In this document: positions 1-64,000 of the stretch, in pieces
How the letters are laid out: each line of letters begins with the position of its first letter
Numbering within the stretch: the stretch's first letter is position 1
Assembly: GCA_044343935.1 (NCBI GenBank)
Contig: JBIJDU010000001.1
Coordinates: 29,151-93,150 of the forward strand
Reading direction: 5' to 3'
Origin: Candidatus Nanopelagicales bacterium
GTDB lineage: Bacteria; Actinomycetota; Actinomycetes; S36-B12; UBA5976
DNA length: 64,000 bases
The notes under the pieces: model-generated
What the model saw: only the letters and a program-made list of their open reading frames with translations
The model's database searches: none
Told to the model about the DNA's origin: nothing
Program-made: the position numbers and the translations under genes

Positions 1-210
1 ATTTCGCTTTAGCGATTTACCCAACTCATTTAAGCTGCGGACTAAATACGCCCCGCGAACCGGACCAAACTGCTGCCACTGATCTGGATCCAGAATAAAT
101 AGCGCCACAACTCGCGGATCGGCGGAAGTGCTCGCCTCCTCAATTGCGGCGAGTAAGGCGGGATTGTCGGAAAGCCGCAGATCGCGACGAAACCAGTGGA
201 TGGTGGCCAT
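1..210 (-). CDS. deoxyribodipyrimidine photolyase/cryptochrome family, N-terminal 70 codons only (gene runs off the left edge)
   Basis: Absent from the ORF track because it is open-ended. Hand translation of the minus strand from ATG at 210-208 gives MATIHWFRRDLRLSDNPALLAAIEEASTSADPRVVALFILDPDQWQQFGPVRGAYLVRSLNELGKSLKRN. IHWFRRDLRLxDNPAL is the classic photolyase N-terminal signature, and the frame stays open to base 1. Confidence 0.7.
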   Translation of the reverse strand, partial: MATIHWFRRDLRLSDNPALLAAIEEASTSADPRVVALFILDPDQWQQFGPVRGAYLVRSLNELGKSLKRN

Positions 211-257
211 TGGCGCACGGTAGGGGGAATTAAATCCCGCTGCCACCTGAGTTGCCT

Positions 258-274
258 TAAGGTATCTTTAAGGT
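258..274 (+). promoter_or_regulatory. two TAAGGT hexamers (fit actinobacterial -10 TANNNT), 11 nt apart, in the photolyase/NlpC-P60 divergent intergenic
   Basis: The sequence CCTTAAGGTATCTTTAAGGT was read directly. The hexamers lie at 258-263 and 269-274, 19-35 nt upstream of the ATG at 293. No -35 or TSS evidence, so the assignment is speculative. Confidence 0.2.
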
Positions 275-292
275 TCTGGTAGGCTCGCCCCC

Positions 293-865
293 ATGCGAAA
301 GACCCTAATTGGCTTACTGCTGGGCATTGCCCTAGTTGGCACCACGCTGCCTGCGCAAGCCAATGATGAGGCAATTTCGCTGGATACTGAGCTCTACCAG
401 ATCAACCCAACAGCTGAGCAAAGCCAAGAGAGGGCAGCTGAGCGCAGGGCAGCAGCGGCAGCGAAAGCCGATCGACAGCTGCGCCGAGTAATCGCTAAAG
501 GTGAAAAAGTGGTCAGCATTGCTGCCAAACTCAAGGGAGTTCGCTACAAATATGCTGGTAGCTCACCAAAAACTGGCTTTGACTGCTCCGGCTACACCGC
601 ATATGTTTTCAACAAGATGGGAATTGAACTTCCCAGATCTTCCGGCGCAATTCGCAATGCCGCAAAGAAGATCGGTAAAGAGCAGTTGCGTAAAGGCGAT
701 TTAGTGTTCTGGCACTCCAGCAGTGGTCGGGTGTTCCATGTTGGAATTTATGCTGGCAATGGCAAGGCATGGCATGCTCCACGCCCCGGCCGAAGTGTCA
801 CGATGCAGTCGTTATGGCTTGCTGGGGGTCGACAAACCTCATATATCACCTACGGCCGAATCTAA
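293..865 (+). CDS. secreted NlpC/P60 (C40) peptidoglycan endopeptidase
   Basis: Signal peptide MRKTLIGLLLGIALVGTTLPAQA. Catalytic-core motif GFDCSGYTAYVF followed by GDLVFW...HVGIYAG. Confidence 0.9.
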   Translation: MRKTLIGLLLGIALVGTTLPAQANDEAISLDTELYQINPTAEQSQERAAERRAAAAAKADRQLRRVIAKGEKVVSIAAKLKGVRYKYAGSSPKTGFDCSGYTAYVFNKMGIELPRSSGAIRNAAKKIGKEQLRKGDLVFWHSSSGRVFHVGIYAGNGKAWHAPRPGRSVTMQSLWLAGGRQTSYITYGRI

Positions 866-904
866 ATCGCCTGCAAAAATCTGATTTCCCACTACGGTTA
901 GCGC

Positions 905-2026
905 GTGCGAATTGCCATTCCAATTGAAACTAAACCAGGTGAAGCTCGCGTTGCCCTGGTGCCTGATCTGGCTGCCAAATTAATCAAACAAGGTTTCAAT
1001 TTGGTGTTACAAGCCGGAGCTGGTGCGAAATCTGGCTTCACTGATGCGGCATATCAAGCTGCAGGGGTTCAAATTGTGGCTGCTGACGGTATTGATGAGG
1101 CTGATGTGGTGCTAAGCGTCCAGCCACTTTCGCTGTCGCAGCTAAATACGCTTAAACCAGGTGCAATTACAATTTCATTTTTACCAGTTAATTCTTCGGC
1201 AGATTTGATTCAAGCTGCTGCGAGCGCAAAAGTGACGACATTCTCGCTGGAGTTGATTCCAAGAATTTCTCGGGCGCAGTCAATGGATGCGCTAACCTCG
1301 CAAGCGTTATGCGCTGGCTACAAGGCAGCATTAGTTGGCGCAGAGTTATCACCAAGATTTTTTCCGTTGTTGATGACAGCAGCGGGCACTGTTACGCCAG
1401 CACAGGTTTTGGTATTGGGCGCAGGTGTTGCTGGATTGCAGGCAATTGCCACCGCAAAGCGATTAGGTGCAGTGGTTTCAGCATATGACGTTAGACCTTC
1501 TAGTAAGGATGAAGTTATTTCGATGGGTGCCACGTTTATTGAATTAGACCTAGAGGCATTAGAAGGCAGTGGTGGGTATGCCAGGGAAATGACCGAAGAG
1601 CGCGCAGCTAGACAGCGCGAATTGTTAACACCTTATATTTCAAAATCAGATGTGGTTATCACCACCGCTGCCGTACCAGGTAGACCGGCCCCGCGATTAA
1701 TTACTAAAGAAATGATGAGCGGACTTAAGAGCGGATCTGTTGTGGTCGATTTGGCAGCCGAAACTGGTGGCAACGTTGAAGGATCCGTAGCCGGTGAAGT
1801 TGTTGAGATTGCGGGTGTGAAAATTTGGGGCGGTAAAGATGTGCCAAGCACATTGCCGTATCACGCATCGCAACTATATGCCAAGAACGTAGTTAACTTA
1901 TTAAATTTGATGATTGATCCAACTAGCAACAAACTTAATTTAAATTTTGACGATGAAATTATTGCTGCCGCCGCGGTAACACATGCTGGCGAGGTTCGAG
2001 TTCAGTTAGTTGGAGGTGGAAAATGA
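905..2026 (+). CDS. pntAA: NAD(P) transhydrogenase subunit alpha part 1 (dI)
   Basis: Alanine-dehydrogenase/PNT fold with Rossmann motif VLVLGAGVAGLQAI. GTG start. It is followed by the small alpha-2 and beta subunits with 4-nt overlaps. Confidence 0.9.
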   Translation: MRIAIPIETKPGEARVALVPDLAAKLIKQGFNLVLQAGAGAKSGFTDAAYQAAGVQIVAADGIDEADVVLSVQPLSLSQLNTLKPGAITISFLPVNSSADLIQAAASAKVTTFSLELIPRISRAQSMDALTSQALCAGYKAALVGAELSPRFFPLLMTAAGTVTPAQVLVLGAGVAGLQAIATAKRLGAVVSAYDVRPSSKDEVISMGATFIELDLEALEGSGGYAREMTEERAARQRELLTPYISKSDVVITTAAVPGRPAPRLITKEMMSGLKSGSVVVDLAAETGGNVEGSVAGEVVEIAGVKIWGGKDVPSTLPYHASQLYAKNVVNLLNLMIDPTSNKLNLNFDDEIIAAAAVTHAGEVRVQLVGGGK

Positions 2027-2307
2027 GCGATCTGATGGCGTTGATCTCAATTTTTGTGCTGGCAGTTTTCGTAGGATTTGAAGTAGTTTCAAAAGTTTCT
2101 ACCACGCTTCACACCCCATTAATGAGCGGTGCCAATGCAATTCACGGTGTGATTTTGGTGGGCGCGATTATTGTGGCTGATCATTCTGAAACGACGTTGG
2201 AGTTGGTGTTATCACTGATTGCAATTGTGCTTGCTACCATCAATATGGTCGGTGGCTTTGTCGTGACAGATCGCATGCTTGAGATGTTTAAAGGTAAGAA
2301 AAAATGA
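2023..2307 (+). CDS. pntAB: NAD(P) transhydrogenase subunit alpha part 2 (membrane)
   Basis: 94-aa protein with three predicted TM segments, containing LHTPLMSGANAIHGV. Overlaps pntAA and pntB by 4 nt each. Confidence 0.85.
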   Translation: MSDLMALISIFVLAVFVGFEVVSKVSTTLHTPLMSGANAIHGVILVGAIIVADHSETTLELVLSLIAIVLATINMVGGFVVTDRMLEMFKGKKK

Positions 2308-3695
2308 GCAGAGACTTATACGACCTGCTCGGCTTACTGGCAGCAGTTGCTTTCATTTTGGCGTTGAAGGGATTGTCATCGCCGCGTACCGCCCGGCGCG
2401 GTAATCTAATTGGTGCAGGTGGCGCATTACTCGCAACCGTAATTGTGTTTTTCTATGTTGAAGCGCCAGCTGAGTTACCACTAAATAATTTGGGTTTGAT
2501 ATTGGCTGCGATTGCTATTGGCACGTTAATTGGCGTGCCAGCGGCAAGACGAGTTCAAATGACTCAAATGCCGCAATTAGTTGCGTTGTTTAATGGTGTT
2601 GGAGGTGGCGCTGCGGCATTAGTTGCCATAGTTGAATATTTGAATCTTGGGGCTACCGCATCGCTGCCTGTGTTAATTGCAACAATCTTCACGGTGGTTG
2701 TTGGTTCAGTTTCGTTCTCGGGTTCGATTGTTACTTTCTTAAAGTTACAAGAATTGATGACAACCCGACCAGTAGTATTTCCAGGCGGTAGATTTGTAAT
2801 TGCGGCAACGCTGGCCAGCATAATTGCTGTTTCAGCTTGGGTGATTGTTAGCGGTGGCACGATGTCGCTGTTAATTTTAGGCGTCCTGTCATTGTTGTTT
2901 GGCGTACTTTTTGTGCTACCAGTTGGTGGTGCAGACGTACCAATTGTGATCTCGCTACTAAATGCATTCACTGGTTTAACTGTTGCTGCTAGTGGTTATG
3001 TGCTAGAAGCAACATTGTTAATTGTTGCCGGTACCCTCGTTGGCGCATCGGGCACGATTTTGACCAGATTAATGGCAGCTGCAATGGGCAGATCTATCTT
3101 TGGTATTTTGTTTGGTGCGTTTACCGCAAAAGCAACCACCACCGATGCCGCAACTGATGCTCGTCCAGTCAAATCTGGTTCAGCGGAAGATGTCGCAATT
3201 TTGTTGAATTACGCTAACCGAGTTGTGTTCGTGCCTGGCTTTGGGTTAGCAGTTGCGCAAGCACAGCACACCGTTCGCGAGTTAGCAGATTTGTTAATGG
3301 CAAAAGGAATTGAAGTTGCTTACGGCATTCACCCAGTGGCTGGTCGAATGCCAGGGCATATGAATGTGTTACTTGCGGAGGCCAACGTGCCTTATGAGCA
3401 GTTAGCTGAGATGGAAGAAGTAAATCCAACATTTGCCCAAACTGATGTTGCGTTGGTGATTGGGGCAAATGACGTGGTTAATCCGGCCGCAAAAACAAGC
3501 CCTGGCGCCCCCATTTATGGCATGCCAATTTTGGAAGTTGCAAACGCGGCAAACGTCATTTTCTTAAAACGGTCAATGCGACCTGGATTCGCCGGAATCG
3601 AAAACGAGTTGCTTTATGACCCAAAAACCACTTTGCTCTTTGGCGATGCCAAAGCATCACTAACTGCAGTAGTTAGCGCACTAAAGGCGCTTTAG
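2304..3695 (+). CDS. pntB: NAD(P) transhydrogenase subunit beta
   Basis: N-terminal polytopic membrane domain plus C-terminal dIII domain (GFGLAVAQAQH, GANDVVNPAA, YGMPIL). Confidence 0.9.
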   Translation: MSRDLYDLLGLLAAVAFILALKGLSSPRTARRGNLIGAGGALLATVIVFFYVEAPAELPLNNLGLILAAIAIGTLIGVPAARRVQMTQMPQLVALFNGVGGGAAALVAIVEYLNLGATASLPVLIATIFTVVVGSVSFSGSIVTFLKLQELMTTRPVVFPGGRFVIAATLASIIAVSAWVIVSGGTMSLLILGVLSLLFGVLFVLPVGGADVPIVISLLNAFTGLTVAASGYVLEATLLIVAGTLVGASGTILTRLMAAAMGRSIFGILFGAFTAKATTTDAATDARPVKSGSAEDVAILLNYANRVVFVPGFGLAVAQAQHTVRELADLLMAKGIEVAYGIHPVAGRMPGHMNVLLAEANVPYEQLAEMEEVNPTFAQTDVALVIGANDVVNPAAKTSPGAPIYGMPILEVANAANVIFLKRSMRPGFAGIENELLYDPKTTLLFGDAKASLTAVVSALKAL

Positions 3696-3762
3696 GTGGG
3701 GTTTTTCTGAAACTACCCTGCTTGATTCAACAATTTTGAGTAAAACAGGGCAGAATCTAGCC

Positions 3763-4470
3763 ATGACAGTCTTAGTAGTAGATGACGATCGTGCGATTCG
3801 AGACGCGGTGATGCGCGCTATCAAGTTTGATGGCATGGAGTGCGAAGCTGTTGCAACTGCTCGCGAGGCCTTGCAATACATCAATGGCGAGCGTGGGAAG
3901 CGGCCAGACTTAGTGATCTTGGATCTTGGTCTGCCTGATTTAGATGGTCTTGAGGTAGTTCGGCAGGTCCGGGCTAAAGGTGATGACTTACCAATATTGG
4001 TATTAACAGCACGGACTCAAATTTCGGATCGAGTGGCAGGGTTAGATGCCGGGGCGGATGACTATTTACCAAAACCCTTTGCGCTACCTGAGTTATTGGC
4101 ACGAGTCAGGGCGTTGCTGCGCCGGATTCAAATTGATGCAACACCATCTGGCGTAGTGCCAAGCGGTGAGGTTTATCAAATCGAAGATTTAATTGTTGAT
4201 TGTGGTGCATACCGGGCTTCTCGAAATGGCAGACATTGCAATTTAACAAGAACTGAATTCTCGCTATTGGAAGTGCTGGCAAAAAATGCTGGCAAAGTTG
4301 TGCCGCGAGATATGTTACTGGAAAAAGTGTGGGGCTGGGCAAGTCCAACATTGAGTAATGGTCTAGATGTTTACATTGGCTATCTTCGAAAAAAACTTGA
4401 AGAGGGCGGCGAACCTCGACTAGTACAGACGGTTCGCGGCGTTGGTTACGTACTGCGCCTAGAGGAGTAG
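3763..4470 (+). CDS. mprA: OmpR-family response regulator, MprA-like
   Basis: Receiver plus winged-helix domains. GDDLPILVLTAR...RVAGLDAGADDYLPKPFAL and GEPRLVQTVRGVGYVLR closely resemble M. tuberculosis MprA as I remember it. The start was moved from the track's TTG 3736 to ATG 3763 (MTVLVVDD). Confidence 0.85.
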   Translation: MTVLVVDDDRAIRDAVMRAIKFDGMECEAVATAREALQYINGERGKRPDLVILDLGLPDLDGLEVVRQVRAKGDDLPILVLTARTQISDRVAGLDAGADDYLPKPFALPELLARVRALLRRIQIDATPSGVVPSGEVYQIEDLIVDCGAYRASRNGRHCNLTRTEFSLLEVLAKNAGKVVPRDMLLEKVWGWASPTLSNGLDVYIGYLRKKLEEGGEPRLVQTVRGVGYVLRLEE

Positions 4471-4473
4471 GTT

Positions 4474-5850
4474 GTGTCGCTCCGAAAACGCCTGGCGTTA
4501 ATTGCAGGTGCGGTAACTGCGGTAGCAGTTTTATTGGTTGCCATACTAAGTGGCCTACTTTCAGCACGAACAATGTACGAACAGGTAGATGCTGAGCTTC
4601 GTTCGGCACTTGAGTTTGACGTCCAAAATGAACTTGCCACAGTTTTGGAGTTATCAACTCGCACGCAGTTGCGAGCCGACTCATTAGATATTTTGGTTGA
4701 TGTTTATTTTGTGGAAGGCACGGTAGAGCCGCGCGGATCTGTGACCGCACAAGTTCCGCCGGGTGATGCCGTATTTAATCAACTCTTGGGTACCAGTGAT
4801 GGGCCACTGTTTGAAACCGTAACCACTGCAACAGATATTTCACTGCGTGTTGCGGTAATTCCATTTACTGATGGCGCAGTGATTCGAGCCATGCGGCCAA
4901 TCAACGATTTGCAGGCAAGTCTTAACACTTTAACTGCTGGTATTGCAGCTCTTGCGCTATTAGCATCACTAATCACTGCGCTGATCGCAAGCGTGGTGGT
5001 GGGATCAGCACTTAAGCCGGTGCTTAAGTTAACCTCAGCTGCAGAGCAGATCGCTCGAACTCAGAAACTAGATAATTCGGGGCTGGCAGAGGCAACTGAA
5101 GGCAGAAATGATGAGATAGCTCGACTCTCCGCATCACTGCAGTCATTGGTTACCGCGCTTGCTCGTAGTCGAGACCAGCAACAGCGGTTGGTTGATGATG
5201 CTGCACATGAGTTAAGAACACCGCTAACTTCAATGCGGGCGAATTTGGATTTGATGGAGTTGGCTGAGGCAACTGGGCGCAGCATCTCCGAAGAACAGCG
5301 AACTGAGATGTTGAGCTCAATGCATGAAGAATTAGTTGAATTAAGTCAATTAGTTGAAGAGTTAGTTGCATTAGCCAGTCCAATGCCGACGTTGCATGAA
5401 GTTTCGCAAGAATCTAGTGTCGAGTTATCTGAGTTGGCTGAAAATGTCGTGAAGCGTTTTAGCCGAAGATCGGGTCGAGAGATTTCCCTGGATGCCAGTG
5501 AAACTATGGTTCAAGGACGAGCTGCTTTGATCGAACGCGCTATTGCAAACTTAATCGGAAATGCAATTAAGTTCTCACCAGACGGTAGCAAGATTCATGT
5601 AACTGTTCGAGATGGCATGGTTTTAGTTGACGATGCTGGAGCTGGGATACCAACTGAATACCGGGCTCAAGTATTGGAGCGATTCTGGCGCGCACCAGAG
5701 TCGCGCGGGTTGCCAGGTTCTGGATTGGGACTATCGATCGTAAGTGATATGGCGCAATCACATTCCGGCTCAGTAATTATTGATCAATCACCATTAGGTG
5801 GCGCACGAGTTGGCTTTTTATTGCCAGAACTAAAAGCGAGTGACATCTAA
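4474..5850 (+). CDS. mprB: sensor histidine kinase, MprB-like
   Basis: Two TM segments flank a periplasmic domain. H-box is AAHELRTPLTSMRANLDL. HATPase motifs are GNAIKFSP and DDAGAGIP...GSGLGLSIV. Lies 3 nt downstream of the regulator. Confidence 0.85.
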   Translation: MSLRKRLALIAGAVTAVAVLLVAILSGLLSARTMYEQVDAELRSALEFDVQNELATVLELSTRTQLRADSLDILVDVYFVEGTVEPRGSVTAQVPPGDAVFNQLLGTSDGPLFETVTTATDISLRVAVIPFTDGAVIRAMRPINDLQASLNTLTAGIAALALLASLITALIASVVVGSALKPVLKLTSAAEQIARTQKLDNSGLAEATEGRNDEIARLSASLQSLVTALARSRDQQQRLVDDAAHELRTPLTSMRANLDLMELAEATGRSISEEQRTEMLSSMHEELVELSQLVEELVALASPMPTLHEVSQESSVELSELAENVVKRFSRRSGREISLDASETMVQGRAALIERAIANLIGNAIKFSPDGSKIHVTVRDGMVLVDDAGAGIPTEYRAQVLERFWRAPESRGLPGSGLGLSIVSDMAQSHSGSVIIDQSPLGGARVGFLLPELKASDI

Positions 5851-5864
5851 TTGATGTCACTCGC
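5836..5864 (+). terminator. perfect 12-bp hairpin spanning the mprB stop codon (candidate terminator, no U-tract)
   Basis: GCGAGTGACATC-TAATT-GATGTCACTCGC was read directly. The loop contains the TAA stop at 5848-5850. No T-run follows, so function is uncertain. Confidence 0.35.
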
Positions 5865-5912
5865 CTGTGAGGGTTCGATCAAAATTTTTAGGGCAGTGAA
5901 AATTGATCGACC

Positions 5913-5945
5913 AATCCTTCTAGCGATTTATAGTCGAGAAGGATT
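5913..5945. terminator. 9-bp hairpin in the convergent mprB/gltA intergenic
   Basis: AATCCTTCT-(15 nt)-AGAAGGATT, with an inner CGA/TCG pairing. No flanking T-run on either strand. Confidence 0.25.
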
Positions 5946-6083
5946 ACTAACCACCATGAGTGTGTTGGATCCAAACATGAAAATGCTCTGATGCTTTCAG
6001 CCCCAAGGTGTTCCATGATCAGGATACGCCGCAGAGGGGTGAAGTTGAACCAAATATTGTGTTTATAAAGTCACATTGCGTGA

Positions 6084-7367
6084 TTAACGCTTAGTGATTG
6101 GTGCGTAATCGCGCTGCGTCTCACCAATATAAATCTGACGTGGACGACCAATTCGAGTACTTGGGTCCTCAATCATTTCGCGCCATTGGGCAATCCAGCC
6201 AGGTAGCCGGCCTAGTGCAAATAGCACGGTGAACATCTTGGTTGGGAAGCCCATCGCTTTGTAAATAACACCGGTGTAGAAATCAACGTTTGGATAAAGT
6301 TTGCGCTCAACAAAGTAATCATCCTTCAGCGCCGCTTCCTCGAGTTTCAGCGCAATATCAAGGAGTGGATCACTAACACCAAGTTCTTTAAGCACCTGAT
6401 CAGCAGCATTCTTAATGATTTTGGCGCGAGGGTCGTAATTTTTGTAAACGCGGTGGCCAAAGCCCATCAATCGAGCAGTTGAATCTTTAGACTTGACTTT
6501 TTCAATGAACTTTTCAACCGATTCACCAGAATGTTGAATCTCTTCCAGCATTTCTAGCACCGCTTGATTCGCGCCACCATGAAGCGGGCCGAATAGCGCA
6601 GATATGCCACCGGCAACCGAAGCAAATAGATTGGCATGTGATGAGCCAATCATCCTTACAGTTGATGTAGAGCAATTCTGTTCATGATCTGCGTGCAGGA
6701 TGAATAACAGGTCTAGTGCCTTTGCGACAACCGGGTTCACTTCGTATTTCTCAGCTGGCACCGAGAAGGTCATTTGCAGGAAGTTTGAGACATAATCCAA
6801 GTTGTTATCTGGATATGGGAACGGTTGACCTAATGATTTGCGCAGGGAATATGCCGCAATGGTTGGAACCTTGGCCAATAAACGAATGGTTGAGATTTCA
6901 ACTTGCTGCTGATCAAATGGATCTAAGGAATCTTGATAAAAAGTAGACAATGCATTGACTGCACTAGCTAGAACTGGCATTGGATGTGCATCGCGAGGAA
7001 AGCCAGAGAAAAATCCTTTTAGATCCTCATGCAACATTGTGTGCATTCGAATGTTTTCTGTGAATACTTCAAGTTGGGTCACCGTAGGTAATTCACCGTA
7101 AATCAACAAGTAGGAAACCTCAAGAAATGAAGACTTTTCGGCTAATTGATCAATTGGGTAGCCACGGTAGCGCAGAACCCCAGCGTCACCATCGAGATAA
7201 GTGATTGCTGATTTAGTTGTTGCAGTATTTCCAAAACCATTGTCATAGGTAATGTGATTAGTAGTGGTTAAAAGTTTTGAAATGTCTAGCGCGGCGGGAC
7301 CTTCAGTGGCGGCAATCACCGGTAAATCGAGAGAATTATTTGGGGTATTAATCTGACCCTGCGACAT
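6084..7367 (-). CDS. gltA: citrate synthase (type II)
   Basis: 427 aa with the motifs GPLHGGAN, MGFGHRVYK and DPR. RBS GGAGGAAAT lies upstream of the ATG. Confidence 0.95.
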   Translation of the reverse strand: MSQGQINTPNNSLDLPVIAATEGPAALDISKLLTTTNHITYDNGFGNTATTKSAITYLDGDAGVLRYRGYPIDQLAEKSSFLEVSYLLIYGELPTVTQLEVFTENIRMHTMLHEDLKGFFSGFPRDAHPMPVLASAVNALSTFYQDSLDPFDQQQVEISTIRLLAKVPTIAAYSLRKSLGQPFPYPDNNLDYVSNFLQMTFSVPAEKYEVNPVVAKALDLLFILHADHEQNCSTSTVRMIGSSHANLFASVAGGISALFGPLHGGANQAVLEMLEEIQHSGESVEKFIEKVKSKDSTARLMGFGHRVYKNYDPRAKIIKNAADQVLKELGVSDPLLDIALKLEEAALKDDYFVERKLYPNVDFYTGVIYKAMGFPTKMFTVLFALGRLPGWIAQWREMIEDPSTRIGRPRQIYIGETQRDYAPITKR

Positions 7368-7504
7368 CTAAATTTCCTCCATTTGTGAGCAGCGCTGCTA
7401 TCGCCAATCCTGACCTTACCTAGTGGCTTATCGTAGAGAAGCCCACTCATTCATGCACCAGGGCCTCGCAAAGCAGCGACAAAATTCATGATTAGTTGCA
7501 CAAG

Positions 7505-7576
7505 TGCCCCCAGCAGGATTCGAACCTGCGCGCACGGTTTAGGAAACCGATGCTCTATCCCCTGAGCTATGGGGGC
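7505..7576 (-). tRNA. tRNA-Arg(CCU)
   Basis: Hand fold of the reverse complement GCCCCCATAGCTCAGGGGATAGAGCATCGGTTTCCTAAACCGTGCGCGCAGGTTCGAATCCTGCTGGGGGCA. Acceptor stem is 7 bp, anticodon loop is TTCCTAA, T-loop is TTCGAAT. One U-U at 27:43. CCA is not encoded. Confidence 0.88.
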
Positions 7577-7678
7577 GAATTGGTTCGCCGTAGGGGTATC
7601 TTATTGGCAGACTATCGCCGCCCAAGAACCTAATAAATCAGCCGTTGCCCGATACAGTTAGGCAAAAGGAATGGTGAC

Positions 7679-8446
7679 GTGTTCTATCTTGCCGCAAAAA
7701 ATATGCTGTTTCTGAAGCCACGAAAAGTGGCGGGAACAAGTTTTGAGATTGCACTATCTGTTTCAGCAGGCACGGCGGACATCATTACGCCAATCTCACT
7801 TGAAGATGAGTTGATTCGAATTGATCAGAAGGGGCAGCTACCCGTTAATTGGTCACGGCAGCCTGATTTAGAAGCAACATATGTTTCATTAGTTCAACAG
7901 ATATATCGATTGCGAAGATCGGGCATTGTCTCTGAAGAATTGAAATTCAAGCGACAACAACTAAAGGACTTACTTCATATTGAGGAACATCGACTTTATT
8001 ACAACCACATTGTTCCCGATGATGTAAAATTAAATTTTGGCGAAGCTAGATTTGATAAAGCTTTCAAGGTGACCATCACTAGACATCCATATGAGCAACT
8101 AATCTCCCAGGCATATTGGCTACATCAAGGAAAGCAGCGCCGTAATTTGCCGATTGCTCAAATAATTGATGAGTTACTTGCCGAACCAGCCCCTAATACG
8201 CCATACTATTTTTCAAATGGAAAAAAACTTTGTGATCTTTATATGAAGATGGAATCATTTCAAACTGATGTGGTTGATCTAGAGAATAATTTGGGGGTAA
8301 AAATTTGGCAATACATGCCAATGACTAAGAAAAGTTCAAGTAGTACTAGGCCCAAAGCCAAAGACATCTTAACTCAACAGCAAAAAATAAAAGTGCAGGA
8401 AAGATCCAAACTAGAGTTTGAACACTTTGATTATGATCCTGCTTAA
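7679..8446 (+). CDS. sulfotransferase family-2-like protein (PAPS-dependent fold), AT-rich
   Basis: The N-terminal LKPRKVAGTSFEIAL resembles the 5'-PSB loop (PKxxxTS). ITRHPYEQLISQAYW resembles the 3'-PB motif (RxPxxRxxSxY) of Sulfotransfer_2. GTG start has AAGGA upstream, with an alternative ATG at 7703. Confidence 0.55.
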   Translation: MFYLAAKNMLFLKPRKVAGTSFEIALSVSAGTADIITPISLEDELIRIDQKGQLPVNWSRQPDLEATYVSLVQQIYRLRRSGIVSEELKFKRQQLKDLLHIEEHRLYYNHIVPDDVKLNFGEARFDKAFKVTITRHPYEQLISQAYWLHQGKQRRNLPIAQIIDELLAEPAPNTPYYFSNGKKLCDLYMKMESFQTDVVDLENNLGVKIWQYMPMTKKSSSSTRPKAKDILTQQQKIKVQERSKLEFEHFDYDPA

Positions 8447-9219
8447 TCTTCTTTATCGGGATTTTCGGTAAGCAACTCAGTTAAATCTTCCAAGCCACTG
8501 GTGTATTGGCCAAGCGTGGTGCGAGCGGTATCAATCTGATCACGAATTGAAAGATAGCCAACCTCAAGCGATTTTGCGACTGCTGCCGCTTCTCTGCGAA
8601 TCTTTTCAATCTTTGCTCGTTCTCGAGCTAATTCAGCAGAGATTTTTTCTCGCACATCGTCTAATTTCTTTTGAGCTTGTGCTTGCGCTTCAGCAATGAT
8701 TTGCTCCGCTTCTTTTGCGGTGGCGTAGCGACGCTGCTCTAGTTCTTTTCGCAATGATTCCATCTCTGCGGCAACCTTGCGATCCATCTCAGCTTGGATT
8801 CGTTCTGATTGCTGTTCCAGTTGAGCACGCTTGGTTTCTGCATCAGCAATCATTTTAGCTGACATAGTTTCGGCATCACGCAATTTCGATTCAGTCTCTT
8901 TGCGCATTCGCTCGGTTTCTTTACGAGCCTCAGTTAGCCTTTTTTCAATTTCAGCCAAGGTGCGTTGCTCTGCGTCCTTTGTAGCTTTAACAATTGCTAG
9001 GGTGTGCTCACCAGCAAGTGCAACTATTTCAACTTCGTTGAGTGAATATAGGTCACGCCGCTTCTTTAGTTCGTTAACTTCCGCACGCAGTGCACTGATC
9101 TGCTCAGCTGCGGCAGCATCTAAATCTTCATTATGAGTGATGTCTTTTGGCGTCTGAGATAAACCCAAACTGTCCGTCATATAATTGACTAGTCGAAGTC
9201 GACCACGATTATTTGCCAT
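8443..9219 (-). CDS. coiled-coil protein of unknown function
   Basis: About 200 aa of E/K/R/A/Q-rich heptad-like sequence (RKETERMRKETESKLRDAE...). The start was moved to ATG 9219, which is preceded by GGAGAAAAAG; the track's TTG start is at 9261. No enzymatic motif seen. Confidence 0.6.
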   Translation of the reverse strand: MANNRGRLRLVNYMTDSLGLSQTPKDITHNEDLDAAAAEQISALRAEVNELKKRRDLYSLNEVEIVALAGEHTLAIVKATKDAEQRTLAEIEKRLTEARKETERMRKETESKLRDAETMSAKMIADAETKRAQLEQQSERIQAEMDRKVAAEMESLRKELEQRRYATAKEAEQIIAEAQAQAQKKLDDVREKISAELARERAKIEKIRREAAAVAKSLEVGYLSIRDQIDTARTTLGQYTSGLEDLTELLTENPDKED

Positions 9220-9285
9220 CTTTTTCTCCACATCACTAACTCGTGGCAGAAGAATACCCAACTCAAATCCCCAGTCATTACCTGG

Positions 9286-10347
9286 CTAGGGACGAAGTGC
9301 GGCCAGCATTGCCTTAAGTTCGGTAGCTATCACCGCTGAAGCCTCACGAGTCCAATGAATGCCATCTGCCTGCCGGAGCAATATCCGATTCCCGTTGATA
9401 GTGGCACTTAAATCCGGTTGGAGATTTGTAAAAGCATCTAAATACTTGAGCTCAGGAATTAGCAACGAGGTATCAGCCAGACTTTGATTAACTTGTCGAT
9501 AACTTAAGTTTCTATTTTTATCGGAAACTACTGGTGGCCCGGCCCAAACTACATTTGTCACATTATTAGAAATAAACTCCTGAGTAACTAATTGAACGCG
9601 TCTGGAATATTCCGTTACCCATTGCTCACTACCGCGCGGCACTAACTCGCCACCGGTAACCATGTTGCCAGTATCGCTACCACCAAGAATCATAATTACT
9701 AAATCAGGTTGGTATTTAGTTGTTAGGTCGCGAGCATATTGGGCCCAATCCAGCACGTTTGGTTTTGTTAGACCAGAACCATTTGCCCATTCAATGCGAA
9801 CCACAAATCTAGAGTCCGCAGCAAGTAGTTTTACTAATTCCTGACCGGCAAATGTTGACAGTGAATCGCCAGTTACTAAAACACGAATTGTTTTACCAAC
9901 TTGTTCAGGCTTGAAGTCCAATGGATTCAAAACTGGAATTGACGTAGTAACTATGCCATCACCTGGCCTTGATTCTGGTTCAAGTAATTCTGGTTCTGGA
10001 AGTTCCTGATCAACTTCAACAATACTCTCAGCTCCAATAGTTTCATCAACTAATGAAATACCATCACGATCGCGATTTCTAATCCGATCGATCACGCTCT
10101 CCACTGAACCAACTCCGGAGCTTTCTGAGATTCGCTTCATGAAATCTGAAATAGGTAGCGATATGGATCTAATCGGACCGGGTTCAATTGCTAAGGCGGC
10201 GGTGTAAATAGCTGATGCATTAACAAACCAACTAGCCATACCTACCAACCAGACAGTGAGGATAACGCTGGCCGCATTACGAGATGCGCCACGATATTGA
10301 ACTATCAATCGGTGACCGACGGTTTCGCGTTTTGATGTTGGGTTCAT
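9286..10347 (-). CDS. membrane-anchored SGNH/GDSL-family esterase or acyltransferase (PatB/AlgJ-like role proposed)
   Basis: N-terminal TM segment and an acidic linker. Block I is VLVTGDSLS, block III-like is LGGSDTGN, and block V is DGIHWT (Asp-x-x-His). Lies 2 nt downstream of the MBOAT gene. Confidence 0.75.
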   Translation of the reverse strand: MNPTSKRETVGHRLIVQYRGASRNAASVILTVWLVGMASWFVNASAIYTAALAIEPGPIRSISLPISDFMKRISESSGVGSVESVIDRIRNRDRDGISLVDETIGAESIVEVDQELPEPELLEPESRPGDGIVTTSIPVLNPLDFKPEQVGKTIRVLVTGDSLSTFAGQELVKLLAADSRFVVRIEWANGSGLTKPNVLDWAQYARDLTTKYQPDLVIMILGGSDTGNMVTGGELVPRGSEQWVTEYSRRVQLVTQEFISNNVTNVVWAGPPVVSDKNRNLSYRQVNQSLADTSLLIPELKYLDAFTNLQPDLSATINGNRILLRQADGIHWTREASAVIATELKAMLAALRP

Positions 10348-10349
10348 AA

Positions 10350-11756
10350 TCAGAATTGGAAGTAGATAAAGGGGCTGACGCCCGTGCCGGAGGTTAGGAG
10401 CATCACTAACGCGGTCGCGATGCCAACGCCAATTGCAGCTAATGGTACTGGAATTACCCCAATTAAGTCATTGCTTCGCTGAGTTAATCGGCTTGGCAAG
10501 TACTGTCCAAATAATCCAATTGCGATTAGTAACAAAACTAACGGAGTTACAGTTATTGTCGCTTGGTTAATTGAAGTAAACAATTCAGTAAACATATTTA
10601 AAGCATCAGTAATTGTTTCAGATCGGAAGAAGATCCAAACCAGATTAACAAAAATGAAGGTAAGAGCAACCGAGATAGCATAAGGAAGCCGGAATTTGTA
10701 GTTGAGGCGGATATAACGTTCAACAGCTAATCCAATGCCGTGTAGTAGTCCCCATACAATAAAAGTGACACTTGCACCGTGCCAGAAACCGCCGATAGTC
10801 ATAGTTGCTATCAAGTTGATTGTTGTTCGTCGCTCACCTTTTTGATTGCCACCTAGTCCAACATATAAATAATCGCGTAGAAAGCGGGAAAGTGTCATAT
10901 GCCATCTGCGCCAGAATTCTTGCAAACTGGCCGAACGGTAGGGTCGATCGAAGTTTTGTGCGAAACGGAATCCAAGCAGCATTGCAATACCAATTGCCAT
11001 GTCGGTGTATCCCGAAAAGTCGCAATAAATTTGAACACCAAACGCGAGCACTGCAATCAAAATATCCCAAGTCGAATAGGCAGATGGTGCACCAAAGACT
11101 TGATCCACCGAGAGTCGACCAAGCTGATCGGCTATTACTACCTTCTTGATTAGGCCGGAAGCAATCAATACCAAAGCAGGAGATAGCGGGATCTCTCGCG
11201 GATTTCGGGGCGATTGCAGTTGCGGGATAAATTCAGCTGGCCGCACGATAGGTCCAGCCACGAGTTGGGGGAAGAAAGTGAGGAATACTGAGAAATCAAG
11301 GAAACTTGCCGGCAGCATCTGCTCGCGGTAAACATCCATCACATAGGAAATTGCTTGGAAAGTATAAAACGAGATGCCAATTGGCAAAATAATTCGCAGT
11401 GCCAGTAAATTTGAATCTCCACCAAAATTACCAAATATTGCATTAAACGAATCAATAAAGAAGTTAAAGTATTTGAAAATACCCAAGATGAGCAAATCAA
11501 CAAAAATAATGATAGCTAACCAGACTGTTTTTGCCCGATGATCATGCCTTACTTGATAAATGCGAATTGCAGCAAATTGATTTGCGATCACTATGATTAC
11601 TAATAGAGCAACAAATCTAATATCGGCCCATCCATAAAATACTAATGAGGCCAGGATGATAAATGGTTTCCAATACTTTGGCATTGGCATAAGCAACCAA
11701 CTAATCAAGATAACAACGCTAAAAAACAACGCAAAAGTTAGAGTAGGAAATGCCAT
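10350..11756 (-). CDS. MBOAT-family membrane O-acyltransferase (AlgI/DltB/PatA-like)
   Basis: Polytopic protein with the signatures FWRRWHMTLSRFLRDYLY and GGFWHGAS...WGLLHG, including the conserved MBOAT His. Confidence 0.9.
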   Translation of the reverse strand: MAFPTLTFALFFSVVILISWLLMPMPKYWKPFIILASLVFYGWADIRFVALLVIIVIANQFAAIRIYQVRHDHRAKTVWLAIIIFVDLLILGIFKYFNFFIDSFNAIFGNFGGDSNLLALRIILPIGISFYTFQAISYVMDVYREQMLPASFLDFSVFLTFFPQLVAGPIVRPAEFIPQLQSPRNPREIPLSPALVLIASGLIKKVVIADQLGRLSVDQVFGAPSAYSTWDILIAVLAFGVQIYCDFSGYTDMAIGIAMLLGFRFAQNFDRPYRSASLQEFWRRWHMTLSRFLRDYLYVGLGGNQKGERRTTINLIATMTIGGFWHGASVTFIVWGLLHGIGLAVERYIRLNYKFRLPYAISVALTFIFVNLVWIFFRSETITDALNMFTELFTSINQATITVTPLVLLLIAIGLFGQYLPSRLTQRSNDLIGVIPVPLAAIGVGIATALVMLLTSGTGVSPFIYFQF

Positions 11757-11769
11757 GTTTTGTTTATTC

Positions 11770-12786
11770 CTACTTACTTAACTCTTTTTTGGTAATGCTT
11801 ACCTCTGTCTCGCTGGCATAAACAAACCAAATTTGACCAGACTTAAGAGCTACTTCTTCTTGCTGATAAGTGAAGGTTGGAAACTGATTGTCTGCTGGTC
11901 GTTGCCAAGTTACTGGCAAGCTCTTGCCATCGCGCAATATATATCCGGTGCCAGTTCCAGTTAAAATTTGATCAGGCACGTCTTTGCCATAAGAATCTTT
12001 CAACCCCGAAGATTTTGTTTGGGTAATTTGTACTACAACTGTGGTTGGCGTAAGTGATTTGTTAGTTGCAGTATCTAACGCAACTTCGCCATCAAAAAAT
12101 ACTTCCCAACCCCGACCTGGTAGCCATCTAAATTCAGTATCACTAGCTGGATAGTCGATCAAAACGCTCTCGGTCTTCTCGGCCATTGGGTGAAATAAGC
12201 GATTAAATTCAAATCCTTGCACCGCTTTACTTACTTCACGCTTTGCTTGAGCAAGTTCTAATAATCTTGCCGGATTCACCATCAAGTTATGAGGTGCATA
12301 GCGTGGTGGTTCATCTCGAAACCAACCATCCCCAGTTACCCGATTTGAAATATCAACGAATGGTTCAGCATCCAGCAGTGGAATTAACTTGGTTTGCGCG
12401 CCGGAGTAACCAAATGCTGGCGCACCAAATTGGCGCAAGATTGAGATATCAGTTGGTCGAGCAGATCGAATTGGACCTACGCTTTGCGGAAGTTCGGTGG
12501 CATACACAGCAACTAATCTGGAATAGCCTCCCTCAATCTTTTCCACATAGATTTGATCGGCTGCAGTTAAGCCTTCGTGTGGCCGGGCATTTTTCACGTT
12601 ATCAATCTTGAGGACTAATACCGGCTTATTCAAGCCGAATTCACGGCCAGATAGTGGACTTGGGTTAACAGGTCCGGGATCAACGACTTCGCTTGGTTCT
12701 TGATTGAACAGCGAATTAATTTGGGCAGCACAGCCTGTCAACAAGGACAAAGTTACCAGGGCAAGCGCCCACCGTTTTAGTGACAC
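11770..12786 (-). CDS. DUF3048-family lipoprotein
   Basis: Lipobox LLTGC. PVLVLKIDNVKNARPHEGL...YVEKIEGGYSRLVAVY matches my recollection of DUF3048 (B. subtilis YerB type). Confidence 0.7.
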   Translation of the reverse strand: MSLKRWALALVTLSLLTGCAAQINSLFNQEPSEVVDPGPVNPSPLSGREFGLNKPVLVLKIDNVKNARPHEGLTAADQIYVEKIEGGYSRLVAVYATELPQSVGPIRSARPTDISILRQFGAPAFGYSGAQTKLIPLLDAEPFVDISNRVTGDGWFRDEPPRYAPHNLMVNPARLLELAQAKREVSKAVQGFEFNRLFHPMAEKTESVLIDYPASDTEFRWLPGRGWEVFFDGEVALDTATNKSLTPTTVVVQITQTKSSGLKDSYGKDVPDQILTGTGTGYILRDGKSLPVTWQRPADNQFPTFTYQQEEVALKSGQIWFVYASETEVSITKKELSK

Positions 12787-12800
12787 GAGACGGGATTAAA

Positions 12801-13943
12801 TCACACTAACTGACGCCAGTGGCGAATCATGTAACTAAAGCACCCGATGCTCACCAGCAGAATTGGGGCTAACAGGATTGGCAGCACCTCAGCGCCATAG
12901 CGCTCCAGTAAGAATCCGGCAGCAGGCGGCAAAATCAACGCGCCCGTCATCGCGGCCAGCAGCAATAGCGTTGTTGCCAGCGGATCGCCAGGCGTGCGGG
13001 CAGCAATCCAATCAGAAGCTGCGGCAAATACGGGACCAATCAATAGACCCATAAGTGCTATTGCGTAAGGGGCAAAATCAAAAAATATAATGGCTGATAT
13101 TACGACTGGAAAAGCTAAACCAACTGAACTAAGTAGCAAATGTTCTGCGGAAATTTTATGTGAAAGTGGTGTTGCCACAATGCGTCCGATGGTAAACATC
13201 AAATAGAACAGTGCGCCACTAATTGCACCTGACTCTAGTGATCCGGTTCGCTCTTGCATCAAAGTTGGCAGCCATGATCCGGCAGAGACTTCCAATCCCA
13301 CATAAAAAGCGATACCAACAAAAAATACAGCCAACATAGGCTTGTTACGCACTACTTTAATTTGTGCGGTATTCACTTCTACATTCCAATTTAGGCCACT
13401 GAGTAATAGCAAGGAAAGTGCAGCAACTACAACGGTTCCGATCATAATGTTTGGCAAATAATCAGCTGTTAAAATTGCAACTAATAGTGGTCCCAGAATT
13501 GCACCAATTCCAAAAACCGCATTAGAAAAATTAATTTTTACGCTAGTTCGATTATCTGAGCGAGTAATTGCTTGAATCAATCCAACGTCAAGCACGCCGA
13601 AACCAAATCCGGCAAACAAGGCAGCAAATAACACATAACTAAATTCAGGTGCTAACACAATCCCTGAAAAACCAACGGCAAAGGCAACAATGCCTAATCT
13701 GATAAACCAAAAAATGGTTTTTGTTCGCACTAGTAATTGAGTGAGTAAGATTCCAGACAATGCACCAGCGTTGAGCACAAAAAGAGTGGTGCCAACTGTG
13801 CCAATACCTAAGTTATGTTTATCCGCTAACCATGGCAAAACTGGACCCCAGCCACCAGAGGTGAGTCCGAGAGAAGCAAAAATAGCGCTAGCACCGACAT
13901 AGCTTTTTGTTGAAACCTCACGCGCTGCTGTTGAATTAGCCAT
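12801..13943 (-). CDS. MFS transporter
   Basis: 380 aa with about 12 hydrophobic helices. Lies 14 nt upstream of the DUF3048 gene on the same strand. Confidence 0.8.
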   Translation of the reverse strand: MANSTAAREVSTKSYVGASAIFASLGLTSGGWGPVLPWLADKHNLGIGTVGTTLFVLNAGALSGILLTQLLVRTKTIFWFIRLGIVAFAVGFSGIVLAPEFSYVLFAALFAGFGFGVLDVGLIQAITRSDNRTSVKINFSNAVFGIGAILGPLLVAILTADYLPNIMIGTVVVAALSLLLLSGLNWNVEVNTAQIKVVRNKPMLAVFFVGIAFYVGLEVSAGSWLPTLMQERTGSLESGAISGALFYLMFTIGRIVATPLSHKISAEHLLLSSVGLAFPVVISAIIFFDFAPYAIALMGLLIGPVFAAASDWIAARTPGDPLATTLLLLAAMTGALILPPAAGFLLERYGAEVLPILLAPILLVSIGCFSYMIRHWRQLV

Positions 13944-13993
13944 AGGGGGAATAGTTTGCTCTAGTTAATCAAAAAAGGATAACCGAATTGCGG

Positions 13994-14386
13994 TTAACTT
14001 CGATTTGATTTTCTTAGTTCTTCTAATATTTCACGAAGTAAATTTACTTCGGCCGGCTCTAGATTCTCACTTGAGTCTAAATTATCCTGCCTAATTAGCG
14101 TTCTTATTCGGTTTACTGGCACTATCACTACAAAATAAAGCACCGTAGACGTGATTAAAAACGCCATGGCAGCGTTAATCACTATGCCCAGATCGATTGC
14201 TTGCCCACCGCCAATACTGATTGCAATTTCAGCGGTTTCAGCACCTGCAACTCTTGCCACAAGTGGAGTTAGCACTCCTGTTGAGATAGCAGTAACCATC
14301 GCAGTAAAGGCGGCACCAATGACCACACCAACAGCAAGATCTAAAACAGAACCACGCAGAATAAAGTCTCGATATCCCTTGAACAT
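13994..14386 (-). CDS. mscL: large-conductance mechanosensitive channel
   Basis: The MFKGYRDFILRGSVLDLAVGVVIGAAFTAMV N-terminus is diagnostic. 130 aa. Confidence 0.95.
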   Translation of the reverse strand: MFKGYRDFILRGSVLDLAVGVVIGAAFTAMVTAISTGVLTPLVARVAGAETAEIAISIGGGQAIDLGIVINAAMAFLITSTVLYFVVIVPVNRIRTLIRQDNLDSSENLEPAEVNLLREILEELRKSNRS

Positions 14387-14404
14387 TGCACTTCCTATCT
14401 CAAG

Positions 14405-14842
14405 CTAATTTGCTGCCGTTAGCAGCACCTGCAAACTGCCATCCTGGTTTGCTGCAGCAACTTTAGTTGCTTCAACAGGTGTCACCGCAATTAGAAGTTC
14501 GATTGCGCTACCACCAAGTCTAGATCTAGTGCTGCCAACGTTGAGAATTTGAGCACTTCGAGCAACGGTTGTGGCATAGCCATCGGTTACGCTGATTAAA
14601 TCGATTTGTTGACCTGGGCTGATTGCCAGTGCAACCAACTCGCTCGTGAGTTCAATTGCGATTGCGGATTTCCCGCTAGGAATCTCTAATTGTGAGATTG
14701 TTGAAAGTTCATTTTGAGTTGCTGCTATTTCACTGCTAATGATCAAGGTGGCCAAGCCAGCAAGCGAAGCCGCAATCAATCGACGATTACGTCGAATGGA
14801 GCGTGGCAACGCAGTTTTACTTAGGCTTAATTGATATTTCAT
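14405..14842 (-). CDS. SAF-domain/CpaB-like membrane-anchored protein
   Basis: N-terminal anchor RRNRRLIAASLAGLATLII followed by a beta-rich domain. A gene of this type sits beside mscL/fmdB in many actinobacteria. The domain call is from memory only. Confidence 0.45.
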   Translation of the reverse strand: MKYQLSLSKTALPRSIRRNRRLIAASLAGLATLIISSEIAATQNELSTISQLEIPSGKSAIAIELTSELVALAISPGQQIDLISVTDGYATTVARSAQILNVGSTRSRLGGSAIELLIAVTPVEATKVAAANQDGSLQVLLTAAN

Positions 14843-14901
14843 ACTGTTCCGCTATTAAGTTAAGCGGATTACTGCAGACCTTGGTTTAGTTATGCACAGG
14901 A

Positions 14902-15105
14902 TCAGTCAGTGGTACTGCCGCCCGATTGCGGCCTGGAGTCAGTTTTATAAAACCCGGGCCCTTTGAAAAGGACGCCAATGCCGCCATAGACCTTTTTGGT
15001 AGCACCATTACATTCTGGACAATTGGGTATGGTGTTGTCCTCAAAAGACTGAATCACTTCAAAGCCATGAGCACAAGCGGTGCATTGAAACTGGTAAGTG
15101 GGCAT
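14902..15105 (-). CDS. FmdB-family zinc-ribbon protein
   Basis: MPTYQFQCTACAHGFEV...CPECNG, with two CxxC pairs. The start was moved to ATG 15105; the track's GTG start is at 15123. Confidence 0.85.
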   Translation of the reverse strand: MPTYQFQCTACAHGFEVIQSFEDNTIPNCPECNGATKKVYGGIGVLFKGPGFYKTDSRPQSGGSTTD

Positions 15106-15130
15106 AAGCGGATTATCCAACACCTAGACT

Positions 15131-15490
15131 TTGGGAATGCAACGGATATCGCCCAAGTTACTTTTGATTGTTGCGGCAGGCGGCGTATTCGGTGCGTTGG
15201 CGCGTTGGCAGCTGGCAGAATTGATTGATACTGATGTGGCCAGTTTGGCTGTGATCAATTTAAGCGGCAGTTTGTTAATTGGTGTTGCGGCGGCTACCAG
15301 CACCTCAGATGCAATTCGATCCTTTTTCCAAATTGGATTTCTCGGATCATTTACCAGCATGTCGGCAGTGATTGTTTTGCTCGCCCCAAATTTCACCAGT
15401 AGCAATTCATTGTTTTTGATTCTGGTTACATTAGTGCTTGCGCCAGTTTTTGCTTCGCAGGGGATGAAGTTAGTCGGAGCACTGAAATGA
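15131..15490 (+). CDS. crcB: fluoride channel CrcB/FluC, paralog 1
   Basis: About 119 aa with 4 TM segments. Motifs GGVFGALARW and LGSFTSMS (degenerate GGxTTFS). Overlaps paralog 2 by 4 nt. Alternative ATG at 15137. Confidence 0.8.
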   Translation: MGMQRISPKLLLIVAAGGVFGALARWQLAELIDTDVASLAVINLSGSLLIGVAAATSTSDAIRSFFQIGFLGSFTSMSAVIVLLAPNFTSSNSLFLILVTLVLAPVFASQGMKLVGALK

Positions 15491-15798
15491 TTCTAATTAT
15501 TACTATTTCTGCGGCAGCAGGTGCAATACTTAGGTATTTACTAAGTTCGTTAAATCGAGATTTTCCGTGGGGAACGTTATTAGCAAATAATTTAGCTGTA
15601 TTTAGCATTCCGTTTTTTTTGCAATTTTCAAGTGAGTTCAGCACAGCAATGATTATTGGTTTTGCTGGTTCATTATCAACTGTTAGCAGCTACGCGTTAG
15701 AGATAACTAAATTGCCGAGGATTTTCAAAGTTCGATATAGCATTTTGACCTTGGTTAGCTGTGTTACAAGTTTTGAATTGGCTAATTTTGTATTTTAA
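15487..15798 (+). CDS. crcB: fluoride channel CrcB/FluC, paralog 2
   Basis: 103 aa with AAAGAILRY and AGSLSTVS. The tandem pair is typical of the heterodimeric actinobacterial Fluc. Confidence 0.8.
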   Translation: MILIITISAAAGAILRYLLSSLNRDFPWGTLLANNLAVFSIPFFLQFSSEFSTAMIIGFAGSLSTVSSYALEITKLPRIFKVRYSILTLVSCVTSFELANFVF

Positions 15799-16318
15799 TT
15801 ATTTGAGTTGGTGTTGCAATAAAATCTACTTTCACATCATGGGATTCTGCCGGAACATTAGGCACGATATCTTCGTCATAGACTAAAACTAATTTAAGTG
15901 GGGTAACTCCAGCTAAATTACGATCAAAATAACCACGACCAAATCCAAGTCGATTGCCAGCTAGATCAACAGCTAAGGCTGGAAAAATTACGGCAGCTAA
16001 TTGATTTACTGGAATTGTAATGTCAGAGCTGGGTTCATCAATACCAAATTTTCCAACTTGAAATTCATTAGTAAGTTTGCGCCAAGAGAGATTCTCGCCA
16101 ATTACTGCTGGCGCATAAAATTGAAATTGATTAGTCAGCTGGGAGATAAGCGAGGTAGTGCTCAACTCACCTGGACGATTTAGATAACAGCCGATTGGCG
16201 AGTTGGGGGCTAACTCTCGGTGCAGCAGTTCAATTAATTGAGTTGTGGGAGCGCCACCTTTTCTACCCTGCCGCCGCTCCATAGCCTGGGCTCTAAGTTC
16301 CGACTTGGTTGGAGTCAT
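15782..16318 (-). CDS. 5-formyltetrahydrofolate cyclo-ligase
   Basis: FGIDEP and ALAVDLAGNRLGFGRGYFDR motifs. Its 3' end overlaps crcB paralog 2 by 17 nt (convergent). Confidence 0.85.
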   Translation of the reverse strand: MTPTKSELRAQAMERRQGRKGGAPTTQLIELLHRELAPNSPIGCYLNRPGELSTTSLISQLTNQFQFYAPAVIGENLSWRKLTNEFQVGKFGIDEPSSDITIPVNQLAAVIFPALAVDLAGNRLGFGRGYFDRNLAGVTPLKLVLVYDEDIVPNVPAESHDVKVDFIATPTQIIKIQN

Positions 16319-16378
16319 GGCAGTATCGTGGCAGGATATGGCCTGAAACCAAATCTAAGTTGAGAAAGTAGTGTTTCG

Positions 16379-17266
16379 ATGACGGTCCGAAAAGCAGTTT
16401 TGCCGGTTGCTGGCATGGGAACTCGATTCCTGCCGGCCACTAAAGCAACACCAAAAGAGATGTTGCCAATTGTGGATCGCCCGGTAATTCAATATGTGGT
16501 TGAGGAAGCAGTTGCTGCTGGATTATCAGATGTGCTGTTTGTGACCGGTCGAGCAAAGCGAGCATTAGAAGATCACTTTGACTACAACGGTGAATTAGAG
16601 AAAATGCTGCAAGAGCGAAACGATCTAGATAAGTTAAACGCAGTACGCGGTCCGGCGCAATTAGCTCAGATTCATTACGCCAGACAAGGTACGCCAGCTG
16701 GATTGGGACATGCCGTGCTCTGCGCTAAGGCGCATGTTGGTGATGAGACATTTGCGGTGTTGTTAGGCGATGAAATTATTCCAGCTGAGAATAAAGTGCT
16801 TCAGCAAATGTTCTCAGTTTTGGCAAAGCATGGTGGCTCGGTATTACTTTTGAAACGAGTGCCTAAAACGGAAATATCACGTTATGGTGTTGCTGCTATT
16901 AAACCAACAGTTGATGAAAATGTAGTAGAGATAACTGATTTAGTGGAAAAGCCAGATCCAGCAGATGCGCCAAGTGATCTTGCAGTGCTGGGCAGATATG
17001 TCCTAAATCCGGCAATTTTTGAAATTCTGGAAAACACCAAACCTGGCAAAGGTGGTGAAATTCAGTTGACGGACGCACTAAAGGTGCTCGCAACTAGTGC
17101 GGATCCAAAAGTTGGAAAAGTTCATGGCCTAATTTATGAAGGCGAGCGATTTGATACCGGTGAAGTTTTCGGTTACATGACAACAGTAGTTGAGTTGGCG
17201 TCGCGAAGATCTGACATCGGTACCGAATTTAAATCTTGGCTAACGAATTTTGTTAAAGGGTTTTAA
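16379..17266 (+). CDS. galU: UTP--glucose-1-phosphate uridylyltransferase
   Basis: AVLPVAGMGTRFLPATKATPKEMLPIVDRP and LGHAV motifs. Confidence 0.95.
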   Translation: MTVRKAVLPVAGMGTRFLPATKATPKEMLPIVDRPVIQYVVEEAVAAGLSDVLFVTGRAKRALEDHFDYNGELEKMLQERNDLDKLNAVRGPAQLAQIHYARQGTPAGLGHAVLCAKAHVGDETFAVLLGDEIIPAENKVLQQMFSVLAKHGGSVLLLKRVPKTEISRYGVAAIKPTVDENVVEITDLVEKPDPADAPSDLAVLGRYVLNPAIFEILENTKPGKGGEIQLTDALKVLATSADPKVGKVHGLIYEGERFDTGEVFGYMTTVVELASRRSDIGTEFKSWLTNFVKGF

Positions 17267-17886
17267 TGCAGCAAGGCAACTCAGTTGTGTTACGACACCA
17301 AGACTTAGAGTTGTCAGCAATAAGATTACGTGATCGAAAAAACTATTTGAAAATCAGAGAATTAAATCGAGATTGGTTTTTACCTTGGGACGCAACTCTT
17401 CCTAAATCAAAACTTACCGATGCGGCTCTTTCAAAATCAGTATTTGATCCTGCATCTAATGAAGCGTTCTTTTCACTTTATTTTTCAGCTCGTAAAGCAA
17501 ATAGTTCTGGCAGCGGGCTAACCCTGGCGATGCGAACCAAGGGAAAGCAGATTGGCCTCATCACGGCGGCGAATATGGTTTACGGCGCGGCCCGGAGTTG
17601 TCAGATTGGGTATTGGATCGACCAGCGATTTGCCGGTCGTGGTTACACGCCAAGAGCGGTGGCGTTGCTGATTGATTACCTGCTACTGGAACGGGATTTT
17701 CATCGAGTTGAAATTGCGATTCGCCCAGAGAATCAAGCAAGTTTGCGAGTGGTGCAGAAGTTAGCGCTGCGCTCTGAAGGTCGACGACCTCGCTATTTGC
17801 ATATCGCTGGGGATTGGCGAGACCATGAAATATTTGCAATTGACAGTTCCGAAATTGGAATTGGATTAATTAGTCGTTGGGGTTGA
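17266..17886 (+). CDS. GNAT N-acetyltransferase, RimJ/RimL-like
   Basis: Acetyl-CoA motif QRFAGRGYTPRAV. The ATG overlaps the galU stop (TAATG). Occupies the same position as M. tuberculosis rimJ. Confidence 0.8.
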   Translation: MQQGNSVVLRHQDLELSAIRLRDRKNYLKIRELNRDWFLPWDATLPKSKLTDAALSKSVFDPASNEAFFSLYFSARKANSSGSGLTLAMRTKGKQIGLITAANMVYGAARSCQIGYWIDQRFAGRGYTPRAVALLIDYLLLERDFHRVEIAIRPENQASLRVVQKLALRSEGRRPRYLHIAGDWRDHEIFAIDSSEIGIGLISRWG

Positions 17887-17938
17887 TTGCGGCGAGCCTC
17901 ACCATTGATCAGTTGCTTTAAATCCATACTTTGTTGCC

Positions 17939-18559
17939 GTGGGATCAGGACTGCTCTATTTATCGATCGTCGTACTTTGGGCTGCCGTCTTGGTCCCAAT
18001 GTGGTTGAAGCGACTGACCCAAAATGAATTAGGCAGTATTGCCAGATTCAATCGCTCGATGTCCTTGTTAGGTGCTGTCCCACAGCGGGAAGTTCCCACT
18101 TATCGCGCAATGACCCCAGCTCAACTTGCTGCCACAAGACGCCGCCGCACTGTATTAATTTTGAGCGCGGTCACCGTTTTTGGTTCAGCAGTTTCAATCG
18201 TCACCGGTTTTTGGTTGTTAATGGTGATCCCAGCCACTTTGTTGTTTAGTTTTTTTGCTATTGCCTGGCGGGCAATAAAAATTCAAGAAGTGCAAACTGC
18301 GCCGACTGCTAGAGCAAGATTGAATATATCTCGATCCGAATTAGCCGCGAAAGCAAGAGAATGGAATGCGACGCCACCAGTTTTACCAAACCGAGTCGTT
18401 ACTGAATCAGTTTCCGGCCTTACGGGTCAACAGATGTTAGATCTTGCTGCTGCCCAAACCGCCACACCAGCACCGTCTGATCTAGAAATCGAATCTAATC
18501 AGGTTGATGAACCGGTAGTAATAGATGATGCACCAGAGCAACAATCAGCCGCTGGCTAG
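17939..18559 (+). CDS. membrane protein resembling the Rv0996/GlpR/SepX family
   Basis: N-terminal TM GLLYLSIVVLWAAVLVPMWLKR, then two more TM segments and a disordered tail. Lies downstream of rimJ as in mycobacteria. The family assignment is by recollection and synteny only. Confidence 0.45.
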   Translation: MGSGLLYLSIVVLWAAVLVPMWLKRLTQNELGSIARFNRSMSLLGAVPQREVPTYRAMTPAQLAATRRRRTVLILSAVTVFGSAVSIVTGFWLLMVIPATLLFSFFAIAWRAIKIQEVQTAPTARARLNISRSELAAKAREWNATPPVLPNRVVTESVSGLTGQQMLDLAAAQTATPAPSDLEIESNQVDEPVVIDDAPEQQSAAG

Positions 18560-18570
18560 AGGTAACTGTT

Positions 18571-19263
18571 ATGAATACATCGCATAGCGATGACGCGGCT
18601 AATGCCCAGAAGGAATATGCTGGTTTGGAATATTTTTCACAGTTATATGGATCTAAAAATGATAATGGTGAACCACAACAAACTAAATTAGATAAATTCC
18701 GTGACCGGTTTCTAGTGCGACTTTATATAAAGTATGGCGCTGTACCATTGGCAGAATCTCGAGTACTTGACGTTGGCTGCGGCTATGGTTGGCTGCTAGA
18801 AAATTTTGTAGGTGCGGCGAAACTAGTTGGAATAGATATCTCACACCACGCGGTTGAAATTGCCACTGCCCGAAATCCTGATCTTTTATTTAAGCAAGGA
18901 AATCTAGAACAACCCATTGACCTCCAAGAAACTTTCGATTTGGTTCTTGCGAACAATGTAATTGAGCATCTCCAAAATCCAGTTTCTGGGATTAATTCAA
19001 TTTCAGCGGTTTGCCATACCAACTCAATTGTGCTGGTCCATTTGCCAACGATCTCTAACTCTCTGACTCGGTGGGAGTATAAAAAACTGTATGACTCAGA
19101 TCCAACTCATATTTATCGCCCCAGCGGCAAGCAAATTAGAGAGCTGTTTGAGTCAAATGGTTTTACCACCATAAGAGACAGCTTTTTACCTCATTACCCA
19201 GCTTGGCTGACCAAACTTTATCCAATTCATCCAGCTTATCTTGCAGTATTTCGCAAGCAGTAA
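18571..19263 (+). CDS. class I SAM-dependent methyltransferase
   Basis: Motif I VLDVGCGYGWLL, post-I GIDIS, then VLANNVIEHL. The 5' part is AT-rich. Confidence 0.8.
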   Translation: MNTSHSDDAANAQKEYAGLEYFSQLYGSKNDNGEPQQTKLDKFRDRFLVRLYIKYGAVPLAESRVLDVGCGYGWLLENFVGAAKLVGIDISHHAVEIATARNPDLLFKQGNLEQPIDLQETFDLVLANNVIEHLQNPVSGINSISAVCHTNSIVLVHLPTISNSLTRWEYKKLYDSDPTHIYRPSGKQIRELFESNGFTTIRDSFLPHYPAWLTKLYPIHPAYLAVFRKQ

Positions 19264-19325
19264 AATTGAGATCTGCACCTTTTCGCGGTGCTAATCTGGG
19301 CTACCAAATATCAAAGGGGCATTAG

Positions 19326-20180
19326 GTGAGCGGCTTACTGATTCTATTAGGTATGCCGATAGGTAATGTCAGCGATGCGTCACCACATTTGGTTCAAGTT
19401 TTATCTAAGGCTGATTTGATTGCGGCAGAAGATACCCGTAAATATTTTCGTATTGCAGCTGAATTAGGAATTGCAAAAAATGCAAAAGTTATTTCATATC
19501 ATGACACAACTGAAGCTGATCGAGTAATTGAGTTATTAGCTGCGTTAGATCGTGGAGAAACAGTCGTATTGTTAACAGATGCAGGAATGCCAACAATCTC
19601 AGATCCCGGTTATCGAATTGTAGTTGCTGCAGTTAATGCCGGCTATCGCATCACAACCGTACCAGGTCCTTCAGCGGTAACTGCAGCGCTTGCGGTAAGT
19701 GGATTACCCACCGATCGATTTTGCTTTGAAGGTTTTTTGTCCCGAAAAGCCGGTGAACGAAAGTCACAGTTAACGGATTTACTCGATGAGCGCAGAACCA
19801 TGGTCTTCTTTGAAGCACCGCATCGCCTGCAAACAACATTGCAGGACATGCAAGAGATCTTTGGCGCCGATCGAAAAGGTGCGATCTGTCGAGAATTAAC
19901 AAAAAGTTATGAAGAAATAGTGCGAGGCGACTTAGCTGAGTTATCACATTGGGCAACAGGTGAAGTTTTAGGAGAAATTACGCTGGTTATTGCTGGTTGT
20001 GGTAATGCACCAAAGCTAGATCTTGCCAATCCGGTCCACCAAGTTCGAGTTTTGGCCTTGGTGGCAGAGCACCCGCTGGCAGCAACCGACCGAAAGTTGG
20101 CAATTGCAGCAGTGGCTAAACAATTGAATTTGGCCAAGCGTGAGGTGTACGACCTAGTGGCTAAATCTCCGAAAGCATAG
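19326..20180 (+). CDS. rsmI: 16S rRNA (cytidine1402-2'-O)-methyltransferase
   Basis: GMPIGNVSDASPHLVQVLSKADLIAAEDTR and DAGMPTISDPG motifs. Confidence 0.9.
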   Translation: MSGLLILLGMPIGNVSDASPHLVQVLSKADLIAAEDTRKYFRIAAELGIAKNAKVISYHDTTEADRVIELLAALDRGETVVLLTDAGMPTISDPGYRIVVAAVNAGYRITTVPGPSAVTAALAVSGLPTDRFCFEGFLSRKAGERKSQLTDLLDERRTMVFFEAPHRLQTTLQDMQEIFGADRKGAICRELTKSYEEIVRGDLAELSHWATGEVLGEITLVIAGCGNAPKLDLANPVHQVRVLALVAEHPLAATDRKLAIAAVAKQLNLAKREVYDLVAKSPKA

Positions 20181-20189
20181 GATTTAGCA

Positions 20190-21773
20190 ATGGCCAACTC
20201 CTTCTACATCACAACTCCGATTTATTACGTGAACGATGCGCCACATATCGGACATGCCTATACCACCTGTGCTGCAGACTTGCTTTCGCGCTGGCATCGA
20301 ATGCGCGGTGAGGAAGTTTGGTTTTTAACTGGCACTGATGAGCATGGCACGAAAGTAGAACGGGCTGCTGCTGCAAATAATGTCACACCACAGCAGTGGT
20401 GTGACAACTTAGTGAACAACGCTTGGTTGCCCGAGCTTGCCAAAATCGATGCTTCTAACGACGACTTTATTAGGACGACAGATGATCGTCACAAAGTAGG
20501 CGTTCAAGTTTTTTGGCAGCGATTGATGGATAATGGATTTGTAACCAAGGGTAAATATGAAGGCCCATATTGTGTTGGTTGTGAAGAGTTTAAACTGCCA
20601 GGTGATTTAGTTGACGGAACTGGTGATTACCAGGGCAAAGAGTGCTGTCCAGTTCATTCCAAACCCGTTGAAATTCTGCAAGAAAATAATTACTTTTTTG
20701 CTCTATCTAGATTCCAAGATGAGTTAATTGCGCACTATGAAGCAAATCCGGATCGAATTCAACCAGAATCTGCCTATAACGAAGTAATGTCTTTTCTCAA
20801 GCTGGGACTGCAAGATATCTCCATGTCACGCTCCACCGTTGGCTGGGGAATTCAAGTACCTTGGGATAGCGATCAAGTTATTTATGTTTGGTTTGATGCT
20901 TTATTGAATTACGCTACGGCAATAAATTACGCAGGGTATGCGGACGGTAGCGATAAGGCACAATTTGAAAAGTTTTGGCCAGCAGTTCATTTAGTTGGGA
21001 AAGATATTCTCAGATTCCACGCAGTTTATTGGCCAGCTATGTTGCTTGCTGCCGGTTTGCCATTACCCCGAACCGTTTATGCCCACGGCTGGCTATTGGT
21101 TGGTGGTGAAAAGATGAGTAAATCAAAGCTAACGGGAATTTCACCAAGTCAGATAATTGATCAATTCGGTTCAGATGCATTTCGGTATTACTTCATGCGC
21201 GCGATCAACTTTGGCCAAGATGGGTCGTTCTCTTGGGAAGACATTTCAGCTCGATATACCGCTGAATTGGCTAATGGGTTAGGTAATTTGGCCTCTCGAT
21301 TAACGGCGATGTTAGAAAAGTACTGCGATACAAAAGTGCCGGCACCAGGTGAATATCTACCGGCAGATAGACTAATAATTGATCTTGTTGCCAGCAATGC
21401 CAAAAAAGCGGACGAAGCAATTGACAGATTTGAAATTGCAACTGCGATTACATTTACAAAAGAGATTGTTGATGCAGTTAATCTGTATGTCACTGAACAA
21501 ACACCATGGGTGTTGGCAAAAGATGAGGCGAATAAGGCCCGACTTCATACAGTTTTGTATGTTATCGCTGAATCGTTGCGAGCAATCGCGGTGCTGCATC
21601 ACCCAGTTATGCCTAAAGCAACAACTTTGCTATGGCAGATGTTAGGCGCAACTGCAATAGGCAGTATTGGCAATCAATTAATGAGTTCCGCTGGGAATTG
21701 GGGTCAGTTGCCAGTAGGCACGATCACGGAGAAGAAAGAATCACTATTCCCCAGACTTGCCGAGGAAGCTTAA
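20190..21773 (+). CDS. metG: methionine--tRNA ligase (short form)
   Basis: HIGH motif (PHIGHAY) and KMSKS. CxxC...CP zinc knuckle. 527 aa, so it lacks the C-terminal Trbp111-like domain. Confidence 0.95.
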   Translation: MANSFYITTPIYYVNDAPHIGHAYTTCAADLLSRWHRMRGEEVWFLTGTDEHGTKVERAAAANNVTPQQWCDNLVNNAWLPELAKIDASNDDFIRTTDDRHKVGVQVFWQRLMDNGFVTKGKYEGPYCVGCEEFKLPGDLVDGTGDYQGKECCPVHSKPVEILQENNYFFALSRFQDELIAHYEANPDRIQPESAYNEVMSFLKLGLQDISMSRSTVGWGIQVPWDSDQVIYVWFDALLNYATAINYAGYADGSDKAQFEKFWPAVHLVGKDILRFHAVYWPAMLLAAGLPLPRTVYAHGWLLVGGEKMSKSKLTGISPSQIIDQFGSDAFRYYFMRAINFGQDGSFSWEDISARYTAELANGLGNLASRLTAMLEKYCDTKVPAPGEYLPADRLIIDLVASNAKKADEAIDRFEIATAITFTKEIVDAVNLYVTEQTPWVLAKDEANKARLHTVLYVIAESLRAIAVLHHPVMPKATTLLWQMLGATAIGSIGNQLMSSAGNWGQLPVGTITEKKESLFPRLAEEA

Positions 21774-22640
21774 GTGACGCTACCGCCGTTACCACAGCGA
21801 TTACCGGCTGCGGTTGCAGATGCTCATGTTCACATTGATATGGGAATTGGTAAATCTCATAATGCATTGGATTTAGATAAAGATCGGGCTGAAATTGAAT
21901 CGTTGATTGAGTTAGCCACTGAAGTTAATGTCACCAAATTGATAAATGTTGGTTGCGAGATTCCGGGAGCCCGATTTGCCATTGAGTTTGCAAAACGTTA
22001 CCCAGGTGTTTTTGCCGCAGTTGCACTTCACCCAAATGAAGCGCCACGGATTGCTCGAGAAGAAGGGATGGCTACTTTCCAGGCTGCGTTAGCTGAAATC
22101 GCTGAGTTGGCAACAGCGGAAAAGTGTGTTGCGGTAGGCGAGACTGGTATGGACTTTTTTCGAACTACCGAGCTGTCAGATTTAAAAATACAAGTGGAAT
22201 CTTTTAGATATCACATTGACCTTGCAAAAAGCCTTGATAAGACTTTAATGATCCACGATCGAGATTCCCATCACGATATCCTGCGGGTGCTCGACAGTGA
22301 AGGAATTCCGGATCGAGTCATGATGCATTGCTTCTCAGGTGATGCTGACTTTGCAAAAGCGTGTCTTGATCGAGGGTTTTATTTGTCTTTTGCAGGTACA
22401 GTGACGTTTAAGAATGCAGCAAATTTAAGGGAAGCATTAAGCGTTACGCCGCAAGATCGAATATTAGTTGAAACTGATGCGCCATTTTTAACACCAGATC
22501 CGTATCGTGGTGCACCAAATGCTTCCTACATGATTGGCTATACCATGCGATTTATGGCAGATCATCGTGGTGAAGATTTGACGCAATTCTGTAATGCAGT
22601 TATGAACAACACTAATCGCGTATTTAATTTGGTGAACTGA
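21774..22640 (+). CDS. tatD: TatD-family metal-dependent hydrolase
   Basis: DAHVHID, GETGMDF and HCFSG motifs. Abuts the metG stop. Confidence 0.9.
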   Translation: MTLPPLPQRLPAAVADAHVHIDMGIGKSHNALDLDKDRAEIESLIELATEVNVTKLINVGCEIPGARFAIEFAKRYPGVFAAVALHPNEAPRIAREEGMATFQAALAEIAELATAEKCVAVGETGMDFFRTTELSDLKIQVESFRYHIDLAKSLDKTLMIHDRDSHHDILRVLDSEGIPDRVMMHCFSGDADFAKACLDRGFYLSFAGTVTFKNAANLREALSVTPQDRILVETDAPFLTPDPYRGAPNASYMIGYTMRFMADHRGEDLTQFCNAVMNNTNRVFNLVN

Positions 22641-23479
22641 TGTTGCTCGGCCCTAATGAAATAAATCAACTATTAAAAGTGTTATCGGTTAAACCTACTA
22701 AAAAACTTGGTCAGAACTTTGTGCATGATGGAAACATTGTTCGAAAAATTGTCAAAGAAGCTCAACTAGACATATCTGATATCGTGTTAGAAGTTGGTCC
22801 TGGCTTAGGTTCGCTCACGTTAGGCTTACTGCCCTATTGTCAAAAGGTAATTGCAGTTGATATCGATCAACGCTTTGTGGAGCAACTGCCACAAACTGTC
22901 ATTAAATATGAGCCAGAACTAATTGGTAAATTAGAAGTTCATCATAAAGATGCGCTGAAATTAGAGACTTCTGATTTAACTGTGCCACCAACTGCGCTAG
23001 TTGCAAACCTGCCTTACAACGTTTCAGTTCCGGTAATCATCACTTTGTTGAGTAAATTTCCTAGCATCAGCAAGATGTTGGTCATGGTGCAAGCCGAAGT
23101 GGCTGATCGTCTAGCTGCAGCTCCTGGTGATGCGGCATACGGCGCACCTAGCGTCAAACTGCAGTGGTTTATGAACGTGAGCCGAGGCGCAAATATTCCT
23201 CGGCCGGTATTTATTCCAGTGCCTAACGTTGATTCTGGATTAGTGTTTGGCCAGCGAGTAGCTCCGATTCAAACCAAAGTAAGTCAAGCACAAATATTTA
23301 AAGTAATTGATTCGGCATTTAATCAGCGTCGCAAAATGCTGCGAAGCGCGCTTAGTGGAGTAGCAGGTAGTTCGGCAGCAGCAGAAAAGGCACTAATTAC
23401 TGCTGGGATTGACCCAACTTTGCGTGGCGAGATGCTCAATATTGACCAGTATGTGAGACTCACGGAAGCGTTAAATTAA
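22640..23479 (+). CDS. rsmA: 16S rRNA (adenine1518/1519-N6)-dimethyltransferase
   Basis: KKLGQNFV, EVGPGLGSLT and ANLPYN motifs. 1-nt overlap with tatD (TGATG). Confidence 0.9.
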   Translation: MLLGPNEINQLLKVLSVKPTKKLGQNFVHDGNIVRKIVKEAQLDISDIVLEVGPGLGSLTLGLLPYCQKVIAVDIDQRFVEQLPQTVIKYEPELIGKLEVHHKDALKLETSDLTVPPTALVANLPYNVSVPVIITLLSKFPSISKMLVMVQAEVADRLAAAPGDAAYGAPSVKLQWFMNVSRGANIPRPVFIPVPNVDSGLVFGQRVAPIQTKVSQAQIFKVIDSAFNQRRKMLRSALSGVAGSSAAAEKALITAGIDPTLRGEMLNIDQYVRLTEALN

Positions 23480-23488
23480 GGTTCAGTT

Positions 23489-24406
23489 GTGAAAATAACT
23501 GCTTCAGCGCCGGCAAAAATTAATTTACAGTTGAGCGTAGGTGCGCTTCGGCTGGATCAGTATCATGATTTAGTCACGGTTTATCAAGCTCTCGACCTGC
23601 GCGATCAGGTGAGTATCGCTGAACGCGCTGAGGGCATGGGTGTGCAATGCAGCGTTAATGGTGAATTCACCGATGGCGTGCCAGGCGATGAAACTAATCT
23701 GGCAGTTCGTGCTGTGAAATTAGTAGCGGAACAAGCTGGTGCTAGCTGTGACTTATCAATCGATATTAAAAAAGCTATTCCCGTTGCAGCCGGATTAGCG
23801 GGTGGCTCGGCAGATGCCGCCGCAGCTTTTGTTGCGGCTGCTGAACTTTATGGTTACGGCGGTGATCTGCAAATTTTGGCAGCTCAGCTTGGTTCAGATA
23901 TTGGATTTTCGCTCATTGGTGGAACTGCTCTAGGAACCTCTCGCGGTGAAGTAGTAGTACCGGTTATGTCACGCGGAGATTACTGCTGGGTGATTATGAG
24001 TTCAACGAACGGTTTATCAACGCCTCGGGTATATCAAAAACTTGACCAACTTCGTGACGAGGGATCGGTGCGAGCGCCACTTCAACTACAGCCGAAACCA
24101 GAATTACTGCAAGCACTACTGGCAGCATCACCAACTGACTTAGCAAAACACTTAAGTAATGATTTACAGCCAGCAGCATTAGCAATAGCACCTAAATTAC
24201 AACGGTTACTTGATGCTGCAATAGATGATGGGGCATTAGCTGCAATAGTTGCTGGATCTGGACCTACCTGTATTGCGTTAGCTAAGGACTACGAACACGC
24301 TCTTGATATTGCGGCAAGAATAACGGTAACGAATTTAGCTAATCGGGTATTGGTGGCGAAAGGACCAGCTCCAGGCGCAGAGTTAGTATCAATAGATAGA
24401 AACTAA
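23489..24406 (+). CDS. ispE: 4-diphosphocytidyl-2-C-methyl-D-erythritol kinase
   Basis: APAKINL and the GHMP motif PVAAGLAGGSADAAA. Confidence 0.9.
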   Translation: MKITASAPAKINLQLSVGALRLDQYHDLVTVYQALDLRDQVSIAERAEGMGVQCSVNGEFTDGVPGDETNLAVRAVKLVAEQAGASCDLSIDIKKAIPVAAGLAGGSADAAAAFVAAAELYGYGGDLQILAAQLGSDIGFSLIGGTALGTSRGEVVVPVMSRGDYCWVIMSSTNGLSTPRVYQKLDQLRDEGSVRAPLQLQPKPELLQALLAASPTDLAKHLSNDLQPAALAIAPKLQRLLDAAIDDGALAAIVAGSGPTCIALAKDYEHALDIAARITVTNLANRVLVAKGPAPGAELVSIDRN

Positions 24407-24894
24407 TTGTTGAATTGTTTGGTTAATTCCTTGAGCAAGTCAGCCAATTGAGATTGTTCGGTTGCAGATAAGTCTGCCAATAACTCAGCTTCAAGATTGA
24501 GCAGTTCTGTAAAGGCCGCGTCGACTAATTCTTTTCCTGCCTGAGTTAAGGAAACAATAATGCTTCGGCCATCGGCAGGATCTGGTCTACGCGAAACCAA
24601 GCCACGTTTTTCCAATCTGTCTATCCGATTTGTCATAGTGCCAGAGGTAACTAAGTTCTCTCTGATTAACTCTCTAGGTAACAGCGCATATGGTTTACCA
24701 GCTCGCCGCAGCGATGCCAACACATCAAACTCCCATGACTCCAAATTTGATTTAGCAAATGCGGTTTTGCGCCCCATATCTAAATGGTGCGCCAATCTGG
24801 AAACCCGCGATAGAACTTGCAGTGCAGTTAAGTTTAAATCTGGTCGTTCTCGCTCCCAGGCTGCCACAATATTGTCGACTTCATCCATCATCAA
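24403..24894 (-). CDS. MarR-family transcriptional regulator
   Basis: Winged-HTH LVTSGTMTNRIDRLEKRGLVSRRPDPADGR. Confidence 0.85.
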   Translation of the reverse strand: MMMDEVDNIVAAWERERPDLNLTALQVLSRVSRLAHHLDMGRKTAFAKSNLESWEFDVLASLRRAGKPYALLPRELIRENLVTSGTMTNRIDRLEKRGLVSRRPDPADGRSIIVSLTQAGKELVDAAFTELLNLEAELLADLSATEQSQLADLLKELTKQFNN

Positions 24895-25535
24895 TATTTA
24901 GGTTGTGGCTCTAAATGCTTCAGTCCGTTCCAAGACAAGTTGACTAAGTGTGCAACCACAATCTCTCTATTGGGTCGCTTTGGGGCATCTAGCCACCATT
25001 GACCTGTAAGCGAAACTAATCCAACCAGCGCATGCGCATATAACGGTGCAGTGCCTTTATCAAAACCATTCTTGGTTAGCTCAATTGCCAATAGTGACTC
25101 TGCTTGACCCGCAAAATCTCTTATCAATCCAGCGTATCGTGACTCATCAGTAGCGCTAGGTGCATCTCGCACCAAGATACGAAAACCATCTTCAGATTCT
25201 TCAATATATTGAAAAAATGCCTCAGCAGCTCGCTGCACTACTTTTCGCGCGCCACCGCCGTCAAATGCCGCTGACACTAAGCTGATCAATCGATTCATTT
25301 CGCGATCAACAATTACGGCATACACCCCATCTTTGCCGCCAAAGTGTTCGTAGATAACTGGCTTTGAGACGCCGGCGCTGTGGGCGATTTCTTCTACCGT
25401 GACAGATTCATAGCCTTTTTCAGCAAATAACTTGCGGGCGATTCCAATTAGTTGTTCCCGCCGCTGCACGCCAGTCATTCGGGACTTCGACCCGTTTTTA
25501 CCGATACCGGTTAGGTCAGACTCAATAGTTGCCAT
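24891..25535 (-). CDS. TetR-family transcriptional regulator
   Basis: N-terminal HTH FAEKGYESVTVEEIAHSAGVSKPVIYEHFGGK. Overlaps the MarR gene by 4 nt. Confidence 0.85.
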   Translation of the reverse strand: MATIESDLTGIGKNGSKSRMTGVQRREQLIGIARKLFAEKGYESVTVEEIAHSAGVSKPVIYEHFGGKDGVYAVIVDREMNRLISLVSAAFDGGGARKVVQRAAEAFFQYIEESEDGFRILVRDAPSATDESRYAGLIRDFAGQAESLLAIELTKNGFDKGTAPLYAHALVGLVSLTGQWWLDAPKRPNREIVVAHLVNLSWNGLKHLEPQPKY

Positions 25536-25629
25536 GATCTCCGAAGGTAGTGCAATGACGGGGCTCAGGTCTATCGGGGCGGTTAGATACCCTTACCCCT
25601 TGGGTTTGGTCAACCGACCGATAACCAAT

Positions 25630-25700
25630 TCCGGGATAGTGTAATGGCAGCACTCAGGTCTTTGGATCCTGCTGTGAAGGTTCGAGTCCTTCTCCCGGAG
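25630..25700 (+). tRNA. tRNA-Gln(UUG)
   Basis: Hand fold of TCCGGGATAGTGTAATGGCAGCACTCAGGTCTTTGGATCCTGCTGTGAAGGTTCGAGTCCTTCTCCCGGAG. U1:A72 and G73 are bacterial Gln identity features. Anticodon loop is CTTTGGA. One U-U at 31:39. CCA is not encoded. Confidence 0.85.
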
Positions 25701-25743
25701 CGCACTAGAGTTAACTCAAGCGATCCAGAGCGATTGGGGCTTA

Positions 25744-27195
25744 GTGGCAACAGTTGTAGTGGTGTTGGCAGCCGGAGCTGGCACTCGAATGAAATCTAGT
25801 CTGGCAAAAGTTCTGCACCCAATTGCTGGTCAACCAATTCTTAATCATGTTTTAACTGCGGCAAACTCATTAGAAGCAGATCACACTGTGGTAGTTGTCG
25901 GTCATCAACGCGAAGCCGTAATAGATTATTTGCTGCAGCAGCACCCCACAGTTATTACGGCAGTTCAAGAAAGTCAGAACGGTACTGGCGATGCCACTGC
26001 AGTTGGACTTGCGGCCTTGAGAACTGCCGGGGTAAAGCTTGCGCCCACAGACACCGTGGTCGTCCTTGCTGGCGACATTCCGCTAATTCGACCAGAAACC
26101 TTGCAACCACTAGCTAAGTTGAGCCATGATGCGGTGGTAATTACTTCCATCTTTGCTGACCCAACGGGCTATGGTCGAATTATTCGAACTGGCGAGTTTG
26201 TGACTGCAATTGTGGAAGAAAAAGACGCAACCGATGGGCAGCGAGAGATATTGGAAATTAATTCTGGCATCTATGCCATAAAGCACGAGCATTTGGTTAA
26301 TCATCTAGCTAATTTATCGACCGACAATGCTGCTGCGGAAAAATATTTAACTGATGTAATCAAGGCAATCGCTGATGGTGGCGGCAAAGTACTGGCAGCC
26401 CTTGCTGATGCCGATGATGTAATGGGTGTCAATGACAAAGAACAATTAGCGCAAGCCAATGGTCTGCTCTCTGATCGCATTGCACAATATTGGTTACAAC
26501 AAGGCGTGACCATGATTGATCCAAGCTCAACTTGGATTGATGCCACTGTGAAATTAGCACCAGATGTCTTGCTGTATCCAAATGTTTATCTCGAAGGCAG
26601 TACCACCGTTGCTGCCGGTGCAACAATTGGACCAGATACAGTTCTGCATGATTGCACCGTTGGACTAAGTGCCACAGTGATTTCCAGTCGATGTATTGGG
26701 GCGCAGATAGCAGCAGGCGCATCTGTTGGGCCATTTAGTTATCTCAGACCTGAAGCGCAGTTGGCCGAGAATGCCAAAGTTGGCGCATTTGTAGAAGTTA
26801 AGAAGAGTCGAATCGGTAAGGGCAGCAAGGTGCCACATTTAAGTTATGTTGGCGATGCTGAAATTGGTGAGGAATCAAATATTGGTGCGGCAACCGTGTT
26901 TGTGAATTATGACGGCGAGCACAAACATAAAACAATTGTAGGTAATCATGTTCGAATTGGTTCGGACAGCATGTTGGTAGCACCAGTTGAGATCGGTGAT
27001 GGTGCTTACACTGCAGCCGGATCAGTCATTACAGAGAACGTGCCACCAGGTGCCATGGCAATGGCCCGCAGCCGACAGCGAAACATTTTGGGCTGGGTGC
27101 TGCGAAAACGAGCTGGCAGCAAGAGTGCCGCTGCCGCTGAAACTCATCCGCAATCAGATATCTTCCCACCATCAACCAATTCGGAGGAAGCATGA
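25744..27195 (+). CDS. glmU: bifunctional GlcNAc-1-P uridylyltransferase / GlcN-1-P acetyltransferase
   Basis: LAAGAGTRMKS N-terminus and a long left-handed beta-helix hexapeptide region. GTG start. Confidence 0.95.
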   Translation: MATVVVVLAAGAGTRMKSSLAKVLHPIAGQPILNHVLTAANSLEADHTVVVVGHQREAVIDYLLQQHPTVITAVQESQNGTGDATAVGLAALRTAGVKLAPTDTVVVLAGDIPLIRPETLQPLAKLSHDAVVITSIFADPTGYGRIIRTGEFVTAIVEEKDATDGQREILEINSGIYAIKHEHLVNHLANLSTDNAAAEKYLTDVIKAIADGGGKVLAALADADDVMGVNDKEQLAQANGLLSDRIAQYWLQQGVTMIDPSSTWIDATVKLAPDVLLYPNVYLEGSTTVAAGATIGPDTVLHDCTVGLSATVISSRCIGAQIAAGASVGPFSYLRPEAQLAENAKVGAFVEVKKSRIGKGSKVPHLSYVGDAEIGEESNIGAATVFVNYDGEHKHKTIVGNHVRIGSDSMLVAPVEIGDGAYTAAGSVITENVPPGAMAMARSRQRNILGWVLRKRAGSKSAAAAETHPQSDIFPPSTNSEEA

Positions 27196-28184
27196 CGCTA
27201 ACGCATAACAACAATAAGAAATTAATGTTGTTTGCTGGTAGATCACACCCAGAGTTAGCCCAACGGGTTGCCAATGAGTTGGGAGTGGATTTAGTTCCAA
27301 CTACCGCTTATGACTTTGCCAATGGTGAGATCTTCGTTCGATTTGAAGAATCAGTTCGTGGTGCTGATGCTTTTGTTATGCAAGCGCACACTGAGCCAAT
27401 TAATAAATGGATCATGGAACACCTGATCATGATCGATGCACTTCGTCGCGCGTCTGCCAAGCGAATCAGTGTGATCATGCCGTTTTATGGTTATGCCCGT
27501 CAAGATAAAAAGCATCGTGGCCGCGAGCCAATTACCGCAAAACTAATGGCAGATCTATATCAGACAGCAGGTGCAGATCGCATAATCACAGTTGACCTGC
27601 ATACTTCACAGATTCAAGGCTTCTTTGATGGTCCAGTTGATCATTTGTTTGCATTAAATTTATTGGCATCACACATTCGCTCCAAGGCAGATCCAAAGCA
27701 GATCACCGTAGTATCACCTGATGCTGGTCGAGTTCGAGTTGCGGAGCGCTGGACTGATGTATTGGGAAGTCCGCTAGCAATTATTCATAAACGACGCGAT
27801 CCAAACGTGCCAAATCAAGTAAAGATGTTTGAAGTTGTAGGCGACGTAAAAGATCGAATCTGCGTGGTAGTTGATGACATGATTGACACTGGCGGGACTA
27901 TTGCAACGGCAGCTGAAACGTTAATGGAAAACGGTGCGGCGAGCGTGATGGTGGCCGCAACACATGGCATTTTGAGCCCACCAGCAGCCGAGCGATTGAA
28001 TAAAGCGCCAATTGATGAAGTGATTGTGACTGACACCTTGCCGATCATTGCGGAAAAGCGCTTTAGCAAGCTAACCGTGCTCTCTATCGCACCGTTGCTG
28101 GCCGAGGCAGTTCGTGAGGTGTTCTCTGAAGGTTCAGTGACTAGATTGGTTGAAGATCAGCCAATGCTATTCAAGAATCACTAG
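27192..28184 (+). CDS. prs: ribose-phosphate pyrophosphokinase
   Basis: DLHTSQIQGFF and VVDDMIDTGGT motifs. 4-nt overlap with glmU. Confidence 0.95.
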   Translation: MTLTHNNNKKLMLFAGRSHPELAQRVANELGVDLVPTTAYDFANGEIFVRFEESVRGADAFVMQAHTEPINKWIMEHLIMIDALRRASAKRISVIMPFYGYARQDKKHRGREPITAKLMADLYQTAGADRIITVDLHTSQIQGFFDGPVDHLFALNLLASHIRSKADPKQITVVSPDAGRVRVAERWTDVLGSPLAIIHKRRDPNVPNQVKMFEVVGDVKDRICVVVDDMIDTGGTIATAAETLMENGAASVMVAATHGILSPPAAERLNKAPIDEVIVTDTLPIIAEKRFSKLTVLSIAPLLAEAVREVFSEGSVTRLVEDQPMLFKNH

Positions 28185-28310
28185 CCCAGTTATCTGCCAG
28201 ATTGAAGGTTTCGCTATGGTTACGCCTGCTTCGGCGAGGGTTTAACAGCCGTCATCGACGTGGCGAATCTGTTGCCTGCTGAAGCCAGTATTCGACCACA
28301 AGGAGCAGTC

Positions 28311-28619
28311 ATGGCAGTAGTCAAATTAGCCGCAAACCCACGAAATGAATTTGGCAAAGGCGCATCACGTCGTCTACGCAGCAGCGGCCAAGTGCCCGTT
28401 GTGGTTTACGGTCAGGGTGGCGAAGCTGCCCATTACGCAGTTGATGCACATGATTTGGGATTGGCACTTCGCGACCGTAGCAACATTATTGAATTAGATA
28501 TTGCAGGTAAAGGCGTGGCTTGCGGTGCTCGCGATGTGCAGAAAGATTACATTCGTAATTCAATTAAGCACGTTGACTTAGTACTGCTTACCCCTGCTGA
28601 AGTTGCAGCACGTTCTTAA
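28311..28619 (+). CDS. rplY: 50S ribosomal protein L25, short single-domain form
   Basis: GKGASRRLRSSGQVPVVVYG motif. The start was moved to ATG 28311, which is preceded by AAGGAGCAGTC; the track's GTG start is at 28260. 102 aa, and pth starts 6 nt after the stop. Confidence 0.85.
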   Translation: MAVVKLAANPRNEFGKGASRRLRSSGQVPVVVYGQGGEAAHYAVDAHDLGLALRDRSNIIELDIAGKGVACGARDVQKDYIRNSIKHVDLVLLTPAEVAARS

Positions 28620-28624
28620 CTAAC

Positions 28625-29200
28625 GTGACCGACAACAAAGCTTGGCTAGTTGTTGGGTTAGGTAATCCTGGCGCAACATATGCCAACACTCGGCACAACA
28701 TTGGCGCTAGCGCGGTTATTGAGATTGCTAATTCAAAGAAAGAGAAACTCAGTAAACACAAACGCGTAAATGCGAGTGTCGTTGAAACACGTATTGCTGG
28801 ACATAAAGTGATTTTGGCTAACCCGCAGTCATATATGAATGAGTCAGGCGGACCTGTCTCAGGCTTGATTAAGTATTACGACTTATTAGCAGATCAGGTA
28901 GTTGTGCTGCATGATGAGTTAGATATTCCAGCTTTTGCGCTAAGAGTTAAGTTTGGCGGCGGCGATAATGGGCATAACGGCTTAAAAAGTATTCGCAGTT
29001 CGATCGGAACTGGTGACTTTTTTCGAATTCGAATGGGAATAGGTCGCCCTCCAGCACCACAAGATCCAGCTGACTATGTGCTGCGAAACTTTGGCAGCAG
29101 TGAGAAAGCCGAGTTATCAATTATGTTCGATCGCACCGAAATGCTAATTGAAATGTTGATTCGTGAAGGTTTAGCTACAACGCAGAATGAATTTCATTGA
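28625..29200 (+). CDS. pth: peptidyl-tRNA hydrolase
   Basis: LVVGLGNPGATYANTRHNIG and GHNGLKS motifs. Confidence 0.95.
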   Translation: MTDNKAWLVVGLGNPGATYANTRHNIGASAVIEIANSKKEKLSKHKRVNASVVETRIAGHKVILANPQSYMNESGGPVSGLIKYYDLLADQVVVLHDELDIPAFALRVKFGGGDNGHNGLKSIRSSIGTGDFFRIRMGIGRPPAPQDPADYVLRNFGSSEKAELSIMFDRTEMLIEMLIREGLATTQNEFH

Positions 29201-29984
29201 GGAGAAGAATAAGTTGAGCATGACTGACGCAAAGTTAGCGGCTGAAATTGCGACAAAAGCAGGTGAGTTACTAATCAAACTGCGCGAAGACTTTGTTGGC
29301 GATTTAGATCAACTACGCGATGCCGGTGATGCGCAAGCACAAACTTTGATTGCGAATTTACTGGCAGAGCATCGACCAACTGATTTAATTCTGAGCGAAG
29401 AAGCAGTTGATGATGTCCGCCGCTTAAGCGCGGATCGAGTTTGGATAATTGATCCACTCGATGGCACTTGGGAATATGGAGAAGGTCGTTGGGATTGGGC
29501 GGTTCACATTGCACTATGGCAGCGTGCCGCTGATGACATAACTGATGCAGCCATTTTTCTGCCAGCTACTAATCAATTGTTTACCACAGATCAGCCGCCA
29601 ATTGTGCCGGCTTGGCCAACAAATCCACCAAAAATTGTGGTTAGCCGAACTAGGCCGCCAAAGCAATTAGCGCAGATTCAACTTGAAGTGAGCGAGTTGT
29701 TAGCTAGCCAAGGCCTTTCCGCATCACTTGAGTTACTAGAAGTTGGTTCAGCTGGGGCTAAGACGGCGACACTTTTAACCGGCGATGCTCAGCTATACGT
29801 CCATGATGGTGGGCTAAGTGAATGGGATGCTGCAGCACCATTTGCAATTGCTAAAGCTGCAGGCATTGTTGTTAAGCATTTCGATGGCACCTCACCCAAG
29901 TACAACAAGTCCGATGTGAAGTTAGCAGCAATTTATCTCGCCACTCCAAAAATGGCGGAGATATTCGAGCAAATTGAATTGTGA
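29187..29984 (+). CDS. inositol-monophosphatase-family phosphatase (CysQ-like 3'(2'),5'-bisphosphate nucleotidase candidate)
   Basis: LSEE...WIIDPLDGT metal-binding motifs and WDAAAP. Start is uncertain: ATG 29187, TTG 29214 or ATG 29220. Confidence 0.7.
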   Translation: MNFIEEKNKLSMTDAKLAAEIATKAGELLIKLREDFVGDLDQLRDAGDAQAQTLIANLLAEHRPTDLILSEEAVDDVRRLSADRVWIIDPLDGTWEYGEGRWDWAVHIALWQRAADDITDAAIFLPATNQLFTTDQPPIVPAWPTNPPKIVVSRTRPPKQLAQIQLEVSELLASQGLSASLELLEVGSAGAKTATLLTGDAQLYVHDGGLSEWDAAAPFAIAKAAGIVVKHFDGTSPKYNKSDVKLAAIYLATPKMAEIFEQIEL

Positions 29985-29990
29985 GGCAAC

Positions 29991-32900
29991 GTGTCATTAA
30001 CCGGGTTGCTTGAGTTAAGTCAAAAACTTCCTGGCTTAGCAAAACTCAAGTCAACTGGATTAGTTGATGGTCAAGTAATAACTGCAATTAAATCACTGCA
30101 CCCATTTATTGTTGCAACAAGTGCAATTAAGTCAACCACAGTTGTGGCAGTTACCGCAACTAGTCGCGAGAGTGAAGATTTGGCTGCAGCAGTTTCAGCC
30201 CTAAGTCCCAACCTAGCCGTTCGCGTTTTTCCAGCTTGGGAAACTTTACCGCACGAAAAACTAAGTCCCAGTCGAGAAGTAGTTGGAAAGCGACTAGCAA
30301 TAATTCATGAACTAAAAAACGGTGTTGAGATGAATGTAATCTGCACTCCGCTTCGATCATTACTTCAACCATTCGCGGCAAATCTTGGGCAATTTTCGCC
30401 ACTTGAGATATTACCTGGCGATGAGATATCAATAGATAAGTTGGTTAGAGAATTAGTGCAGTTGGGATATGAGCGCGTAGATTTAGTTGAACGTCGAGGT
30501 CAACTTGCGGTTCGTGGCGGGATCGTAGATGTGTTTTCTCCGCTTGATGATCATCCAATTCGATTGGAATTCTGGGATGAGACAATCGAGCATCTTCGTA
30601 AATTTAATGTAGCGGATCAGCGCGGTATCTCTGGTGAAGTAGATAAGTTAATTGCACCTGCTTGTCGCGAGATACTACTTACAGACGAAGTGAGAGCAAA
30701 AGCTGCTGAGATTGCTGCGGTAAATCCCTTGTTTCAAGAAACTCTTGCCGCTGTTGCGGCTGGCCAACTAATTGATGGGGTGGAATCACTTGCTCCACTA
30801 TTGGTGGGCGAACTGATCACATTGATTGACGTTTTGCCTGGTGAGGCTGCTGTGCTGCTTTTAGAGCCAGAGCGAATTAGAGCGCGAGCGGAAGATTTGA
30901 TTGAAACATCCGCTGAATTCTTGAAAGCGGCATGGTCAGTTGCAGCAACTGGTAGTGATAGTCCGTTCAATTTGGACGCTTCATCATTTCGCTCACTTGG
31001 AGAGATTCATAGCGCAGCAAAGAAGCGGGCTATTAGTTGGAGCTCAGTTTCAGCCTTAACCGTTGATGCTGAGTTGGCTGAAGCTCGGGTATTAGAGATT
31101 CCTGCCCAAGTTATAGCGGGCTATAAATCTGATCTAACAAAACTTGTAACAGAATTAACTGAACTCAATCATGCTGGCGCAGCGACAGTAATAGTTGCAG
31201 CTGGTGCTGGCTCCGCTCAGCGTTACGCCGAATCGCTCAGTGAACATAATTTAGAAATTGCGCCAACCATCACAGTCGGTAAAACCAGCGCAGTGAGCGG
31301 GTTTTTGACTGCTGGATTTATTACCGAACAGTTGGCTGTCGTCACCGAAGCAGAGGTAACTGGTCAACAAAGCGCAACTCGTGACCAAGTTAAATTGCCA
31401 GTCAGGCGCAAGCGTCAAATAGATCCGCTGTCCTTAGTGCCAGGTGACTTTATCGTGCATGAACAGCATGGCATTGGCCAATTTGTTGAGCTAATGGAAC
31501 GGAGCGTGACAGGCGCTACTCGAGAATATTTAGTAGTGGAATACGCGGCAACTAAACGGGGTCACCCAGGTGATCGACTTTTTGTGCCAACTGATCAACT
31601 TGATCAAGTAAGTAAGTATGTTGGCGGTGAAACTCCAGTGCTGAGCAAAATGGGGGGCGCGGATTGGAGCAAAGCTAAAAATCGTGCTCGAAAAGCAGTT
31701 AAGGAAATAGCTGGTGAGTTAATTCGGCTTTACGCCGCTCGCCAAGCCGCACCAGGTTTTCAATTCTCGCCAGATACGCAATGGCAACGTGAATTAGAAG
31801 ACGCATTTCCATATCAAGAGACGCCAGATCAGCTGGCAACCATTGAAGAAGTAAAAGCTGATATGGAGCGCCCAATTCCGATGGATCGTGTAGTTTGCGG
31901 TGATGTTGGTTTTGGCAAAACTGAAATAGCGTTACGTGCTGCTTTTAAAGCTACCCAAGATGGTAAGCAAGTTGCAGTTTTGGCACCGACAACATTGTTA
32001 GTTCAACAGCATTTGCAAACTTTTTCACAGCGATTTGCACCATTTCCCATAAAAGTAGCAGCACTATCTCGATTCCAAAGTGATAAAGAAGCGAAGCAGG
32101 TAATTACTGAATTAGCTAACGGAAAAATAGATGTCGTGATTGGCACGCATCGCTTGCTTGGCGCTGAAGTTGTTTTCAAAGATCTAGGTCTTGTCGTAAT
32201 TGATGAAGAACAGCGCTTTGGGGTGGAGCACAAAGAGCATTTAAAAGCACTGCGAGCACATGTAGATGTGTTGGCAATGTCAGCAACACCGATTCCGCGC
32301 ACCTTGGAAATGTCAATCACTGGCATTAGAGATATGTCAGTAATGCAAACCCCCCCAGAAGAGCGGTTACCTGTTCTTACTTATGTTGGCGGCTATGACG
32401 TAGGTCAAATTGCAGCGGCCATTAAACGTGAATTGATTAGAGATGGCCAAGTTTTTTATGTTCATAATCGGGTTGAGAGCATTGACCGAATTGCCCAGCA
32501 AATTCAGGAATTAGTACCGCAGGCAAGAGTTGCTGTCGCCCATGGCCAAATGAGTGAAGTCGCTTTGGAACAGGCGGTAATTCAATTCTGGCAACAAGAG
32601 ATTGATGTTTTGGTTTGCACCACGATTGTAGAGTCTGGGTTAGATATTCCAAATGCCAACACTTTGATAGTGGATCGAGCAGAGATGTTTGGACTGTCGC
32701 AGTTACATCAGCTTCGAGGTCGCGTTGGTAGAAGTCGTGAACGCGGTTATGCCTATTTCTTCCATAGTGCCGATCGAGCGTTATCTGATGTTGCACACGA
32801 ACGCTTAGTAACTATCGCTCAGCAAAATTCGCTGGGAGCAGGAATGGCAGTTGCACTTAAAGATCTTGAGATTCGAGGTGCGGGTAATTTACTTGGTGGC

Positions 32901-33461
32901 GAACAAAGCGGACATATTGCTGAAGTTGGATTTGATTTGTATGTCCGAATGGTAGGTGAAGCGCTAAATGATTATCGGGGTTTGTCAGTAGATAGCACGC
33001 CAGAGATGCGGCTGGAAATTCCAATTAATGCGCATATTCCACATGACTGGATTAGCGAAGAGCGACTACGTCTTGAAGCATATCGACGTATTAGCCAAGC
33101 AATAGATGAAACACAGTTAGCTGATGTCAACGCTGAGTTGATAGATCGTTATGGACAGTTGCCCAAACCAGTTGCGGCACTGTTTGCGGTGGCTGAGCTG
33201 CGGATCTATGCCAGAAGCGTTGAGCTAACTGAGATAGTGCTGCAAGGCAAAAGCATCAGGTTCGCGCCTGTCACCTTGGCAGACTCGATGCGGGTCCGCC
33301 TAACTAGACTTTACCCAGGTTCGATTATTAAACCGGCAACCAGGAGTCTTTTAATTCCACTGCCTGCTGGGCAGGGTGAATTACTTGGTTGGGTGCGGCA
33401 AGTAATTGAGTCTGCGATCGAATCACCGATCACTACAAGGAGAGTAAATGAAGTTTCGTAA
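29991..33461 (+). CDS. mfd: transcription-repair coupling factor
   Basis: 1156 aa. UvrB-homology N-terminus, CarD-like domain (GDFIVHEQHGIG), and SF2 helicase motifs GFGKTE, DEEQRFG and QLRGRVGR. Confidence 0.95.
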   Translation: MSLTGLLELSQKLPGLAKLKSTGLVDGQVITAIKSLHPFIVATSAIKSTTVVAVTATSRESEDLAAAVSALSPNLAVRVFPAWETLPHEKLSPSREVVGKRLAIIHELKNGVEMNVICTPLRSLLQPFAANLGQFSPLEILPGDEISIDKLVRELVQLGYERVDLVERRGQLAVRGGIVDVFSPLDDHPIRLEFWDETIEHLRKFNVADQRGISGEVDKLIAPACREILLTDEVRAKAAEIAAVNPLFQETLAAVAAGQLIDGVESLAPLLVGELITLIDVLPGEAAVLLLEPERIRARAEDLIETSAEFLKAAWSVAATGSDSPFNLDASSFRSLGEIHSAAKKRAISWSSVSALTVDAELAEARVLEIPAQVIAGYKSDLTKLVTELTELNHAGAATVIVAAGAGSAQRYAESLSEHNLEIAPTITVGKTSAVSGFLTAGFITEQLAVVTEAEVTGQQSATRDQVKLPVRRKRQIDPLSLVPGDFIVHEQHGIGQFVELMERSVTGATREYLVVEYAATKRGHPGDRLFVPTDQLDQVSKYVGGETPVLSKMGGADWSKAKNRARKAVKEIAGELIRLYAARQAAPGFQFSPDTQWQRELEDAFPYQETPDQLATIEEVKADMERPIPMDRVVCGDVGFGKTEIALRAAFKATQDGKQVAVLAPTTLLVQQHLQTFSQRFAPFPIKVAALSRFQSDKEAKQVITELANGKIDVVIGTHRLLGAEVVFKDLGLVVIDEEQRFGVEHKEHLKALRAHVDVLAMSATPIPRTLEMSITGIRDMSVMQTPPEERLPVLTYVGGYDVGQIAAAIKRELIRDGQVFYVHNRVESIDRIAQQIQELVPQARVAVAHGQMSEVALEQAVIQFWQQEIDVLVCTTIVESGLDIPNANTLIVDRAEMFGLSQLHQLRGRVGRSRERGYAYFFHSADRALSDVAHERLVTIAQQNSLGAGMAVALKDLEIRGAGNLLGGEQSGHIAEVGFDLYVRMVGEALNDYRGLSVDSTPEMRLEIPINAHIPHDWISEERLRLEAYRRISQAIDETQLADVNAELIDRYGQLPKPVAALFAVAELRIYARSVELTEIVLQGKSIRFAPVTLADSMRVRLTRLYPGSIIKPATRSLLIPLPAGQGELLGWVRQVIESAIESPITTRRVNEVS

Positions 33462-34038
33462 CTTTTTGATTGTTGGCGTCGTTGCGGCATTACTAACTGG
33501 ATGTGGTGCAACTGATGCTGGCAGCGCAGCTAATGTAGCGGGAACTTCAATTTCTGAAGCAACCTTGGCAGATGCGCTGGTAGAACTATCAAATGAAGTT
33601 ACTGCTGCTGAACTTGGTATCTCAGACGCTGAGCTAACCGCTCAAGTTCTTAATCGATTGGTAATAATTGAATTGGTCCGTAAATTGGGCGTGGAAGCTG
33701 AAGTTGCTGTATCTGAGACTGAAATTATGGCGGAGCGCTCACGAATACTAAATGAATTTGGTTCAGAAGCTGACTTAGTTGAAGCCGCTTTACAGCAAGC
33801 TATTGCGCCATCCTTGATCAATACCGTATTTGAAATTTCACTCTACGCTTCCAAAATTGGTGAAAAGTTGGAGCCAAACGGCACCGAAACGGATCGAACC
33901 AGCGCATTTGAATCATTCCTGTTTTCATATGTTGACTCTGCCGATATTAAAATTTCTCCTCGGTATGGCACCTGGGATAAAGCACAGGCTGCCATCACGC
34001 CTCCGAGCAATCCATTGGTATCAAATCCAGGGGAGTAA
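33448..34038 (+). CDS. lipoprotein, possibly with a SurA-N-terminal-like chaperone domain
   Basis: Lipobox LLTGCGA followed by a helical acidic protein. Overlaps the mfd 3' end by 14 nt. The domain call is weak and from memory. Confidence 0.45.
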   Translation: MKFRNFLIVGVVAALLTGCGATDAGSAANVAGTSISEATLADALVELSNEVTAAELGISDAELTAQVLNRLVIIELVRKLGVEAEVAVSETEIMAERSRILNEFGSEADLVEAALQQAIAPSLINTVFEISLYASKIGEKLEPNGTETDRTSAFESFLFSYVDSADIKISPRYGTWDKAQAAITPPSNPLVSNPGE

Positions 34039-34719
34039 TTGGATATGACCAACTCACTAACTGGGTTAACTGGCGTTGCCAAGTTGGTGGCGGTTATGCA
34101 TCAACTTCGATCACCTGGCGGCTGCCCATGGGATGCGGAGCAAACACACCTTTCATTATTGGAATATTTGCTAGAAGAATCACATGAGTTGATTGAAGCA
34201 ATTACGGCAGGTAATCGCGATGAGATCCGTGAAGAACTAGGTGATGTGCTGCTGCAAGTTGTTTTTCATGCTCAAATTGCACAAGAGCATGAAACTGATC
34301 CGTTCGATTTAGCTGAAATTGCGGAATTAACCGCCACTAAATTGATATCTCGTCATCCACATGTATTTGGCGATGAGACAGCCGAATCCGCACAAGATGT
34401 GGAAGCAATTTGGCATGAAAAAAAGAAAATAGAGAAAGGTCGAGCTTCTTTACTCGATGGCATTCCTAGAACACTGCCAGCGTTGATGCTGGCAACTAAA
34501 ATGTTGAAACGCACAAAGCAATTGGAAATATCAGCTACCCCGGTGCTGCCAACCGATTTTGCAAATTCATTAGATAGCGTTGAGCGAATTGGTCAATTGC
34601 TGTTCGAAGTAGTTCAACTAGCTCGAGTGCAAAAAATTGATCCAGAAGCAGCACTTCGGGCAGCGATTAGAGATTATGAAGCCAAAGTGACTGCGATTGA
34701 AGCTAAAGACCTAATCTAG
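34039..34719 (+). CDS. mazG: MazG nucleoside-triphosphate pyrophosphohydrolase
   Basis: GGCPWDAEQTHLSLLEYLLEESHELIEAI and ELGDVLLQVVFHA motifs. Confidence 0.9.
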   Translation: MDMTNSLTGLTGVAKLVAVMHQLRSPGGCPWDAEQTHLSLLEYLLEESHELIEAITAGNRDEIREELGDVLLQVVFHAQIAQEHETDPFDLAEIAELTATKLISRHPHVFGDETAESAQDVEAIWHEKKKIEKGRASLLDGIPRTLPALMLATKMLKRTKQLEISATPVLPTDFANSLDSVERIGQLLFEVVQLARVQKIDPEAALRAAIRDYEAKVTAIEAKDLI

Positions 34720-35560
34720 TCTTAGCCGCTGCAACGTGTGGGCTGGCAAGTAACTGTGGTGGTAAAAATGAAATTGCGTTTCGCCAAGCTTTAATCGCAA
34801 ATGTGCCTTGATCATCCATCAAGGGCAGCGCTAAAACTGGACCAAAAATCCCACCGCCATACATCTGCCTGCCCCAATTGGGTAACAGCGCAAATGCCGT
34901 TGCGGCAACCGATGCCCATGCTGGCGCGGCCGGTGTTAAAAATCTTGCAACCAGCGGCATTGGTGGAAACGCAATAAATCTGGCAGCATCTTTTGCTTCT
35001 TGCGTCGCTGCTAACTGCGGTTTAAATTCTTCAATTGCCGCTAATAATTCTGCTTCACTTGTTGGTGCATCTGGCGCGCCTAACAATTCGGCTGCGATAA
35101 CTTGTTCTTTCACATAACGATCTGCGGTATCTGGTGCGGTGGCAAGCCCGGAGCGTTGTGCCGCACGCAGCAGTGAATCGACAAACCCCAGATGCACCCA
35201 AAGTAATAAATCAGGTCGATCAACTCCAAGTTTCTGATGCACCATCCGAACTCGCGCTGCAGCTGCTTCGGCCTCTGCAGTTGTGCCAAAAGTGATTACC
35301 GAGATGTATTCCGCTGTTCTGGTTAACCGACCCCAGGGATCAGTTTTGTAACTCGAATGTTTTGCAACGCCTGCCATCGCTTCAGGGTGAAGTGCCTGCA
35401 TTAATAGTGCCCGCACGCCGCCAATACCGGTTGCGGCATCGGCATGAAGTTGCCAAGAGATGCTCGCTGGCCCAAACAAACCCGGATCTGCAGTGATCTG
35501 GTCTGGCTCACCATATACAAATGAATATTTGATGGGGGAAGTTTGGTTGCTCACCGGCAC
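34703..35560 (-). CDS. MpaB/DUF2236-family oxygenase-like protein
   Basis: ISWQLHAD...GGVRALLMQALHPEAMAGV matches my recollection of DUF2236. Its 3' end overlaps mazG by 17 nt (convergent). Confidence 0.7.
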   Translation of the reverse strand: MPVSNQTSPIKYSFVYGEPDQITADPGLFGPASISWQLHADAATGIGGVRALLMQALHPEAMAGVAKHSSYKTDPWGRLTRTAEYISVITFGTTAEAEAAAARVRMVHQKLGVDRPDLLLWVHLGFVDSLLRAAQRSGLATAPDTADRYVKEQVIAAELLGAPDAPTSEAELLAAIEEFKPQLAATQEAKDAARFIAFPPMPLVARFLTPAAPAWASVAATAFALLPNWGRQMYGGGIFGPVLALPLMDDQGTFAIKAWRNAISFLPPQLLASPHVAAAKTRLGL

Positions 35561-35636
35561 AGCGTTCCATCATTACCTCATCTGCGCATCTTCAGTCAGG
35601 ATTTGCCGCCAAGCCAGTACCCTTAGCCGCGATTAA

Positions 35637-36929
<1,293 letters not shown>

Positions 36930-36931
36930 TC

Positions 36932-37402
36932 GTGGCTAAAGATTCGAAACCCAACATTCGTCAGTTGGCACAACTGCCAACTGGTCGTGGTGTTATCTTG
37001 GGAATCACCTTGTTAGTTATTGTGGCCAGCATGGCAGTTCCGGCTCGCACCTTGCTGCAGCAGCGACTTGAAATTGCACAACTAGAGCGCGAAAATGCTC
37101 AGATGCTGGCTGAAGTGGAATCATTGCGAGAACAAGTTGTGAGATGGTCCGATCAGGCATATGTGATTGCTCAAGCACGAGAGCGATTGCATCTAGTTAT
37201 GCCTGGAGAAATTGCATATGTGGTTTTGGATCCGACCGAAGTTGGCGAAAATGCAGTGCGCGCAAAGTTTGTGGCAGCCGAAGCCATTACAACTAACCCT
37301 TGGTACGCCAACTTATGGCAATCGGCAGTGATTGCTGGCTTGGGTGATGCACCTGCCGGCGAGAAATTGCCAACGTCGCTCCCAGTTGAGAGCAACAATT
37401 AA
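36932..37402 (+). CDS. septum formation initiator FtsB/DivIC family
   Basis: Single TM segment followed by a coiled coil (LEIAQLERENAQMLAEVESLREQV). Conserved position after eno. Confidence 0.8.
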   Translation: MAKDSKPNIRQLAQLPTGRGVILGITLLVIVASMAVPARTLLQQRLEIAQLERENAQMLAEVESLREQVVRWSDQAYVIAQARERLHLVMPGEIAYVVLDPTEVGENAVRAKFVAAEAITTNPWYANLWQSAVIAGLGDAPAGEKLPTSLPVESNN

Positions 37403-37404
37403 TT

Positions 37405-37899
37405 GTGACTGTATCTGATGCTGATTTAACGGCAATTGCGACTCAATTAGGCAGAGCTCCTCGTGGCGTAAGAGCGATCGCGTTTCGCTGCCCATGTGGC
37501 AAGCCAGCGGTAATTGAAAATGAACCACGATTGCCAGATGGCGAACCATTTCCAACTTTGTTTTATGCCACCTGCCCTAAGTTAAACGCTGCTATTGGCA
37601 CGCTAGAAGGTAGCGGACTGATGAAAGAGTTAGAAAATAACTTAGCTGAGGATCAGGAGTTGGCTAATCGTTATCAATTAGCTCATCAAGATTATTTGAA
37701 TCGCCGAAATGCAATTGAGGTGCTGCCCGAGAAACTTGAGTTTTCGGCAGGTGGCATGCCTGATCGAGTTAAATGTTTACATGCCCTCATTGCTCATTCG
37801 CTGGCTGCTGGCGATGGCGTAAATCCGATAGGTGAATTAGCGTTAGTTAAGTTATCAAATTGGTGGGAATCGGGAGAGTGCGTTAATGACGGACAATGA
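37405..37899 (+). CDS. DUF501-family protein
   Basis: CPCGKP...FPTLFYATCPKLN pattern and the conserved position between ftsB and ppx. Confidence 0.75.
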   Translation: MTVSDADLTAIATQLGRAPRGVRAIAFRCPCGKPAVIENEPRLPDGEPFPTLFYATCPKLNAAIGTLEGSGLMKELENNLAEDQELANRYQLAHQDYLNRRNAIEVLPEKLEFSAGGMPDRVKCLHALIAHSLAAGDGVNPIGELALVKLSNWWESGECVNDGQ

Positions 37900-38824
37900 A
37901 ATTGTGGCGGCAATTGATTGCGGCACAAATTCGATCCGATTGTTGGTAGCTGAAGTTCAACCAGATGGCTCGCTAAAGGAATTACATCGACAAATTGAGA
38001 TCGTTCGTTTAGGTGAAGGTGTCGATAAGACTGGAGAATTCTCAATTGACGCAATTGAGCGAACCGTTCGGGTAGCAGCGCAGTACTCTGATATTTTGGG
38101 AAAACTAGGGGCAACCAAAGTTAGATTTGGCGCTACCAGCGCAACTAGAGATGCAGCAAATCGACATTTGTTTGTTATTCCAATTGAAGAAATATTTGGA
38201 ATTACGCCAGAAGTTATTTCTGGTACCGAAGAAGCTGCATTATCTTTTATTGGCGCGACAAAATCTTTAATTCAGCGCGGTAAGTTAAATGAACCGCCTT
38301 ATTTAGTGGTTGATATTGGTGGCGGATCAACTGAGTTTGTGCTGGGCGAAAGCGCACCTAGCCAATCCATTTCGGTAGATATTGGTTGCGTTCGAATGGC
38401 TGAGCGTCATTCCTTACAAGAATTGGTTAGTGAGCAGCAACTTTTCGCTGCAACTTCAGATATCAAATCTGCGATTGCAAAAGCGGCAGCAGCGGTTGAC
38501 TTAACAGCCGCAAAATCCATTATTGGTGTTGCCGGCACTGTCACTACAGTTGCAGCAATTGCGCTGGGCCATACCAGTTATGACAGTGAGAAATTACATG
38601 GGGCAGAAATAACGGCAGCACAAATCCATCAAGTAGCAGAGCAGCTAATGCTGATGTCACGGGATGAAAAAGCAGCGCTGCCAGTGATGCACCCTGGCCG
38701 TGTTGATGTGATTGCAGCCGGTGCGTTGGTTTTGGATTTAATCATGGCTGAAGTTGGCTTACCGAAATTAGTTGTAAGCGAGCATGACATTTTAGATGGC
38801 TTAGCGCTGAGTTTGGTGAGTTAG
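37886..38824 (+). CDS. ppx: Ppx/GppA-family exopolyphosphatase
   Basis: AAIDCGTNSIRLLV and VDIGGGSTEF ASKHA-fold phosphate motifs. Confidence 0.85.
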   Translation: MTDNEIVAAIDCGTNSIRLLVAEVQPDGSLKELHRQIEIVRLGEGVDKTGEFSIDAIERTVRVAAQYSDILGKLGATKVRFGATSATRDAANRHLFVIPIEEIFGITPEVISGTEEAALSFIGATKSLIQRGKLNEPPYLVVDIGGGSTEFVLGESAPSQSISVDIGCVRMAERHSLQELVSEQQLFAATSDIKSAIAKAAAAVDLTAAKSIIGVAGTVTTVAAIALGHTSYDSEKLHGAEITAAQIHQVAEQLMLMSRDEKAALPVMHPGRVDVIAAGALVLDLIMAEVGLPKLVVSEHDILDGLALSLVS

Positions 38825-39655
38825 ATGAAGGAGTTGCCGCACCCAATTATTGGAGGCAGTTTTTCATCTCCAGTTATGCCAAGCACTAACTGGCCGATGG
38901 ATGTGGCATTAACGCAAACACCGATAGCAAAATCTTTAACGCAAGTTAAAAAAATTGCAAATACCGTTGAATCATTAACTGAGCTAACGGCTGCAATTTC
39001 AGTTTGCCGCGCCTGCCCCAGATTAGTTTCTTGGCGCACTGATGTTGCGATAACAAAGCGCAAATCATTTGAAGATCAACCTTATTGGGGAAGGCCAGCG
39101 ACCGGATTTGGTGCAGCTGACCCAGCGCTGTTGGTAGTTGGGTTAGCTCCTGCAGCAAATGGTGCTAATCGAACTGGCCGCATATTTACTGGTGATCGCA
39201 GCGGAGATTGGCTTTATCGAGCGATGCACAAAGCGGGATTTGCAAATCAGCCAACTAGCGAACATGCTGGCGATGGCTTGGAATTGATTAACGCACGAGT
39301 GTTAGCAGCAGTGCGCTGCGCACCACCAGGTAACAAGCCCACACCAACTGAGCGCGATATCTGCTCGCATTGGTTTGCGGCAGAATTAAAGTTCTTACCC
39401 AATGTCCAAGTGATTATTGCGCTTGGTGGCTTTGCCTGGGATCAAACAATTTCAATGTTAACTCAGCTTGGTTATCTTGGGCCAAAGGTAAAATTTGGTC
39501 ATGGTGCATCAATTGAATTCACTAATCCTGATGGATCAGTGCTTTTGCTCGGCAGTTATCACGTCAGCCAGCAAAATACATTTACTGGGCGACTGACTGA
39601 AGCAATGCTTGATGACATCTTTAATCAGGCTAAGGTGCGCATAAATAGCGGTTGA
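38825..39655 (+). CDS. uracil-DNA glycosylase superfamily, family 4/5 (UdgB-like)
   Basis: CRACPRL iron-sulfur motif, GLAPAANGANRTGRIFTGD (family-5-like motif A) and HVSQQN. The ATG abuts the ppx stop (TAGATG). The N-terminal ~45 aa are unverified. Confidence 0.8.
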   Translation: MKELPHPIIGGSFSSPVMPSTNWPMDVALTQTPIAKSLTQVKKIANTVESLTELTAAISVCRACPRLVSWRTDVAITKRKSFEDQPYWGRPATGFGAADPALLVVGLAPAANGANRTGRIFTGDRSGDWLYRAMHKAGFANQPTSEHAGDGLELINARVLAAVRCAPPGNKPTPTERDICSHWFAAELKFLPNVQVIIALGGFAWDQTISMLTQLGYLGPKVKFGHGASIEFTNPDGSVLLLGSYHVSQQNTFTGRLTEAMLDDIFNQAKVRINSG

Positions 39656-39722
39656 TTTTGCGCATTATTCCCACCATCTAACTGGCAGCTGCGCGACCTA
39701 TCTAGAGTATCCCCTTGGAATT

Positions 39723-39798
39723 GCCCTCGTAGCCCAATGGCAGAGGCAAGCGGCTTAAACCCGCTCCAGTATGGGTTCGAGTCCCATCGAGGGCACCA
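39723..39798 (+). tRNA. tRNA with anticodon UAA (Leu codons UUA/UUG) but class-I architecture (5-nt variable loop); CCA encoded
   Basis: Hand fold of GCCCTCG-TA-GCC-CAATGGCAGA-GGC-A-AGCGG-CTTAAAC-CCGCT-CCAGT-ATGGG-TTCGAGT-CCCAT-CGAGGGC-A-CCA. The acceptor, anticodon and T stems are all perfect. See the findings entry. Confidence 0.8.
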
Positions 39799-40434
39799 TT
39801 AGATGCAGCGAACGCCAGTTCCTTTAAGACCGCAATAACCATTTGGCACACGATCTAAATATTGCTGATGGTATTGCTCAGCAAAGTAAAACTCTGGCGC
39901 TGCCATGATTTCAGTGGTGATCTCACCCAAACCGGAATTGGCTAGCGAATTTTGATAGGTCAACTTTGATGCTTGTGCTAATTCCAACTGCTGTGCCGAC
40001 GTGGTGTAAATAGTTGAGCGATATTGCGTGCCAACATCATTTCCTTGGCGCATTCCACTAGTTGGATCATGTTCTTCCCAAAACTTTATTAGAAGATCTT
40101 GATAACTAATTCTAGTTGGATCAAATACCACTAAAACAGTTTCGGCATGTCCGGTTCGGCCGGTACAAACTTCTTCGTAGTTTGGGTAAGTGGTGAAGCC
40201 GCCTTGATAACCAGCTGCAGTGGTGTAGATACCAGGCAGCTGCCAAAACAATCGCTCCACGCCCCAAAAGCAACCCATACCAAAGTAAGCAACTTCAAAA
40301 CCTGCTGGATATGGTGCCTGCAACGCAGTGCCCAGCACTCGATGAGTTGCTGGTACGGGGTAGCTGTAATTGTTTCGACCGGGTAGCGCAGTTGCAGCTG
40401 ATGGCATGGTGACGGGGCGACTAAAAATACTCAT
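39799..40434 (-). CDS. msrA: peptide-methionine (S)-S-oxide reductase
   Basis: GMGCFWGVE catalytic motif. The stop codon directly abuts the tRNA CCA end. Confidence 0.95.
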
Positions 40435-40461
40435 TTGCGAACTGTGCTATGAAATAGGCAA

Positions 40462-41682
40462 TTACGCAACTGCGGATGGTTTGTATTTCTTTGGCATTAA
40501 CAAAGTCACAATCAAGGAAATTACTGTTGCTACCACGCCAATTGCAAACGTCGCAGTAAAGCCGTAGCCATCAATCATTAGTCCCGCAACAAGTGGACCG
40601 GTGATACCGCCGACGTCAGCTGCCATTTGAAATGCTGCCAGCAGCGGTCCACGGCGTCTTCCTTCCACCACATCGCCCACTATTGCGGCAGGCGTGGAGC
40701 TTAAAAATGCGCCAGCCAAGCCGCCAACGCTCATACTAACTAGATAGCCAACCGGTGATTGCCAACCCATTAGCAAAACCGCTGAGATCACGGCAGCCAC
40801 TGAACCAATTACCATTGCCTCGCGGCGGCCCCGAGTATCAGCATATTTACCCGCTGGCAACAGAATTGCAATTTGTGTCAATGATCCAACAAAAAAACCA
40901 TATGCCACCAAGCTAGCAGCGGCCATTAATTCTTCAGTGACATACAACGGCACTGCTGCTGCGCGCAAGCCAAATATGGTGAAACCGATTGTGAAAGAAA
41001 CAGTAAAGGCGGCGCGATAACCAGCATGACGAAAACCATCAACTAATCGCAAGTTAGACGATGAGGAATACTGAGATTCGTTTTCTTTTGGTTGGGCGGT
41101 GCGAGCGCCTGACAAAAACACCGCGGCAATTACTGCGGCAATTGAGACTGTGATGGAATACAAATAAAATGGCGCTTGAATTGATATTCCCAACACAGCT
41201 GCACCTAGTGCTGGGCCAAATAAGGTGCCAGCCAAAAAACCACCTTGATAAACGCTGGTTGCTCGAGCGCGTAAATCTCGTGGCGCTAATCGAACAACTA
41301 ATGACATTGCGGATACGGTAAACATGGCAGAGCCAAACCCACTTAAGCCGCGCAATATTAATAACTGAAAGAAATCATCGGACGCTCCGGCAAAGCCTGT
41401 TGTTACCGCAACAATTATCAAGCCAGAAGACAGCACGACACGTTCACCAATTTTTTCAATTAAGAAGCCACTAATTGGTGAAGAGATCAATCGAGTAAGT
41501 GCAAAAATCGATACTACCGTGCTAGCCGCAAATGCAGTGACGCCAAACGATCTGGCAAAAAGTGGAATAGCAGGAGCTAGTATGCCAAAACCAAGCGCAA
41601 CTGAGAATGCAATAGTGGCTAAAACCCAAATTGCTGGTGGCAGATCTTTTAGGCTACCTGAGGCTTTTACTTTACTGGACAA
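40462..41682 (-). CDS. MFS transporter (drug-efflux-like)
   Basis: 406 aa with about 12 TM segments and the MFS loop motif GFLIEKIGER. Confidence 0.85.
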   Translation of the reverse strand: MSSKVKASGSLKDLPPAIWVLATIAFSVALGFGILAPAIPLFARSFGVTAFAASTVVSIFALTRLISSPISGFLIEKIGERVVLSSGLIIVAVTTGFAGASDDFFQLLILRGLSGFGSAMFTVSAMSLVVRLAPRDLRARATSVYQGGFLAGTLFGPALGAAVLGISIQAPFYLYSITVSIAAVIAAVFLSGARTAQPKENESQYSSSSNLRLVDGFRHAGYRAAFTVSFTIGFTIFGLRAAAVPLYVTEELMAAASLVAYGFFVGSLTQIAILLPAGKYADTRGRREAMVIGSVAAVISAVLLMGWQSPVGYLVSMSVGGLAGAFLSSTPAAIVGDVVEGRRRGPLLAAFQMAADVGGITGPLVAGLMIDGYGFTATFAIGVVATVISLIVTLLMPKKYKPSAVA

Positions 41683-41722
41683 TTACGGCTTTCTATTTGT
41701 TGCCGTTATCTTACTCTTTTAG

Positions 41723-42211
41723 TTAAGTGTAAGGCCTGACATCGGTGATTGTGACTGAAATTACTTTGCCATTTGGTAATTGGTAATTAATCTTGCTTCC
41801 CACCTTGTGGTTTAGTACTGCCGCACCAAGTGGTGAGGTTGGTGAGAGCACTTCAATTGTGGCGTGTGCTGCTTCTTCGCGTGACCCCAACAAAAATGTT
41901 TCGCTGTCCCCATCAGCAAATTCAACGGTGATCACCTGTCCAATATGTGCAACACCTTCGCCAACATTTGGGGTGCCAATCTGAGCACGCTCGAGTAGAT
42001 GGCGGATTTGCCTAATCCGAGCTTCATTTTTTCCTTGTTCATCTTTCGCAGCGTGATAACCAGCATTTTCTTTGAGATCCCCTTCTTCGCGGGCTAACTC
42101 AATTCGCTTGGTTAGTTCGGCTCGGCCATCAGTTTCCCGCTCGATTAACTCAGCCTGCAGTCGATCATGCGCTTCTTGGGTCAGCCAATGAATCTCATTC
42201 ATAGGGCGCAA
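41723..42211 (-). CDS. greA: transcription elongation factor GreA
   Basis: AREEGDLKENAGYHAAKDEQ coiled-coil tip with the acidic residues. Confidence 0.95.
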   Translation of the reverse strand: MRPMNEIHWLTQEAHDRLQAELIERETDGRAELTKRIELAREEGDLKENAGYHAAKDEQGKNEARIRQIRHLLERAQIGTPNVGEGVAHIGQVITVEFADGDSETFLLGSREEAAHATIEVLSPTSPLGAAVLNHKVGSKINYQLPNGKVISVTITDVRPYT

Positions 42212-42213
42212 GG

Positions 42214-42714
42214 TTACAAGTTTGGCGGTTTTCGGCCAGGTGCAGGTTGCTCTGGCAGCTCAGTACCAGGTTCTATCTGAGGGAGCGGGACGCCAGTTAC
42301 TTCGGTACCTGTGCTGCAGCCCAGCACCTCAACTAATACCGCAAGCGATCTGGTGGCCAGGGGATAACTAAATGCACTCACCCGTTCATCGCTTGGGGCA
42401 ATCTCAACCCAGGCATAGCCCACATCGACTCGGCGATCATCTTGTGCTCGCAGCGCGCAAGTAACGCGTGTTCCTGGATCGCGATTCACTTCAAACCTGG
42501 TGACCACAATTGATGCGCTAGGAATTTCAAACCCAGTTAATTTTCCAGCTGCTGGTAGATCGACATATTTACTGAAGCCCAATCCAACAAATGCTGCTAC
42601 CGTAACAATTGCCAACGCACCAACTAGCCATAGTCCGAGATTGGAACCAGGCTTGGGGTAACGGGCTTTCACCTTTGGTGGTAATTGCTCCCATTGAGCT
42701 TTCGATAATGGCAT
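42214..42714 (-). CDS. DUF4307-family membrane-anchored protein
   Basis: Single TM segment followed by a beta domain. Conserved position between greA and mca (Rv1081c equivalent, from memory). Confidence 0.65.
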   Translation of the reverse strand: MPLSKAQWEQLPPKVKARYPKPGSNLGLWLVGALAIVTVAAFVGLGFSKYVDLPAAGKLTGFEIPSASIVVTRFEVNRDPGTRVTCALRAQDDRRVDVGYAWVEIAPSDERVSAFSYPLATRSLAVLVEVLGCSTGTEVTGVPLPQIEPGTELPEQPAPGRKPPNL

Positions 42715-42761
42715 CGGTGTCCTTGCTTAATTGAGCCAAGGCTACTGCCAAACTATGTGCC

Positions 42762-43613
42762 GTGACCCAACCATTGCGCTTGTTAGCCGTCCATGCTCAT
42801 CCAGATGATGAATCCAGTAAAGGTGCTGGCACTGTTGCCCGATATGTAGCAGAAGGTGTTTCGGTTCTAATTGTTACCGCAACCGGTGGCGAGCGTGGCG
42901 ATATTTTGAATCAGAATTTTGTGATGCCCGAAAATGTTGAGCTGGCACAGATCCGCAAAGCCGAAATGGCAGCAGCTCTGCAGGTATTGGGTTGCGATCA
43001 TGTTTGGTTAGGTTTTATAGATAGCGGATATCCAGAAGGAGACCCCAAGCCACCGGTGCCAGCAGATAGCTTTGCGGCACAAGATCTCGAAACAGCAAGT
43101 GCTAAGTTAATTGAAATATTTCGAGAGTTTCGGCCGCATGTCGTGCTCACTTACGATGAGAATGGTGGTTATCCGCATCCAGACCACATTCGCACCCACG
43201 AGATAACAATGTTTGCTTATCAGAAAGCAGCAGACCCAAGTTATGCAAGTTCACTGCCAACTTGGCAAGTACCAAAAATTTATTATCACCAAAACTTTAG
43301 TTATGAACGCGTGCTAACCATGCACGAAGCAATATTGGCAGCCAACATGGAAAGTCCATTTTCAGAATGGTTGAAAGATTGGGAGCGCGGCCCCAATCGA
43401 GTTACTACTAAAGTGAATTGCGCTGATTATTTTGACAAGCGCGATCTGGCACTTAAAGCGCATGCAACCCAGATCGATCCAGATGGACTTTGGTTTGCCT
43501 TTCCGCGCGATGTGGAGCGGAAAATTTGGCCCACTGAGGACTATGAATTAGCAGTAGATAACGTAGGAGTAGCGTTACCCGAAGATGATTTATTCACTGG
43601 ACTGCGAGGCTGA
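42762..43613 (+). CDS. mca: mycothiol S-conjugate amidase (LmbE/PIG-L family; an MshB paralog is not excluded)
   Basis: LLAVHAHPDDES zinc motif and HPDH. The position next to greA/DUF4307 is that of mca in mycobacteria. Confidence 0.8.
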   Translation: MTQPLRLLAVHAHPDDESSKGAGTVARYVAEGVSVLIVTATGGERGDILNQNFVMPENVELAQIRKAEMAAALQVLGCDHVWLGFIDSGYPEGDPKPPVPADSFAAQDLETASAKLIEIFREFRPHVVLTYDENGGYPHPDHIRTHEITMFAYQKAADPSYASSLPTWQVPKIYYHQNFSYERVLTMHEAILAANMESPFSEWLKDWERGPNRVTTKVNCADYFDKRDLALKAHATQIDPDGLWFAFPRDVERKIWPTEDYELAVDNVGVALPEDDLFTGLRG

Positions 43614-43615
43614 AC

Positions 43616-43768
43616 ATGGATGTATTGACTGAAGCTGATATGGCCGCAACCCCGGGCGTTTACTGGGGAATATTTGTGACCGGTCTGGCAATTGGATTTA
43701 TTATTCTTGGTAGATCATTAATGAAGCGCCTTAAAAAACTAAACGACCGTGATCAAAGCGCTGAATAA
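43616..43768 (+). CDS. 50-aa single-TM small protein (absent from the ORF track)
   Basis: Hand translation gives MDVLTEADMAATPGVYWGIFVTGLAIGFIILGRSLMKRLKKLNDRDQSAE. The ATG lies 2 nt after the mca stop, and the TAA abuts the uppS ATG. Confidence 0.45.
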   Translation: MDVLTEADMAATPGVYWGIFVTGLAIGFIILGRSLMKRLKKLNDRDQSAE

Positions 43769-44533
43769 ATGCTGTTAAAGAATTTACTGTATAAAGTATA
43801 TGAAGCTCAGTTAGTTTCTGAACTTAAAGGTAAACAGTTGCCACAACATGTTGGCGTGATTTTGGATGGAAATCGCCGCTGGGCAACCGGTAAAGGCACT
43901 AATTCAAAATCTGGTCATGCTGCTGGTGCTAAAAAGATACTTGAGTTTCTATATTGGTGTGATGAGTTAGATATTCCAGTGCGTACGCTGTGGTTGCTCT
44001 CAACTGAGAATTTACAGCGAGATGAAGCTGAATTAAACAATTTACTGGAAGTAATTGATGGCTCAGTTGCCCAATTAGCGCAAGCACAGCGGTGGCGAAT
44101 AAATCTTGTTGGCGCAAAGGCTGCAATCCCAGCACCTTTGCTAGCCAGTGTAGAAAGTGCAGTTAGCGCAACAGCGTCACTAACTGATAAGCCAATAGTG
44201 AATGTGGCAATTGCTTATGGTGGTCGGCGTGAAGTAGTAGACGCAGTTAAATCATGGATTGAAATTGAATCTGCCAAAGGTCACTCAATGGCAGAACTAG
44301 TGGCATCCCTAACGGATGACCAAATTTCAGCTCATCTTTATACCAAAGGACAGCCAGATCCAGATTTAGTTATCCGCACCTCAGGTGAGCAGCGATTATC
44401 GGGTTTTCTACTTTGGCAGTCCGCCCACAGCGAGTTCTATTTCTGTGAAGCCTACTGGCCGGCATTTCGTCGAATTGATTTCTTGCGTGCCCTGCGTGCG
44501 TTTACGCAGCGACAACGTCGCTACGGTTTGTGA
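43769..44533 (+). CDS. uppS: cis-prenyltransferase (UppS family; positionally like Rv1086 Z-FPP synthase)
   Basis: HVGVILDGNRRWA and IRTSGEQRLSGFLLWQ motifs. Confidence 0.88.
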   Translation: MLLKNLLYKVYEAQLVSELKGKQLPQHVGVILDGNRRWATGKGTNSKSGHAAGAKKILEFLYWCDELDIPVRTLWLLSTENLQRDEAELNNLLEVIDGSVAQLAQAQRWRINLVGAKAAIPAPLLASVESAVSATASLTDKPIVNVAIAYGGRREVVDAVKSWIEIESAKGHSMAELVASLTDDQISAHLYTKGQPDPDLVIRTSGEQRLSGFLLWQSAHSEFYFCEAYWPAFRRIDFLRALRAFTQRQRRYGL

Positions 44534-44618
44534 ACACTTGATATCGCTTGGGCGTGTCTCAACTAGTGGTTGAGGTTTGTGTGGAAATCTCCGGCTAATA
44601 ACTAACCCGGGAGGCTGC

Positions 44619-46016
44619 GTGCCCGCTGCCCGTAAGTCATCAACTGCGCGAGTGGCTCGTGCCGCCAAATCAACATCGACGAGTTTAAAAGTAGCTGATC
44701 GAAAAACGGGCAATATCGCCGAGCTTAAACGAACTTATATTTTAGATACCAGTGTGCTGCTTTCAGATCCACGTGCGCTGCTTCGATTTGCTGAACATGA
44801 TGTCGTGCTACCAGTTGTTGTAATAACTGAATTAGAAGCAAAACGATCACATCCAGAGTTGGGCTATTTTGCCCGTCAGGCACTTCGACTGTTAGATGAT
44901 TTACGAATTGAGCATGGTCGATTAGATCAAGCAATCCCAATTGGCACCAGCGGCGGCACCTTGCGCGTTGAGTTAAATCATGCCAGCGGGGATTCGCTTC
45001 CGGCGGGATTGCGACTGGGCGATAACGACACTCGAATCCTTTCAGTTGCGGCCTCACTTGCTAGTGAAGGCGGTGAAGTTGTAATAGTTTCTAAAGATCT
45101 ACCAATGCGAGTTAAAGCATCTTCAGTTGGGTTAACTGCCGAGGAATATAAAGCCGAATTTGTGGTTACCACAGGTTGGAACGGCGTGGTTGAGTTAAAT
45201 GTTGGTTCAAAAATCTTAGATGAGTTATACAAATCTGGTTCAGCCATGATTGCTGATGCCCAACAACTCCCAACTCACACTGGCTTGGTGCTTAATAGCG
45301 AGAAAAATTCCGCCCTTGGTCGAGTGCTGCCAAATGGTTCGGTGCAATTGATTCGAGGCGATGTGGAAGTGTTTGGGATTCGGGGCAGAAGCGCGGAACA
45401 ACGTATCGCACTGGATTTATTGCTTGATGACGAAGTTGGCATTGTTTCGCTTGGTGGCCGCGCCGGCACTGGCAAGAGTGCATTGGCACTTTGTGCGGGT
45501 TTGGAGCAAACCTTGGAACGAGGCAAGCATCGCTCCATCATGGTGTTCCGGCCGTTATATGCCGTAGGTGGGCAAGAGCTGGGTTATTTGCCAGGCACAG
45601 AAGGCGAGAAAATGTCGCCGTGGGCTCAAGCAGTGTTTGACACGTTAGGTGCGGTTACTTCTCGGGAAGTAATTGATGAAGTGATGGCACGTGGGATGCT
45701 TGAAGTTTTGCCACTAACTCATATTCGCGGTAGATCACTGCATGATGCTTTTGTCATTGTTGATGAAGCGCAATCATTAGAGCGAAATGTGCTGCTTACT
45801 GTGCTCTCTCGCATTGGCCGTGGCTCAAAAGTGGTGCTCACCCATGATGTCGCGCAGCGAGACAATTTACGAGTTGGTCGGTATGACGGCATCGCTGCGG
45901 TGATCGAGAAACTCAAGGGCCACTCGCTGTTTGCCCATGTCACATTAACCAGATCTGAGCGCTCACCTATTGCGGCGATGGTCACCGAATTGCTGGAGGA
46001 GATCCCTGGGTTGTGA
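44619..46016 (+). CDS. phoH2: PhoH2: PIN-domain RNase fused to a PhoH ATPase
   Basis: PIN domain ([14 protein letters not shown]) plus PhoH with Walker A GRAGTGKS and VIVDEAQ. The start was moved to the in-frame GTG 44619, which lies 5 nt after GGGAGG; the track's TTG start is at 44577. Confidence 0.85.
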
Positions 46017-46135
46017 CTCAGGTCACAGCATTCTGGTCTAAATGTCCGTTTTGAGATGTTTATTTGCACAAAATTTCCAACTCGCGTGAGTGGATATCTC
46101 CCACCTTGGCCGATGTTTTAGGGCACCCTGTTCTC

Positions 46136-46684
46136 ATGACTCGCGCCGTTAAGCCTTGGGCCCTGCCGCTAACTGCCATGGCAGTTGTCTTTGCGGTGCT
46201 GCCAGCAGCAGCGGCCAGCACTGAACCAACCTGCACACCGGGCACCGAGGGCTGTCCCGTGGTCAGCATTCAAGATCAATCGGTCGAAGCGGTACCTACA
46301 ACACCGGAAACAACAGCTGAAATTGAGCCGCGCGTGCGGCAGACCGCACGAGAGCGCTCGCCCCATCATTTTGCGTCTAAGTCTTACAACCGCTGGTTCG
46401 CCGAGCTTTACATCAAGCGGGTCTATGGCTGGAATAAATACAACTGGAAGTGCTTGGACAAACTATGGCAACTGGAGAGCGGCTGGAATGAGTTAGCCAA
46501 GAACCGTCGCTCTGGCGCGTATGGCATCCCACAGGCTCTGCCGGGCAAGAAGATGGCAGTGATGGGTAAGAATTGGAGATCTAATCCGGAAGTGCAGATT
46601 AAATGGGGCGCTTCTTACATTAAGAGTCGATACAAGTCACCGTGCAAAGCGTTAGCGTTCATGGAACGCCGCGGTTGGTACTAA
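46136..46684 (+). CDS. secreted lysozyme-like/transglycosylase-domain protein
   Basis: Signal peptide [28 protein letters not shown], taking the start at ATG 46136. C-terminal [24 protein letters not shown] resembles the E-S-G-(W/G)-N...SGAxG(I/L)xQ muramidase-like motif. Confidence 0.65.
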
Positions 46685-48336
46685 CTCTTAACTGGAATTG
46701 TTAGCGCAATTGGTCGCAGCGTATCGGCATAAAAATCATTTCCCTTATCGTCAATCACGATAAATGCTGGGAAGTTCTTTACTTCAATTTTCCAGACTGC
46801 TTCCATCCCTAACTCTGGAAAATCTAGTACTTCAACATTTGTAATGTTGTCATGCGCTAACCGCGCTGCTGGGCCACCAATTGATCCGAGATAGAACCCA
46901 CCGTATTTTTTGCAGGCATTGGTTACTTCAGCACTGCGATTACCTTTGGCTAGCATCACCATCGAGCCACCCGCAGCTTGGAACCGCTCTACGTAAGTGT
47001 CCATTCTTCCTGCAGTCGTTGGGCCAAAGGAACCACTTGGCATACCAGCAGGTGTTTTTGCCGGACCAGCGTAATAAACCGCATAATCTTTAAAGTACTG
47101 CGGCAGCTCTTCGCCCCGATCTAGCATCTCAGCAACTTTGGCATGCGCTAAATCTCTTGCCACAATTAAGGTGCCAGTGAGGCTAAGTCGAGTTTTAACT
47201 GGATGCTGACTTAACTGATATCTAACTTCTTGCATTGGCCTTGATAAATCAATTTCAACAACACCAGAGTCATCACTTTGGGTTACCTCTGGCAAATACT
47301 TTGCTGGATCAGTTTCTAGCTGTTCTAAGAAAATACCTTCTTTAGTTATCTTGCCCAAAATTTGTCGATCTGCGGAACAAGAAACTGCAATTGCAACTGG
47401 GCAAGAAGCACCATGGCGCGGCAATCGAATTACTCGCACATCGTGGCAGAAATACTTGCCACCAAATTGAGCGCCAATACCAAAGCTCTGCGTTAACTTC
47501 AGCACTTCTTGCTCTAATTCCAGATCTCTAAATGCATGTCCTAACTCGCTGCCTTCAGTTGGCAGCGTATCTAGATATCTAGCTGAGGCTAGCTTTGCTG
47601 TTTTTAAGGTGTATTCCGCCGAGGTGCCGCCGATAACAATGGCTAAGTGATACGGCGGACAAGCTGAAGTTCCAATTGCCCGTAGTTTTTCATCTAACCA
47701 ACTCATTAACTTGGTTGGATTCAATAATGCTTTAGTTTCTTGGTAAAGCAAAGATTTATTTGCCGAGCCGCCACCTTTGGCAATAAACAAAAATTGATAT
47801 TCAGCCGCTTCAGCCGGATCAGTGTTGGCACCAATCTCAATTTGTGCTGGCATGTTGGTACCAGTATTTTTTTCATTAAACACGGTAAGCGGAGCAAGTT
47901 GGGAATAGCGAAGATTTAATTTCTGATAGGCCTCATACATACCTTTGCTAATGGCAACTTCATCATCACCTGGAGTTAAGACATGCATACCGCGCTCTGC
48001 CTTAACGATGGCAGTTCCAGTGTCCTGACACATCGGCAGCACCCCGCCAGCAGAAATGTTGGCATTCTTAAGCAAATCAAGTGCAACGAAGCGGTCATTT
48101 GGGCTAGCTTCGGGATCATCAATAATTTTCCGAAGTTGGGCTAAGTGAGAAGAGCGAAGCAGATGCTGCGAATCTTTAATTGCCTCAAAACTTAAGCGCT
48201 CAATTGCTCCAGGTGTAACTTGTAAAAATTCGCGGCCATCGACAGTTATCGTGCTGACTCCCTCTGTTGAGATTAGGCGATACTCAGTTGTGTCATCACC
48301 TAGCGGCAACAGTGGGGTGTAGTTGAAGTCAGTCAT
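46681..48336 (-). CDS. fumA: class I (Fe-S) fumarate hydratase
   Basis: Aligns end to end with E. coli FumA as I remember it ([25 protein letters not shown]). The start is taken at MTDFNY (48336), whose ATG overlaps the xseB stop in ATGACTGA. The longest ORF starts at 48348. Confidence 0.93.
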
Positions 48337-48565
48337 CTTCATCCTCATCTTCAGTATCTAGCGCAGCTAGCTTTGCTTGGGCGTTCGCTAAAAATTCATC
48401 ACAAATTCGCGCTAGCAATTCACCGCGCTCCCAGATTGCAATTGAATGTTCTAGTTCTAATTCGCCAGATTCCATTAATTCAACAACTTCAGTCAATGCG
48501 GCTCGGGCAGCCTCGTAGCCCAACTTGGTGGGGTCGCTGCCACCTGGCAACTTGATCTCGCTCAT
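48329..48565 (-). CDS. xseB: exodeoxyribonuclease VII small subunit
   Basis: [41 protein letters not shown] is a typical XseB helical hairpin. Acidic tail. Confidence 0.9.
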
Positions 48566-48596
48566 ACCCGCACTTTACGCGCCTTAGGCTAGGCGG

Positions 48597-49811
48597 GTGA
48601 GTTTTGGTGCAGATCCGAGCAGCGCAGTTCCAGTCCGGGACGTGGTGGCGCGACTTAAGGACTACCTGAAGAAATTGCCTGCGGTTTGGGTGGAAGGTCA
48701 ATTAGCGGAAGTTAAAGATCGGCCTGGCTCGCAAGTGATCTTTGCCACTTTCCGTGATTTACACACTGATGTTTCCATTTCAACTGCTGCTACCAGAAGT
48801 ATCTTGGGAAATGACAGCAAGCATTTAGTTGAAGGCAATCGCGTGCTGCTGCAGTTACAACCTGAGATCTGGCCTAGACGTGGTGAGTTGCAACTTCGCA
48901 TATTAGCGATTCGGCCGGTTGGTTTAGGCGAGTTGCTGGCGCGCTTAGAAGCGTTGAAACAATTGTTGGCAGATGAAGGATTATTTGATTCGACTCGAAA
49001 AAAGCCGCTGCCATTTTTACCAACCAAGATTGGACTGATCTGTGGGCGAGGTAGTGCGGCTATGCATGATGTTTTAGTGAATGCAAAAGTTCGCTGGCCA
49101 CTGGTGCAATTTAAAGTTAACGAAGTTGCAGTTCAGGGGGATAGCGCTGTTAAGGAAGTAGCAGCGGCATTAATTGAACTTGATGCTAATCCAGAAGTTG
49201 ATGTCATCATTATTGCGCGAGGTGGTGGATCACTAGAAGATCTGTTGCCGTTCTCGGATGAAGGCTTAATTCGGTTGGTAGCTAAGCTCAAAACGCCAGT
49301 AGTTAGTGCGATTGGGCATGAACAAGATATTCCGTTATTAGATTTTGTAGCTGACTTGCGGGCCTCAACTCCTACTGATGCTGCACGCAAAGTAGTTCCA
49401 AGTTTGGCTGAGGAGAAAGATTTCATCAGTAGTTTGATTTATCGGCTGCAGCGTGAGGTATATTCAATTATTCGAGATGAGCAAGCAGGATTGTTTGAGT
49501 TACAGCGCGTCTTGCTACAACTGCACCCAAAAACTCAGTTACTAAATCAAAAACAATGGTTAACCCAGCAGCAATACTTGTTGCGCAATTCGTTGACGAC
49601 GCAATTAGCAGCTGCGACTAATGAAGTGGCCGCAGCCAGCGCCACGATTAGAGCCTTATCACCGGAAGGAACACTTGCGCGCGGGTATGCAATTGTTCGA
49701 TCAACTCAAAATGAGTTAATTACAAAGCCGCCAGCGGCGGGCACTGGGCTTTCAATTCGGGTGGCCTCAGGAGAGTTTGCGGCGGTTGCTGGCGAACAAG
49801 CGGATCACTAA
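48597..49811 (+). CDS. xseA: exodeoxyribonuclease VII large subunit
   Basis: OB-fold N-terminus (VWVEGQLAEV), IIARGGGSLEDL and SAIGHEQD motifs. GTG start 31 bp from the divergent xseB start. Confidence 0.9.
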   Translation: MSFGADPSSAVPVRDVVARLKDYLKKLPAVWVEGQLAEVKDRPGSQVIFATFRDLHTDVSISTAATRSILGNDSKHLVEGNRVLLQLQPEIWPRRGELQLRILAIRPVGLGELLARLEALKQLLADEGLFDSTRKKPLPFLPTKIGLICGRGSAAMHDVLVNAKVRWPLVQFKVNEVAVQGDSAVKEVAAALIELDANPEVDVIIIARGGGSLEDLLPFSDEGLIRLVAKLKTPVVSAIGHEQDIPLLDFVADLRASTPTDAARKVVPSLAEEKDFISSLIYRLQREVYSIIRDEQAGLFELQRVLLQLHPKTQLLNQKQWLTQQQYLLRNSLTTQLAAATNEVAAASATIRALSPEGTLARGYAIVRSTQNELITKPPAAGTGLSIRVASGEFAAVAGEQADH

Positions 49812-49832
49812 TTAGCCCTCTATTCTTAGGCC

Positions 49833-50786
49833 ATGGCTAAAAAAGTTCTCATTGCTGCCCCGCGCGGCTATTGCGCTGGTGTAGATCGAGCAGTTATTAC
49901 AGTAGAGCAAACCTTAGATTTATATGGTGCGCCAGTTTATGTCCGCAAGCAAATTGTGCATAACAAACATGTAGTAGAGGACTTAGAAGCTCGCGGCGCA
50001 ATTTTCGTTGAAGAATTAGATGAAGTGCCACCAGGCAGCACGGTAGTTTTCTCAGCACATGGTGTTTCACCGGCCGTTCATGCGCAAGCTGCTGTATTGA
50101 ATTTAAAAACAATTGATGCCACCTGCCCGTTGGTAACTAAAGTGCATCAGGAAGCTAAGCGATTTGCCGCTGAGGATTATCAGATTTTGTTGATCGGCCA
50201 TGAAGGTCATGAAGAGGTTGAAGGAACTGCGGGTGAAGCGCCAGAACATATTCAACTTGTTGATGGCTTGGATGCCGCAGATAACGTCAAGATTGATCCA
50301 AATCGACCAGTTGCTTGGTTGTCGCAAACCACGCTTTCCGTTGATGAGACCATCGAAACGGTAGATCGACTTCGTGCGCGGTTGCCAATGCTGATTGATC
50401 CACCAAGCGATGACATCTGCTACGCAACTCAAAATCGACAAGGTGCAGTTAAGGCAATAGCACCACAAGTTGACCTATTAATTGTGGTTGGCTCTGGCAA
50501 CTCCAGCAACAGCGTTAGATTGGTTGAAGTTGGCCTGGAAGCAGGAGCCAAAGCCTCTTACCGAGTTGATAATTTCACTGAATGTAAAGAGGAATGGTTA
50601 GCAGGTGTGGAGACGGTTGGCTTGACGTCAGGTGCATCAGTGCCCGAATCACTAGTTGACGGCGTACTCAACTGGTTAGCCGAGCGCGGATTTGGCGATG
50701 TGGAAGAAGTTAAAACCGCCGAAGAGCGATTAGTTTTTGCTACCCCACCAGAGCTTCGCAAAGCACAAAAAGCCGCAACTAAATAA
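49833..50786 (+). CDS. ispH: 4-hydroxy-3-methylbut-2-enyl diphosphate reductase
   Basis: [23 protein letters not shown] and NSSNS motifs. Confidence 0.95.
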
Positions 50787-51257
50787 TTATTTTCGGTTAG
50801 CAATTTTGTAAAGCAAATAGCTAATTGCAAATGCAGTCAACAAAAACGGCGCTAAATTTGATAGTCGAGTAAAAATCGTTGCGCCTAATTGATTTATTGG
50901 ATTGGCGGATTGAATAATTCCAATCAAATCTGGCAAGGTCACCGCCACTAAATAAGCGGCTGGAGGCGTGGCGACTAAATAAGCAAGATCAGCTTCGTTC
51001 AACATGCCCCGACCAATTAGCACTAGTGCAATGCCGGCAACTCCGGTGATTATCCCGATTTCACCTCGAAGCCAATCTTCAATTGCGGCAGTAAGGCTGA
51101 GCACCATAAACATAACCAAGATAAATCGGCCAGTGCGCGGCGTATCGACAACTTCAGGTATCACCCGGCGACGTGATGCCACAGCGGGCCGAGCGTTATC
51201 GGCTAACTCACCGGATGCACCAATCGCTCGGTAAAGCTGTCCTGGTTTCTGTGCCAT
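50787..51257 (-). CDS. membrane protein (Rv1111c position; DUF6542-like?)
   Basis: About 4 TM segments, divergent from ychF. The start was trimmed to ATG 51257 because the longest ORF would overlap the ychF 5' end. Confidence 0.45.
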   Translation of the reverse strand: MAQKPGQLYRAIGASGELADNARPAVASRRRVIPEVVDTPRTGRFILVMFMVLSLTAAIEDWLRGEIGIITGVAGIALVLIGRGMLNEADLAYLVATPPAAYLVAVTLPDLIGIIQSANPINQLGATIFTRLSNLAPFLLTAFAISYLLYKIANRK

Positions 51258-51294
51258 ATCTACCATCGTAATGAGTATCCCTAGGATTGCCGCC

Positions 51295-52368
51295 ATGGCG
51301 CTCACAATTGGAATTGTTGGCCTGCCCAATGTAGGCAAATCAACGATGTTTAACGCATTAACTCGAAGCAACGTCCTTGCCGCAAACTATCCATTTGCCA
51401 CCATTGAACCTAACGTAGGTGTGGTTGGCGTACCTGATGCCAGGTTAAATGTTTTGGCGAAAATGTTCGGTTCCGAAAAGATTCTGCCAGCAACAGTTTC
51501 GTTTGTTGATATTGCTGGCATTGTGAAAGGTGCCAGCGAAGGCGCGGGATTAGGAAACAAATTCCTGGCTAACATTCGAGAGGCAGATGCAATCTGCCAA
51601 GTGATTCGCGGCTTTGCCGATCCAGATGTAATTCACGTTGATGGGCGAATCTCACCAAAAGACGATATTGAAACCATCAATACTGAATTGATTTTGGCAG
51701 ACCTACAGACCTTAGAAAAAGCGATTCCGCGACTACAAAAAGAAGCACGAAACGACAAATCTAAGCAGGAAGCTTTAGTTGCGGCTGAAGCTGCCCAAAA
51801 AATCCTGAACGAGGGCAAAACTATCTTTGCATCTGGTGTTGATCGCGAACCATTGCGCGAACTATTCCTGCTAACCGCAAAGCCATTCTTATACGTTTTC
51901 AATGTGGATGATGCTGGTTTAATGGACGCAGCAGCTAAAGCTCAGATGCAAGCAATCGTTGCGCCAGCCGAAGCAATTTTCTTAGATGCCAGATTGGAAA
52001 CTGAATTACTTGAGCTTAGCGATGAGGAAGCCCTTGAGTTGTTAAGCAGCGTGGGTCAGACTGAATCTGGCTTAAGCACGCTGGCTCGAGTTGGCTTTAA
52101 TACGCTTGGGCTGCAAACTTATTTAACTGCTGGACCAAAAGAAGCTAGAGCTTGGACTATTCCAAAAGGCGCTACTGCCCCAGAGGCAGCTGGCGTTATT
52201 CACACGGACTTTCAGCGAGGCTTTATTAAGGCTGAAATAGTTGGCTTTGATGATTTAGTTAAGTCTGGATCGATGGCTGAAGCTAAATCAAAAGGACTGG
52301 TTCGCACTGAGGGTAAAGAGTATGTGATGGCCGATGGTGATGTTGTTGAGTTTAGATTCAACGTTTAA
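51295..52368 (+). CDS. ychF: ribosome-binding ATPase YchF
   Basis: MALTIGIVGLPNVGKST P-loop start (ATG 51295) and the C-terminal TGS-like DVVEFRFNV. Confidence 0.95.
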   Translation: MALTIGIVGLPNVGKSTMFNALTRSNVLAANYPFATIEPNVGVVGVPDARLNVLAKMFGSEKILPATVSFVDIAGIVKGASEGAGLGNKFLANIREADAICQVIRGFADPDVIHVDGRISPKDDIETINTELILADLQTLEKAIPRLQKEARNDKSKQEALVAAEAAQKILNEGKTIFASGVDREPLRELFLLTAKPFLYVFNVDDAGLMDAAAKAQMQAIVAPAEAIFLDARLETELLELSDEEALELLSSVGQTESGLSTLARVGFNTLGLQTYLTAGPKEARAWTIPKGATAPEAAGVIHTDFQRGFIKAEIVGFDDLVKSGSMAEAKSKGLVRTEGKEYVMADGDVVEFRFNV

Positions 52369-54416
52369 AGCTGCTTAAACATCTCTAACTCAGTCTTTAA
52401 CAGTGTTTCAGTTACTGACACTTGCGGTGTCATGTGAGTGACGTTTGATAATGGCAAGAATTGATGCTGTAATCCCAAATTAATTAGGTGAGCTGATAAC
52501 TGCAAGCTATGAGCTGCTAACACGTTGTCATCAGCTAAGCCATGCACAATTAGTAACTTGCCAATTCGAGTTGGATTTAATGTCAACAGCGAGTTTTGAT
52601 CGTAGGTAACCGGGTCATTGGCTGGATGGCCTAGGTAGCGCTCCGTGTATGCCGAGTCATACAACCGCCATTCCGTAACGGGCGCACCAGCAACAGCAAC
52701 TTTAAAAATGTCTGGCTGCACCATAGTTGCCAGCGCACTTAGATAACCACCAAATGACCACCCTCGAATGCCAACTCGGTCTACATCAAGCACGCCAGGT
52801 AGCTCTTTATTTGCTTGCTCCAGCGCTGCTATTTGGCAATCAAGTGATGCGGTGAAGTTTTTAGTAATGGCATGTTCCCAATGCACATTTACTCCGGGCG
52901 AGCCCAGACCATCAGAAACAATTACGGCAAATCCTTGATCGGCAAACCATTGATCCAGCGCATATTTGCGCTTGGTGCCAAGCACGAGTTGCGCATGTGG
53001 CCCGCCATACGGCGACATAATCACTGGCAGCGGTCCAGTTGCTGAATTTGGTAATAACACCACCGTGCGATTTGTTTGGGTATCACGTAATCGAGTTAAG
53101 TTAATCTGGATATTTGGTGCGAATGAATAATCTTCTAACGTAAAGGAGTTATCCGAAGTAATCACCTGATATATCGGATCTTGATTAAAACTAGTTGTCA
53201 TTATTACTCGCACCAAAGCAGTTGCAGCAAGCAAACTGGAATATTGTCCAGCGGAAGTTAATTCGATAATCTCACCATCTTGTACTTGCAAGATTTGATT
53301 AAAAGCAGAATCAGTTGTGGCTTCGATTAGTGCTAACTCTTCGTTGCTAAAGCCAATATTGCGGACATACCAATTAGTTGGTGTTACTGGTTCACTATTT
53401 CGATACAACCGACGCTGATTCCCATAAAAATCGTCTCGCACATCCCATCTAGTTTCACCGTGTGCCCGATGCAGTTTCGGTGAACTCTCCACCCAAGTTT
53501 GCTGTTGCACCATATCCATGATTTTTGCGCCTGCAGATAAGTCAAACTTCAGATGGTGCTGCTGCTGCTGACTTCGGTCTAACACAATTGCATAAACGCT
53601 CTGGTTGTCACTCCAGCCTGCTTGTGATAGATAAGGAAAGTTTTCAATATCCCACGAAATTGCTTGGGATCCAGTGCGAGCTGCGAATATTCGAAGTCCA
53701 ATTCGAGGGTTTTCAGTACCAGCAAATGGGAATTTGTGATCAGCTATAGGTTTTGTTGGTTGAGCTAAGTCAGCAATTGCGATTTTGCTAACCATGGTGT
53801 CATCAAAGTATTGCACCAAGATTCGCTCACCATCAGGGGAAAACCAAAACCCATTGGATCTGCCAAACTCTTCTGCACTTAGGAAATCAGCTAATCCCCA
53901 AGTGTGATGGTCATTAGGTGTAATTTGATATCCAAGGTGCAACGCATCAGTTGGAATTACCCATACCGAACTATTACGCACGCAAGCAATAGTTGTGCCA
54001 TCAGAACTTAATTGCGGATCAAATACATCAGTTAAGTCAGCTAACTCAATTTTAATTTCTTCATTAATACGCAAAACAAAGAGTGTGCCACTAAGTGAAA
54101 AAACTAATTCAGTGCCAGCTTTAGAAGCTGAAAATGAAGTAATGCCTGCCCCAGATTCTCGGAGCCGCTCGCGCCGTGCCTTTTCGGCCTCGGGTAGATC
54201 GGACGCAATCTCGACATCAGCCGGGTTAAAGATAACTCTGATTTCACCAGTTGCTAAATTCAATTGTTTGAGTTGCAACACTGGGTCGGTTGGACCGGTG
54301 CTCTGCAGAAAATAAACACCGGCATCAGTTATTGCAAATGATCTGGGTGCACCATTGCGAAAGCGACCAGAGGCAGCGTATTGACTAATAAAGGTTTCCG
54401 AGTTACTCACCCGCAT
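52365..54416 (-). CDS. S9-family serine peptidase (dipeptidyl-peptidase/prolyl-oligopeptidase type)
   Basis: N-terminal beta-propeller-like region. C-terminal alpha/beta hydrolase with nucleophile elbow GWSFGGY, then HGLADDNV and a downstream His. Confidence 0.85.
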   Translation of the reverse strand: MRVSNSETFISQYAASGRFRNGAPRSFAITDAGVYFLQSTGPTDPVLQLKQLNLATGEIRVIFNPADVEIASDLPEAEKARRERLRESGAGITSFSASKAGTELVFSLSGTLFVLRINEEIKIELADLTDVFDPQLSSDGTTIACVRNSSVWVIPTDALHLGYQITPNDHHTWGLADFLSAEEFGRSNGFWFSPDGERILVQYFDDTMVSKIAIADLAQPTKPIADHKFPFAGTENPRIGLRIFAARTGSQAISWDIENFPYLSQAGWSDNQSVYAIVLDRSQQQQHHLKFDLSAGAKIMDMVQQQTWVESSPKLHRAHGETRWDVRDDFYGNQRRLYRNSEPVTPTNWYVRNIGFSNEELALIEATTDSAFNQILQVQDGEIIELTSAGQYSSLLAATALVRVIMTTSFNQDPIYQVITSDNSFTLEDYSFAPNIQINLTRLRDTQTNRTVVLLPNSATGPLPVIMSPYGGPHAQLVLGTKRKYALDQWFADQGFAVIVSDGLGSPGVNVHWEHAITKNFTASLDCQIAALEQANKELPGVLDVDRVGIRGWSFGGYLSALATMVQPDIFKVAVAGAPVTEWRLYDSAYTERYLGHPANDPVTYDQNSLLTLNPTRIGKLLIVHGLADDNVLAAHSLQLSAHLINLGLQHQFLPLSNVTHMTPQVSVTETLLKTELEMFKQL

Positions 54417-54473
54417 AAGGTAGTGGGAAAGTTGTGCGGTTGCCCTCAGGGTAGTGGGGCATAGGCTACGGCT

Positions 54474-54845
54474 ATGCAGATTACGACCTGGCTGAGTTCG
54501 GCAATCATTGCGTTATTAACCAGCACTATCGCGGTGTTTTTGAGCTCCTCGGTTTATGGCGAAATACCGGTGGGATCAATCCTGGCAGCAGGATTGATTT
54601 TTTTCGCTACCCGATATCTAAAGAAAACCAGAGATTCATTTTGGCAATCATCGCTAGTAATTATCTTTTGGGGTCTGATTACATTTAGAGCAGCTACCCC
54701 AACCGCAATGGGTGATTTAATTTTAATTGAAGACCAATTCACTTGGTGGTACGTTGGCTTAACTGGCAGCGCTGCGCTTATCTCGTTAATCATTCCGTCT
54801 AAGTCGGTGGCAAAATCGCCCGACGCAGCTGAGTTCCCGAACTAG
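54474..54845 (+). CDS. hypothetical 4-TM membrane protein
   Basis: Only hydrophobicity supports it. Its 3' end overlaps the cysS 3' end by 47 nt (convergent). Confidence 0.4.
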   Translation: MQITTWLSSAIIALLTSTIAVFLSSSVYGEIPVGSILAAGLIFFATRYLKKTRDSFWQSSLVIIFWGLITFRAATPTAMGDLILIEDQFTWWYVGLTGSAALISLIIPSKSVAKSPDAAEFPN

Positions 54846-56187
54846 CATCACTAACTTCATAACCCAACTGAGTTAATTCGTCTCGCAATTGATCGCTCAG
54901 CGCCCAATTCTTTTGGATTCTAGCCTCGCTGCGCTGCCTAACTAAATTCTTAATTTCATCGGATAACTCAAGTGGCGCATTCGTTAAATTCAGTTTTAGT
55001 AAATCTGCCGCAGTTGCAATGGCATTTGCCCGAGCGCTAGGTGATTTTGATAGTGATTTCTCTTTGGCGCGCAGTGCAAGCACTGCGTCAGCAGTGTTTA
55101 GATTGTTCAATAAATGGTGGGACATCTCAGCTTTAAGTTCATCATCAATCACTGTTGCTACCTCAATTTGATCGCTCCAGCGACGAATGGTTTGTTCTGC
55201 TGCCACCAAGGAATCCCAAGTTAGATTTAGTTGTTGCCGGAAGTGATTCTCTAAAAATACTAATCTAACCGCGGCCGGTGAGATGTTTGCTGCCATTACA
55301 TCTCGCAGTAGCACAACATTGTTGGTGCTTTTTGACATCTTTCTACCTTCAAAGAGTAAATGTTCGGCATGCACCCAAGCACCAACCACTTCGGTGCCAG
55401 TTAAGCTGTTTGATTGTGCTCGTTCATTTTCATGATGCGGAAAGCGCAGGTCAATACCGCCAGTATGAATATCAAAGTGATTTCCAAACGCATTAAGTGA
55501 CATCACCGTGCATTCAATGTGCCAGCCAGGAAAACCCACTCCCCACGGGGTATCCCAAGTAAGTTGAGTACGACGCTCATCACTTGTTTTCCAAAGCGCC
55601 CAATCGCCATGAAATTTTTTGGCCGCATTTACTTCACCATCAAAGCGATGCCCAGGTTTTAGTTGATCTAGCGTGTTACCACTGATGGCACCATAACTTG
55701 GGAATTTATTGGCACTAAAAAAAACTGAACCATCATCACCTTGATAAGCAAATCCCAATTCAATCAATTTAGCAATTACATCAACCATCTGATCAATGGT
55801 TTCACTAGCGCGCGGTGTTTGATCTGGCAGTTGGACATTCAAGGCAGTTAGATCAGCAAAATATTGGGCTTCATATTTGCGGGCAATGTCTAATGCGGTG
55901 ACATTCTCAATTGCAGCTTGCTGCAGCATTTTGTCCTGTCCTGGATCTGCTGCTTCGAGCCCAGTGTCATCAACCATATGACCAACGTCGGTGATGTTCT
56001 GCACCACCACAGCTTCAATATCAGCGCTGGCAAGTGCGGTTCTAATTAGGTCGGGTAATAAGAAACTGCGTAAGTTTCCTAAGTGAACATCCCGATAGAC
56101 AGTTGGTCCGCAGGCATAGATCTTCACCGGAGATTTAGCAGAAATGGCTGCTAAATCACGAGATTTAGTGTCATAGATGCGGAGCAT
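54799..56187 (-). CDS. cysS: cysteine--tRNA ligase
   Basis: CGPTVY...HLGN (HIGH variant), NITDVGH, HHENE and KMSKS motifs. The DALR-2-like LNNLNTADAV and the C-terminal KNWALSDQLRDEL helix argue for CysS rather than MshC. Confidence 0.85.
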   Translation of the reverse strand: MLRIYDTKSRDLAAISAKSPVKIYACGPTVYRDVHLGNLRSFLLPDLIRTALASADIEAVVVQNITDVGHMVDDTGLEAADPGQDKMLQQAAIENVTALDIARKYEAQYFADLTALNVQLPDQTPRASETIDQMVDVIAKLIELGFAYQGDDGSVFFSANKFPSYGAISGNTLDQLKPGHRFDGEVNAAKKFHGDWALWKTSDERRTQLTWDTPWGVGFPGWHIECTVMSLNAFGNHFDIHTGGIDLRFPHHENERAQSNSLTGTEVVGAWVHAEHLLFEGRKMSKSTNNVVLLRDVMAANISPAAVRLVFLENHFRQQLNLTWDSLVAAEQTIRRWSDQIEVATVIDDELKAEMSHHLLNNLNTADAVLALRAKEKSLSKSPSARANAIATAADLLKLNLTNAPLELSDEIKNLVRQRSEARIQKNWALSDQLRDELTQLGYEVSDASSGTQLRRAILPPT

Positions 56188-56281
56188 GGGTTAAGCCTAG
56201 AAGGAAATTGCTCGCGGCGTTGCATTTGCTTTGCGGGCGAGAGGCGATAATCTGCGCCTAAGCAATTTGAGGAGTGGCCCA

Positions 56282-56602
56282 ATGACTTATGTGATTACCG
56301 AAGCCTGCATTGATACGCAAGACAAGTCCTGCATTGAAGAATGCCCAGTTGACTGTATTTACGAAGGTGATCGCATGCTGTACATCCACCCAGATGAATG
56401 CGTGGACTGCGGCGCTTGTGAGCCAGTCTGCCCGGTTGAGGCAATTTTTTATGAAGATGATGTACCAGCTGAATTAAGTAACTACACTGCAATTAATCGC
56501 GACTTCTTCGTTGAGATTGGCTCACCAGGTGGCGCTAGCAAAGTGGGCCGCGTAGGCAAAGATGTTGATGTGGTTGCGGCAATGCCACCAAAGGCAAGTT
56601 AG
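56282..56602 (+). CDS. fdxA: 7Fe ferredoxin
   Basis: MTYVITEACIDTQDKSCIEECPVDCIY plus CVDCGACEPVCPVEAI. The start was moved to ATG 56282, which is preceded by GAGGAG. Confidence 0.9.
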   Translation: MTYVITEACIDTQDKSCIEECPVDCIYEGDRMLYIHPDECVDCGACEPVCPVEAIFYEDDVPAELSNYTAINRDFFVEIGSPGGASKVGRVGKDVDVVAAMPPKAS

Positions 56603-56605
56603 TTC

Positions 56606-57688
56606 TTGCTCGCTGATCAATTACCCGACTTCCCGTGGGATTTGCTGCAACCGGCAGCAAAATTAGCTGCGAATCATCCAGCTGGCTTAATTGATTTATC
56701 CGTTGGCACCCCAGTTGATTCGGTTGCACCGGAAATTCAGGCTGCTGCTGCTGCCGCACTTGATGCTCATGCTTATCCGTTAACTGCTGGTACCAGTGAA
56801 TTGATTGCGGCACAAAAAACTTGGTTAACTAAAGTTGCCGCTGCTGATGCAACTGCTCTTGGCACTATTCCAACTATTGGCTCAAAAGAGGCAGTAGCGC
56901 TATTGCCGTTCTTAGTTGGATTATCTAGAAATAGTAAAATTGCAATTCCAAAGTTGGCATATCCAACATATGCTGTTGGTGCATTAGCAGTTGGTGCAAC
57001 CGTGGTGCTTGCTGATAAACCAGCAGAGTTAACTGAGTCAGTGGATTTTGTTTGGCTTAATTCACCATCGAATCCAACTGGAAATGTGTTATCTAAATCA
57101 GAACTGATCAGTTGGATTAAATATTCCCGCGATACTGACACCATCGTTGCTAGTGATGAATGTTATTTAACGCTAGGCTGGGATGAAACTCCAATTTCGA
57201 TTCTCAATACCGAACTTACTGGTGGTAACTATCGCAATCTAATTGCGCTGCATTCGCTATCTAAACGATCATCACTAGCTGGTTATCGAGCGGCAGCAAT
57301 TTCAGGTGATAAGGAAATTGTTAACTCATTGTTGCAAGTTAGAAAGCATCTAGGATTAATTACGCCAACCCCAAGTCAAGCAGCAGCAACTGCGGCTTGG
57401 TTAGATGACGCACATGCGCTAAATCAGCGCGAGGTTTATCAAAATCGCAGAACCTTGATGCAGCAAGCCTTTCGCTCGGCTGGATTTGAAATCTCACACT
57501 CAGTTGCCGGACTGTACTTATGGCTAACTCGCGATGAAGATTGCTGGACCAGTGTTAATTGGTTGGCCGAGCGCGGAGTGTTAGTGGCGCCGGGAATTTT
57601 CTATGGCGAGGCTGGTAGAAAATTTATTCGAGCAGCGATGACTGAAACTGATGCAAAAATTAATCAGTTGCGTGACCGATTAATGTAG
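56606..57688 (+). CDS. dapC: succinyldiaminopimelate aminotransferase (actinobacterial DapC type)
   Basis: Class I aminotransferase fold with PLP lysine context [12 protein letters not shown]. The conserved fdxA-dapC pairing supports it. TTG start. Confidence 0.78.
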
Positions 57689-58588
57689 TGCTTGGTTTAG
57701 ACCGCCCCAGGTTCCAGTTTTCGATATTGCTTCGATAGCGCCAGTTTGGCTGTTGCGTCTGAATAACAAACCTGATTCGCCAGATAGTGATGCGGCTTTA
57801 ATAGTTTTGCCATCAGGTAATAACACTTTGCTGCCAGCAGTTAGATAAAGCCCAGCCTCAACAATGCAGTTATCGCCAAGTGAAATACCAATACCTGCGT
57901 TAGCACCAATTAAACAATTCTCACCAATTCTAATAATTTCTTTTCCGCCGCCAGATAGCGTGCCCATAATTGATGCACCGCCACCAATATCGCTGCCAGC
58001 ACCAACTGTTACGCCAGCACTAATTCGGCCTTCCACCATCGATTGGCCTAATGTGCCAGCGTTGAAGTTCACAAATCCTTCATGCATTACTACCGTGCCC
58101 TCGGCCAGATGTGCCCCTAATCGAACTCGATCAGCATCAGCAATTCGTACGCCAGTTGGCACCACATAATCCAGCATTCGAGGAAAACGATCTACACCTA
58201 AAATCAAATCGGCAATACCGCGTTGCCGTTGTTGCTGCACATAACTGCTGGCATGCTCAACTGGTACCGGACCGGTTGCCGTCCAAGCGGCATTAGCTAG
58301 TAAGCCAAAGATGCCATCGAGATTTATGCCATGGGGTTTAACTAAACGATGCGAAAGTAGATGTAATCGGAGATAGACATCAAGCGCATCAGTTGGTGCG
58401 GTGGTTAAGTCATTAATTACCACAGTTACAACGCGCTTGGTAACCAATTCACTGGCATGATTAGGCAGCGTTAGCTGCACCTCAGTTGGTTTTTGGGTTA
58501 TTGCTGGAGCCGGGAAATAAGCATCTAGCACGGTATCGCCAGCAAATGTGGCAACACCAACTGCGGCAGCACTGAGTTTGGTTTCCAT
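57680..58588 (-). CDS. dapD: 2,3,4,5-tetrahydropyridine-2,6-dicarboxylate N-succinyltransferase
   Basis: Hexapeptide-repeat beta-helix ([24 protein letters not shown]...[14 protein letters not shown]). Confidence 0.85.
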
Positions 58589-58627
58589 GCCCGTACCGTA
58601 AGGGATGGCACAAGAAGTGAAGGGCTT

Positions 58628-59224
58628 ATGACATCAGTTTGTGTATTTTGTGCGGCAAATCAGCAGATTGATCCGATCCATATCCAGCATGCATATGACC
58701 TTGGTTATGCCATTGGAGCTAAAGGTTGGCGGCTGGTTTCTGGTGGTGGCTCAGTTTCTTCCATGGGTGCGGTAACTAAAGGTGCGCGAGCTGCTGGCGG
58801 CGAAACTGTTGGCGTTATTCCAAAGGCGTTGTTGGAGCGTGAAGTTGCTGATTTAGCTTCCACGGAACTTATCTCAGTTACTGATATGCGAACTCGTAAA
58901 GCAGAAATGGAACGGTTAGCTGATGCCTTTATTGTGTTGCCTGGTGGCATTGGCACCCTAGAAGAGTTTTTTGAGATCTGGGTGGCGCGCTCACTTGGCA
59001 TGCATAACAAACCAGTAATCGTGTTAGATCCCGATGCGATGTATCAGCCGTTGCAGGATTGGTTAGCGCAAATTACTGCTGCTGGTTTTGTCACTAATGA
59101 AGCGGCATATTGTGTTTATTGGACCGCAGATATTGCTGATGCACTAACTCGCATTGAGCAAGAATTGGCGGCACCGTTTGAAGCAAAACCAACCGAAGCT
59201 GGCGTAATGGAAGCGGAGCTCTAA
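58628..59224 (+). CDS. LOG-family (TIGR00730) nucleotide phosphoribohydrolase
   Basis: GGGSVSSMG and [12 protein letters not shown] motifs. Confidence 0.85.
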
Positions 59225-59662
59225 ATGCGAAGTTCAGATGTTTCATTAACTGTTATGTTGCCAACTAGTCTGGCTCGTGCGTATGCGGCAATTACAAATT
59301 GGGAAGCGCAATCTGATTGGATGATCGGAACTAAAGTTTGGTTATCGCGCGGTGATGGCAGCAGTGTGGGTTCAGAGATCTCGGCATTCACCGGCATCGG
59401 CAAAATTGGCTTTTTAGACACTATGACCGTTACTAAGTTAGCCCCGCCCAACTTAGTTGAAGTGCTACACACCGGCAAAGTGCTGCGCGGTGAGGGCCGA
59501 TTTGAGTTAACTGCGGTCTCGGCAAACCAGACCAGATTTGACTGGTTTGAGCGGGTGGAAATCCCATTTGGCTATCTGGGGCTGTTGGCTTGGTGGCTGA
59601 TTCGACCTGGGTTCACCCTGGGCGTCTGGTATTCGCTGCGGAAGTTGGCAAAAAGCCTCTAA
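59225..59662 (+). CDS. SRPBCC-superfamily protein
   Basis: Size, beta-rich pattern and a long C-terminal helix. Abuts the LOG gene stop. The call is weak and from pattern memory. Confidence 0.55.
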   Translation: MRSSDVSLTVMLPTSLARAYAAITNWEAQSDWMIGTKVWLSRGDGSSVGSEISAFTGIGKIGFLDTMTVTKLAPPNLVEVLHTGKVLRGEGRFELTAVSANQTRFDWFERVEIPFGYLGLLAWWLIRPGFTLGVWYSLRKLAKSL

Positions 59663-59751
59663 CTGGGGACTGGCCGCCTCTGGCAGCGGCGCTTCGGGGA
59701 TAATAAGCGCCTGGTTCAGCCCAGCGAGGCTGATTCGAGAGAGGTGCACCG

Positions 59752-59928
59752 ATGGCAGCAATGAAGCCAAGAACTGGCGATGGTCCAATGGAATGCACTA
59801 AAGAGGCGCGTCACTACGTGATGCGGATCCCGCTCGAAGGCGGTGGCCGGTTGGTTGTTGAATTAAATGCAACCGAGGCCCAGGAACTTGGCGAGATCTT
59901 GATCGCCGCGATTGTCCCTAAAGCTTAG
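59752..59928 (+). CDS. DUF3117-family small protein (absent from the ORF track)
   Basis: Hand translation gives MAAMKPRTGDGPMECTKEARHYVMRIPLEGGGRLVVELNATEAQELGEILIAAIVPKA. MAAMKPRTGDGP...PLEGGGRLVVEL is the highly conserved actinobacterial DUF3117 core. RBS GAGAGAGG lies upstream. Confidence 0.8.
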   Translation: MAAMKPRTGDGPMECTKEARHYVMRIPLEGGGRLVVELNATEAQELGEILIAAIVPKA

Positions 59929-60550
59929 TTGCGACAACTAGGCCTTGACCCAGCGGAACTAGTGCTGCGGCGAACTCATCACTTTCGGAAATTAAGTTAA
60001 CTAATTCAGTTGCTGCGCTATCGCTGCCACCTAACGCACCGTTAACAACTAGCAATCCACCTGTAGTTAGCAATCGGGCGGCATCTGCCAGCAGCGCTGG
60101 GGCATCAAATTGATTGATGTCAACGAACATAAAGTCATAGCCAGCATCAGTTAACTTTGGTAGCACTTGATTTGCGCGTCCCGATAACAGTCTAAGTCGT
60201 GGCGATGTTAGCTCCAGATCCTGCAGCAATTCTTTGGCAGTTTGTTGATACTCCGACTCCAGATCAATTGAGGTAATCGTTCCCGCATCAGATAAGCCAA
60301 GCGATAACCAACCAGCACTAACCCCAACGCCAGTGCCAACATCAATCACATGTGCGGCTGCTGACGCCCGCACCAAGGTGCGCAATAAGTTGCCAACCCC
60401 AGCCGAGATTGGGCCCGCACCAAGTTCAGTGCCAACTTCACGGGCATGAGTTAGCACTGAAGGTTCTGCCGCGAAATTCTCAATTTTTGCTTTCACAGGA
60501 ATTTCTGAACTACGGAAGAAATCATCTTCCCCGGAGAACCGGTCGGCCAT
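59918..60550 (-). CDS. class I SAM-dependent O-methyltransferase (Rv1220c-like)
   Basis: VIDVGTGVGVSAGWL motif I and DFMFVD. Conserved position upstream of the htrA-tatB block. Confidence 0.85.
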   Translation of the reverse strand: MADRFSGEDDFFRSSEIPVKAKIENFAAEPSVLTHAREVGTELGAGPISAGVGNLLRTLVRASAAAHVIDVGTGVGVSAGWLSLGLSDAGTITSIDLESEYQQTAKELLQDLELTSPRLRLLSGRANQVLPKLTDAGYDFMFVDINQFDAPALLADAARLLTTGGLLVVNGALGGSDSAATELVNLISESDEFAAALVPLGQGLVVATKL

Positions 60551-60629
60551 TTTCCCTCCTCAGGGCGGCTTGAACAGGTGAGTTCTCCCACCTAATGGAA
60601 AGATACTCGACTAGGTCAGCGGAGGAAAC

Positions 60630-61763
60630 ATGAGTACTCAATTGCGTTCCCCTTGGTTGCGCGAAGAGCCAGTGCTGCCCCCTATTTTCCCCAACAATCC
60701 AGCACCTAAGGCGCAAACGAGCCGAAGGTTGATTGTGATTGCGCTGCTGGCTGGCCTGCTCGGCGGCGTGCTAGGAAATGTTGGTGCAGATTTGGTTAGC
60801 CGGGTGCCGGGCACCTCAAACACGGTAACGCTCACCACTTTCACCACCGATGATCGAGTGTTAGATCAAGGTTCAGTTGCTGCAATTGCCCAAACCGTGC
60901 TGCCCACCGTGGTGTCGCTTGAGGTAACTGGATCCCAGAACTCTTCCGGATCTGGTTTTGTGATTGATTCCTCTGGCTACATCCTGACTAATAATCACGT
61001 GATTGCACCTGCAGCAGGTGGCGGTAATGTGAAAGTTTATTTCCAAGACGGCTCAAGTTATGACGGTCGCATCGTTGGTCGAAATCCTGGCTTTGATTTA
61101 GCGGTAATAAAAGTTGACGCAACCAATTTACCAACTATGCCGCTGGGCGACTCAGAGAAAGTAGTAGTTGGTGAACCAGTAATTGCAATTGGCAGCCCAC
61201 TTGGTTTAAGTGGCACGGTAACCTCTGGCATCATTTCAGCTTTTGATAGACCGGTAACCGCAGGTGGATCTGGCGACACTGCTTTTATTAATGCAATTCA
61301 AACTGATGCGGCAATTAACCCAGGTAATTCAGGTGGCCCATTAGTTGATGGTAATGGTTTTGCTATTGGCGTTAATAGCGCAATTGCGACACTTGGTGGA
61401 TCAACCACTGGATCAATTGGCTTAGGTTTTGCAATTCCAATTAATGCGGCACGTCGAATAGCGCAAGAAATTATTCAAACTGGCACCAGTTCCACCCCAA
61501 TCTTGGGAGTGATGGTGGATTTGAATTATGACGGCCCTGGAGCACGATTATCTGAAGTTACCGCAGGCGGACCGGCAGCAACAGCTGGAATTGAAGCGGG
61601 TGATTTAGTGCTCGCGATTAATGGTCGCAGCATCTCAGGATCAACTGAGCTGGTGGTTGCGATTCGAGCAAATGCGCCAGGTGAGACAATTGAACTTAGG
61701 ATTCAGAAGCAAAATGGCCAGCAGCGCACGGTAAGGGCAACGTTAGCCAGACAGGTGGATTAA
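60630..61763 (+). CDS. htrA: membrane-anchored HtrA/PepD-type serine protease with PDZ domain
   Basis: TM anchor. Catalytic triad contexts are TNNHV, DLAVIK and GNSGGPL. C-terminal PDZ domain (GIEAGDLVLAINGRSI). Confidence 0.9.
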   Translation: MSTQLRSPWLREEPVLPPIFPNNPAPKAQTSRRLIVIALLAGLLGGVLGNVGADLVSRVPGTSNTVTLTTFTTDDRVLDQGSVAAIAQTVLPTVVSLEVTGSQNSSGSGFVIDSSGYILTNNHVIAPAAGGGNVKVYFQDGSSYDGRIVGRNPGFDLAVIKVDATNLPTMPLGDSEKVVVGEPVIAIGSPLGLSGTVTSGIISAFDRPVTAGGSGDTAFINAIQTDAAINPGNSGGPLVDGNGFAIGVNSAIATLGGSTTGSIGLGFAIPINAARRIAQEIIQTGTSSTPILGVMVDLNYDGPGARLSEVTAGGPAATAGIEAGDLVLAINGRSISGSTELVVAIRANAPGETIELRIQKQNGQQRTVRATLARQVD

Positions 61764-62021
61764 GTGTTTGATATCGGCTTTGGTGAAATGCTGGCAATTG
61801 CGGTGATTAGCTTGCTAGTTATTGGACCAGAGCGATTGCCGCATTATGCTGCTCGAGCAGCCCGTAGTGCACGTGATTTAAAGCGATATGTTGATCGGGC
61901 ACGCAATGAAATCAAAGAAGCAGTTAATGTTTCAGACTTGGGTTTAGATGAAGTTAACGAAATTGCTAAGTTAACTGAACTAGATGATAAAAAAGGTCGT
62001 CGCACAGACGACATAACTTAA
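61764..62021 (+). CDS. tatB: twin-arginine translocase TatA/B-family protein (TatB position)
   Basis: MFDIGFGEMLAIAVISLLVIGPERLP followed by an amphipathic helix. Abuts the htrA stop. Confidence 0.8.
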   Translation: MFDIGFGEMLAIAVISLLVIGPERLPHYAARAARSARDLKRYVDRARNEIKEAVNVSDLGLDEVNEIAKLTELDDKKGRRTDDIT

Positions 62022-63142
62022 ACTGGCGAAACTGATAGCGACTTGCCAAGCAGGCCACGCGGGGTGCTCGCTAGTTTCTCCGCAATTGCCATAATCGCCG
62101 TGGCGCTAACTGAATTGGGTTCAGCAATCATGATTGGCACACCGCTATCGCCGGCTTTCCGGACATTGGGATCAATTGGAATTGTGCCGAGCACCGAAAT
62201 CTCAGTTTGAGTTGCTTGGGATAATTGTTTTGCAAGTTCAGTGCCAGCGCCCATCCCAAAGACATCAATAACTTCACCACAATGCGGACAAGCAAGACCG
62301 CTTAAGTTCTCAATTACACCAACTACGCGCTGATTTAAGTGATGTGCCAGCACACCGGCGCGCACCGCAACTTCTGCTGCTGCGTCATGACCGCTAGTTA
62401 CCACAATAACTTCTGAGCTTGGCACTAAATGCGCAGTTGAGATAGCCACATCGCCAGTTCCAGGTGGCAGATCAATCAACAAAAAATCTAAATCACCCCA
62501 CCAGACATCACAGAGAAATTGATCTAACATTTTATGCAGCATGGGTCCGCGAAACGCAACTGGTTCAGTTACGCCACCGCGCTTAAACGGCAAGGTTGAA
62601 ATTACTTTGATGCCATAACCTTGTGGTGGCATCATCATTCCTTCCACCATAGTTGGTGCACCCAGCGCATTTAGTAATCGTGGAATCGAATGGCCGTAGA
62701 TATCAGCATCAATTACTCCAACTTGTCGACCAAGTTGAGTAAGTGCAACCGCTAAGTTTGCCGTCAGACTTGATTTGCCAACGCCACCTTTACCAGATGC
62801 GATACCAATAACTTTGGTCATGGAATCTGATCGAGTGAATGGATTTTCTCGTTCCACGCCACCTTTTAGTTGAGTGCGAAGAGCTGCGCGCTCCGCATCA
62901 GTCATCACACTAAAGGTTATGTTGGTGGTTAACGTGTTATCCAAATTAGAAATTGCGGTGCTAATTCGCTTGCTAATTTCATCTCGCATCGGACAGCCAG
63001 CAACGGTTAACTTAATGTCAAGCAGCACTTCGTTGTCCTTTAGCGCAATACCGGCGACCATATTCAATTCGGTTAATGGCCGGTGGATCTCTGGATCGTG
63101 AACGGTGCTCAGCGCGGCATAGATTTCATCAGTTGTTGGCAT
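62018..63142 (-). CDS. apbC: Mrp/ApbC Fe-S cluster carrier ATPase
   Basis: N-terminal DUF59-like domain, deviant Walker A SGKGGVGKS, and CPHC. Confidence 0.9.
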   Translation of the reverse strand: MPTTDEIYAALSTVHDPEIHRPLTELNMVAGIALKDNEVLLDIKLTVAGCPMRDEISKRISTAISNLDNTLTTNITFSVMTDAERAALRTQLKGGVERENPFTRSDSMTKVIGIASGKGGVGKSSLTANLAVALTQLGRQVGVIDADIYGHSIPRLLNALGAPTMVEGMMMPPQGYGIKVISTLPFKRGGVTEPVAFRGPMLHKMLDQFLCDVWWGDLDFLLIDLPPGTGDVAISTAHLVPSSEVIVVTSGHDAAAEVAVRAGVLAHHLNQRVVGVIENLSGLACPHCGEVIDVFGMGAGTELAKQLSQATQTEISVLGTIPIDPNVRKAGDSGVPIMIAEPNSVSATAIMAIAEKLASTPRGLLGKSLSVSPV

Positions 63143-63207
63143 GGCGAAACTTTAGAGGAGTTGGCTAAATCTGCACCAAATGGGCAAACTGTCCCTAGGC
63201 TGGCGCA

Positions 63208-63855
63208 ATGGCTGATATCGAATGTTTGATTGTGGATTGGGGCGGTGTGCTGACCCAACCAGTTGACCATGCAGTTTCGGCTTGGATGAAAGCCGATGGG
63301 ATTGATGATCGGATTTTTGAGAAAGTCATGGGAAGTTGGCTTGGTCCTACTGGTGCCATGGAAGCACATTTAAATCCAGTTCATGCGCTAGAGCGTGGTG
63401 AATTAGAGGTGCCTCATTTTGAAGAGCGGTTGGCGCAAGAATTAACTAAGTATGCCCATCATGAAATTAATCATGCTGGTTTGTTGCAGCGGATGTTTGA
63501 TCATTTCACGCAGGCCGATGATATGCGTGGCTTGGTTTATCGAGTAAGACAACTTGGTTATAAAACTGCGCTGCTATCTAATTCGTGGGGGAATGAATAT
63601 CCTCGATCTGGCTGGGATGAGATGTTTGATGCGGTTGTTATCTCTGGTGAAGTGGGTATGCGAAAACCAGAGCGGCGAATTTATGAATTCACGTTAGAAC
63701 AAGTTGGCATCAGTGCGCCAGCTGCAGTATTTGTTGATGACATCAAGCACAACATCACCGCCGCTGTTGAGGTTGGCATGATGGGAATTCATCATAAAAC
63801 ATATGCTGAGACAAAACTGGAACTGAGCGCAATCTTGGCGCAAGACCTAAATTAG
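63208..63855 (+). CDS. HAD-superfamily hydrolase (subfamily IA)
   Basis: Motif I LIVDWGGVL, motif II LLSNS, and motif IV VFVDD. Confidence 0.85.
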   Translation: MADIECLIVDWGGVLTQPVDHAVSAWMKADGIDDRIFEKVMGSWLGPTGAMEAHLNPVHALERGELEVPHFEERLAQELTKYAHHEINHAGLLQRMFDHFTQADDMRGLVYRVRQLGYKTALLSNSWGNEYPRSGWDEMFDAVVISGEVGMRKPERRIYEFTLEQVGISAPAAVFVDDIKHNITAAVEVGMMGIHHKTYAETKLELSAILAQDLN

Positions 63856-63919
63856 TAATCACCCAATCTGATTAGTTAATCAAGTTATCTGGCAGAACTG
63901 GCACCCTGAGGAAAGGTTG

Positions 63920-64000
63920 CTAGTTGCTAACAAAGGAAATTTGGTCTGGTTTGCGCCGCCTGAACTTAGGTAGTTCGGCGCGACTTGCGCAGGTGGTGGG
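63920..64000 (-). CDS. possible C-terminal 26 codons of an unidentified gene entering from the right edge
   Basis: Hand translation of the minus strand, in frame with base 64000, gives PTTCASRAELPKFRRRKPDQISFVSN followed by stop (CTA at 63920-63922). Too short to identify. Confidence 0.2.
   Translation of the reverse strand, partial: PTTCASRAELPKFRRRKPDQISFVSN

Follow-up and report, generated by a model that had tools for sequence, protein, structure and literature searches.

The 64-kb stretch of actinobacterial DNA analyzed in this work, referred to here as the window, carries at positions 39723 to 39798 of the forward strand a tRNA gene with the sequence GCCCTCGTAGCCCAATGGCAGAGGCAAGCGGCTTAAACCCGCTCCAGTATGGGTTCGAGTCCCATCGAGGGCACCA. 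ARAGORN identifies this segment as a tRNA-Leu(taa) with boundaries exactly at 39723 and 39798, and the Rfam model RF00005 matches it from end to end with a score of 58.1 bits (gathering score 29; E = 5.9e-10). The initial annotation had drawn a cloverleaf for the same segment by hand; every detail of that drawing is present in the sequence, the covariance model returns the same fold, and ARAGORN assigns the same anticodon. The thermodynamic MFE fold by itself recovers three of the four arms, i.e. the acceptor, anticodon and T arms. The features of the gene and of its surroundings are the following:

35652-39655, forward strand: gene block eno, ftsB/DivIC, DUF501, ppx/gppA and udg, upstream of the tRNA gene (open reading frames; Pfam labels on identical contigs)
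39703-39708, forward strand: candidate -10 element TAGAGT, which precedes the mature 5' end by 14 nt (inferred from TANNNT enrichment in orthologs)
39723-39798, forward strand: tRNA-Leu(UAA) gene of class I, 73 nt plus an encoded CCA (ARAGORN, Rfam RF00005, identical assemblies, covarying family)
39723-39729 and 39788-39794, forward strand: acceptor stem of 7 bp, GCCCTCG / CGAGGGC (sequence; family covariation)
39732-39747, forward strand: D arm, with a 3-bp stem GCC/GGC and the 10-nt loop CAATGGCAGA (family conservation)
39749-39765, forward strand: anticodon arm AGCGG-CTTAAAC-CCGCT (ARAGORN, Rfam, family covariation)
39756-39758, forward strand: anticodon TAA, expected to read UUA and, by wobble, UUG (ARAGORN; anticodon at position 34)
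39766-39770, forward strand: variable loop CCAGT, 5 nt, positions 44-48, with no extra arm (sequence)
39771-39787, forward strand: T arm ATGGG-TTCGAGT-CCCAT (sequence, Rfam, family covariation)
39795-39798, forward strand: discriminator A73 (39795) and encoded CCA (39796-39798) (sequence)
39799-40434, reverse strand: msrA (PF01625), convergent with the tRNA gene, its stop codon abutting the CCA end of the tRNA (open reading frames, Pfam)

The acceptor and D stems are separated by U8 and A9, and the D loop carries C13, A14, A15, the pair G18 G19 and A22. The fourth pair of the D stem would be formed by C13 and A22, a mismatch that leaves effectively a 3-bp stem. The variable loop fits the design N-C-A-G-Y, and the long variable arm of the canonical class II tRNA-Leu (over 10 nt, including a stem-loop) was not found at 39723-39798. 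The Levitt pair A15:U48, the pair U8:A14 and the discriminator A73 are all present, which bears out the earlier observation that the molecule has the features of a leucine tRNA, including a D arm that resembles that of class II. It had also been pointed out that CCA is not encoded by the other two tRNA genes, and indeed neither tRNA-Arg(CCT) nor tRNA-Gln(TTG) has this triplet after its 3' end.

To place the gene in a family, genomes (one per species) were scanned with the pattern TTAAA-N7-CAGY-N3-GGTTCGARTCC, which runs from the UAA anticodon loop to the T loop with the spacing of class I; the variable loop had to contain CAGY and the spacing was fixed, so that the frequencies obtained across phyla represent a sample and not a census. 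The scan matched at least 120 loci. Among the 120 matches listed, 102 belong to Actinomycetota of many orders, and 114 hold a tRNA-Leu(taa) called by ARAGORN at 73-77 nt, a length range to be read with the class I spacing required by the pattern itself; six, from six genomes, are copies of the 3' half only that resemble att remnants. The orders and groups represented among the matches listed include Mycobacteriales, Micrococcales, Propionibacteriales, Actinomycetales, Acidimicrobiia, Rubrobacteraceae and Nanopelagicales, with genera such as Mycobacterium, Nocardia, Rhodococcus, Gordonia, Corynebacterium, Dietzia, Tsukamurella, Nocardioides, Microbacterium, Arthrobacter, Cellulomonas, Demequina, Actinomyces and Rhodoluna, and members of the Frankiaceae and Geodermatophilaceae. 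The class I tRNA-Leu(UAA) is carried on the chromosomes of Nocardia and of Nonomuraea (11.85 Mb), and no Streptomyces genome appears among the 120 class I UAA matches listed. Class I tRNA-Leu of the UUR type is also present in Planctomycetota, in Rokubacteria/Methylomirabilia and in many phages.

The covariation across this family supports the armless cloverleaf. In 104 distinct sequences, 99.3% of the cells are paired and 16 of the 20 pairs show compensatory changes, and the covariation score is 0.651, as compared with 0.173 for shuffles and 0.06-0.14 when the partners are slid. All seven pairs of the acceptor stem are kept (99.7% paired, six with compensatory changes), the five pairs of the anticodon stem all show compensatory changes, and the T stem is 99.8% paired, with compensatory changes in three pairs. 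The 104 sequences have in common TAGCCCAA(Y)NGGCAGAGGC, the anticodon loop, the N-C-A-G-Y variable loop, the T loop and A73. Within the D arm, C12, C13, A14, the first G of G18-G19 and the A-G-A run are invariant, the second G of G18-G19 is nearly so, and A15 is conserved in at least 90% of the sequences; U8 is likewise invariant, and U48 and A73 are conserved in at least 90%. The positions T33 to A37 are invariant as well, a result that was partly built into the search pattern. Two characters of the window tRNA are minor lineage traits: position 38 is occupied by C instead of the A of most orthologs, and CCA is encoded in the gene, a variable trait found in 21 of the 96 actinobacterial orthologs among the matches listed.

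The chromosomal position of the gene is also conserved. Homologs of eno, DUF501, ppx or udg were detected at 53 of the 96 actinobacterial tRNA loci among the matches listed (67 of the 96 had at least 2.5 kb of upstream DNA), and at these 53 loci they are always upstream and on the strand of the tRNA; among the matches listed from other phyla they were found at none of 18 loci. Given that this synteny is common to actinobacterial loci, the gene in the window is an ortholog that occupies a conserved locus. On the other side, beyond msrA, there are genes for an MFS transporter, GreA, a DUF4307 protein and a deacetylase of the PIG-L/mycothiol type. The GC content of the window is about 47%, long open reading frames cover about 92% of it, and across the tRNA region the GC content is flat, with no compositional break. 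The leuS gene does not lie within the 64-kb window.

Independent assemblies and close relatives, recovered from metagenomes, gave a consistent picture. The protein encoded by the neighbouring msrA occurs without any difference in sequence on 22 contigs of JGI, ENA and Logan assemblies, and in the 10 contigs that were fetched, which come from independent metagenome assemblies, the tRNA of 76 nt and the spacer of 67 nt that precedes it are all identical to those of the window. The matches to the window come from freshwater metagenomes; together with the gene content (eno, ftsB/DivIC, DUF501, ppx, udg, msrA, greA and the PIG-L/mycothiol-type deacetylase), they hint at an organism similar to acI/Nanopelagicales, an assignment that is tentative. 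A metagenome search anchored on Udg returned 80 loci, mostly non-syntenic Udg homologs at 50-60% identity, and only 8 loci kept the ppx/DUF501 context with room downstream; all 8 carry a tRNA-Leu(UAA) of 75-76 nt. In a sister lineage found by this search, Udg is only 74% identical and the tRNA is 100% identical, and in relatives of lower GC content, with Udg 61% identical, the tRNA differs by compensatory changes in its stems and keeps the 5-nt variable loop. The additional hairpin of 10-20 nt between CCGCT and ATGGG, which the initial annotation had mentioned for sister genomes, is absent from these relatives, and only genes of 75-76 nt occur at the junction next to udg. Given the identity in 10 independent assemblies, we conclude that the gene is real, well beyond anything that chance would produce.

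The codons that this tRNA is expected to read are frequent in the window. In 63 long open reading frames, TTA is the most used leucine codon (630 of 2117 leucine codons, 29.8%, or 32 per 1000 codons), in line with the remark in the initial annotation that TTA codons are common, and TTG is the second (482); TTA and TTG together represent about 53% of the leucine codons of the window. When six conserved proteins were compared with their homologs, the positions encoded by TTA corresponded to leucine in 54% of the homolog residues, a value similar to those of TTG (57%) and CTN (65%), and the residues other than leucine at leucine-codon positions were V, I, A and M. Since the TTA positions align with leucine in the same way as those of TTG and CTN, UUA stands for leucine in this organism.

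This evidence bears directly on the first alternative to be weighed, raised by the initial annotation itself, that the tRNA is supernumerary or serves recoding, being charged with another amino acid or used outside translation, and exists beside a class II tRNA-Leu(UAA) located elsewhere in the genome. Such a role would fit with the encoded CCA, which the window's tRNA-Arg(CCT) and tRNA-Gln(TTG) genes lack; nonetheless, the encoding of CCA varies freely among orthologs, the TTA codons align with leucine as well as the other leucine codons do, and the anticodon UAA pairs with two sense codons, UUA and UUG, and is not that of a recoding or suppressor tRNA. The leucine-type characters A73, A14, A15:U48 and G18G19 are conserved, the orthologous locus is conserved, and the tRNA shows no change between two species whose Udg proteins have diverged by 26%. 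Furthermore, in the complete tRNA sets of M. tuberculosis and M. smegmatis the class I gene is the sole UAA tRNA (PMC11541572). The alternative as a whole is therefore regarded as very improbable, the recoding part of it does not hold, and a supernumerary copy in this particular genome seems unlikely from the comparative data.

The initial annotation had also put forward a minimised, class I-like tRNA-Leu in a streamlined lineage. The class I-like character was confirmed, but the streamlining was not. A recent loss of the arm from a class II tRNA-Leu(UAA), specific to the lineage of a streamlined freshwater actinobacterium, would be in agreement with the low GC content and compactness of the window and with a D arm that keeps the leucine layout of class II. 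Against this idea, the armless gene is found at the same locus in large genomes of high GC content (Nocardia, Rhodococcus, Mycobacterium, Nocardioides and the 11.85-Mb chromosome of Nonomuraea), and also in Acidimicrobiia and Rubrobacteraceae, so that any loss of the arm must predate the radiation of the phylum; in addition, the common N-C-A-G-Y loop and the synteny argue against independent convergent losses. A recent loss by streamlining is accordingly given even less credit than a supernumerary tRNA.

Another possible origin is the horizontal acquisition of the tRNA from a phage or a mobile element, or its use as the attachment site of such an element. Very similar class I genes for tRNA(UAA) and tRNA(CAA) are common in viral contigs and in phages of Streptomyces and Mycobacterium, annotated genomes of actinophages carry tRNA-Leu(caa) genes of 75 nt, and the att-like copies of the 3' half present in six genomes among the matches listed point in the same direction. 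In the window, however, the gene lies between core genes, with no sign of a mobile element on either flank, and in a position that is syntenic throughout the phylum; the window contains a single copy of the 3' half of the tRNA, the GC content does not change around the gene, and msrA abuts the 3' end in such a way that there is no room for an inserted element. Neither an integrase with flanking direct repeats nor the absence of the gene from close relatives was seen, and we consider this origin extremely improbable. The initial annotation also mentioned a deletion or an assembly artefact. For the loss of a hairpin of 10-20 nt during sequencing or assembly, the short length of the gene is the only point in favour, and this explanation is refuted by the ten assemblies from different samples and pipelines that are identical over the tRNA and the spacer, by the more than 100 orthologs (114 of the 120 matches listed have 73-77 nt according to ARAGORN, with the class I spacing required by the pattern), and by the independent search anchored on udg that returned only genes of 75-76 nt at this junction.

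The reading that we favour, with high confidence, is that this is an ordinary class I tRNA-Leu(UAA) gene of an actinobacterial chromosome, whose product would decode UUA and UUG. Its expression could proceed as follows. A strict scan for sigma-70 promoters and terminators around the tRNA gene found nothing; nonetheless, in the family, hexamers of the form TANNNT are overrepresented between 8 and 16 nt before the 5' end of the tRNA (46 occurrences in 96 actinobacterial upstream regions). As a promoter signal this enrichment is suggestive only, and transcription would probably start from the -10-like element TAGAGT of the gene itself, or reach it by read-through from udg. The short 5' leader would then be removed by RNase P, and the encoded CCA would spare its addition to the 3' end. 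The mature tRNA would be leucylated by the single LeuRS of the organism, which would recognize its elbow, core and acceptor end independently of a variable arm. We infer that LeuRS charges the armless tRNA because the enzyme of S. coelicolor charges tRNA-Leu(CAA) in vitro, and homology, the identity elements and the alignment of codons with residues point in the same direction for the window tRNA. Once charged, the tRNA would read UUA with U34 and, by wobble, UUG.

Viewed in a broader context, the tRNA-Leu species that read UUR codons in Actinomycetota, with the anticodons UAA and CAA, are of class I, with a 5-nt N-C-A-G-Y variable loop, a leucine-type D arm, A15:U48 and A73, and the comparison of the available sets indicates that in this phylum the long arm is present only on the leucine tRNAs that read CUN. 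The gene of the window is well conserved and functionally central, and it is a member of a kind that is already in the literature and in the tRNA databases. A literature search for an explicit description of a class I tRNA-Leu(UAA) in Actinobacteria returned only Fan et al. 2019; this tRNA is not mentioned in the identity review PMC9976931, nor in the papers on tRNA modification in M. tuberculosis, on M. tuberculosis LeuRS and on UUA in Streptomyces. The distribution of class I UUR tRNA-Leu is far wider than the wording "rare case" used in 2019 (PMC6614811), given that it includes all the sampled actinobacterial orders, several other phyla and many phages; among the sampled actinobacteria, Streptomyces is the exception for UAA. 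The initial annotation took bacterial tRNA-Leu to be of class II without exception. This is also the textbook rule, and it fails for Actinomycetota: M. tuberculosis, M. smegmatis and S. coelicolor have class I leucine tRNAs (PMC11541572, PMC6614811). In consequence, an armless tRNA-Leu(UAA) in this phylum should not be flagged as an anomaly, as a sign of recoding or as an assembly error.

A more extensive proposal, which we advance tentatively and consider rather doubtful, is that the window tRNA is the sole UUR decoder of a low-GC freshwater lineage in which the CAA paralog was lost, or, more broadly, that class I UUR tRNA-Leu is phylum-wide in Actinomycetota. If it were the sole UUR decoder, about half of the leucine decoding would depend on an armless tRNA-Leu, a load that would greatly exceed that in Mycobacterium or Streptomyces, whose genes seldom use UUA; this situation could imply a co-adaptation of LeuRS and of the modification of U34 and A37, to which C38 might be related. 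Since in low-GC actinobacteria the class I tRNA serves the most frequent leucine codon, these bacteria would be natural systems to study how LeuRS in bacteria copes with a substrate that lacks the arm when the flux is high.

Several tRNA-Leu systems can be compared with that of the window. Among those that have a long arm, the class II tRNAs Leu-CAG, Leu-GAG and Leu-TAG of M. tuberculosis, taken here as representatives of the canonical E. coli-type tRNA-Leu of bacteria, share with it the 3-bp D stem, A14, A15, G18G19 and A73, and the same D-loop motif, AATGGCAGA, in the layout AAT(N)GGCAGA; in contrast, they have a variable stem-loop of 13-17 nt that is absent from the window tRNA. The resemblance to bldA that was brought up in the initial annotation proved misleading. 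The bldA tRNA-Leu(UAA) of Streptomyces is actinobacterial and has the same anticodon and codon (UUA), but it is of class II, with a variable region of 17 nt that includes five pairs, and it lacks G19 (PMC6614811); besides, it is a developmental regulator that serves a very rare codon. Outside bacteria, the tRNA-Leu(UUR) of animal mitochondria is similar to the window tRNA in being of class I, with the anticodon UAA and A73, and differs from it in being organellar and structurally relaxed. In this regard, human mitochondrial LeuRS can charge the class I tRNA-Leu of S. coelicolor, whereas the S. coelicolor enzyme, ScoLeuRS, does not charge animal mitochondrial tRNA-Leu(UUR) (PMC6614811).

The type I tRNA-Leu(CAA) of S. 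coelicolor is the only member of the kind for which the kinetics of leucylation have been measured: it is charged by the single LeuRS of this bacterium with a Km of 0.16 uM and a kcat of 1.0 s-1 (Fan et al. 2019, PMC6614811). Its variable loop is A44 C45 A46 G47 C48; charging needs five nucleotides in the loop, whatever their identity, the pair U8:A14 matters, and LeuRS owes its ability to charge this tRNA to its leucine-specific domain, whereas the LeuRS of E. coli charges tRNA-Leu of type II only (PMC6614811). The stretch of interest in the leucine-specific domain of ScoLeuRS is residues 696-733, with the L732/G733 linker. Judging by the positions quoted in that work, it has U8:A14, G18G19 and A73 in common with the window tRNA, and its loop, ACAGC, as compared with CCAGT in the window tRNA and in Leu-CAA of M. 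tuberculosis, follows the same N-C-A-G-Y design. The two tRNAs differ in that tRNA-Leu(CAA) reads only UUG and is a paralog encoded at another locus, and that of the window has the anticodon UAA.

The closest counterparts are found in mycobacteria. In M. tuberculosis H37Rv and in M. smegmatis, the complete tRNAscan-SE predictions give one gene for each leucine anticodon (Xu et al. 2024, PMC11541572). Class I comprises Leu-TAA, of 74 bp with a score of 63, and Leu-CAA, which has 74 nt followed by CCA; Leu-CAG, Leu-GAG and Leu-TAG are of class II, with 86-89 nt including CCA (PMC11541572). For both short species, full-length tRNA-seq reads of 77 nt have been recorded (PMC11541572), and the tRNA-Leu(TAA) of M. 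tuberculosis H37Rv corresponds to trna12, at 1177396-1177469 (PMC11541572). The window tRNA is 80% identical to Leu-TAA and 85.5% identical to Leu-CAA of M. tuberculosis, as compared with 57-66% for class II Leu, Lys, Arg and Gln tRNAs (57-58% for the class II Leu tRNAs of M. tuberculosis). Leu-TAA of M. tuberculosis and M. smegmatis resembles the window tRNA in the anticodon UAA, the 5-nt variable loop, A73 and the T loop, and the D arm TAGCCCAAT(T)GGCAGAGGC is common to both; in other mycobacteria Leu-TAA lies downstream of eno-DUF501-ppx, as it does in the window. As to differences, the window tRNA has C38 and the pair U5-A68, where mycobacterial Leu-TAA has A38 and C5-G68, its D loop is one base shorter, and it serves the commonest leucine codon of the window, whereas UUA is rare in mycobacteria.

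In the window, the gene for the class-I tRNA-Leu(UAA), a tRNA without the long variable arm, ends in an encoded CCA that directly abuts the stop codon of the convergent gene msrA:

39796-39798, plus strand, CCA end of the tRNA
39799-39801, minus strand, stop codon of msrA

Given that these two elements adjoin directly, the convergent tRNA and msrA genes lack a spacer, and no recognisable terminator lies between them (39796-39801). The ortholog alignment places the window tRNA in a minority subgroup with C38 in the anticodon loop (window position 39760; loop CUUAAAC); most orthologs carry A38 (loop CUUAAAA). Since the usual recognition context of MiaA for the formation of i6A37 is A36-A37-A38, the modification state of the C38 and A38 subgroups may differ.

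Class-I tRNA-Leu(UAA) genes are also present outside Actinomycetota, with the same D-arm and N-C-A-G-Y variable loop as in that phylum, at the following loci of the pattern scans:

Planctomycetota: L075, L091, L103, L116, L119, L177
Rokubacteria, Methylomirabilia and a delta-proteobacterial MAG: L095, L113, L167
Picocyanobacteria: L159, L189
Chloroflexi: L158, L169
Acidobacteria: L180

In several non-actinobacterial loci the gene is housed in a Gly-Cys-Leu or Cys-Leu tRNA cluster, and none of those listed shows the actinobacterial synteny (eno/DUF501/ppx/udg upstream of the tRNA).

On viral contigs, class-I tRNA(UAA) and tRNA(CAA) genes with a Leu-type D arm are very frequent in the IMG/VR scans. 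About 23 of the UAA loci (L003-L056) are class-I, as are at least 119 of the CAA loci (L190-L308), the CAA scan itself giving a lower bound of at least 120 loci; furthermore, Karimacvirus-type Streptomyces phages carry an annotated 75-nt tRNA-Leu(caa). A Flavobacteriaceae MAG contig (L137) contains at least 10 densely packed tRNA genes at about 690-1500 (Tyr, Trp, Asp, Pro, Glu, Leu(tag), Leu(taa), Arg, Gln and His). The two Leu genes, at only about 74 nt, are of class-I length, and the whole cluster resembles a tRNA array of phage origin that ended up in the MAG through binning.

In six other loci (L092, L107, L111, L134, L157 and L178) the class-I tRNA-Leu(UAA) is represented only by its 3' ~45 nt, a stretch that starts in the anticodon loop and extends through the acceptor end; ARAGORN called no tRNA at these partial copies. 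L092 has two of them, 3.2 kb apart:

3818-3847, partial copy
7010-7039, partial copy

The six loci have the appearance of att-site remnants, left by elements whose integration target is the class-I tRNA-Leu(UAA) gene.

Two PLSDB records labelled as plasmids are nonetheless chromosome-sized, NZ_LT559118.1 of Nonomuraea gerenzanensis (L310, 11.85 Mb) and NZ_LN868939.1 of Nocardia farcinica (L311, 2.66 Mb). Each of them contains the core class-I tRNA-Leu(UAA), with a udg homolog upstream in N. gerenzanensis.

Streptomyces is a species-rich genus, yet it is absent from the at least 120 class-I UAA matches listed in the species-representative genome scan, where sampling order may introduce a bias. 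In Streptomyces the class-I scaffold is reported to be kept for CAA, and UAA to be served by the class-II bldA tRNA (PMC6614811); the absence fits this division, although it is only suggestive of it.
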